Below are positions 1-34,660 of a stretch of DNA of 34,660 nt, in pieces. This DNA comes from Acidimicrobiia bacterium. GTDB taxonomy: Bacteria > Actinomycetota > Acidimicrobiia > Acidimicrobiales > Hopanoidiivorantaceae. How positions within the stretch are numbered: the first letter of the stretch is position 1; every line of letters starts with the position of its first letter. The translations under genes were made by a program, and so were the position numbers. The stretch lies in the NCBI GenBank assembly GCA_020027305.1, contig JAHRAM010000026.1, positions 1-34,660 of the forward strand, read 5' to 3'. The notes beneath the pieces are model-generated. The model worked only from the letters and a program-made list of their open reading frames with translations, was not told where the DNA came from and made no database searches.

Positions 1-179
1 CGATTTTCCCCTTGGTTCGCCTAATTTTTGAATAGACGGTTTTTGAATTTTTGAGATCATTTCTAGTTCAATTTCATTGACAATTAAATAATCGACAACA
101 ACTCAAGTGTGGAAATGAACCTTCATACGTCTATCAAGGAAATCCCACAGCTCTATGTGATAGGAATCAAAGTCGTTTT

Positions 180-1211
180 ATGCCACTTGTAAATGTAAAT
201 GAGATTTTTTCAGGTGGCCCGCCCCCAGATGGAATTCCTCCGATTGATGAGCCAAAATATTTAAAGGTTGCTGACGTAGATTTTCTTTCTGATACTGAGC
301 CAGTTATTTCGCTAACTATAAATAATGACACACGTGCCTTCCCTGTTCAAATTATGACTTGGCACGAGATAGTCAACACCACTATGGGAGGAGTGCCCGT
401 TACAGTCACATATTGCCCGCTATGCAATTCTTCTGTTGCTTATGATAGGAGAATTGGCGATATCGTATATGATTTCGGCACTTCAGGTAGCCTTTATAAC
501 TCTTCACTTGTAATGTATGACCGCCAAAGTGGGACTTTATGGACACATTTTGATGGGCGAGCAGTGGTGGGAGACTTGGAAGGCACAAAGTTAAAGTTTT
601 TTCCAGTAGCTATCGTGTCGTTTGGGCAATGGAAAGAACAAAACCCAAATGGGCAAGTGCTAGATAAGGTATTTCTTGGTGGTCGTCCAATTCGAAATTA
701 TGGGCAAAATCCATACGTTGGCTATTTAGAAGATCCAGATTTGTTGAGCAGAACCTTTATTGAGGGTGAGATTGACAATCGTCTTCCAATAAAAGAGCTT
801 GTAATTGGTGTTCGGTCAGGTGATTTTGCTCTTGCCATAAGGAGAGAGGATATTAAAAAGACCAGTGTGATAAATGTAAATCTTGCGATAGGTTCAGACA
901 ATACTGAAAAGTTGGTAGCTTTTCATCAAGGTGGAACAAATTCTGCCATTGATTCAGGTGATATTTCTAGGGGCAAAGATATCGGTAGCGTAGCAGTTTA
1001 TTCTAGAAATTTAAATGGGAGAACCCTTGAATTTGAAAAAACACTAAATGGGTTTCGCGACACCACAACTGGCTCTACTTGGAATATATTAGGGCAAGCA
1101 ATAGGCGGGGAACTTGCTGGCTCCCAGCTTCAACCATATAAATATCTAGACACATTTTGGTTTGCATGGGTGCGCTTTAATCCAAAAACTACGATTTACT
1201 CCCTAAATTAA
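180..1211 (+). CDS. DUF3179 domain-containing protein
   Basis: 343-aa ORF. Motifs DGIPPIDEPKY, TWHEIVNTT, VTVTYCPLCNS and GTSGSLYNSSLVMYDRQSGTLW fit the DUF3179 family pattern as recalled, not searched. An in-frame TGA at 78-80 makes ATG 180 the first available start. No obvious signal peptide. Confidence 0.75.
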   Translation: MPLVNVNEIFSGGPPPDGIPPIDEPKYLKVADVDFLSDTEPVISLTINNDTRAFPVQIMTWHEIVNTTMGGVPVTVTYCPLCNSSVAYDRRIGDIVYDFGTSGSLYNSSLVMYDRQSGTLWTHFDGRAVVGDLEGTKLKFFPVAIVSFGQWKEQNPNGQVLDKVFLGGRPIRNYGQNPYVGYLEDPDLLSRTFIEGEIDNRLPIKELVIGVRSGDFALAIRREDIKKTSVINVNLAIGSDNTEKLVAFHQGGTNSAIDSGDISRGKDIGSVAVYSRNLNGRTLEFEKTLNGFRDTTTGSTWNILGQAIGGELAGSQLQPYKYLDTFWFAWVRFNPKTTIYSLN

Positions 1212-1434
1212 ACAAGTTTGAGTTATATTTGGCTTATCTATACTAGCTAAACTGTTTTCCTCACAACCCGCAATTTAAGAAAAAACACATTTTTTCCTTC
1301 AAATGCCAGAATTTTCTGCGTTTAGGCTATATTATTACTATATGGTTAATAGGTTTTAATAAATCCCTATGAAATCAGCGCTAAACGCAAATAAATAAAC
1401 AAGCAAAATAAATAAGTAAGAAAGGGACAGAATA

Positions 1435-1728
1435 ATGTCAGAAACACTACACAAAGAACAGCTGATTAACGCAGTTTCAGAAAAGGCTGGAGAATCGGCA
1501 GCAGCAACTGGTCGAATCATTGATGAGCTTTTTAATGTTATCGGCGACACAGTCGCTGAAGGCGGAAAGGTAGCAATCACTGGATGGGTAACATTTGAAC
1601 GTGGGCATAGAGCCGCACGACAAGGTGTAAACCCTAGAACAGGAGAAAAGATTCAAATTGCTGCTACCCACACAGCAAAAGTTAAGGTTGGTAGCAAGCT
1701 CAAGGATAGAGCCAAGAGCGGAAACTAA
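1435..1728 (+). CDS. hup: HU family nucleoid-associated DNA-binding protein
   Basis: 97-aa ORF with an HU/IHF-type sequence (KEQLINAVSEKAG..., beta-arm RAARQGVNPRTGEKIQI). A purine-rich SD (aagaaaggga) lies just upstream of the ATG. A strong intrinsic terminator follows. Confidence 0.9.
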   Translation: MSETLHKEQLINAVSEKAGESAAATGRIIDELFNVIGDTVAEGGKVAITGWVTFERGHRAARQGVNPRTGEKIQIAATHTAKVKVGSKLKDRAKSGN

Positions 1729-1749
1729 TTAGATCCCACATAAACAAGA

Positions 1750-1783
1750 CTGCCTGAGGCGTAATACCTCAGGCAGTTTTTTT
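1750..1783 (+). terminator. Rho-independent terminator downstream of hup
   Basis: Perfect 10-bp stem ctgcctgagg (1750-1759) / cctcaggcag (1767-1776), 7-nt loop cgtaata, then T7 (1777-1783). Confidence 0.85.
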
Positions 1784-1787
1784 AATT

Positions 1788-2240
1788 ATGCTACCAACAC
1801 CTGAAGAGGTCATTCCACACCGACCTCCGTTTTTATTTTTAGATGAGGTTGTAGAAATTTCCTTGGATGAACCAGTTGGCGGAAAAGGCATTTGGACACC
1901 ATCAAGCAGTGCTGAGTTTTTTTCAGGGCATTTTCCTAATCGTCCAACCCTTCCTGGAGTATTGATGGTAGAAGCCATTGCACAGCTAGGTGCTTATGTT
2001 TTGCTTTCGAATAAAGAATACGTTGGGTTGTTGCCACTTTTTGGAGGCATTGACAAAGCCCGTTTTAGACGACAAGTTTTGCCCGACACTAAATTAGAGC
2101 TTGAGATTGAGCTGTTGAGCCTATCAAAGCGGGCGGGCAAAGGGCAGGGCAGAGTTCTTGTTGAAGGGAATGAAGATCCCAAAAAAAGAATTGCCTGTGA
2201 GGCAAATTTGATGTTTGTGCTTGTGCCAGCCGAACAATAA
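1788..2240 (+). CDS. fabZ: 3-hydroxyacyl-ACP dehydratase FabZ
   Basis: 150-aa ORF with hot-dog fold FabZ motifs: IPHRPPFLFLDEV near the N-terminus and the active-site region GHFPNRPTLPGVLMVEAIAQLG. Confidence 0.85.
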   Translation: MLPTPEEVIPHRPPFLFLDEVVEISLDEPVGGKGIWTPSSSAEFFSGHFPNRPTLPGVLMVEAIAQLGAYVLLSNKEYVGLLPLFGGIDKARFRRQVLPDTKLELEIELLSLSKRAGKGQGRVLVEGNEDPKKRIACEANLMFVLVPAEQ

Positions 2241-2309
2241 AGAGTCAAAGATAAGTTGAAGGCTGTAAGTCTAAGCAAGAATTAAAATTAGGTTAGCTTG
2301 ATTTAAAAA

Positions 2310-3491
2310 TCACGCTGGCCCAAAAATCACGCTGGCGTTGTGCCCGCCAAAGCCAAAGGAGTTTGAGATTATTGGCCCTGGTTCCCAATCCTGTGGCTCT
2401 TTTTGAACGATGTTTATTTCAGGAAGATCTGGGTCTCTTTCTTCAAACCCAAATGTAGGTGGCAACTGTTTATTTTGAATGGAAAGAATAGATGCCACAG
2501 CCTCAAGTGAGCCAGAGGCTCCTAAGGCGTGCCCTGTTATGCCTTTGATAGACGTTGCAGGCGGGTTGTCTTGCCCGAAAACTTTTGCAATTGCTTCAGC
2601 TTCACAGGCGTCATTTAGGGGAGTTGAAGTTCCATGAGCGTTGATATGCTTTATTTCATCAGGCTTCATATTTGCACTTTCTAAGGCCAGTTCCATACAG
2701 GCAGCTGCGCCTACACCTTGAGGTGATGGGGCAGTGATGTGGTGAGCGTCTTCATTTGTGCCGTATCCATGAATTTCGCCAAGGATTTTTGCACCGCGTG
2801 CCTCAGCGTGAGAAAGCTCTTCCAAAATCAAAATTCCACATCCCTCAGATTGAAGGAAGCCATCTCGGCGCTTGTCAAATGGGCGAGATATTCCCTCACG
2901 TGAAGTAGCAGTCATGTTTATGAACGCTTGAATACCAAGTGAGGTATTAGAGGCTTCAGCTGAGCCAGCCACCATTGCATCAGCTCGCCCGCCCAAAATA
3001 GCAAGATAGGCATTACCAATTGATTGAGTACCAGTTGTACAAGCGGTGGTTGTGGTTTCACAAGGGCCTTGAAATCCATAACGGATTGAAATAGCAGCAG
3101 CAGCAGCATTTGGCATCATCATTGGAATTAAAAATGGGCTAACTCGGCGGGGGCCTTTTTCTCTGAAAACCTCTGCTTGGATTTCAATTGACTCCAATCC
3201 TCCCACGCCTGTTCCAACATGTACCCCAATACGTGCAGGATTAGATTTTAGGAAGCTTTCCCCAGCTTGGTCTAAAGCCTGAGTGACGGTAGCTAAAGCA
3301 AATTGTGCAAAGCGATCTTGACGCCTTGCTTCTTTAGGGGTGTCAAAGAATGGTTCGGGGTCAAAATTTCGTATCTGGCGGTCTGGGCTATCTGGCGCGG
3401 AATGGCAAAGCGCCTCCCAAAACTCATCTTGTGAAAGCCCACAATTTGCAATAACCCCCATCCCTGTGACAACAACACGCCGATTATCCAT
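2310..3491 (-). CDS. fabF: beta-ketoacyl-ACP synthase II
   Basis: 393-aa ORF with KAS motifs: the active-site Cys context TTTACTTGTQSIG, HITAP, NAHGTSTPLND and the C-terminal SNSFGFGGHNASVIF. It lies directly downstream of acpP. Confidence 0.93.
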   Translation of the reverse strand: MDNRRVVVTGMGVIANCGLSQDEFWEALCHSAPDSPDRQIRNFDPEPFFDTPKEARRQDRFAQFALATVTQALDQAGESFLKSNPARIGVHVGTGVGGLESIEIQAEVFREKGPRRVSPFLIPMMMPNAAAAAISIRYGFQGPCETTTTACTTGTQSIGNAYLAILGGRADAMVAGSAEASNTSLGIQAFINMTATSREGISRPFDKRRDGFLQSEGCGILILEELSHAEARGAKILGEIHGYGTNEDAHHITAPSPQGVGAAACMELALESANMKPDEIKHINAHGTSTPLNDACEAEAIAKVFGQDNPPATSIKGITGHALGASGSLEAVASILSIQNKQLPPTFGFEERDPDLPEINIVQKEPQDWEPGPIISNSFGFGGHNASVIFGPA

Positions 3492-3622
3492 GTTGTTTGT
3501 CGCACATATTATTATCAGGCTTATTATTGCGCTCGCCTTTTTTGTGGGAGCCTATTACAATCAATTTAGTTAGCTTGTTTGGATGAAGTGGTAACAATAG
3601 TTGCCTTAAATTTTAAGTTGAT

Positions 3623-3859
3623 TTAAAGTTTTGATTTGATAAGGTCAAATGCTGCTCCCACAGTTGTGACATTTTCAAGCTCGCTCTCTTCAACTTTTAT
3701 GTCAAACTCATCTTCCATTGCCATAACAACTTCAACTAGGTCAAGGCTGTCAGCATTCAAATCATCTTCAAACTTTGCCTCAAGGGTGATTTGATCGGGC
3801 TCTACTGAAAGAACTTCAGCGGTAAGTTCTTGAAACTTTGTGAAATGTTCATTGCTCAT
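3623..3859 (-). CDS. acpP: acyl carrier protein
   Basis: 78-aa acidic ORF with the phosphopantetheine attachment motif LNADSLDLVEVVMAMEDEF. SD aaggagatt lies upstream of the ATG on the minus strand. Confidence 0.93.
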   Translation of the reverse strand: MSNEHFTKFQELTAEVLSVEPDQITLEAKFEDDLNADSLDLVEVVMAMEDEFDIKVEESELENVTTVGAAFDLIKSKL

Positions 3860-3919
3860 TTTAATCTCCTTATTTATTTTTCGGTCCGTTTAGTTTGATA
3901 TTAATTTTAGCATTTTCTT

Positions 3920-4654
3920 TTAAGCGCCCATGCTAGCTCCGCCATCTACGGGGATTATTGCACCTGTAATATAGGCAGCCTCTTTGCTGGCAAGAAAGTT
4001 AACTAGGTGAGCAACTTCGTCTGGGCTTCCGAGCCGATTGAGTGGGACAATACTTAATATGTCTTCTATTTGTTTGTCGTTTAAGGCTGCCAGCATGTCG
4101 GTGCTGATTGGCCCTGGCGTCACCACATTAACCGTGATGGAACGAGAGGCAAATTCTTTTGCCAACGAGCGAGCCATCCCAAAAATGCCAGCTTTAGAAG
4201 CAGCATAGTTGGCTTGCCCAGCAGCACCACCAAGACCGACAACTGAAGAGATAAAAATAATCCGCCCAGCTTTTGCCCGTGACATGTTTTTTAGCGCACG
4301 GCGAGCTACACGAAAGCCGCCGGTAAGGTTCACATTTAATATGTCTTGAAAGTTTTCATCAGACATTCTAAGTGAAAGCCCATCAGCAGCCATTCCAGCG
4401 TTTGAAACCAGCACGGTTGGTGCGCCAAGATTTTGTTCAATGTCATCAAAAGCTGCTTCTACCTCATCGGTATTTGAAACATCGCATTTCACACTATATA
4501 GTTCTGAGTTCTCAGGTGGCGCCGAACGATAAGTGATTGCAACTTTATGCCCGCTGGCAAGCAGTGTCTCAGCACAAGCTAATCCAATTCCACGATTTCC
4601 ACCAGTTACGAGCGCGACTTTGTCTACGGTTTTATCAGGGCTATCGTTGGGCAT
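3920..4654 (-). CDS. fabG: 3-oxoacyl-ACP reductase (MabA/FabG1-like SDR)
   Basis: 244-aa ORF with VTGGNRGIGLA, NAG, the YAASKAG catalytic motif and the C-terminal PVDGG. From memory it is co-linear with mycobacterial MabA. Confidence 0.9.
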   Translation of the reverse strand: MPNDSPDKTVDKVALVTGGNRGIGLACAETLLASGHKVAITYRSAPPENSELYSVKCDVSNTDEVEAAFDDIEQNLGAPTVLVSNAGMAADGLSLRMSDENFQDILNVNLTGGFRVARRALKNMSRAKAGRIIFISSVVGLGGAAGQANYAASKAGIFGMARSLAKEFASRSITVNVVTPGPISTDMLAALNDKQIEDILSIVPLNRLGSPDEVAHLVNFLASKEAAYITGAIIPVDGGASMGA

Positions 4655-4690
4655 CTATTTATTTATCTAGCAACAGTGTTTGATAGGTGT

Positions 4691-5623
4691 TTAAGGTGTG
4701 TAGCCCCAGCGAAGCAAGGCACTTGCTGCTGACATTCCAGCTCCAAAGCCAACCGTCAAAACAATATCGCCTTTTTTAAGGCGTCCTTTGTCTAGGGCGT
4801 GTGCCATTGTTAGTGGAATGGATGCAGTTGAGACATTTCCTGTCCAAGCAATTGTTTCAACGACTTTTTCTGGGTCAATTCCCAAGCGGTCGGTGGCTGC
4901 AGAAATGATTCGAGTGTTTGCTTGGTGGGGAATCATCACAGATACATCATCAATTGTCATGCCAGCTTTTTTAAGTGTGGCGTTAGAGGATTCCACGATG
5001 ATTTGAACAGCTTGGCGAAAGACTTCCTTGCCTTCCATATAGATGTATCCGCCGATTTCACAATTTAATATTGGTTCTAAGCTACCATCAGTTGAAAGTG
5101 TATAGCTCAGCAGTTCACTTTCATCGGGGGTTGCCTCAAGCACGACTGCTCCTGCTCCATCCCCAAACAAAACAGCTGTTGAGCGGTCAGACATATCAGT
5201 TATTTTTGATAGCTGTTCAGTGCCGATTAGCAAAACTTTTTCATCATCTGAGCGGATTAGCCCACCTGCTAAGACCATTCCATAAACAAACCCAGCACAT
5301 GCTGCGTTCACGTCAAAGGCTCCACCAGTGAACCCAAGCTCATTTGAAATGCGAGCAGCGGTTCCAGGCAAACTTCTATGGGGGCTAGAAGTGGCAAGTA
5401 CCATCGTGTCGATTTGTGAGGGGTGAAGTGATGCTTTTTCTAAGGCTTCACGAGCAGCATCTCTGCCGAGTTCCCAGACAGATGACCCGATGCGTCTTTC
5501 TTTAATTCCTGTTCTCGCAGTAATCCACTCATCTGAGGTATCAAGAGTTTTTGCGAAGTCATCATTTGTGACGACTTTTTCAGGAAGGGCAGTTCCGAGC
5601 CCAGTTATGTGAAAGCCTTTCAT
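4691..5623 (-). CDS. fabH: beta-ketoacyl-ACP synthase III
   Basis: 310-aa ORF with TSDEWITARTGIKERR, the active-site NAACAGF, HQAN and GFGAG motifs. SD aaggagaaaat lies upstream. Confidence 0.93.
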   Translation of the reverse strand: MKGFHITGLGTALPEKVVTNDDFAKTLDTSDEWITARTGIKERRIGSSVWELGRDAAREALEKASLHPSQIDTMVLATSSPHRSLPGTAARISNELGFTGGAFDVNAACAGFVYGMVLAGGLIRSDDEKVLLIGTEQLSKITDMSDRSTAVLFGDGAGAVVLEATPDESELLSYTLSTDGSLEPILNCEIGGYIYMEGKEVFRQAVQIIVESSNATLKKAGMTIDDVSVMIPHQANTRIISAATDRLGIDPEKVVETIAWTGNVSTASIPLTMAHALDKGRLKKGDIVLTVGFGAGMSAASALLRWGYTP

Positions 5624-5640
5624 ATTTTCTCCTTAATTAA

Positions 5641-6879
5641 TTAGTCTAGCGGTTGGGTTTGAAGCCATACTAATGGTTGATTAGCTTCAACGCGTTCATC
5701 GGCTGTGGCTAAATAGCCCATTATTGTGCCAGAAAAAGGCGACTTGACTTCGTCATCTGACACGGTGCCGATAGTTTCACCAGTTTTAATCCTGCTTCCT
5801 AGTTCTAAATCGGGTTCGGGGGTGAATACCCCTGCTCGTGGGCTGACCACAATTCGTTCGGTGGCATAGAGGTGCTCACCTTGATCTTCTGTTAATGTGG
5901 TACTTTTGGTTGTGGTGCTACTGCTTACCGTTTTTTTTGACTCGCTTCGTGTGTCTAGAGTAGCAAGTAGCTTGTCAATATCGTCAGGATGATTGACAGC
6001 TAGCAGGTTAAAATTTGCTCCTTCCACTCGTTTTGCCATAGCAGTGAGTGCCTTTCCTGCCCCCAGTTCAACGATTTGGGTGACGCCGTCATCAAGCATT
6101 TGTTTGAGGATGGAATGCCAAAGCACTGGGCTGGTGAGTTGTTTTGAGATTAGTTCTGAAAATGGATTTGCATGGTCATAGAGCTTGGCGTCAACATTGG
6201 CATAGATAGGGGAGTCGGGATTTCTAAAATCAATTTTGTCAAGAGCTTTTGCGAGTCGCTCGCCAGCTGATTCCATAAAGGGAGTGTGAAATGCCCCGCC
6301 AACTTTTAGGGGCATAGTCTTTTTGGCGCCCGCCTTGCTGGCTTGTTCGCTGGCTTCATCAATTCCAGTTTGGCTACCGGCAATTACTACTTGACCAGGA
6401 GCGTTATAGTTGGCGACCCAAACTTGATTTTTGGTGCCTGTGCGAATGTTCTCACACACCTCTTCTACAGTTTTATCGTCTAGACCCAGCACGGCAGCCA
6501 TAGTTCCTGGGTTTTCTTCAGATGCCATTTGCATTGCCTCGCCTCGTTCAGCAACCAACTGAGAAGCATCTGTTAGGCTGAGAACTCCAGAAGCAGCAAG
6601 TGCAGAAAATTCCCCGAGGCTGTGGCCAGCATGGCAATTTGGGGCAAGCCCCACCCTAGCAATGGCATCCATCACCACCATAGACAGTGAAAAAGAGGCG
6701 AGTTGAGAGTTTCTAGTTTGCCGAAGCTCTTCAGCATCAGCAGTCAATAGAAGGTGAGCGACATCACGGTTGGTAGCTTCACTGATTTCGGTTATTGTCT
6801 CCCATGCAGGGTGGCTAGCCCAAGCTACACCCATCTCAGGTGCCTGAGACCCTTGCCCAGGATAAGTAAATGCAATCAA
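5641..6879 (-). CDS. fabD: malonyl-CoA:ACP transacylase fused to a C-terminal lipoyl/biotinyl-like domain
   Basis: 412-aa ORF with a TTG start and a gaggag SD upstream. Residues 1-305 are typical FabD (FTYPGQGSQ, GHSLGEFSALAASG, VGGAFHTP). A Ser/Thr-rich linker (aa 311-337) follows, then about 75 aa resembling a barrel-sandwich hybrid domain (see findings). Confidence 0.9.
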   Translation of the reverse strand: MIAFTYPGQGSQAPEMGVAWASHPAWETITEISEATNRDVAHLLLTADAEELRQTRNSQLASFSLSMVVMDAIARVGLAPNCHAGHSLGEFSALAASGVLSLTDASQLVAERGEAMQMASEENPGTMAAVLGLDDKTVEEVCENIRTGTKNQVWVANYNAPGQVVIAGSQTGIDEASEQASKAGAKKTMPLKVGGAFHTPFMESAGERLAKALDKIDFRNPDSPIYANVDAKLYDHANPFSELISKQLTSPVLWHSILKQMLDDGVTQIVELGAGKALTAMAKRVEGANFNLLAVNHPDDIDKLLATLDTRSESKKTVSSSTTTKSTTLTEDQGEHLYATERIVVSPRAGVFTPEPDLELGSRIKTGETIGTVSDDEVKSPFSGTIMGYLATADERVEANQPLVWLQTQPLD

Positions 6880-7058
6880 TTCCCAGCTCCTCTCTCTGGT
6901 TAGATTAATTAAATTGGTTAACTAAAATTATTTGGTCAAAAACGAAGTAGCAGAACTATATTTGTTATATAAAAATAGTAAGACACTCACATATATTTTA
7001 GACTAAATTTTACTAGCATCGCTAGTTTTTGTAAAACGAGTGATTTTACTTACAATTT

Positions 7059-7141
7059 GCCCGGGTGGCGGAATTGGTAGACGCGGAGGACTCAAACTCC
7101 TCTGGCTTTTAGCTGTGCGGGTTCGAGTCCCGCCCCGGGCA
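7059..7141 (+). tRNA. tRNA-Leu (anticodon CAA), type II with long variable arm
   Basis: Manual fold. Acceptor gcccggg/cccgggc with discriminator A. Anticodon stem gagga/tcctc with loop ctCAAac. Variable arm ggc-tttta-gct. T-arm gcggg-ttcgagt-cccgc. CCA is not encoded. Confidence 0.93.
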
Positions 7142-7215
7142 CACTTATGTGTTAAACATATTTCAAGCTATCTCTTTCAAATCTTGTCGGTGGTGAGATG
7201 TAGGCTTAGAGATAG

Positions 7216-9954
7216 ATGCCAAAAGAAACGAGCTCAAAAGAAGTTGAGTTAGACCCAAAGTTGCCGACCTTGCTGTTGTTTGACGGGCATTCAATGGCAC
7301 ATCGTGCTTTTCATGGAACCCGTCCGCTCAGCACTGCTTCGGGGCAGCTGACGAATATGTTGGTGGGGTTTTTAAATTCCTTCTTTCGGATTTATCGCGA
7401 CTATAGCCCAACTAAAACTGCTGTGTGCTTTGACCTACCTGAGCCAACATTTCGTCACAAGCAATTCAAAGAATACAAAGCTAACCGCGACAAACCACCC
7501 GATGAGTTTATCGAACAACTTGGGTTGCTCCACGAAATCTTAGGTGCTCTTGGCATTCCAGTTGTTGAGCGAGGGGGATTTGAGGCTGATGACCTGCTGG
7601 CAACGTTGGCACATCAAGGGCGAAAAAACAAAAACAATGTGGTTGTGGTTACTGGCGACCGTGATTGTTTTCAGCTGGTTGCTGACCCCTTTATAAAAAT
7701 TCTCTACACTCCAAGTCAAGGTTCACCAAAATTGCTAGACGACGCAGGTGTAAAAGAAAAGATGGGCGTAAAGCCCGAAGTCTATATTCAATATGCTGCC
7801 ATGAAAGGCGATACCTCAGACAATCTGCCAGGGGTTGCTGGAGTGGGTGAAAAAACTGCAGTTGCCCTCATTCAAACTTATGGCAATATCAAAGGAATAT
7901 ATGAGGCGCTCGAAAAAGAGCTCAAGCAAGAAAAACCTTCCAAAGATTCGCCGCTAAAACCGAGGGTGAAAGAGTCGCTTTCAAACAGCCGTGACATCAT
8001 TGATAGAAATCTTGAACTAATGAAGCTGAAAACCGATGTGGAACTCAAGGTGAAATATTCTGAGCTAGCAAAAGGGGAGTTTAAGCAAACTGAAGTAGAC
8101 AGACTTTTCAATCTTTTAGAGCTCAAAAAATTTGACAAAGATTTGGCGACAATATTTTCACACACAATAGAGCAAGCAACTGAATTTGAATCAGTGGAAA
8201 GTGGGATTGAAGAAGCTGACATGGCAGACCTGCTTTCAAAAATCCAAGAAGCTAAGAAAATTCTCCAAGTATCAGTAGCTGGCAATTGGACAAACGAATT
8301 TGAAGGATTTTCGCTCGGGCTTTTAGATAAAGGAAAATGCAAAGCTACGTGGATACCTTCTAGTGCAATTAAACAAAACAAAAAAGCTCTAAAAGCAGTA
8401 TTTGAAAAAGCAAACGCCCAAATAATCGCACATGACATAAAGCCACTGGTGCTTGAAATACTCCACTATGGAATAAATATTCCAAACCTCCACTTTGACA
8501 CACGGATTGCTGCCTACTTGATCGACCCACAAGACAGACGAACCACCCTTACAGATTTGGCACAAAAATTTGGTGGCGTTTCCCTTAAAGACAATGAAAG
8601 CGGAGATTCTGCCAAAACCGCACAACTGGAATTGCAAGAAGTTGACCCTAAAGGCGATTCCCAACTTGAAGTCGCTGCTCTTCTTAAAATCTACAGCCCT
8701 TTAAGGCAAGAGCTTTCAAAGCTACAGGAGCTTTCACTCTATGAAAGTATGGAGCTTCCGCTTGTAAAGGTACTTGCCAAAATGGAACACTTCGGGATTG
8801 CAGTTGATGAGGCTGAACTCAAATCTCTGAAAGCCAAACTTGAAACTGAAGCGTCCCAACACAAAAAAGCAGTTCTAAAAGCAGCTGGTAAAGAGTTCAA
8901 TGTGAACTCTACGAAAGAATTGGCACAAGTTTTGTTTGAAGATTTGAAACTGCCACCCCAGAAAAAAACAAAGACAGGATATTCAACTGATGCTGGCACG
9001 CTTGAAAAACTAGCTGGCAAACATGAAATCATTGAACATCTTTCCAATTATCGAAGTGCTGAAAAACTTCGTTCAACCTATGGTGAGGGATTGCTAAAAG
9101 AAATTGCACCAGATGGAAGGATACATGCAACCTTCAACCAAACCGTAGCTCGCACAGGCAGGTTAAGTTCAGATGCACCGAACTTGCACAACATTCCTAT
9201 TCGCACTGAGCAAGGAAGGGAATTTCGCAAAGTCTTTATCGCAACACGCGGGCATGAATTGCTTGTTGCAGACTATAACCAGATTGAGCTCAGATGTGTG
9301 GCACATTTAAGCGGCGACCCTAATCTCATTGAGGCATTTAAGACTGGTGAAGACATTCATTCCAGCGTGGCAGCTCGAGTTTTTGGAGAGATCCCTGTTC
9401 CCAAAGCTCGGCGCGAGCAAGCAAAAATGATTTCCTATGGGCTAATGTATGGAATGGAAGCGTTTGGTTTAGGCCAGCGTTTAAACATTCCTCAATCAGA
9501 AGCTGGTGAAATCTTAAAGAGTTTTTTTGATGCCTATCCCAGCATTCGCAAATACATGGATAAAACGGTAGAGACCACCAAAAAACTTGGATACACAGAA
9601 ACCCTGTTTGGGCGGAGGCGGTATATCCCTGAGCTTACTTCTGGCAATCCCCAAGTTAGGGCAGCAGCTACTCGCCAAGCAATGAACTCTGGCATTCAAG
9701 GGCTGGCTGCTGACATATTCAAATATGCCCTTATCAAAATTAACAACAAGCTGGAAGAAAAAAATCTAGAGAGCCGGCTGGTGCTTCAAGTTCACGATGA
9801 GGTGATTTTAGAAGTTCCAACTGGGAAGGCAAACAATGAAAAAGAGGTAGCTAAAAATATTGTGGTTACAGAGATGGAAGGAGCTACTCAATTAGATGTT
9901 CCACTTGTTGTTGAAGTGACTTCTGGGAAAACTTGGGCAGATGCAAAAGGCTAA
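7216..9954 (+). CDS. polA: DNA polymerase I
   Basis: 912-aa ORF. It has an N-terminal 5' nuclease (LLLFDGHSMAHRAFH, GDRDCFQL, SDNLPGVAGVGEKTA). Polymerase motifs are ADYNQIELR, RREQAKMISYGLMYG and LQVHDEVILE. By eye the Exo I DxE position reads VAG, so the 3'-5' exonuclease domain is probably inactive, as in other actinobacterial PolA (inference). Confidence 0.97.
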   Translation: MPKETSSKEVELDPKLPTLLLFDGHSMAHRAFHGTRPLSTASGQLTNMLVGFLNSFFRIYRDYSPTKTAVCFDLPEPTFRHKQFKEYKANRDKPPDEFIEQLGLLHEILGALGIPVVERGGFEADDLLATLAHQGRKNKNNVVVVTGDRDCFQLVADPFIKILYTPSQGSPKLLDDAGVKEKMGVKPEVYIQYAAMKGDTSDNLPGVAGVGEKTAVALIQTYGNIKGIYEALEKELKQEKPSKDSPLKPRVKESLSNSRDIIDRNLELMKLKTDVELKVKYSELAKGEFKQTEVDRLFNLLELKKFDKDLATIFSHTIEQATEFESVESGIEEADMADLLSKIQEAKKILQVSVAGNWTNEFEGFSLGLLDKGKCKATWIPSSAIKQNKKALKAVFEKANAQIIAHDIKPLVLEILHYGINIPNLHFDTRIAAYLIDPQDRRTTLTDLAQKFGGVSLKDNESGDSAKTAQLELQEVDPKGDSQLEVAALLKIYSPLRQELSKLQELSLYESMELPLVKVLAKMEHFGIAVDEAELKSLKAKLETEASQHKKAVLKAAGKEFNVNSTKELAQVLFEDLKLPPQKKTKTGYSTDAGTLEKLAGKHEIIEHLSNYRSAEKLRSTYGEGLLKEIAPDGRIHATFNQTVARTGRLSSDAPNLHNIPIRTEQGREFRKVFIATRGHELLVADYNQIELRCVAHLSGDPNLIEAFKTGEDIHSSVAARVFGEIPVPKARREQAKMISYGLMYGMEAFGLGQRLNIPQSEAGEILKSFFDAYPSIRKYMDKTVETTKKLGYTETLFGRRRYIPELTSGNPQVRAAATRQAMNSGIQGLAADIFKYALIKINNKLEEKNLESRLVLQVHDEVILEVPTGKANNEKEVAKNIVVTEMEGATQLDVPLVVEVTSGKTWADAKG

Positions 9955-9972
9955 GGTAGCACAAAGACCAAT

Positions 9973-11610
9973 ATGGAGGCTAGAATAAAACTGACAACCA
10001 AAGATAGGAACAAACACAAAAATTTAAATAAAAAAATGGAAGACAACAACATAGCTACTTTAACATCTGACACTACTACCGGCGACACAACTGAAGACAA
10101 CACAATTGAATATAGCGACATCGTTGAAGATGATGTTGGCGATGGGCTCGCTGAAGCCTATGAAAACAAAGTAGTTCTTGTAAAAGATGGTCAGCTGGTT
10201 TCTGGCAAAGTTGTAAAAATCAATCCCTATGAAGTGTTGGTTGACATTGGCTATAAATCAGAAGGGGTAATCCCGCAAAAAGAACTTGCCATCCGCCAAG
10301 ATGTTGACCCCGGAAGCTTAGTATCGGTAGGTGAAGAAATTGAGGCCCTAGTTCTTCAAAAAGAAGATAGAGAGGGGCGTTTAGTGCTTTCCAAAAAGCG
10401 AGCATCTTATGAAAAAGCATGGTCGCGCATTGAAGAGCTAAAGAAAGCCAACGAACTTATTAAAGGTGTTGTCATAGAAGTTGTGAATGGAGGGCTCATT
10501 GTAGACATTGGCATCAGAGGCTTCCTTCCTGCCTCGCTGGTTGAACTGCGCCGAGTAACAAAGCTAGATGACTTTCTAGGGCAAGAGATTGAAGCAAAGA
10601 TTTTAGAGTTTGACAAGCAACGGCGAAATGTGGTTTTGTCTAGGCGAGCATGGTTGGAAGAAACCCAACGAGAAAAACGCGAGGCTCTTATGGAAAATTT
10701 GATGCCAGGCGATGTGCAAGAAGGTGTTGTAACATCCATAGTTGATTTTGGGGTGTTTGTGGATTTAGGGTTGATGGATGGATTGGTTCACGTTTCTGAA
10801 CTTTCATGGAAGCGGATTGAGCACCCTTCAGAAGTGGTTTCAGTTGGCGACAAAATAAAAGTGCGTGTGCTTGGGGTAGATTCTGAGCTAGAGAGAATCG
10901 CACTATCACTCCGTGCTACTCAGCAGGGGCCTTGGGTGGAGTTTGCAGAAACTCATAAAGTGGGCGACCTAGTTTATGGTCGAGTTACAAAGCTGGTAGC
11001 TTTTGGAGCTTTCATTCAGGTTGGCGATGATGTTGATGGCTTGGTTCATATCACTGAGATGGCACACCATCGAGTGGAATCTCCTGGTGAAGTGGTTTCG
11101 CCTGGAGAAGAGCTTTGGGTAAAGATTGTAGAAATAGATGTGTCGCGCCGCCGCATTGGTCTTTCAATAAGGCAAGCTATGGAAGGTGGGGAAGTAGCGG
11201 TGGAATATCAATCAGCATTTGGAAATTCCACAGAAGCGGAAGATGGCGATAAAAGTGACAGCGAAGGTATAGATATAGAAAATAGCGAAGATATTAAAAA
11301 CATTGAAGATCTAGAAGGCTCAAAAAATATAGACACTAAAGAATATACAGAAAATGAACATACAGAAAAAGAATATACAGAAAAAGAATATATAGAAGAC
11401 AACGCAGAAAAAGATATGGGCGAAGAAAATCCTGAAGTGGTTAATTTTGAAGCACCCACATTGAGCCCAGATGAAGAAGTTAAAGAAGCTACTTCTATAG
11501 AAACCTCAGCAGAAAATAACAGTGAGGTAGGCGAAGAAAGTGAAACCACTGAAGAAACTGCCGACGAATCTGAAATCAGTGCCAACTCTGCTGAAGAAGA
11601 AAACAATTAG
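9973..11610 (+). CDS. rpsA: 30S ribosomal protein S1 with extended acidic C-terminal tail
   Basis: 545-aa ORF with four S1 domains, co-linear with actinobacterial RpsA (VLVDIGYKSEGVIP, GFLPASLVELRRV, VVLSRRAWLEE, GLVHVSELSWK, GLVHITEMA). The start is uncertain: ATG 9973 or in-frame ATG 10036. The tail from about aa 418 is acidic and low-complexity. Confidence 0.95.
   Translation: MEARIKLTTKDRNKHKNLNKKMEDNNIATLTSDTTTGDTTEDNTIEYSDIVEDDVGDGLAEAYENKVVLVKDGQLVSGKVVKINPYEVLVDIGYKSEGVIPQKELAIRQDVDPGSLVSVGEEIEALVLQKEDREGRLVLSKKRASYEKAWSRIEELKKANELIKGVVIEVVNGGLIVDIGIRGFLPASLVELRRVTKLDDFLGQEIEAKILEFDKQRRNVVLSRRAWLEETQREKREALMENLMPGDVQEGVVTSIVDFGVFVDLGLMDGLVHVSELSWKRIEHPSEVVSVGDKIKVRVLGVDSELERIALSLRATQQGPWVEFAETHKVGDLVYGRVTKLVAFGAFIQVGDDVDGLVHITEMAHHRVESPGEVVSPGEELWVKIVEIDVSRRRIGLSIRQAMEGGEVAVEYQSAFGNSTEAEDGDKSDSEGIDIENSEDIKNIEDLEGSKNIDTKEYTENEHTEKEYTEKEYIEDNAEKDMGEENPEVVNFEAPTLSPDEEVKEATSIETSAENNSEVGEESETTEETADESEISANSAEEENN
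11341..11400 (+). repeat. 4 x 15-nt tandem repeat inside the rpsA tail
   Basis: The units are gaatatacagaaaat / gaacatacagaaaaa / gaatatacagaaaaa / gaatatatagaagac. They encode EYTEN-EHTEK-EYTEK-EYIED. Confidence 0.85.
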
Positions 11611-11660
11611 CCACTAAAAATATTGCATTAACAAAAACCGCAAGTCAGCAAAAACAAAAA

Positions 11661-12362
11661 ATGCCAGACGCAACTGTTAAAACACCAACGGGGGATATGG
11701 ATGTTGCTATATTTGAACCACCAGCAAAACCAAAAACAGCAGTTATTGTTGTTCAAGAAGCATTTGGTTTGAACGGACACATCAGAAATGTGGCAGAGCG
11801 AGTAAGCCAAGCTGGGCATTATGCAATTGCTCCTGATCTTTATCACCGCCACGAAGATTCGCTTGCAGATTATGATGACCTTGAGAAAGCCTTGGGGCTA
11901 ATGGTCACACTTGATGATGGCGATATATTAGATGATGTTGAAGCAACCATTGCCCACCTTGAAGGTGAAGGCTTTTCGCGTGAAGCAATCGGCATAGTGG
12001 GGTTTTGCATGGGGGGCAGGATTGTCTTTCTAACCGCCCTCAATAAAAATATTGGAGCAGGAGTTTCTTTTTATGGTGGAGGCATCGTGACAGAAAACAT
12101 TAACGGCACTGAAGCACTGACTCCTAAAGCGACAAACCTAAAAGCTCCGTGGCTAGGATTTTTCGGCGATATGGATTCAATGATTCCAACCGAAGGGGTA
12201 GAAGAATTACAGGCTGCCCTAGAAGGAACAGAGCATCAAATTATTCGCTACGCCGATGCCGACCATGGCTTTCACTGTGACGAAAGAGAAAGTTTTGATG
12301 AAGCAGCATCTGCTGACGCTTGGCAAAAAACGCTTGACTGGTTTGCCAGCAACTTTAAATAA
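11661..12362 (+). CDS. dienelactone hydrolase family protein
   Basis: 233-aa ORF with the DLH pattern: IVVQEAFGLN, the nucleophile elbow IVGFCMGG and the C-terminal DADHGF. Confidence 0.8.
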   Translation: MPDATVKTPTGDMDVAIFEPPAKPKTAVIVVQEAFGLNGHIRNVAERVSQAGHYAIAPDLYHRHEDSLADYDDLEKALGLMVTLDDGDILDDVEATIAHLEGEGFSREAIGIVGFCMGGRIVFLTALNKNIGAGVSFYGGGIVTENINGTEALTPKATNLKAPWLGFFGDMDSMIPTEGVEELQAALEGTEHQIIRYADADHGFHCDERESFDEAASADAWQKTLDWFASNFK

Positions 12363-12417
12363 ATAAGAATTAGAACTCAAACATTTTAAGGGCATATATT
12401 TCGCGTTTATTTAATTT

Positions 12418-12600
12418 GCAATTTCAAGTAGTGTTTCAAATTGAAATTGCATTTTAAAGTCGAAACCGTATTTCAAAGTTAAGATTATAGTCAAAATCAA
12501 AGCTATATTTCAAAATTGAAACTATATTTCAAAGTTTCAACTGCATCCGATCTATCCGAAAGTTAAAATTACATTTCAAAATTAGCTACCAAATTCAAAA
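12418..12600. promoter_or_regulatory. AT-rich array of TTTCAA(A)/TTGAAA motifs in the intergenic region upstream of the hbd-like gene
   Basis: tttcaaa-type cores start at 12422, 12434, 12471, 12508, 12527 and 12574. Inverted-repeat versions are tttcaa-a-ttgaaa (12434-12446) and tttcaa-aa-ttgaaa (12508-12521). A 10-bp hairpin gcaatttcaa (12418-12427) / ttgaaattgc (12441-12450) is followed by atttt and could also act as a weak terminator for the upstream gene. Confidence 0.4.
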
Positions 12601-12629
12601 CACCTCTACAACTTTTCTAAAATAAAGTT

Positions 12630-13382
12630 GTGGCAAAAAATGAATCTCTAAATGTGGTCGTATATGGCTCTGGTGTAATGGGTTCTGGTATTGCCCAAGT
12701 TCTGGCAGTTGCAGGTCACTCAGTTATAGGTTTTGACATATCTAAAGATGTTGTAGAAGTAGCCACAGAATCAATTGATACTGGCAGGTATGGAGTCAAG
12801 AGCAGTGTGGAGAGAGGAAAGTTAACCAAAGAAGAGGCTGAAGCTGCCCTGAAACGTGTGACATTCACAACAGATAGTAACTGCCTATCAAATGCAGATA
12901 TTGTTATAGAGGCAGTTCCAGAAGTTTTTGACTTAAAAATTCGCCTGTTTAAAGAGTTTGATAACACAACTCCAAAAGACTGCATTCTTGCCACAAATTC
13001 CAGTGGGTATTCCGTTTCGGCACTTGCGGCCGTAACAGAACGCCCCGAAAAAGTCATCGGCTGGCATTGGGGTTCGCCTGTTCCTGTCATAAAACTTTCA
13101 GAAATCATTCGTGGAAAAGAAACTTCTGACAAAACAGTTGATACCGTAGTGGCACTGGCAACTGAAGCAGGCAAAAATCCAATCGTCATCGCTGACACAT
13201 TCACACACTGGGGTTATGTTACCAACCGTGTCTACTTCGCCATGGTTGCTGAAGCAAATCGTGTAGTTGAAGAAGGCATCGCAACCAGAGAAGAGGTTGA
13301 CCAACTAATGATGGATGCTTTTCGCTGGCCAACAGGGCCTTATGGAATGGTAGCAGGCGCTGGAAGCGGTTGGAAAAAATAA
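12630..13382 (+). CDS. 3-hydroxyacyl-CoA dehydrogenase family protein (short form)
   Basis: 250-aa ORF with a GTG start. The Rossmann motif is VVVYGSGVMGSGIAQVLA. It also has the EAVPE and NSSG motifs and a partial C-terminal domain (RWPTGPYGM). It ends earlier than the about 280-aa canonical Hbd enzymes. Confidence 0.75.
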   Translation: MAKNESLNVVVYGSGVMGSGIAQVLAVAGHSVIGFDISKDVVEVATESIDTGRYGVKSSVERGKLTKEEAEAALKRVTFTTDSNCLSNADIVIEAVPEVFDLKIRLFKEFDNTTPKDCILATNSSGYSVSALAAVTERPEKVIGWHWGSPVPVIKLSEIIRGKETSDKTVDTVVALATEAGKNPIVIADTFTHWGYVTNRVYFAMVAEANRVVEEGIATREEVDQLMMDAFRWPTGPYGMVAGAGSGWKK

Positions 13383-13521
13383 AGTGGCTGACAAAACAAA
13401 ATAGCTGCCAAAAATAATTTTTTTTAATCTACAAGTTATGAAAAGCTAAAGCTATGAGTTGTAAAATCCAAATCCAAGATTTCTAAAAAGCGAACTCAAC
13501 CATTGATAGAAGATTTCCCTT

Positions 13522-14619
13522 ATGAAAGCAGCACTACTAGAAAAACCTCAGACCGACCCAATAATGGTCGATGATGTTGAATGTAGCGACCCAGGCCCTG
13601 GCCAAGTTCGCATTGCCATATCTCACTGTGGGATATGCCATTCTGATTTGACCTTTTTTGAAATGGATGGCGCACAGGTTCCCATAGTGATGGGGCATGA
13701 AGCAGCTGGAACAGTTACTGCCATTGGGGCAGGTGTGACTTCACTTCGAGAGGGCGATTCAGTAATGTTGTCTCCCTTTGCTCCGTGTGATAGATGCTAT
13801 CATTGCGTGCGTGGAAATACAGTTTTGTGTGTGGAAGCAGCATCTATGTTTACGGGTGTGTTTCCCGATGGAACCTCACCCTTTTCAAGAAATGGAGAGT
13901 TAGTTTATCGCGGGCTAGGGGTTGGTGGTTTTGCCCAAGAAACAGTAGTGGGCGAAACTGCAGCAGTAAAAATTCCTGATGAGGTTCCTAGAAAAATTGC
14001 ATCAGTTATGGGGTGTGCTGTCCAAACTGGAGTAGGCGCTGTAATCAACACAGCAAAAGTTGAAGAGGGGGCAACTGTATTGATTATGGGGCTTGGCGGA
14101 ATTGGTATCTCGGTTTTGCTAGGAACACAATTGGCAGCTGCCAGCACTATGATTGTTTCTGACCCTGTGAAATCTCGTAGAGATAAAGCAATGGAACTAG
14201 GCGCAACTGTTGCAATAGACCCCACAGATGTTGATGTAGTAGAGTTCTCAAAAGATTTCACAGCAGGGTTTGGTGTTGATTATGCTTTTGACGCTGCTGG
14301 AAGCGCAAGGTTGCTTGAAACAGGGCTGAACGCAATTTGTAATGGTGGTACGACTGTTATGGTTGGAGCCCCCCCAGTAGAAGATGAGCTTAGAATTCCA
14401 GCTGTGGTTGCAATGCTAACCACCGAGAAAAAATTAATCGCTTCAATGTATGGAAGCGCCGACAGCAGACGTGAGGTGCCACGCCTCCTAGACCTTTATC
14501 GGCATGGAAAACTTGACTTAGAAGCCCTCATTACCAATCGCCGACCAATTGATGAAATCAATTTGGGGCTAGATGACATGCGGAAAGGCGAAGGCATCCG
14601 CACCATTTTAGAGTTTTAA
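13522..14619 (+). CDS. zinc-dependent alcohol dehydrogenase (MDR superfamily)
   Basis: 365-aa ORF with the catalytic Zn motif GICHSDL...GHEAAG, structural Zn cysteines CDRCYHCVRGNTVLC and the Rossmann motif IMGLGGIG. Confidence 0.85.
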   Translation: MKAALLEKPQTDPIMVDDVECSDPGPGQVRIAISHCGICHSDLTFFEMDGAQVPIVMGHEAAGTVTAIGAGVTSLREGDSVMLSPFAPCDRCYHCVRGNTVLCVEAASMFTGVFPDGTSPFSRNGELVYRGLGVGGFAQETVVGETAAVKIPDEVPRKIASVMGCAVQTGVGAVINTAKVEEGATVLIMGLGGIGISVLLGTQLAAASTMIVSDPVKSRRDKAMELGATVAIDPTDVDVVEFSKDFTAGFGVDYAFDAAGSARLLETGLNAICNGGTTVMVGAPPVEDELRIPAVVAMLTTEKKLIASMYGSADSRREVPRLLDLYRHGKLDLEALITNRRPIDEINLGLDDMRKGEGIRTILEF

Positions 14620-14640
14620 ATGACGCAGCTCTTTAGCTCT

Positions 14641-16731
14641 TTAGATAAAGGCCGAAGCAAAAATTAGCGATACAATCGTCATCACCTTGATGAGAATGTT
14701 CATTGACGGCCCAGATGTGTCTTTAAACGGGTCTCCTACAGTGTCGCCAACCACAGCAGCCTTGTGAGGTTCACTTCCTTTTCCACCGTGATTTCCCGCC
14801 TCAATATATTTTTTGGCATTATCCCAAGCCCCACCTGAGTTAGACATAAATATTGCTAACGCAAACCCGCTCACAAGTGCACCTGCCAAAAATCCACCCA
14901 GTGCATTCACGCTAATAAAGCCAAACACAATTGGCACCACTACAGCCAGCCCGCCAGGAAGAATCATTTCTTTTAAGGATGCTTTAGTTGAAATGTCAAC
15001 ACAGCGAGCAGAATCAGGGCGAGCCCCAACTGCGCCCTCTCGTAATCCTGGGATTTCTCTAAATTGTCTTCTTACTTCTTCAATCATTTGATTAGCTGCT
15101 CGCCCAACAGCAGATATTGTGAGAGCTGCAAACAAAAACGGCAGCATTGCGCCAGCAAACAACCCAATAAACACTTCAACTTTTGTGATATTTAAATCAA
15201 GGCTTCCACCTGCTTTGGTAATAGCTTGGTCAAAGGCCGCAAACAAGGCAAGGGCAGTGATAGCAGCCGAACCCACGGCAAATCCTTTTGCGATGGCAGC
15301 AGTTGTGTTGCCTAAAGAATCTAGAGAGTCGGTAACTTCTCTAACCTCACTTGGCATTTCTGCCATTTCTGCAATACCACCAGCGTTGTCAGCAATTGGG
15401 CCATAGGCATCAACTGCCACAATCACGCCCAATGTTGAGAGCATGCCAATGGCAGCAATAGCGATGCCATAAATTCCACCAGTGGTTCCTCCGCTTCCAA
15501 TTAAGTCGCCGAGAGCTAAATCGCCGACCCAATATGAGACACCAATTGCAATTGAAATAAGAACAACCGATGCTGCTACAGAAATCATTCCACCAGATAT
15601 TCCAGACAGAATAGTTGTGGCCGGCCCCGTCTCAGATTGCTTGGCAATTTGTTTAACGGGGGAGTAATGGTCGCTAGTCCAATATTCTGCCACTTTGCCA
15701 ATGAGGTATCCTGCAACTAGCCCAGCAACTACAGCAAGCGGAAGCTGCCATTGAGTGCTTCCTTCAAACAGCCAATAGCCAAGCAAGAAGGTTCCAGCTA
15801 CCGTTCCCAAAAGTGCGATGTTGGTTCCACGGTGTAGCGCTCTAGAAAGTTTTTCAATGGTGATGTTGTTAGAGGTGCGAACAGTAAATGACCCAAGCAT
15901 TGAAAAGACCATTCCCACCCCAGCAATGGCGAGTGGAAATAGAAGCAACTCCTCAAATAAAGAATTGCTTTGTGAAACAGCAAATGCCACAAATGCCATC
16001 GGGGCGATAATTGAACCAGCATAGCTCTCAAACAAATCGGCGCCCATTCCCGCAACATCGCCAACATTGTCGCCAACGTTATCTGCAATAGTCGCAGGGT
16101 TTCTGGGATCATCTTCTGGAATGCCTGCTTCTACTTTTCCAACCAAATCGGCCCCTACATCGGCAGCTTTAGTATAAATGCCTCCACCAACACGGCTAAA
16201 CAGGGCAATGGTGCTTGCCCCTAAACCAAAAGCAGTTATTACTTCAAAGGCATCAGAAATTTCTGCCCACTCCACAAAGAGGAGATAAATCGCACATAGC
16301 CCCAAAAGTGCTAAGCCAGCAACTGAAAACCCCATAACTGCACCGCCGCGAAATGCCAGCGGAAGTGCTTTAGATGCCCCATGTTGTGCCGCAGCAGCTG
16401 TTCTAGCATTTGCACGGGTGGCAATGGTCATTCCAATATAGCCTGCCAGCGCTGATAAAATTGCTCCAGATATATATGTAACAATTCCCCACGGCCAACC
16501 CCAATCAAGTAGCACTCCAATAACAATCGCCATTGCTACCATAAAGATTGCCACAGAAATATATTCCCGCTTCAAAAATGCACGCGCTCCAGTTTGGATG
16601 GCAATCATTATCTCAACCATTTTTGGAGTGCCAGGCTCAGCTCGATTTACATTCAGGGCATAAGCAAAAGCCAGTAGCAATGCCAAGAGTGCGCTTCCGC
16701 CAGCTGCTAATGGAATTATAAGCATTTCCAT
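14641..16731 (-). CDS. hppA: membrane-integral pyrophosphatase (K+-dependent-type signature)
   Basis: 696-aa polytopic ORF with PPase motifs GGGIYTKAADVGADLVGKVE, DNVGDNVGD, DAYGPIADNAGG and GNTTAAIAKGFA (nt 15295-15312 encode GNTTAA), plus VGDTVGDPFKDT. Confidence 0.95.
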   Translation of the reverse strand: MEMLIIPLAAGGSALLALLLAFAYALNVNRAEPGTPKMVEIMIAIQTGARAFLKREYISVAIFMVAMAIVIGVLLDWGWPWGIVTYISGAILSALAGYIGMTIATRANARTAAAAQHGASKALPLAFRGGAVMGFSVAGLALLGLCAIYLLFVEWAEISDAFEVITAFGLGASTIALFSRVGGGIYTKAADVGADLVGKVEAGIPEDDPRNPATIADNVGDNVGDVAGMGADLFESYAGSIIAPMAFVAFAVSQSNSLFEELLLFPLAIAGVGMVFSMLGSFTVRTSNNITIEKLSRALHRGTNIALLGTVAGTFLLGYWLFEGSTQWQLPLAVVAGLVAGYLIGKVAEYWTSDHYSPVKQIAKQSETGPATTILSGISGGMISVAASVVLISIAIGVSYWVGDLALGDLIGSGGTTGGIYGIAIAAIGMLSTLGVIVAVDAYGPIADNAGGIAEMAEMPSEVREVTDSLDSLGNTTAAIAKGFAVGSAAITALALFAAFDQAITKAGGSLDLNITKVEVFIGLFAGAMLPFLFAALTISAVGRAANQMIEEVRRQFREIPGLREGAVGARPDSARCVDISTKASLKEMILPGGLAVVVPIVFGFISVNALGGFLAGALVSGFALAIFMSNSGGAWDNAKKYIEAGNHGGKGSEPHKAAVVGDTVGDPFKDTSGPSMNILIKVMTIVSLIFASAFI

Positions 16732-16843
16732 TTTATTTTATAGAAAATCAAAAAATCAAATAGGTTTATTGAGGATGCATTTTCACATTTTGACAGAAAT
16801 GAGCCTTGAATACCCATCACCTAGACACTAAAATTATTCCAAC

Positions 16844-18220
16844 GTGCGCATAATAGTAGTGGGAGTCGGCGAAGTCGGATCTCATATAGCCGAGTCTCTG
16901 AGCGCTGATGGCGTAGACATTGTCGTTATTGAAAAAGATCAAAACCGACTAGATGAGCTATCAAAGCGACTAGACATTCTGGCAGTACGTGGAAATGCTC
17001 TAAACCACAATGTTTTGGCAAATGCTGGAGTTGCTTCAGCATTCATGTTGGTTGCAGTCACAGATAGAGATGAAGTAAATATGATGGCGTGTCTTCTGGC
17101 AGCTCAAGCGGGGGTGAAGCACCGAATCGTGCGGATTGAAAATGACTACCTACAAGACAAAAAGTCAAAGGAGCTGCGCAAGGCAATGAAGATTGGAAAG
17201 GTTATTGACCCTGACCGAACTACCGTAGATGAAATTATGCAGTTGCTCACATATCCAGGTGTAGCAGAAATTGATGAGATGGCAAATGGTGCATTGTTAA
17301 TGACAGGAGCCCAGCTAACAGAAGATAGCCCTCTTGCAAATCGAAAGTTAGCAGATATTGCCAAAGACAATGAGCCAGAGTGGGGTTTTATGGTAGGAGC
17401 AATATCTAGAGGTGAAGAAACGCTCATTCCAAGAGATACCGAGCTAATACTTTTGCCAGGCGATACGGTTAGGGTAATCGTAAAAAAGGAAGCTCTTAAA
17501 GAAATGCTCCACCAACTAGGTGCTCCTGACATCCGCCTCAAAAATATTATGGTATTGGGCGGTGGAAGAATTGGAGAAATGACTGCTGCTCGACTAGAAA
17601 GCGAAGGGCGACATGTGAAATTGATTGACCTAGACCCTGAACGCGCAACCGAGCTTTCAGAAGCTCACAACAACATTGATATCATTCAAGGTGATATCGC
17701 AAATTCTGACTTGTTAGATTCAGAGGGAATAAAACGTATGGATGCCGTGGTTGCAGTTTCTGGCAGAGACGAAAGCAATATCTTGGCATGTCTCTATGCT
17801 CAGTCAAAAGGTGTGGGAGAAATTATTTCTATCCTTCATAAGGCTGAACTAAAAAATATGTTTGCAAGATTCGGGTTAGAAAAAACCTTATCGCCGATTA
17901 CTGCCAGCATTGAATCAGTTCTTGAAATCGTTCGCTCTGAAAAAATTAAAACTACCGTTCAAAAAGTAACGAGCTTTCTAGCAATGGATATTGAGGTGCT
18001 TGAAATAACTGTTATGGCGGGAAGCCGTGCAGACGGCAAGAAGGTTTGTGAGCTTGGGCCGTCTAAAAAGATTTTGATTGGAGCAGTTGTTAACAATGAG
18101 GGAGTAAAAATAGTAAGGGGCAACACCAGCCTCCGTGCTGGTGACAAGTTGGTGGTTTTTGCTCGCCCCAATGCCCTAGGCAAGGTGTCAGAGCTATTTG
18201 AGACAAAACATAAAGACTAA
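16844..18220 (+). CDS. trkA: Trk system K+ uptake protein TrkA (tandem RCK/KTN domains)
   Basis: 458-aa ORF with a GTG start. Two NAD-binding repeats are present (IIVVGVGEVGSHIA and IMVLGGGRIGEMTA), each followed by a TrkA-C-like segment. Confidence 0.9.
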   Translation: MRIIVVGVGEVGSHIAESLSADGVDIVVIEKDQNRLDELSKRLDILAVRGNALNHNVLANAGVASAFMLVAVTDRDEVNMMACLLAAQAGVKHRIVRIENDYLQDKKSKELRKAMKIGKVIDPDRTTVDEIMQLLTYPGVAEIDEMANGALLMTGAQLTEDSPLANRKLADIAKDNEPEWGFMVGAISRGEETLIPRDTELILLPGDTVRVIVKKEALKEMLHQLGAPDIRLKNIMVLGGGRIGEMTAARLESEGRHVKLIDLDPERATELSEAHNNIDIIQGDIANSDLLDSEGIKRMDAVVAVSGRDESNILACLYAQSKGVGEIISILHKAELKNMFARFGLEKTLSPITASIESVLEIVRSEKIKTTVQKVTSFLAMDIEVLEITVMAGSRADGKKVCELGPSKKILIGAVVNNEGVKIVRGNTSLRAGDKLVVFARPNALGKVSELFETKHKD

Positions 18221-19760
18221 TATCTTAGGGCTGTTTGTGTCCTTAATCGGGGCAGGCTTAGTGCTTGCCTTGTCTGGCTTGATAGGCATGGCAACCAATG
18301 AAGCTGAAACTTTTGAGCAGCTCCATCTCACCTATGGCGTGATGTGTGTTTTGTCTGGCTTAATCGGGGCAGCATTTTTTGCCCGTAAAACTGTGGTAGA
18401 ACCAAAATCAATTTTGTCAGCTGCGCTTATTGCTATAGGAACGTTCTTGGGGGTTATATATTTCGCATTTTGGATAACTGGAAAATTTGGAAGCCTAGAC
18501 GATGTTTTGTTAGAAGCAGTTTCTGCCATCACTACCACCAACCTGAGCTTGGTGAACAACCCACAAGAATTAGGGCAAGGGCTGTTATTTTTGCGAGCAG
18601 CTACTCAGTGGGTGGGCGGTCTTGGGGCAATATGTTTTTTCTCAATACTCTTACCCGTTTTTACTAGAGGAAGAGAAAATGCCAACAATCCCCTCAAAGC
18701 TGTGCTTAGTATTTATTTTGCAGTTACTGCTATTTTGATTGTCGCATTTGTTCTTGCAAAGATGAGTTGGTTTGATGCCATTACTCATAGCTTTACTACC
18801 ATTTCAACTGGCGGATTTTCAAATTACACAAACGGGCTTTCACATTTCAATTCAGCATCTGTGGAATGGATAGCGGTGGCGGGAATGTTTGTTGGTGGAA
18901 TACGACCAGTGCTTTTGTGGTGGGGGCTTCGCCGTTCGCCTGTTGTTTTGTGGCGCTCACTAGAAATGCGCATTTATGTATTGGTGGTTCTTTCTGTCAG
19001 CCTCATACTTTTTTTAAGCGATGGAGATGGCTTGCGTCGTAGTTTCTTTAGCGTGACTTCTGCAATTTCTGGCACTGGATTTTTCTTAGAGAACTGGGCG
19101 GGCTTTGGATTTGGGCTACAAATTTTAGTGTTAGTGTTGATTGCCACAGGAACAATGTCTGGAACTGCAGCAGGCGGATTTGGGTTGACCCGCGCCACAG
19201 AATCTGTTCAGTATATATATCGTGAGCTTTATACACAGCTTCACCCAAAGGCAGTGTTTAAGGTGAAAATGGGTAGCGATGTGTTAAACGAATCTGGGCT
19301 TTCTCAAACCCAGTCATTTCAGTTTTTCTATTTAGGGGCACTTATTGTCGGAACTTTTGCACTTGCACAATCGGGGGCAGACCTTGTTTCAGCTATTGGC
19401 GGAACCATAACAGCATTTGCATCAATGGGTCCAAGCATAGGTGAATTCTTTTCTGATTCAGCTAGCTTGGCAGAACTCCCACGCCCAGCAAGAGCAGTGC
19501 TTTCTGTGATGATGCTAGTTGGCAGGGTTTCAATATTTCCAATAATGATTTTGCTATTTGCTTTTGTTGAGCGACTAAGTTTTTTTCGTTTTTCAAAGGT
19601 TCGCTCACGAATGCAATTCCTCAACAAATTGGGTGCTAAGAAATTGTTTAACAAAAAATCACAAGACGATAATTCTGTGCCGACGACAATTTCTCAGTTT
19701 GAAAATGAGACCACGACCAAGACCACCAAAAATAACATCTCAAAAGAAATTAAAGGTTAA
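18198..19760 (+). CDS. trkH: TrkH/KtrB family cation transporter, paralog 1
   Basis: 520-aa polytopic ORF with selectivity-filter-like TTN / STGGFS / SGTG / SMGPSIG segments. The TTG start overlaps trkA by 23 nt, and an in-frame ATG at 18288 is an alternative. It has a hydrophilic C-terminal tail. Confidence 0.8.
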   Translation: MRQNIKTNILGLFVSLIGAGLVLALSGLIGMATNEAETFEQLHLTYGVMCVLSGLIGAAFFARKTVVEPKSILSAALIAIGTFLGVIYFAFWITGKFGSLDDVLLEAVSAITTTNLSLVNNPQELGQGLLFLRAATQWVGGLGAICFFSILLPVFTRGRENANNPLKAVLSIYFAVTAILIVAFVLAKMSWFDAITHSFTTISTGGFSNYTNGLSHFNSASVEWIAVAGMFVGGIRPVLLWWGLRRSPVVLWRSLEMRIYVLVVLSVSLILFLSDGDGLRRSFFSVTSAISGTGFFLENWAGFGFGLQILVLVLIATGTMSGTAAGGFGLTRATESVQYIYRELYTQLHPKAVFKVKMGSDVLNESGLSQTQSFQFFYLGALIVGTFALAQSGADLVSAIGGTITAFASMGPSIGEFFSDSASLAELPRPARAVLSVMMLVGRVSIFPIMILLFAFVERLSFFRFSKVRSRMQFLNKLGAKKLFNKKSQDDNSVPTTISQFENETTTKTTKNNISKEIKG

Positions 19761-19771
19761 AGTAAAAACTC

Positions 19772-21340
19772 ATGCCAAGCACTAAACAACTACACATACG
19801 ACTAGTTGGCCCAGCCATAAGAAAAAACAGCACCACCGTTCATATGGTTGGCGCGGGGCTCTTGCTTATTTCCCCCGGCATTCTTATCGCAGGTTTAGTT
19901 GAATTACTTTCTTCTAATTCCCCAGATGCCCTTGGGCTTTTTGTCACCGCACTAATTACAGCAGGTATCGGCTATCTGTTTTGGCAAACCACTGCTATCA
20001 AAGGCACGCCCGACTCTCTATCTATTTTTTCAGCGGTGGCATGGACATGGATAATGTGTTCTCTGCTGGGATCACTTCCATATATTTTGTCTAGCCAAAT
20101 GGGCGGATGGGGAAGTTGGGATAGCGCATTGTTTGAATCCATTTCAGGGTTCAGCTGCACAGGCTCTTCAGTTCTGCCAGATATTGAATCACTTGGAAAA
20201 GGAATGCTGCTCTGGCGACAAATGACCCAGTGGTATGGTGGAATGGGAATGGTGGTTCTGGCTGTTAGTGTATTGCCTTATGTTGGAGTCGGTGGGTTGG
20301 CACTTGTAACAGCAGAAGCTCCTGGCCCATCTACCGAACGGTTAGTGCCTCGAGTTAGAGAAACTGCCAAGCGGTTATGGACGCTCTATGTGGGGATTAC
20401 GGTTTTAATCACAGTTGTTTTATTTGCAGTTCCAGGGCCAGGGCTTTATGACTCAATCGCTCATGCTCTTTCAACGGCATCAACTGGTGGCTTTTCTGTT
20501 TTCAACCAATCTATAGGGCACTATAACTCTATTGCCGTTGAGCTAATCATTGCTTTTTTCTTGGTGGTGTGTGCCTTAAGTTTTAACCTCCACTATCAAG
20601 TGCTCTTTTCAAAAGTCTCAAAGGGGTTTTTAAGCCGTATTGGCAGGTTGAAAAAATATTTTGAAAGCAAAGACCAAGCGTTCTTCATCAAAATTTTTGT
20701 TGGGACAACCATAGTCGTTTCTCTATTGGCGTGGAATTCTGCTCTCTTTACATCTTTCTGGAATGCCCTTAGGCATTCTGTTTTCAATGTAGCAACGTTA
20801 ATTTCTAGTGGGGGCTTTTCAAATGCCAGAGGGGTCGGCAGTGCTGGCGATTTTTCTCTTTGGGCACCAAGCCTTCAAATTATTTTATTGGTGCTAATGG
20901 TTATGGGGGGTTGTGTTGGGTCAACTGCTGGCGGGTTAAAGAGCTACCGAGTTTATATCGCTGCTGGACATATTAAAAACAATCTCAAAAAGACACTTCA
21001 CCCAAACCTAGTTCGACAAGTTCGCTTGGGCAAAGTCACTGTGCCAGAAGAAATCGTTCGCCGAGTTCTAGGGTTTATCACTTTGTTCGTGGTGATATTG
21101 TTGGTGGGAACACTGGTGCTTGCTAGTTTAGGAAATAATTTGCCAACTGCTTTTAGTGGGGCAGTAAGCGCCATGAGCAATATGGGCCCTGCTTTAGGAG
21201 ATGCTGGCCCAGCTGAAAATTTCCTTGCGTTTTCGCGGCCAGCAAGGGGAGTGCTAATGGCATTGATGTTAATAGGCAGGCTTGAAATTATGGCTGTGCT
21301 GTTTATGTTTCTAGACCCACTGCGCGCACTAAGGCGATAA
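19772..21340 (+). CDS. trkH: TrkH/KtrB family cation transporter, paralog 2
   Basis: 522-aa polytopic ORF with SGFSCTGSS, MTQWYGGMGMVVL, STASTGGFS, SSGGFS and SNMGPALGD motifs typical of TrkH. Confidence 0.85.
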   Translation: MPSTKQLHIRLVGPAIRKNSTTVHMVGAGLLLISPGILIAGLVELLSSNSPDALGLFVTALITAGIGYLFWQTTAIKGTPDSLSIFSAVAWTWIMCSLLGSLPYILSSQMGGWGSWDSALFESISGFSCTGSSVLPDIESLGKGMLLWRQMTQWYGGMGMVVLAVSVLPYVGVGGLALVTAEAPGPSTERLVPRVRETAKRLWTLYVGITVLITVVLFAVPGPGLYDSIAHALSTASTGGFSVFNQSIGHYNSIAVELIIAFFLVVCALSFNLHYQVLFSKVSKGFLSRIGRLKKYFESKDQAFFIKIFVGTTIVVSLLAWNSALFTSFWNALRHSVFNVATLISSGGFSNARGVGSAGDFSLWAPSLQIILLVLMVMGGCVGSTAGGLKSYRVYIAAGHIKNNLKKTLHPNLVRQVRLGKVTVPEEIVRRVLGFITLFVVILLVGTLVLASLGNNLPTAFSGAVSAMSNMGPALGDAGPAENFLAFSRPARGVLMALMLIGRLEIMAVLFMFLDPLRALRR

Positions 21341-22783
21341 TAAAAAATTAAAAATTTATCTGCGGGTGGGGTTAATAGGGAACTCTTTGGGATTATCGAA
21401 ATCACCCCAGCACCAAACACCACTACGGTCGTTATTTCTGCCCTCTACACAGCCACCACTCAGGTTCAAACCGTAGTTAAAGTTAAAACCGAGAAAAATT
21501 ACCTCATCAATGGGCAACCTTTTTGGGTTGTCAAAGTCTTCCCAGCACAAAAGCCCAGAATCAACGTCGCCATCAAGCTTGCCAAGTATGCAGCCAGAAT
21601 TAAGATTTATGTTTGACGAGATTCTAAATAATCCTCGCTCCACATCAATGGGTGATTTTCTAGGGTTCTCAAAATCATCCCAACACCATAAATCTTTTTC
21701 AGCGCTATCAGGTAAACCGCCGATTAGGCAACCCGCATCTGGAGCAAAATCAAAACTATGGTCAAATGAATCAGCGCTAGTAACAAGTGGCATCTTTTTA
21801 GGGTTATTAAAGTCTCCCCAGCACCAAATTTCCTCATCAGGAGTTTCTATGCAGCCCGCTTTCAAATTAGCCTCTAGGGTAAGTTGAGAATGGAGTCCAA
21901 GCTCAATGGGTGATTTTTTAAGATTGTCAAAATCATCCCAGCACCATAGTTCAAATTCCTCATTTTCAATATTTTTGCCGCCCACACAACCTGAATCTAA
22001 ACTAGAAGCGCTAGACCAGCGAGGGGAACGTAAGTCAATGGGAAATCTTTTTGGAGTGCCAGAATTTCCCCAGCACCAAAGCTCAGAGTCGGTACCATCG
22101 GTACCACCGTAGCAAGTTGAATTAAAGCTGGGGCTTGCTTCAACATTGCTTATATTGTCTGCAGGAAATAATTTTTTGGGATTGTTAAAATCATCCCAGC
22201 ACCAAACCTCAAACTCTCTGTGAGAAATATCGACACAGCCAGAGTCAAGATTTGCCCCTGGGCGCAAAAATACTTGTGGGCCCGTTCCCGCCGATATCCT
22301 TTCCCTCATAAAGTCAATGGGCAGTTTCTTCGGGTTATCAAAATCTGCCCAGCACCATACTTCGTAATCGTTGACAAGCCCATAGTCTCCAACAATTAGA
22401 GTTGCACAGCCAGACTCTAGATTGGATCCTAAGCTAACCGCCTCAAAGGAGCCTATATTGTCAAATGCAAGTTTTTCTGGCTTATTAAAGTCTCCCCAGC
22501 ACCAAACCTCGTAAATATCAAGCTCGCTATTAGGAATTGAAAGACAACCTGAATTTTGATCGATACGTTTTACTCCTGGAAATCCAGGAATCGTAGATTC
22601 TTCAACATCACTAGAAGTGCTTGCAGAATGATTACAAGCAGACGCCAAAAGAGCTACAGAAACCCCAAGCACGACAAAAACAACAAGTCGCATAATGATT
22701 TAGCTTAGTAAAAAATTACATCTATCTACGGGCAGTCGTATTCGTGTCGTGTTTTCTACGCCTCAATTTTTAAGCAGATTTTA
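21156..22783. repeat. Segmental tandem duplication, unit A (trkH 3' end + repeat-protein gene + its upstream region)
   Basis: Co-linear with 22784-24303. Examples are 21158-21175 vs 22786-22803, 21247-21340 vs 22804-22897, and the 5' regions 22694-22783 vs 24214-24303. Confidence 0.85.
21356..22693 (-). CDS. secreted or lipoprotein-like protein with nine Cys/Trp-rich repeats (SGC...WCWxDFxNPKK), unknown family
   Basis: 445-aa ORF. The N-terminal signal sequence is MRLVVFVVLGVSVALLASAC. Nine 40-55-aa repeats follow, each with one G-C and one (W/L)CW motif. It is a paralog of 22906-24213. Confidence 0.8.
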   Translation of the reverse strand: MRLVVFVVLGVSVALLASACNHSASTSSDVEESTIPGFPGVKRIDQNSGCLSIPNSELDIYEVWCWGDFNKPEKLAFDNIGSFEAVSLGSNLESGCATLIVGDYGLVNDYEVWCWADFDNPKKLPIDFMRERISAGTGPQVFLRPGANLDSGCVDISHREFEVWCWDDFNNPKKLFPADNISNVEASPSFNSTCYGGTDGTDSELWCWGNSGTPKRFPIDLRSPRWSSASSLDSGCVGGKNIENEEFELWCWDDFDNLKKSPIELGLHSQLTLEANLKAGCIETPDEEIWCWGDFNNPKKMPLVTSADSFDHSFDFAPDAGCLIGGLPDSAEKDLWCWDDFENPRKSPIDVERGLFRISSNINLNSGCILGKLDGDVDSGLLCWEDFDNPKRLPIDEVIFLGFNFNYGLNLSGGCVEGRNNDRSGVWCWGDFDNPKEFPINPTRR

Positions 22784-22897
22784 ATGGGGCAGTGAGCGCC
22801 ATGGGGAGTGCTAATGGCATTGATGTTAATAGGCAGGCTTGAAATTGTGGCTGTGCTGTTTATGTTTCTAGCCCCACTGCGAACACTAAGAAGATAA
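22784..22897 (+). pseudogene. relic copy of the trkH (paralog 2) 3' end
   Basis: It matches 21156-21340 but lacks about 71 nt (original 21176-21246). It retains the frame ...GVLMALMLIGRLEIVAVLFMFLAPLRTLRR* with a few substitutions. No upstream trkH body is present. Confidence 0.8.
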
Positions 22898-22905
22898 TGA
22901 AAAAT

Positions 22906-24213
22906 TTATCTGCGGAGAGGAGGAATGGGGGGCTCTTTGGGATTATTAAAATCTCCCCAACACCAAACACTATCAATGTCGTTATTTATGCCCTCTATAC
23001 AGCCACCACTCAGGCGCAAACCAGGACTATCATTGGCAGAATGTAGTTCGTCAATGGGTAACCGTTTTGGGTTGTCAAAATCTTCCCAGCATAAAAGCCC
23101 AGGGTAATCGTCACCTTTAAGTTTGCCAATTACGCAACCAGAATCAAGGTTTATGTTCGCGGTCAAATAAAATAGTCCTCGCTCTACATCAATGGGCGAT
23201 TTCTTAGGGTTTTCAAAGTCATTCCAGCACCACAAATCTTTTTCATTGCTATCAGGTAAACCGCCGATTAGGCAACCTGCATCTGGAGCAAAATCAAAAC
23301 TGTAGTCAAATGAATCAGCGCTAGTAACAAGCGGCATCTTTTTAGGGTTATTAAAGTCTCTCCAACACCAAATTTCATCATTAGAACTTGCTATGCAACC
23401 CGATTTCAAATTGGCCTCTAGGGGAAGTAGAGAATAGAGTCCAAGCTCAATGGGTGATTTTTTAGGATTGTCAAAATCATCCCAGCACCATAGTTCAATT
23501 TCATCGTTTTTAGGATCTCGGCCTTGCATGCAACCCGAATTTAGGTTGGAGAATAAAGAGTGATGAAGGTGATTTAAATTGTCAATGGGCGATTTTTTTG
23601 GAGTGCCAGAATTTCCCCAGCACCAAAGCTCAGAGTCGGTACCATCGGTACCACCGTAACAAGTTGAATTAAAGCTGGGGCTTGCTTCAACATTACCTAT
23701 AGTGTCTGTTGGAAATAATTTTCTGGGGTCGTTAAAATCATCCCAGCACCAAACCTCAAACTCTCTGTGAGAAATATCGACACAGCCAGAGTCAAGATTT
23801 GCCCCTGGACGCAAAAATACTTGTGTGCCCGTTCCCGCCGATATCCTTTTCCCACTAAAATCAATGGGCGATTTTGTGGGGTTCTCGAAATCCTCCCAAC
23901 ACCATAGTTCAAAATCAATGTCAGGTCCATGTTCTTCAACAATGAAAACACTTGCACAACCCAACTTTAAATTTGCTCCTATTGCAATTTCGGATATGTT
24001 TCCAATAGGTGACTTTTTTGGTTCGCGAAAGTTGTCCCAACACCAAGCTTCATTAATCTGAGACTCAAAATTAAAAACTTGGAGGCAACCTGAATTTTGG
24101 CTGTTTCCCCTTAGTTCTGGAAAGCCAAGAATTGCAGATTCCTCAGAATGATTACAAGCAGACGCCAAAAGAGCTACAGAAACCCCAAGCACGACAAAAA
24201 CAACAAGTCGCAT
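22906..24213 (-). CDS. secreted or lipoprotein-like protein with nine Cys/Trp-rich repeats (SGC...WCWxDFxNPKK), paralog 2
   Basis: 435-aa ORF with a signal sequence identical to paralog 1 through residue 23 and the same nine-repeat architecture. Confidence 0.8.
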   Translation of the reverse strand: MRLVVFVVLGVSVALLASACNHSEESAILGFPELRGNSQNSGCLQVFNFESQINEAWCWDNFREPKKSPIGNISEIAIGANLKLGCASVFIVEEHGPDIDFELWCWEDFENPTKSPIDFSGKRISAGTGTQVFLRPGANLDSGCVDISHREFEVWCWDDFNDPRKLFPTDTIGNVEASPSFNSTCYGGTDGTDSELWCWGNSGTPKKSPIDNLNHLHHSLFSNLNSGCMQGRDPKNDEIELWCWDDFDNPKKSPIELGLYSLLPLEANLKSGCIASSNDEIWCWRDFNNPKKMPLVTSADSFDYSFDFAPDAGCLIGGLPDSNEKDLWCWNDFENPKKSPIDVERGLFYLTANINLDSGCVIGKLKGDDYPGLLCWEDFDNPKRLPIDELHSANDSPGLRLSGGCIEGINNDIDSVWCWGDFNNPKEPPIPPLRR

Positions 24214-24446
24214 AATGATTTAGCTTAGCAAAAAATTACATCTATCTACGGGCAGTCGGGTTTGTGGCATATTTTCTAAGGCTCAATTTTTAAGCAGATT
24301 TTAGCTGAAGGAAATTTTGCTAGAATTAAGAACTTACTCGCACAAATTGGGTTTTATTTTCAATTTCACAAAAAAAGGAGAGTGAGAATAAAGCTGATAC
24401 AAAAAACGAGTGAAATTTAAAAAAATGAATGAAATTTAAGTAGCCA

Positions 24447-27400
24447 ATGTTTAATAAATCCAAACAAACACCAAAACAAGTAGGGCAAAAAAGCCTATAT
24501 CACCCAAGCCTTGAACACGATTCTTGTGGTGTTGGATTTGTGGTGAACTTAAAGGGTGAAAAAAGCCATAAGATGCTACAAACTGGCATTAGCGCCCTTG
24601 TGAATCTGGAGCATCGGGGGGCACTTGGGTCAGACCCAGAAACTGGAGATGGGGCAGGCATCTTAATCCAAATCCCAGATAAGTTTTTTCGCCAAGCAGT
24701 TGATTTCCCCCTTCCTCCCGAAGGGCAATATGCTACAGGAATGGTATTTTTGCCAAACAACAAAAAAACCGCCAAGAAATATCAAACACGAATTGAAAAG
24801 ATGGCACTACAAGAGGGGTTTTCAGTTTTGGGGTGGCGGGAAGTTCCAGTCAATGCCGATATTTTGGGAGCAGGGGCAAAGCGGTCAATGCCGGCCTTTA
24901 CTCAAATATTTCTTTCGCTGGCAGGAGACCTTACAAATGACACTGACACCGATAATACAAATAGCGCTGCCACCGACAATATGGCACTTGAGCGAAAGGC
25001 ATTTCTGTTTAGAAAATATGTTGAAAACACCATCAGCGCTGAGCTGGCGGCAGAAGATTCTAAAAACACAAAAGATGAAATCCGCATGGGTGGAAACAGC
25101 CCAATACATAAGGGCATATATTTCCCCAGCCTGTCAGCAAAAACGTTCGTCTATAAGGGAATGTTAATCGCCACTCAGCTCTCCAATTTCTATACAGATT
25201 TAAACGATGAAGCAGTCGAAACATCTCTCACGTTGTTTCACAGCAGATTTTCCACGAACACATTTCCGAGTTGGCCTCTAGCTCATCCATATCGAGTGTT
25301 AGCACACAATGGCGAGATTAACACCGTTCAAGGAAATCAAAATTGGATGAGGGCAAGAGAAGAATTGCTCCATTCCCCTGAGTTGGGCGATGACTTGAAA
25401 AAGGCTTTTCCAATTTGTACTCCTGGAGCAAGTGATACTGCCCGCTTTGATGAATGCTTGGAAATGCTATATATGGGTGGCTATGAATTAGATGAAGCGG
25501 TGCTGATGATGATTCCAGAACCGTGGGAGCATCACGAATCTATGCCCAAAGACCAATTGGCGTTTTATAAATATCACGCTTCACTTATGGAGCCGTGGGA
25601 TGGCCCAGCTTCAATCGCTTTCACCAATGGGGAAGTTATCGGGGCAGTGCTTGATAGAAACGGTCTTCGCCCAAGTCGCTATTGGGTGACAAAAGACGAT
25701 ATGGTGATTATGGCATCTGAGGTTGGAGTAGTTGATGTGCCGCCCAAAGATATTATTGAAAAGGGGCGTCTCCAGCCTGGCAAGATGTTCTTTGTTGACA
25801 CCAAGCAAGGGCGAATAGTTAGAGATGGTGAAATCAAACAACGGCTGTCATCGGCTCGCCCATATAAAGAGTGGCTAGACAGCGAACAAATTACACTTTC
25901 TGATTTGCCTGCTGCAAATTCTTCAAACAATAAGGCAGGCGACTTAGAAACAAATAAGATTTCTTCTGACGAGCTGGCGACACTTCAGCGAACTTTTGGC
26001 TATACCTACGAAGAACTAAAACTGCTCATTGCCCCAATGGCTACTGATGGGGTAGAAGCACTTGGCTCAATGGGAACTGACACCCCAATAGCAGTGCTTT
26101 CAAATCGCCAACGGTTGTTGTTTGACTATTTTCAACAACTCTTTGCTCAGGTAACCAACCCACCCCTTGATGCTATTAGGGAAAAAATCGTCACTGCCAC
26201 ATTGGGATGGCTGGGCGGTGAGCGCAATTTATTAGACCCTCAGCCTGAGTCGGCTCGCCAAATTACAATTGAGCATCCAGTTCTCACGAACCAAGAACTT
26301 GTAAAAATCAAACAACTTAGCGCTGACGAGCCAGAATCTCAGACCGACAAAATGCAAACTGAAAATTCCCCATCCTCAAAATTCCAAGCTGCCACAATTC
26401 CCATTCTCTATAATGTTTCAGAAAGAGAAGCTGGGCTGAGAAATGCACTCACTGAACTCTGTGCCAAAGTTGATGAAGCAGTTGCTGGCGGAAAAAACAT
26501 CGTGGTGCTTTCAGATAGAGGAACCTCAAAAGATTTAGCTCCTATTCCTGCCCTGCTTGCCACCGGCGCCGTTCATCACCATCTCATTAGAAATAAAAAG
26601 CGAACCCGAATAGGGCTAGTCGTTGAAACTGGAGAAGCCAGAGAAATCCATCACTTGTGCCTATTACTTGCTTATGGAGCAACGGCTATCAATCCTTACC
26701 TAGCTTTTGAATCTATTTCTAATTTGGTCAAGCGAGGGAAGTATGGATTGACAGGCGACACTAAAACCGCACACAAAAACTACATAAAAGCAACCGACAA
26801 GGGGATTTTAAAAGTAATGTCAAAGATGGGAATATCAACTGTTCGTTCCTATGTCGACTCACAAATTTTTGAAGCTATTGGCTTGGGGGATGAATTGATT
26901 GAAGAGTTTTTCACTGGCACCCTAAGTCGCCTAGGGGGAATTGGGCTGGCAGAACTTGCTGAAGAATGTAGTCGCCGCCACAAACTGGCATACCCCGAAA
27001 ACCCAACTGAGCGAGCTCACCGAAACCTAAGCATTGGTGGAGAATATCAATGGCGGCGAGAAGGCGAATATCACCTGTTTAACCCTGAAACTGTTTTTAA
27101 GCTCCAGCACTCAACTAGGTCGGGGCGCTATGAAATATTTAAGCAATACTCAAAAAAGGTTGACGACCAAGCAAAAAACTTGGCAACCCTCCGTGGCCTG
27201 TTCTCTCTGAAAGAAGCCAAGCAACCTGTGCCACTTGAAGAAGTTGAGCCAACATCTGAAATCGTGAAACGATTTGCCACTGGGGCGATGTCATTTGGAT
27301 CAATATCAGCTGAAGCACATGAGACCCTTGCCATTGCAATGAACCGCATTGGTGGAAAATCAAATTCGGGCGAAGGTGGAGAAGATGCCAAACGATATGT

Positions 27401-29189
27401 TGCCGACAAAAATGGCGACTTTAGGCGGAGCGCGATTAAGCAAGCTGCCTCTGGGCGCTTTGGGGTCACTAGCCAATATTTAACTCAAGCTACCGACCTC
27501 CAAATCAAAATGGCACAAGGTGCAAAGCCAGGTGAAGGCGGGCAGCTCCCCGGCCACAAAGTCTGGCCGTGGATTGCCGATGTGAGACATTCAACACCAG
27601 GGGTGGGCTTGATTTCGCCCCCTCCTCATCACGACATTTATTCCATTGAAGACATTGCCCAACTCATCCACGACCTTAAAAACTCAAACCCGCTAGCACG
27701 CGTTCATGTAAAGCTGGTTTCAGAGCTGGGGGTTGGAACAGTTGCTGCGGGAGTTTCAAAAGCACACTCCGATGTAGTTTTAATTTCTGGGCACGATGGA
27801 GGAACTGGGGCAGCAGTGCTAACCTCAATCAAGCATGCTGGTACCCCGTGGGAGCTGGGGCTGGCCGAAACTCAACAAACGTTGGTGCTAAATGGGCTTC
27901 GCGACCGAATAGTAGTTCAAGTTGACGGGCAGTTAAAGACAGGAAGAGATGTCATTATCGCAGCCCTCTTAGGTGCTGAAGAATTTGGTTTTGCAACAGC
28001 TCCACTTGTTGTGATGGGTTGTGTGATGATGCGGGTCTGCCATCTTGACACTTGCCCAGTTGGGATTGCGACTCAAAACCCTGAACTGCGAGAGAAGTTT
28101 ACGGGCAAAGCCGAATTCGTGGTGAATTTCATGGAGTTCGTAGCAGAAGAAGTTCGTGAATATTTAGCAAGCCTCGGGCTTCGCTCAATTGATGAAGCAG
28201 TCGGCAGAGTTGACTTGCTAAACACAGAACAAGCGATTTCTCATTGGAAGGCTGGTGGGCTTGACCTTTCACCAATATTTTATATGCCCGAGCTCACAGC
28301 CGACGAGGCAAGATATTGCATTAGCAAACAAGACCATGGGCTAGAACGCGCCCTAGATGTTGAGCTAATTAAACTTAGCGAACCTGCCCTTTCACGAGGT
28401 GAAAAAGTTCACTTTAATACCGCAATCAAAAATGTTAATCGCACGGTCGGCACAATGCTTGGCAATGCGCTCACAAAGAAATGGGGAGCCGATGGCTTGC
28501 CCGAAGATACAATTTCAATTGACTTCAAAGGCTCGGCTGGTCAAAGTTTTGGGGCATTTTTGCCAAAAGGTATCACCTTGAAATTATATGGCGATGCCAA
28601 TGATTACACAGCCAAGGGGCTTTCAGGTGGAAAAATAATTGTGCGCCCTGACGAAGATGCTGAATTTATTGCACAAAACAATGTGATTTCTGGCAATGTC
28701 ATCGCTTATGGCGCAACCAGCGGGGAAATCTTTTTACGTGGCATTGTGGGCGAGCGATTTTGCGTTAGAAATTCTGGAGCCATTGCCGTGGTTGAGGGAG
28801 TGGGCGATCACGGGTGTGAATATATGACTGGAGGAAAGGCAGTTATTTTAGGTGAAACTGGGCGGAACTTTGGCGCAGGAATGTCTGGCGGAATTGCCTA
28901 TATCTATGATGAGCATAATAATTTTGCTAAGAACCTAAACGGAGAAATGGTAAATGTTGAGCCACTGGACGACATCGATATTGAGTGGCTAAAGGAAAGA
29001 ATAAACATGCACTTGCTTCATACCGATTCAGCAGTGGCAACGTATATTTTGGCACATTGGGATTCAACAATGGAAAAGTTTGTGAAAGTTCTGCCCCAAG
29101 ATCTCAAACGGGTGATGGAAGCTACAGCCGAAGCCGAAGCTAAAAAGGAAGATCCACTTGAGTTGATAATGAAAGCAGCACATGACTAG
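24447..29189 (+). CDS. gltB: glutamate synthase large subunit
   Basis: 1580-aa ORF. It has an Ntn amidotransferase N-terminus ([11 protein letters not shown]), a central domain, the FMN/3Fe-4S domain ([12 protein letters not shown], CxxxxxC context [13 protein letters not shown]) and a C-terminal GXGXG beta-helix ([11 protein letters not shown]). Confidence 0.97.
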
Positions 29190-29209
29190 AGCTAGACAGA
29201 ACTAAAACA

Positions 29210-30673
29210 ATGGGCGACTCACACGGATTTTTAAAGTTTGGAAGAAAGCTCCCCGAAAAGCGCGATGCCAAAAAACGTTTAGGTGATTGGGAAGAGATTT
29301 ATAAGCCATTTGACCAAACCGAGCTTCAAACACAAGCAGCTCGCTGTATGGATTGTGGCATTCCATTTTGTAATAACGGTTGCCCACTTGGCAACCTTAT
29401 TCCCGATTGGAACGATTTAGTTTATGGCGACCTTTGGGAAGATGCCATCAACCGATTACATGCCACAAATAATTTTCCAGAATTTACTGGAAGGCTCTGC
29501 CCAGCTCCGTGTGAGGCAGCATGTGTGCTTGGCATCAACGAAGACCCTGTAACTATCAAACAAATTGAGCTAGACATTATTGAAAATGCATGGGATAGTG
29601 GCTGGGTAAAACCCGAGCTACCCGCTGAACAAACTGGCAAAAAGATAGCAGTGGTTGGCTCTGGCCCAGCTGGCTTGGCAGCAGCTCAGCAACTTACCCG
29701 AGCCGGGCACAGTGTAATTTGTTACGAAAGAGACGATCGCATTGGAGGCTTGCTTCGATATGGCATCCCCGAGTTTAAGATGGAAAAGAAATTTCTTGAC
29801 CGCCGATTAACACAGATGGAAGAAGAAGGAACGGTGTTTATAACAGACACTGAAGTCGGAGTTGACATTGAAGTAGAGCAGTTGAAAAATGATTTTGATG
29901 TAGTGGTGTTGGCAGGCGGAGCAACCCAAGCCAGAGATATTCCTATCCCTGGCAGAGAGCTAAAGGGCATCTATCAAGCGATGGAGTTTTTACCATTGGC
30001 AAATAAAGTCACACAAGGCGACCTTAACCAGCATCCATACTCAGCAAAAGATAAGGATGTAATAATTATCGGCGGGGGAGACACTGGGGCAGATTGTCTA
30101 GGCACTGTTCATAGGCAACGTTGTAAATCGGTTCACCAGTTTGAGATTATGCCTCGCCCTCCAGATGACCGAGCGCCTTCTACCCCATGGCCAACTTGGC
30201 CGCTCATGCATCGCACTTCGGGGGCACACGAAGAAGGTGGGGTTCGCGAGTTTTCAATTAACACGGTTGAGTTTGTGGGAAATGAAGCAGGCGAATTAAG
30301 CGCACTAAAAACCGTAGGCGTAGAACAAATCGTTGATGAAAATGGTATGCGGTTTGAACCAGTGGCAGGAACCGAACAAGATTATAAAGCCGACATAGTT
30401 TTGCTGGCGCTTGGGTTTACTGGCCCAGAGGCAAGCCCATTGATGTCTGAATTAGGAGTTAATCTCAACAATCGTGGAAATGTTGAACGCGATTCTGAAT
30501 GGATGACAAATGTTGAAGGAGTCTTTGTCTGTGGTGATATGGGCAGAGGGCAAAGCCTAATCGTTTGGGCGATTGCTGAAGGCAGGGCATGTGCTAATTC
30601 AGTAGATGAATGGCTAATGAAAGAATCGCTTTTGCCCGAACCGCTCACACCCACCCAAGTAGCACTTAGTTAA
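29210..30673 (+). CDS. gltD: glutamate synthase small subunit (NAD(P)H-dependent)
   Basis: 487-aa ORF with the Fe-S cysteine clusters CMDCGIPFC...GCPL and CPAPCEAACV and the dinucleotide folds VVGSGPAGLAAA and IIGGGDTGADC. Confidence 0.95.
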   Translation: MGDSHGFLKFGRKLPEKRDAKKRLGDWEEIYKPFDQTELQTQAARCMDCGIPFCNNGCPLGNLIPDWNDLVYGDLWEDAINRLHATNNFPEFTGRLCPAPCEAACVLGINEDPVTIKQIELDIIENAWDSGWVKPELPAEQTGKKIAVVGSGPAGLAAAQQLTRAGHSVICYERDDRIGGLLRYGIPEFKMEKKFLDRRLTQMEEEGTVFITDTEVGVDIEVEQLKNDFDVVVLAGGATQARDIPIPGRELKGIYQAMEFLPLANKVTQGDLNQHPYSAKDKDVIIIGGGDTGADCLGTVHRQRCKSVHQFEIMPRPPDDRAPSTPWPTWPLMHRTSGAHEEGGVREFSINTVEFVGNEAGELSALKTVGVEQIVDENGMRFEPVAGTEQDYKADIVLLALGFTGPEASPLMSELGVNLNNRGNVERDSEWMTNVEGVFVCGDMGRGQSLIVWAIAEGRACANSVDEWLMKESLLPEPLTPTQVALS

Positions 30674-30781
30674 CTTGAGGCTAAATAAATTAAGATAAAA
30701 AAACCGAGTTGCCATTGCTCTGCATTAATTTTTTATCTTTCTCGTTTCCAACCTTTCTAGTTTTAAGTCTTTCGGTTTTAA

Positions 30782-31693
30782 TTAAGGCCGCTTTGGAAAC
30801 TGCTCAAAATCGGGCGCTTGTTTTTTGACATAGCTATCTCGGCCATGTTGTGCTTCTTCAGTTTGATAATAAAGCAAGGTGGCATCGCCTGCCAACTGCT
30901 GAAGCCCAGCTGCTCCATCGTCAACAGCATTCATGGCAGCCTTAATCATGCGAATGGCAAGTGGGGAATTTTTCAAAATGCATTTCGCCCACGCAACGGT
31001 TTCAATTTCAAGTTCTTCTAGTTGAGCCACATGGTTTACAAGCCCCATTGAAAGGGCATCTTCGGCACTATATTGCGCGCACAAAAACCAAATCTCCCGT
31101 GCCTTTTTCTGCCCAACATTTTTTGCAAGCAGTGATGAACCATATCCCCCATCAAAAGAACCAACTCTTGGGCCAGTTTGCCCAAACACAGCATTGTCGG
31201 CAGCGATTGTAAGGTCACAAACAATATGTAAGATATGCCCACCACCGATGGCATACCCAGCCACCATCGCGATTATCGGTTTGGGGGTGCGCCGCATTTG
31301 TATTTGAAGATCTAAAACATTCAATCGCCCAATGCCTTTTTGCCCCAGCTCATCTTCTCCTAAATATCCATCATCGCCTCTAATCTCTTGGTCTCCCCCC
31401 GAGCAAAATGCCAAATCACCTTGCCCAGTTAGAATAATGACGCCAACCGACTCATCATCTCTTGCGCGGTTTAGAGCATCTGAAAGCTCAAAGAGAGTTT
31501 GAGGGCGAAAAGCATTCCTCCGCTCAGGGCGACATATTGTGAGCTTGGCGATTCCTTCTGCTGTTTCATATTTAATGTCGCTATAGTTTTTGAAATTTTC
31601 ACCGCTACCAGCATCCTGCCACTTTAGAGCGGGGCTGATACTGGTGTCTGCAGGGTCAGTTTTTCCCCTCGGAACAATCTTTTCAAAATCCAT
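30782..31693 (-). CDS. menB: 1,4-dihydroxy-2-naphthoyl-CoA synthase
   Basis: 303-aa crotonase-fold ORF with MenB-type motifs [19 protein letters not shown] and [11 protein letters not shown], plus the C-terminal [14 protein letters not shown]. Confidence 0.92.
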
Positions 31694-31886
31694 TTTTAGT
31701 GTTTACGTTTATTTTTACTATATCTTTCCAGTGCCTGTGTGTCATTGATTTGTGTGTTTAGTATTTGTGGGTATCAAGTGTTGCGCTTAATTTCTCGCCA
31801 GCTTCATTTCGAAGCACCCCTAAGCCTGGCACAGTTGGAACATAAATGTGTGCAGCAAGTATTGGCAGGGGGGTTGCGGTTGGGTT

Positions 31887-32870
31887 TTATAAAAACTTTG
31901 CAGTGTCAAACCCTGCGGGGGTTGTCTCTGCTCCCTCCAACACAGAGGCAAAATGAACAGCAGCTGCCAAGCCTATTTCGCCATCCATCGCAGAAGAGAT
32001 AACGATTTGCTTTGCCCCCAGCCGTAGCTGTTTTGCCTTTTGGTAAAGAACGGGCAAGTCGCCAAACCGAGTGGGCTTTATCACAACCACAGGAATTTCA
32101 TGTAAGTCAAGCAACGCGTCTAAATCTTGAAGTTGGGTACAGCTTTCATCTGCTGCTATGGGGATTGAAGTCTCGCGCCCGACTGCTGCCATTTCTTGCA
32201 GCCCGTGAACTGGCTCTTCAATATAAGAAATGTCATAAGGCTCAAAAAGCTCAAGAGCCATTGGGGCGGTTTCGGCGCAATAAGCACCATTGGCATCAAG
32301 AGAAAGCGGGATGTCGCCTGCCAGCTGTCGTACTGCGCGAATTCGCTCAAGGTCATCTGCCATTCCTAAGTCGTCAGCTAGGGGGTCGCCAACTTTTAGT
32401 TTGAGGGCGGGATGTTTGAGGGCAAGGGTGCGGCTAACCTCCAGGGAAAAACTATTTAGCGGAAGTTGAGGGAGCAACCCAATAACAGGAATTCGCTCAG
32501 CAGGGGGTCGGTCTTGAGTTATGAGATAGTTAAACGGACGTTCCATCTGTTGAGTTGCTATGTCGTTTGCTGCAATCTCTACTGGAACTCTAAAAGCTGG
32601 AATATGTGAAAAGGCGTTGACCGAAAGGTGGGCGCGATTGTGTATGAACTCAAGGTAGGCGTCTAACATATTTCGAAAGGCAACTGCATCAGGGTCAGCC
32701 CCTCCAACCACTTGGGCAGAAACTCCATTGCCTGTGAATTTCTTTATCGTGATTTTCACGCCAAAACCCTTGACATACATTACATCCCCTGCCTCAGTTT
32801 TGAATGGGTATTTCAAAGGCAGGCTATAGGGGAAAGCCCTGTATGAATTGGTGAGCAGTGGTGTAGCCAT
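31887..32870 (-). CDS. menC: o-succinylbenzoate synthase (enolase superfamily)
   Basis: 327-aa ORF with enolase-superfamily metal and base motifs: LKLKVG, SLDANGAY, YIEEP and IAADES. The menC call rests on its position between menB and a MenH-like gene. Confidence 0.75.
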   Translation of the reverse strand: MATPLLTNSYRAFPYSLPLKYPFKTEAGDVMYVKGFGVKITIKKFTGNGVSAQVVGGADPDAVAFRNMLDAYLEFIHNRAHLSVNAFSHIPAFRVPVEIAANDIATQQMERPFNYLITQDRPPAERIPVIGLLPQLPLNSFSLEVSRTLALKHPALKLKVGDPLADDLGMADDLERIRAVRQLAGDIPLSLDANGAYCAETAPMALELFEPYDISYIEEPVHGLQEMAAVGRETSIPIAADESCTQLQDLDALLDLHEIPVVVIKPTRFGDLPVLYQKAKQLRLGAKQIVISSAMDGEIGLAAAVHFASVLEGAETTPAGFDTAKFL

Positions 32871-33015
32871 TTTGTTTTATATATTTTAATACGCGAATAG
32901 ATTTTTTCTTTTCAGCGGGGGTGCTTTTCTTTTAATGCGTTTTGGTGGGATGTTTTCTTTTAACGGTTTTCAATTGGTTTGGGGTAAGTCGTGTCAATCT
33001 CTAACATAGGAATTC

Positions 33016-34122
33016 TTAACTTGATATGGAATCAATATGCGTAAGGAAATTTGAAATCAGGTTTCTAACAAGCACAGGCTTTTCAATGTGTGGAGCATGG
33101 CTAGTGTTGGCAATTGTTAAGTGGATGGCATCATCTAGTTTCATCTGCATTTCCTTTGCCTGATGACAAAACTTTTCATCTTCAGCACCCGTGATGAGCA
33201 GGCAAGTTGATTTTATATTTTTAAGTTTTTTATAGAGTGGCTTCATTTGCCCTGTTCCATATCCTTTCAGGCTTAGAGCAAGTTCTGTGGGATTGCCTTG
33301 AAGACGTTGTTTTTTGAGCGCTGCTTTTTGTTCTTCAGTTTGGGTTGAAAAAAGTGGTAGCTCAGTCCAGTCTTCAACAAACTGTGTAAAGTCAGATTCA
33401 ATCTTGGTCGCCAACTCAGCATCGCTTGCCTTTCTCAACTGGCGCTCTTTTCTGGTGGCAAGCCCAGCCGTGGCACTGATTAAAGTGAGCGACTTAATAT
33501 GGTGTGGATAACAAACCGCAAAATTTAGCGCCACTCTTCCACCCATTGAATATCCCAGCAGGTGAATTTTTTTAGTTCCTGAGTTTGTTTTGTCTTGCGT
33601 TTTATTTTCCTCTGGTTTGTCTTGTGTATTGGTGCCTAGTATTTTGCTTTCGTGCCTTTTATTTTTTGGTATTTTGCTTTCTTGCGGTTTATTTTCTTGC
33701 GGTTTATTTTCGTGTGATTTGTTTCTATGCTCGTTTTGTGTATCATTGTCGGTTTTAGCCTCACGCATATTTGTTTTAGAAAATGTAAATTCATTTATGC
33801 TTTGAGGTGTTTTATTTTCGAAAATATCGCCTAACAATAATAAGAGTTGTTTGTTTATTGAATTAAATGTGAAATAAGAATTGTTTGCCTTTTGGTTTCC
33901 CCTGTTCTTGTTGTTGCTGTTTTTATAGTAAGGGCTTTTATGTTCCTGGCTTTCATAGTGCTGACTTCTGTGGCCAGGCAATTCAATACAAAATGTTGGG
34001 CGATTGATGTCGGCGAGCTCAACCATATTTTCAGGCGATCCAGTAAATCCATGCAAAAGAACCAGCGGGGTAGCGCCACCAGCAGATTTATTTGTGATGT
34101 AGTTAATCGGCTGATGTTTCAT
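33016..34122 (-). CDS. menH: alpha/beta hydrolase, MenH (SHCHC synthase)-like, with low-complexity insertions
   Basis: 368-aa ORF. The oxyanion region is PLVLLHGFTGS and the nucleophile elbow is LLGYSMGG. The acid motif is ITGAEDEKF and the histidine motif is NTSHAPHIEKP. About 115 extra hydrophilic residues lie between LPGH and the nucleophile strand. Confidence 0.65.
   Translation of the reverse strand: MKHQPINYITNKSAGGATPLVLLHGFTGSPENMVELADINRPTFCIELPGHRSQHYESQEHKSPYYKNSNNKNRGNQKANNSYFTFNSINKQLLLLLGDIFENKTPQSINEFTFSKTNMREAKTDNDTQNEHRNKSHENKPQENKPQESKIPKNKRHESKILGTNTQDKPEENKTQDKTNSGTKKIHLLGYSMGGRVALNFAVCYPHHIKSLTLISATAGLATRKERQLRKASDAELATKIESDFTQFVEDWTELPLFSTQTEEQKAALKKQRLQGNPTELALSLKGYGTGQMKPLYKKLKNIKSTCLLITGAEDEKFCHQAKEMQMKLDDAIHLTIANTSHAPHIEKPVLVRNLISNFLTHIDSISS
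33639..33710. repeat. short tandem and direct repeats inside the menH-like insertion
   Basis: cttgcggtttatttt occurs twice in tandem (33681-33695, 33696-33710). gtattttgctttc recurs at about 33639 and about 33669. On the minus strand these encode ENKPQ-ENKPQ and ESKI(P/L). Confidence 0.8.
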
Positions 34123-34197
34123 AAATTTTCTTTCGCTTTATTTTTCAATTCTTCCACCGTATTTTTTCAAAAAGTTAGTCGCCATAAAATCATTTAT

Positions 34198-34407
34198 TCA
34201 TATCAAAGCACTTTTATGTATTAAATCATTTACCTGCGCCTTTATTTTTCGTCTCACATTCATGCTCTCTTGGATGGATGTTTGAAATTCAGCAATATTT
34301 ATTCCTGCTGGTTTTTCTGATTCCAAAAATTCCTTTAAGTCAGCAGCGCTTTCCAATAGGGAAGCATTCACATTTGGAAAAGAATTCAAAAATTGAAAAT
34401 CACCCAA
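34198..34407 (-). CDS. hypothetical protein (weak call)
   Basis: 69-aa ORF with a TTG start and no recognisable motif. It sits between the SDR remnant and the menH-like gene and may be non-coding. Confidence 0.25.
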   Translation of the reverse strand: MGDFQFLNSFPNVNASLLESAADLKEFLESEKPAGINIAEFQTSIQESMNVRRKIKAQVNDLIHKSALI

Positions 34408-34442
34408 ACCAGTTGGGGCAATAAATAGTTTTTCAAAAGTAT

Positions 34443-34637
34443 CTAAATTTTTCTCATCTGTATTTTTTTTCCGCCATCTGCCTCAATGAGCTTCACGGTT
34501 TCGGCCCCGCCCTCTTTGTTTAAGTCTGCCACAACAACATTTGCCCCTCGACTTCCAAAGAGTTTTGCAGTTGCTTGGCCGATGCCAGAGCCTCCGCCAG
34601 TCACGAGTGCTGTTTTGCCATTTAGTGAGTCTGTCAT
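34443..34637 (-). pseudogene. truncated short-chain dehydrogenase/reductase (N-terminal 64 codons only)
   Basis: It encodes KTALVTGGGSGIGQATAKLF...VVVADLN (a Rossmann TGxxxGIG motif) but stops after about 64 aa, just past an A8 run (T8 on the + strand, 34463-34470). No NNAG or YxxxK segment is found downstream in any frame I read. Confidence 0.55.
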
Positions 34638-34660
34638 TTTGTTTTTGCTCGTTCTATTCT

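Follow-up and report, generated by a model that had tools for sequence, protein, structure and literature searches.

A conserved lysine-less biotinyl-type domain joined to or encoded beside FabD in Acidimicrobiia and other Actinomycetota

The malonyl-CoA:ACP transacylase (FabD) encoded on a 34,660 nt stretch of DNA (the whole stretch that was analysed, hereafter the window) from the marine actinobacterium Acidimicrobiia bacterium (GCA_020027305.1 JAHRAM010000026.1:1-34660) continues at its C-terminus into a domain, here designated X, that can with very little doubt be described as a conserved, lysine-less, non-carrier domain of the biotin-carrier (BCCP) type. The product of this gene, fabD~X, has three parts: FabD proper (aa 1-318), a disordered Ser/Thr-rich linker (aa 319-333), and the 79-aa all-beta domain X (aa 334-412). 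Genes of the X family lie beside those for the first two enzymes of fatty-acid synthesis, and X is thus probably a non-catalytic helper. The preferred reading of this helper role, held tentatively at a probability of about 0.4, is that domain X derives from BCCP and acts, without catalysis, as an interaction module in the initiation step, where it most probably couples FabD to the KAS III enzyme FabH.

The fabD~X gene (5641..6879, minus strand) is the first gene of a fabD-fabH-fabG-acpP-fabF operon, with polA divergent and upstream. Based on the ORF list and translation, the gene comprises 412 codons, from a TTG start at 6879 to a stop codon at 5641-5643, and the N-terminus of the product, LIAFTYPGQGSQ, lines up with MIAFTYPGQGSQ of relatives. 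The downstream genes, all on the minus strand, are fabH (4691..5623; KAS III; Pfam ACP_syn_III and ACP_syn_III_C), which lies 17 nt downstream of fabD~X, fabG (3920..4654; 3-oxoacyl-ACP reductase; Pfam adh_short_C2), acpP (3623..3859; acyl carrier protein; Pfam PP-binding), and fabF (2310..3491; KAS II; Pfam ketoacyl-synt N- and C-terminal domains), for which the start MDNRRVVVTGMG was checked. A scan for promoters and terminators across positions 2200-7300 gave a signal no higher than the shuffled expectation.

The FabD part of the protein (5926..6879, minus strand), which includes a terminal helix at aa 299-317, is predicted from its sequence to be an ordinary and catalytically complete enzyme. 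It matches Pfam Acyl_transf_1 (PF00698) with 121.2 bits over aa 4-282, against a cut-off of 32.7, and TIGR00128 with 259.9 bits, 1 bit below the equivalog cut-off of 260.9. Among 38 fused homologues, the GHSLGE motif (S87), R112, H198, Q9, and the N-terminal GQGSQ show little or no variation, and the roles of S87, R112 (binding of the malonyl carboxylate), H198, and GQGSQ are presumably those of the E. coli enzyme. In the full-length AF2 model (mean pLDDT 93.2, pTM 0.78), pLDDT exceeds 90 up to residue 310. Canonical single-domain FabD, as in E. coli, S. coelicolor, and M. tuberculosis, shares with the present protein aa 1-318 and the position in a type II fatty-acid synthesis operon; it stops after the terminal helix, whereas the fabD~X product runs on into the linker and domain X. 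The linker (5881..5925, minus strand) has AF2 pLDDT below 50 at residues 319-333. Across the 38 fused homologues the stretch from FabD to X spans 8-58 aa (28 aa in this copy) and varies in composition, and in length, variability, and disorder it is like the linkers found with swinging-arm domains. The full-length pTM of 0.78 is low for a mean pLDDT of 93.2, which is a weak hint that FabD and X do not keep a fixed orientation to each other. The sequence at 5600-6100 contains neither a tandem repeat nor a frame break, so the long Ser/Thr linker is not explained by such a repeat.

Domain X (5644..5880, minus strand) is a barrel-sandwich hybrid of the biotinyl type, as identified by AF2, Foldseek, VIA-align, and the family profile. 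The AF2 model of X, built from a 68-row alignment, reached a pLDDT of 93.8 and a pTM of 0.81. BCCP biotinyl domains were its top structural matches by both search methods. Foldseek returned 42 chains at E <= 0.001, including 5gua (E 3e-6, TM 0.76/0.83, rmsd 1.4) and 1bdo (E 5.6e-6), and VIA-align, run over 48,161 representative chains without Foldseek, placed 1bdo at Z 11.4 (70 residues, rmsd 2.5, 29% identity). At the level of sequence, E. coli BCCP is the top phmmer match among PDB sequences (E 0.004), with a 4-residue gap at the AMKM position. An hhalign comparison of the X family profile with the genome's own BCCP (probability 52.6%, E 1.4e-4) has a 4-column gap over EAMK. The Pfam Biotin_lipoyl model (PF00364) matches X with 18.5-19.4 bits (E 0.0018 at 18.5 bits), under its gathering score of 22.1, and at E <= 0.01 this model matches just 14 of 68 X family members.

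The shortened tip of the beta4-beta5 hairpin (S374-D375-D376-E377; 5749..5760, minus strand) takes the place of E-A-M-K-M in BCCP. As the hairpin is four residues shorter, EAMK, including the cofactor lysine, is missing, and X has no canonical site at which biotin or lipoate could be attached. This is a property of the family and not of one copy, with lysine at 0-1% in hairpin columns 41-45 among 192 distinct members. The hairpin tip has insertions of 13 aa in one relative (L011) and 4 aa in another (P0143), which indicates that the tip is not constrained as a conserved functional site. Further, the genome encodes ordinary carriers elsewhere, an AccA-type BC+BCCP protein with VLEAMKMEN and an E2 with EISTDKV, and X is thus not the biotin or lipoyl carrier of the cell. 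Set against the four features of cofactor-carrying Biotin_lipoyl domains, X has the fold and lacks the other three: a score above the HMM threshold, the lysine, and a carboxylase or dehydrogenase context.

Most of what the first-pass annotation had read from this stretch was confirmed. It described 5644-5949 (aa 311-412) as a flexible Ser/Thr linker and C-terminal domain behind a complete FabD core, and assigned to that domain a biotinyl/lipoyl-type barrel-sandwich hybrid fold with a shortened, lysine-free hairpin. All of these hold in the profile scores, catalytic residues, models, and structural matches above, with the 4-residue gap present against both BCCPs. The conclusion that X is not a cofactor carrier, which follows from the shortened, lysine-free hairpin, is likewise upheld. 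The Biotin_lipoyl model it proposed as a check falls short of its gathering score. Its suggestion that X may be the remnant of a fused carrier is not supported, as the domain is conserved (116 clusters at E <= 1e-10), is also encoded by a gene of its own, and has undergone fusion or fission at least 3 times. Its other suggestion, docking towards the acyl-CoA carboxylase, finds no support in gene context.

The extent of the family was assessed with a profile built from four close homologues and searched against 1.84 billion representative proteins, yielding 422 representative clusters at E <= 1e-3 and 116 at E <= 1e-10. Fifteen positions (E8, R9, P14, G17, F19, G34, G38, S47, F49, G51, E62, R63, Q68, P69, and W72) are each at least 80% conserved among the 192 members, and X is under strong purifying selection. 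The closest named loci come from MAGs and single-cell genomes of Acidimicrobiales, MedAcidi-G2B and AG-410 among them. A match from Legionellales (L022) was dropped, since it covered only 14 residues. In a first sample of 41 genomes (the genome itself, its family, and its order), 36 match X at E <= 0.01, including 4 of 4 same-family genomes. A second sample consisted of 301 Actinomycetota genomes at least 85% complete, with G000 counted among them at 83%, and 85 of the 301 match at E <= 1e-5. Matches weaker than ~1e-8 were put down to ordinary biotinyl domains. The one that was checked, L081, among the weakest matches, is a canonical BCCP with EAMKME beside BC and CT genes, and the count was therefore restricted to E <= 1e-8. 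On this basis 67 of the 301 genomes carry X: 15 of 16 in the order Acidimicrobiales, none of 7 from other orders of the class, and 52 elsewhere in the phylum, where they concentrate in three coded families, f44 (16/21), f49 (16/17), and f51 (8/9). Of the 52, nine are flagged as unpublished (G186, G159, G272, G211, G058, G041, G260, G127, and G121); they stand in part behind the tallies and enter no locus analysis.

The arrangement of X relative to its neighbours was determined for 82 X-bearing loci, with neighbouring genes called by profile searches for FabD, FabH, FabG, ACP, and FabF. A fused fabD~X followed by fabH occurs at 36 loci and separate fabD-X-fabH genes at 29. The remainder are fusions followed by fabG without fabH (7 loci), free X that lacks an upstream fabD but has a KAS III-type gene after it (5), fusions with neither neighbour (3), and free X with neither neighbour (2). 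These counts are descriptive, as the loci include kin that are not independent, and they overstate the number of independent observations. X is fused to, or lies directly after, a FabD-type acyltransferase at 75 of the 82 loci (46 fused), and a KAS III-type gene directly follows X at 70. In two loci with free X (L041 and L042) the X frame runs into both neighbours, sharing ~10 nt with the end of fabD and 1-4 nt with the start of fabH. The fusion partner is always an acyltransferase, joined at its C-terminus, and never FabH. In a maximum-likelihood tree of 67 FabD cores the fused or separate state needs 3 changes; well-supported branches force all 3, the bootstrap 5-95% range is 3-4, and both states are present within the order Acidimicrobiales. 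X is thereby a fused/split (Rosetta-stone) partner of FabD-type acyltransferases, and it is nearly always predicted to be co-transcribed with a KAS III enzyme.

A lost carrier site, purifying selection, the fused and split pattern with FabD, the KAS III neighbour, and the flexible tether together point to a non-catalytic interaction module. In this scheme X would descend from a BCCP-type biotin-carrier domain that lost its cofactor-bearing hairpin for good and would now mediate protein interactions in the opening steps of type II fatty-acid synthesis, tethered to FabD by the flexible linker in this organism and made in other lineages as a free ~90-aa protein encoded between fabD and fabH. X may hold or position FabD near another initiation component, most probably FabH, and malonyl-ACP from FabD would thereby be used locally. 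We infer from these patterns both that X has a protein partner and which protein this is. The genomic evidence is consistent with a link to FabH through the KAS III-type gene that follows X at most loci, and through three loci (L064; L068, where fabD is divergent; and L096) at which X stays with fabH although no fabD precedes it. In two loci of one genus (L079 and L099), an X paralogue lies directly upstream of a type III polyketide synthase.

Other loci argue against the link to FabH. In a MedAcidi-type clade (L014-L016 and L018-L021) all 7 fused loci have fabG after fabD~X and fabH is gone from the operon, with FabH encoded elsewhere in 4 of 4 genomes searched. Three acyltransferase-X fusions (L095, L097, and L098) have no KAS III within 3 kb; in L095 the fusion sits between an aminotransferase and a halogenase, and in L098 it belongs to a KS - AT~X - AMP-ligase - ACP - reductase cluster. 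A genome of the same order (G025, 99% complete) has a plain fabD-fabG-acpP-fabF operon, an unlinked FabH, and no X, and X is thus dispensable for FabH function in some relatives. That fusions involve only the acyltransferase fits a FabD-centred role at least as well. A complex prediction of FabD 1-318, a FabH monomer, and X, each with its own alignment, gave an ipSAE of 0.00 in two runs performed without controls and counts neither for nor against binding. A stronger form of the proposal, which we regard as fairly unlikely, would make X a dedicated scaffold of the type II fatty-acid synthase, physically joining FabD to the initiating condensing enzyme, which would be FabH or, in secondary-metabolite clusters, a type III polyketide synthase.

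Several other roles for X have to be weighed against a coupling of FabD to FabH. X could be a BCCP mimic that docks on acyl-CoA carboxylase (ACC) at the BC or CT site, either placing FabD beside its source of malonyl-CoA or damping the carboxylase in the manner of the plant BADC proteins. The nearest structures and sequences are indeed ACC biotinyl domains, malonyl-CoA is the substrate of FabD and is also used by the type III polyketide synthases that adjoin X paralogues, and BADC proteins are described as BCCP homologues without a biotin-attachment site that inhibit ACCase. This role is nonetheless unlikely, and gene context argues against it. Among 98 loci scanned (508 kb), a BC or CT gene occurs near 1 X-bearing locus, L093, where a carboxyltransferase (CT) gene ends a fabD-X-fabH-acpP-fabF operon and so speaks for the carboxylase; the sole other locus flanked in this way is the canonical BCCP locus L081. 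In X, the hairpin with which BCCP reaches into the BC and CT active sites is shortened and tolerates a 13-aa insertion, a free X and a FabD-tethered X would affect ACC differently, which makes this role less parsimonious for a fused/split pair, and FabH, the commonest neighbour, does not use malonyl-CoA. A role confined to FabD, with X acting in cis or as a tight subunit as a lid or stabilising domain in the way of the C-termini of AstE/AspA-type hydrolases, would account for fusions that always join the acyltransferase C-terminus, at 46 of 82 loci and arisen at least 3 times, and for the retention of AT~X where fabH is unlinked and in PKS-like clusters. The structural neighbours of X also include the C-terminal domains of CphZ, aspartoacylase-family proteins, and EutE (Z 9.6-10.1). 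Such packing is hard to square with a long, variable, and disordered linker, with the weak sign from pTM that the orientation is not fixed, and with the 7 of 82 loci where X has no adjacent acyltransferase, and we consider it distinctly unlikely.

Recruitment of the acyl carrier protein, as holo- or malonyl-ACP, would raise its local concentration for FabD and FabH; ACP is the sole molecule common to both enzymes, acpP is in the same operon, and the family arginines R9, R46 (59%), R63, and R74 (75%) could face an acidic ACP. This copy, however, has K at R46 and Q at R74 and, counted from the sequence, 13 Asp/Glu to 6 Lys/Arg, while the E8/R9 and E62/R63 pairs may merely be structural salt bridges, making ACP recruitment improbable. 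It is harder still to maintain that X remains a carrier modified elsewhere by biotin, lipoate, or another group. This copy does have a lysine one strand-position past the hairpin (K379 in EVKSPF), but that column is Arg in 59% and Lys in 1% of the 192 members, X has no A-M-K-M or D-K-A motif, and the genome has its ordinary BCCP and lipoyl domains, so that continued carriage is scarcely credible. An artefact, in which a frameshift or mis-assembly fused two genes, was raised by the first-pass annotation as a way its reading might fail, and it draws on X being a separate gene in other lineages. The probability of an artefact is negligible given the fusion in a single open frame at 46 of 82 loci, spread over many genomes and assemblies, the presence of X in all four same-family genomes, and the unbroken, repeat-free sequence at 5600-6100. 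The search for FabD orthologues with the same extension, suggested in that annotation, found many, with the hairpin lysine at most 1% among them and their free-standing kin.

X can be compared with several known systems. BCCP/AccB biotinyl domains (PF00364; 1bdo, 2d5d, and 5gua) share with X the eight-stranded barrel-sandwich hybrid (Z 11.4, TM 0.76, 25-30% identity) and the SP..G motifs after strands 1 and 5. X differs in a hairpin 4 residues shorter, without Met-Lys-Met, in having no thumb of the E. coli type, in a Pfam score below the gathering threshold, and in its association with FabD, by fusion or as a neighbouring gene, in place of a carboxylase. The AstE/AspA-family C-terminal domains (3cdx, 2qj8, 8ein CphZ, and 6twm EutE; Z 9.0-10.1) also combine the hybrid fold, the lack of a cofactor lysine, and a position at an enzyme C-terminus. 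At 9-23% identity to X, these domains pack rigidly on the catalytic domain, whereas X hangs on a disordered linker and is also found as a separate gene. Plant BADCs are full-length BCCP paralogues that join the BC-BCCP subcomplex, whereas X is a bare ~75-aa domain, found in Actinomycetota and fused to or encoded beside FabD and FabH. The BADCs are described as biotin attachment domain-containing look-alikes of BCCP without the biotinyl lysine that inhibit plastid ACCase. They are likewise BCCP-derived, lysine-less, non-catalytic, and tied to fatty-acid synthesis, and are the nearest functional analogy. If the analogy is true, X would be a bacterial parallel in the re-use of a dead biotin carrier.

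The enzymes of type II fatty-acid synthases are usually portrayed as separate proteins that diffuse freely. Were the scaffold proposal true, the Acidimicrobiia and several other lineages of Actinomycetota would have a defined 'initiation module' made from a recycled biotin-carrier fold, and if X is wired to both FabD and FabH, the first committed steps of lipid synthesis would have an organiser or regulator that has so far gone unrecognised, in marine and soil Actinomycetota that form a large and abundant group. No model in Pfam or NCBIfam covers the X family, and no description of a biotinyl-like domain linked to FabD or to fabD/fabH was found in searches of PMC open-access papers and bioRxiv. 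The family is undescribed in that literature, and its architecture is unannotated rather than rare. Oddly, the best NCBIfam match of X falls on part of the YqeB family (TIGR03309; E 2.7e-7), and a search of a protein-cluster atlas with X returned only unannotated or Biotin_lipoyl-type actinobacterial clusters. X is invisible to current annotation, and a family model would correct hundreds of records. Longer proteins match X at E <= 1e-8 in 310 cases, and among those listed 120 of 120 carry PF00698 alone in the precomputed Pfam assignments; these 120, which come from Acidimicrobiia, Ilumatobacteraceae, or Actinomycetota MAGs, bear simply the name ACP S-malonyltransferase. The free-standing copies of X, only 84-89 aa in length, are likewise labelled S-malonyltransferase by one source.

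The best-scoring NCBIfam model for domain X, the lysine-less biotinyl-like domain fused to FabD, was not a BCCP model; the top match was to positions 161-212 of TIGR03309 (E 2.7e-7, 30 bits; aa 338-391, window 5644-5949, minus strand), which describes YqeB, a selenium-dependent molybdenum hydroxylase system protein. YqeB may contain a related lysine-less hybrid domain. The X domain of a same-family relative at locus L011 (1498-2700, minus strand) carries a 13-residue Thr/Gly/Ala-rich insertion, STGTVTGTAATSAAH, exactly at the hairpin tip. In the 111-aa metagenomic protein P0102, the N-terminal half of a genuine lipoyl domain (…EVSTEKVDTEVPAPASGVL…) is linked to sequence from X, namely its C-terminal half (…EVRSAFAGVLQSY…QPIAWLRTV). 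This protein is either a chimera created during assembly or the product of natural recombination between a lipoyl-type and an X-type domain.

Comparison with the family also bears on the start of fabD~X. The public collection entry P0002 represents a 397-aa form of the protein that begins at the internal Met16 and is missing the conserved N-terminal MIAFTYPGQGSQ segment present in relatives (window 6835-6879, minus strand). The start codon consistent with the family is the TTG at 6879.

The primary FAS operon is not the sole setting of acyltransferase-X fusions. At L098 (629-6301, plus strand) the fusion lies in a cluster ordered KS, acyltransferase-X, AMP-binding ligase, ACP and enoyl/keto-reductase, and at L095 (3057-5547, minus strand) it adjoins a class I/II aminotransferase, with a tryptophan-halogenase-like gene near. 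The second FAS operon of genome G035 (L093; 4476-6299, plus strand) reads fabD-X-fabH-acpP-fabF, without fabG, and its fabF is followed by a carboxyltransferase homologue, an arrangement that recalls the Mycobacterium tuberculosis layout, fabD-acpM-kasA-kasB-accD6. In the fabD-X-fabH-fabG-acpP-fabF region of genome G007 (L102; 1-4220, minus strand), the matches to FabH, FabG and FabF are split across several frames, which points either to many frameshifts in a poor assembly or to an operon in decay. In one genus of family f49, a type III polyketide synthase with Chal_sti_synt N and C domains lies directly downstream of an X paralogue (L079, X 2654-2917 and synthase 2863-4044, plus strand; L099, 3047-3307 and 1944-3203, minus strand), and an acyltransferase was absent from the neighbourhood of X at these two loci.

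Elsewhere in the window, a trkA gene encoding two TrkA-N/TrkA-C pairs precedes two tandem TrkH-family genes (16844-21340, plus strand), the first matching its family far less well than the second does.

Follow-up and report, generated by a model that had tools for sequence, protein, structure and literature searches.

We propose that two adjacent genes, here called A and B, are likely to encode Sec-exported lipoproteins built around a disulfide-pinned, nine-bladed RCC1-like propeller, that the two genes are duplicates formed in situ, and that their products probably act as a binding platform. Both lie in the window (the whole 34,660-nucleotide stretch of DNA that was analysed), as follows:

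21356..22693, minus strand: gene A, an ORF of 445 aa; predicted lipoprotein with nine divergent RCC1-like repeats
22906..24213, minus strand: gene B, an ORF of 435 aa; paralog of A with nine collinear repeats
21371..22591, minus strand: repeat region of A (residues 35-441), nine units of 40-51 aa
22921..24132, minus strand: repeat region of B (residues 28-431), nine units

The two proteins are 73% identical, and the mature part of A has a computed pI of 4.3 and a mass of ~47 kDa. Our ORF coordinates agree with a preceding reading of the same DNA, made from the letters alone (the sequence-only reading), which had described two adjacent minus-strand ORFs (445 and 435 aa), wedged between trkH (19772-21340) and gltB (24447-29189) and lacking any enzyme, transporter or regulator as a partner: the surrounding genes are trkA/trkH and gltBD, and no functional partner was found among these neighbours. 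Across the whole window Rfam yields a single tRNA and no match close to the pair, and a search for promoters and terminators at A/B gave no signal that exceeds the shuffled background.

In both proteins each unit carries SGC, followed after 10-18 residues by WCW-DFxNPKKxPI. There are nine CW sites per protein, 40-51 residues apart, and 19 Cys per protein, namely the lipobox Cys and nine pairs; no Cys occurs elsewhere in either chain, and the chains stop 4 residues past repeat 9. The 18 units align to the consensus NLxSGC...ELWCWxDFxNPKKxPID; its two Cys, and the Trp that follows the second of them, never vary. In the nucleotide sequence, repeat family D1 is a 57-nt motif present 16 times, its copies spaced 120-153 nt apart. 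The sequence-only reading had the sequence itself right in every detail that we checked: nine units per protein with exactly two Cys in each (unit length 40-51 aa), the Cys thus paired in every unit, LCW in unit 8, WCWGNSGTPK in unit 4, and nine plus-strand positions for the WCW codons, all of which show a CCAGCACCA-like string that encodes WCW on the minus strand (LCW at 21542).

These proteins belong to a family of six, comprising A, B and the lipoproteins P0004, P0005, P0006 and P0009; the last four have the same architecture as A/B. Neither A nor B reaches any Pfam cut-off, with no RCC1 match even at E<=10; NCBIfam returned nothing significant for them and no RCC1, and among PDB sequences nothing was significant, the best match being ACR4 (E=0.025). 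P0004, the closest relative, likewise lacks a Pfam match. The link to RCC1 runs through a pairwise chain of full-length alignments, A to P0004 (E=4e-34) and P0004 to P0005 (E=2e-47): against Pfam RCC1_2 (gathering cut-off 22), P0005, P0009 and P0006 score 45, 36 and 30.5 bits. A profile of the six proteins retrieved 523 proteins, and among the matches listed outside the family 117 of 117 carry RCC1 Pfam domains, at E-values down to 3e-64. Searched against 1.84 billion sequences, the profile of the window's 18 units alone picks up ordinary RCC1-like proteins with E-values from 7e-8 to 7e-4 (P0010, E=7e-8; P0003, E=5e-5), and A as a single query finds P0003 among 5.8 billion proteins (E=1.3e-4). 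In hhalign, the unit profile aligns with canonical RCC1-like units at a probability of 91.6% (E=8e-7), over a span of only 22 columns in which SGC...LWCWG[DN] is matched.

At the level of sequence, these comparisons demonstrate homology of A and B to RCC1-like repeats; by them, the two are very divergent, rare members of this known β-propeller family and not a separate family. Because of the homology chain, the profile matches and the hhalign alignment, we read the A/B repeats as trimmed RCC1-like blades in which DFxNPKKxPI stands in place of the GQLG loop. The sequence-only reading had seen no recognisable family and had set a resemblance to RCC1 aside. The P0004-P0005 chain, the RCC1_2 scores and the profile searches overturn the former verdict and turn the resemblance into real homology. 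The Pfam run that it proposed gave no direct match for A/B but did match RCC1_2 in the relatives P0005, P0009 and P0006; it had also said that an HMM match to a characterised repeat family of known function would count against it, and such a match was reached indirectly, through the relatives, but with no known function attached.

Several other matches were discarded. A Pfam match to Invas_SpaK (E=0.001; 19.6 bits against a cut-off of 25) covers a single stretch of ~40 residues and is attributed to chance; the NCBIfam match to SpaK has E=3.3, and SpaK works in the cytosol as a chaperone of type III secretion. Matches to PUD/amylopullulanase come down to a mere W-x-W-G-D-x-x-N-P string. The unit profile also drew spurious matches: P0012 and P0017 resemble short DNA repeat arrays that have been translated (probably CRISPR, judged by eye), and P0008 is an Ig-like repeat protein.

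Bacterial RCC1-like proteins (Pfam RCC1 PF00415, RCC1_2 PF13540, WD40_RLD PF25390) have tandem blade-sized repeats, as do A and B, and the two share a hairpin core, small-x-C-(8 residues)-h-W-C-W-G/D, with its two Cys 10 apart. Proteins of this type are often annotated ‘alpha-tubulin suppressor-like RCC1 family protein’. A and B differ from them in a shorter D-F-x-N-P-K-K-x-P-I instead of the G-x-N-x-x-G-Q-L-G loop (GQLG is found in 0 of the 18 A/B units), in units of 40-51 aa, in having nine repeats (8-9 in the family), and in insertions within the Cys-Cys hairpin.

The AF2 model, which is of moderate confidence (pLDDT 65.9, pTM 0.60), is all-beta with ~4 strands per unit, and every Foldseek match to it is a propeller, the closest fit being to propellers with 9-10 blades. 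Best among them are the Vps10p domain, which has 10 blades (TMq up to 0.56), and the nine-bladed eIF2A (3wj9; TMq 0.51, TMt 0.56); these large propellers also provide the best global superpositions (TMq 0.46-0.56). With 9-11% sequence identity to A/B, the Vps10p domain (as in sortilin and SorLA) and eIF2A have no family relationship to them, and the likeness of this moderate-confidence model to both would reflect blade number only. The superpositions fit a single large ring of nine repeats, and we infer nine blades in one ring; repeats number nine in A and B and 8-9 in the relatives, whereas the canonical domain of this type, as in RCC1, UVR8, BLIP-II and ACR4, has seven blades. A propeller-like architecture, which the sequence-only reading had suggested, gains support from the model, the Foldseek matches and the RCC1 homology.

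Both proteins begin with the same signal sequence, MRLVVFVVLGVSVALLASAC, as that reading had recognised, and the following features mark their N-termini:

22634..22693, minus strand: signal peptide and lipobox of A, MRLVVFVVLGVSVALLASA and then C20; fits the G+LPPv2 lipoprotein pattern
24154..24213, minus strand: signal peptide and lipobox of B; first 23 codons nucleotide-identical to A

These contain the features of a lipoprotein, namely an N-terminal basic residue, a hydrophobic stretch and a lipobox with an invariant terminal Cys. G+LPPv2, a Gram-positive lipoprotein pattern, is fitted by all six family members (as a pattern match only), and the lipobox Cys, followed by [NS]HS, is kept in all six; the extracytoplasmic location proposed earlier is supported by this pattern and this Cys. 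A and B would be membrane-tethered lipoproteins, their lipidation being predicted from the motif.

Of the 34 Cys pairs in the four relatives, 32 have their Cys exactly 10 apart, and so does unit 6 of A and of B; this is the spacing of canonical HTCA...LWCWG repeats. Both Cys columns align with Cys pairs of ACR4 (PDB: 7a0j) in two consecutive repeats, albeit in a weak match (E=0.025). The ectodomain of CRINKLY4 (ACR4/PpCR4) is, like the predicted A/B fold, an extracytoplasmic RCC1-like propeller; it has one conserved disulfide in each blade, a trait that its authors regard as unique to plant CRINKLY4 (bioRxiv 10.1101/2020.08.10.245050). Going by this alignment, the A/B Cys pair sits at the position of the per-blade disulfide of ACR4, and the blades of A and B are predicted to contain disulfides. 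In Actinobacteria, exported proteins undergo oxidative folding through MdbA (PMC9974433). In other respects plant ACR4 is distinct: its propeller has seven blades and an N-terminal strand that fills the pore, and it further carries a TNFR-like Cys-rich domain, a transmembrane helix and a kinase. A/B lack all of these, and Pfam detects neither a kinase nor a CRD domain in A/B. Ordinary bacterial RCC1-like proteins commonly carry this Cys pair as well; CRINKLY4-type blade disulfides are therefore probably widespread in bacteria, and those described as unique to the plant ectodomains probably have a wide bacterial counterpart.

The structural neighbour named for ACR4, BLIP-II, lacks blade disulfides (bioRxiv 10.1101/2020.08.10.245050). 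BLIP-II of Streptomyces exfoliatus resembles A/B in being an actinobacterial, exported propeller of the RCC1/BLIP-II lineage, and it acts purely as a binder; it differs from them in having seven blades and in not being a lipoprotein. None of the PDB sequence searches, whether with A, P0006, the family profile or the unit profile, returned BLIP-II (1JTD).

The A/B pair arose by tandem duplication in situ, which left two further features:

22694..22783, minus strand: conserved 5' flank of gene A, duplicated upstream of B at 24214-24303
22800..22906, plus strand: non-coding copy of the trkH 3' end, in the B-A spacer, at the edge of a 1.55-kb tandem duplication

The duplication boundaries were located from direct repeats: D6 (22624-22783 and 24144-24303) is 94% identical, and D8 (21243-21349 and 22800-22906), whose original lies inside trkH, is 93% identical, with 107 nt of trkH included in the duplication unit. 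The conserved 5' flank of A probably holds a promoter and leader. Identity between A and B is 86% in motif columns and 61% in non-motif columns (Fisher p=4e-8), as expected from the earlier remark that variation falls mainly outside the motifs. Divergence is also block-wise, with units 3, 4 and 7 being 88-91% identical and units 1, 2 and 5 being 47-59% identical; synonymous differences do not fall evenly over the two genes (chi-square p=4e-4), but runs tests are not significant (p=0.08-0.17). Gene conversion between A and B is at most suggested by these patterns. At the A/B site, relatives have an M18-aminopeptidase-like gene instead; no remnant of it is present within the window.

How else might these proteins be read? 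They could be an unrelated new repeat fold or family, with a G-C...WCW motif that arose by convergence and HMM matches that merely sum a short Cys/Trp motif over many repeats. The missing direct matches of A and B in Pfam, NCBIfam and the PDB, the 22-column reach of the hhalign alignment and the lack of a Pfam match for P0004, their nearest relative, would all accord with such a fold; nevertheless, we hold it to be quite improbable, given that the A-P0004 and P0004-P0005 alignments are full-length, that more than 100 residues of P0005 fit the WD40_RLD model (363 positions; E=4e-11), that the family and RCC1-like repeats have in common a Cys spacing of 10, their hydrophobic pattern and a Pro/Ile-Val following the loop, and that the AF2 model looks like a propeller.

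We also weighed two readings that accept the repeats and dispute their anchoring or their function. Were signal peptidase I to cut after ASA, the products would be soluble and secreted, working in the medium as a binder or inhibitor in the manner of BLIP-II; ASA before the Cys does obey the AxA rule, and there is the precedent of BLIP-II, a secreted RCC1/BLIP-II-type binder and potent β-lactamase inhibitor (PMC9218822). This is unlikely, in our estimation: six of six members keep the Cys directly after the hydrophobic region, with variable residues in front of it (ASAC, ATAC, VAAC, AAAC), all six match G+LPPv2, an odd free N-terminal Cys would be unusual where the other Cys are strictly paired, and BLIP-II has no sequence similarity to A/B. 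That the genes are decaying or unexpressed duplicates with no function we find scarcely credible. The promoter and terminator signals, which do not rise above shuffled background, lean that way; against decay, both ORFs are intact, 36 of 36 repeat Cys are still present together with every Trp that follows a second Cys, the two copies have a conserved 5' flank, and the relatives retain the architecture. Moreover, dN/dS between A and B is 0.41 (pN < pS, p=4e-9), and at the level of sequence the genes display purifying selection.

The family is extremely rare, with six proteins among ~15 billion, and forms tandem arrays in a lineage of Acidimicrobiia that has been little sampled. GTDB species representatives contain no relative of A/B, and neither did JGI metagenome contigs searched with A/B peptide patterns; at the DNA level the JGI pattern F[DE]NPKKSPI gave 7 matches, each in a stop-riddled frame, which were rejected. 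Exact sequence look-ups found no record for A, P0004 or P0006, and P0005 is recorded on one 2.2-kb contig only. Searches of phage and plasmid collections, PADLOC and PHROGs yielded nothing beyond one PHROGs match (E=0.0011) to a family of unknown function, and nothing therefore points to an origin in mobile elements or defence systems.

Returning to the propeller lipoprotein that we favour, we hypothesize that A and B are Sec-exported by an Acidimicrobiia-like (monoderm actinobacterial) organism and lipidated at Cys20, from which a short, disordered, acidic linker would lead to the propeller. The mature chain would then close into a β-propeller of nine shortened RCC1-like blades, the SGC and WCW strands being the two strands of the canonical RCC1-like hairpin and one disulfide per blade joining the Cys of one to the Cys of the other. 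Such a propeller would have no catalytic signature and would most likely be a platform for binding, exposed on the outside of the cell membrane; we infer binding, as a surface scaffold, to be the most likely function. The hairpin loop between the two Cys, which varies in length and differs most between A and B, would probably set ligand specificity, and after the tandem duplication the two copies may have been homogenised or diversified in patches.

The result has no bearing on any long-standing open question; it places what seemed to be orphans in the RCC1/BLIP-II propeller lineage, and A and B, judged by their sequences, would document an extreme RCC1-like variant, lipid-anchored, trimmed in its loop and built of 8-9 blades that each hold a Cys pair. 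A further-reaching and rather doubtful possibility is that they represent lineage-restricted, disulfide-stapled, nine-bladed propeller lipoproteins of a deep-branching Acidimicrobiia clade, whose arrays are diversifying into variable surface receptors. If so, the family would be a bacterial counterpart of the plant CRINKLY4 blade disulfides, its arrays would diversify by duplication and patch-wise gene conversion, and the receptors might serve, for example, in nutrient or polymer capture, or as phage targets or decoys. A and B are among the few lineage-specific surface proteins in a region that is otherwise housekeeping, which makes them a candidate for lineage-specific interactions of this organism with its environment.

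Two intact open reading frames encoding predicted repeat lipoproteins, A and B, lie between trkH and gltB:

21356-22693, minus strand: gene A, intact ORF, 445 aa
22906-24213, minus strand: gene B, intact ORF, 435 aa

The two proteins are collinear, 73% identical in pairwise alignment, and share the N-terminal start MRLVVFVVLGVSVALLASAC. Each contains 19 cysteines (Cys20 plus nine pairs) and nine CW sites, with 40-51 residues between successive sites. In an alignment of the 18 repeat units (consensus NLxSGC...ELWCWxDFxNPKKxPID), both cysteines and the tryptophan after the second are invariant; a 57-nt DNA motif recurs in 16 copies, spaced 120-153 nt apart. This repeat architecture is far beyond chance. 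The ORFs, cysteine pairs and nine units described in an earlier, sequence-only reading are thus fully confirmed, and the nine plus-strand positions that it assigned to WCW codons are all CCAGCACCA-like, translating on the minus strand as WCW, or as LCW in unit 8. Mature A and B are computed to be acidic (pI 4.3-4.4), with a mass of ~47 kDa.

The same reading saw no recognisable family and set aside a link to RCC1; here it was wrong. A Pfam scan of A and B gave a single match, Invas_SpaK, below threshold, and an NCBIfam scan gave none. Our search of PDB sequences returned solely ACR4 (7a0j, E=0.025), in an alignment that places both cysteines of two consecutive repeats on ACR4 cysteine pairs. 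Among 5.8 billion proteins, a word-indexed search found just A and B themselves and P0003, a protein with an RCC1 domain (E=1.3e-4). With a profile of the 18 units, HMMER was run exhaustively over 1.84 billion cluster representatives and yielded 17 matches. Reading these sequences, we recognized P0004, P0005, P0006 and P0009 as true relatives: all have a signal peptide of the same kind as A and B, ending ...LGAxAC[NS]HS, and 8-9 repeats of GC-x8-ELWCW...F-x-N-P-x-K-x-P-[IV]. Ordinary bacterial proteins of the RCC1-like type, with repeats of the form HTCA...LWCWG-x-N-x-x-GQLG, account for P0003, P0010, P0013, P0014, P0015 and P0018. Three further matches (P0008, P0012 and P0017) were rejected as artefacts; by eye, P0012 and P0017 look like translated arrays of short DNA repeats (SSPAPKSGCY, MNLNKGCIE), probably CRISPR, and are annotation artefacts in the protein collection.

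The connection to RCC1 runs through these relatives. Pairwise, A matches P0004 at E=4e-34, and P0004 matches P0005 at E=2e-47; P0005, P0009 and P0006 in turn score 45.1, 36.4 and 30.5 bits against Pfam RCC1_2 (cut-off 22 bits), and P0005 also matches WD40_RLD (E=4e-11). A profile of all six proteins retrieved 523 proteins; among the 120 matches listed, 117 of the 117 outside the family have RCC1 Pfam domains, the best of them matching at E=3e-64. Finally, hhalign aligned the window-unit profile to eleven canonical units of P0010 (probability 91.6%, E=8e-7), pairing SGC...ELWCWxDF with TCA...TLWCWGxN. By this chain of sequence matches, A and B belong to a small branch of the RCC1-like repeat superfamily and are its most divergent members.

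Where canonical RCC1-like repeats have a GQLG loop, A and B have a shorter DFxNPKKxPI segment instead. Their Cys-Cys hairpin carries insertions of up to 9 residues, whereas that of canonical repeats is exactly 10 residues long, as it is in 32 of the 34 cysteine pairs of the four relatives. There are also nine repeats rather than the canonical seven. A and B are a new, very rare variant of RCC1-like repeats, not a new class: the family numbers six proteins in roughly 15 billion, and scans of GTDB representatives and of JGI contigs found no member. On a 2.2-kb contig (Logan SRR27685851, 1-2209, GC 0.41), three paralogs follow one another in the same orientation: P0006 (its end), P0005 (complete) and P0009 (its start). 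All three are also listed on contigs with a longest length of 6,499 bp, presumably one and the same. Arrangement in tandem thus characterises the family and is not peculiar to the window.

AlphaFold2 modelling from A and B only gave pLDDT 59 and pTM 0.46; the six-member alignment raised these to 65.9 and 0.60, yielding an all-beta model of about four strands per unit, with residues 1-43 at the N-terminus disordered. For both models, every Foldseek match in the PDB is a beta-propeller; the sequence-only reading, which found the unit length compatible with propeller blades, had the general architecture right. Globally, the better model best matches the Vps10p domains of sortilin and SorLA, which have 10 blades (TMq 0.46-0.56), and eIF2A (3wj9; TMq 0.51, TMt 0.56), a nine-bladed propeller. 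With moderate confidence, the models fit one large ring, with nine blades and the Cys-Cys distances as predicted features.

All six family members match the G+LPPv2 Gram-positive lipoprotein pattern; the lipobox cysteine is invariant, the residues preceding it vary, and the mature cysteines are always paired. The published ACR4 structure is a propeller of seven blades, each carrying one conserved disulfide; its closest structural relatives are given there as BLIP-II and UVR8, both propellers of RCC1 type (bioRxiv 10.1101/2020.08.10.245050). In Actinobacteria, exported proteins are folded oxidatively through MdbA (PMC9974433). A and B are therefore best read as extracytoplasmic propellers, each tethered by a lipid anchor and pinned by a single disulfide in every blade; we infer both the lipidation and the bonds.

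The window is core chromosome, with fab genes, polA, rpsA, an H+-pyrophosphatase, trkA, two trkH and gltBD. Other features in it are:

180-1211: DUF3179 protein (E=4e-90; function unknown), at the left edge beside the fab cluster
7059-7142: tRNA-Leu(CAA), just upstream of polA, the sole Rfam/ARAGORN match in the window
18198-19760: first TrkH-type gene, after trkA; partial Pfam model match (E=3.6e-25), much more divergent
19772-21340: second TrkH-type gene, adjoining the first; Pfam model match (E=2e-59)

The pair had been called the only non-housekeeping item here; given the DUF3179 protein, this is not strictly so. The best outside matches to PolA are 63-64% identical, followed by many at 46-56% whose source labels, where given, are Acidimicrobiia, Acidimicrobiales, Microthrixaceae or 'bacterium'; TrkH matches three Acidimicrobiales/Acidimicrobiaceae MAGs (47-53%) and one Burkholderiales-labelled MAG (43%). 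These identities and labels point to a poorly sampled Acidimicrobiia lineage. Three of these MAGs have the order PPase, trkA, trkH, trkH, a ~1.5-kb gap, gltB, gltD; the trkH doublet is thus also present in related loci. In two of the MAG loci, L001 (11521-13059) and L004 (11498-12799), this gap is occupied by a gene on the minus strand, judged M18-aminopeptidase-like by eye; in the window, the A/B pair fills the corresponding gap (21341-24446), where no aminopeptidase remnant was found. GC content does not deviate at A and B, which have no phage, plasmid or defence matches; a PHROGs search gave a single match, to a family of unknown function (E=0.0011).

A duplicated segment of ~1.55 kb extends from inside the trkH 3' end to ~90 nt upstream of the start codon, and includes two direct repeats:

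21243-21349 (original, inside trkH) and 22800-22906 (copy): 107 nt, 93% identity
22624-22783 and 24144-24303: 94% identity

The copy of the first repeat, a non-coding version of the trkH 3' end in the B-A spacer, marks the boundary of the tandem duplication. Because the segment includes the trkH 3' end, the duplication must have occurred in situ, once the gene already adjoined trkH. Divergence since is a mosaic: the first 23 codons are nucleotide-identical, units 3, 4 and 7 are 88-91% identical, and units 1, 2 and 5 are 47-59% identical, synonymous divergence reaching high or saturated levels in units 1-2. The distribution of synonymous differences is uneven (chi-square p=4e-4), though runs tests on them were not significant. 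Gene conversion or recombination is suggested. Overall dN/dS is 0.41 (pN < pS, p=4e-9); both genes are under purifying selection. The expectation that variation falls mainly outside the motifs was borne out (identity 86% within versus 61% outside, p=4e-8), the Cys-Cys hairpin loops being the least conserved part (56%).

We found no catalytic signs in the sequences of A and B and no partner genes around them; their neighbours are trkA/trkH and gltBD, in keeping with the earlier claim that no functional partner lies beside them. A predicted lipid anchor, a rigid propeller predicted to be pinned by disulfides, variable loops on a fixed scaffold and arrays of tandem paralogs fit a cell-surface binding platform. 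BLIP-II, the one characterised exported actinobacterial member of the RCC1-like lineage, is purely a binder (PMC9218822). Candidate roles are enzyme inhibition as in BLIP-II, polymer or nutrient capture, or a role in the envelope.

Also of interest is that ordinary RCC1-like proteins of bacteria, P0010 and P0014 among them, commonly have a cysteine pair 10 residues apart (HTC...WCWG), at the positions of the ACR4 per-blade disulfide. The ACR4 paper calls that disulfide unique to plant CRINKLY4 ectodomains (bioRxiv 10.1101/2020.08.10.245050); judging by these cysteine positions, the CRINKLY4 blade disulfide may have a bacterial counterpart or origin.
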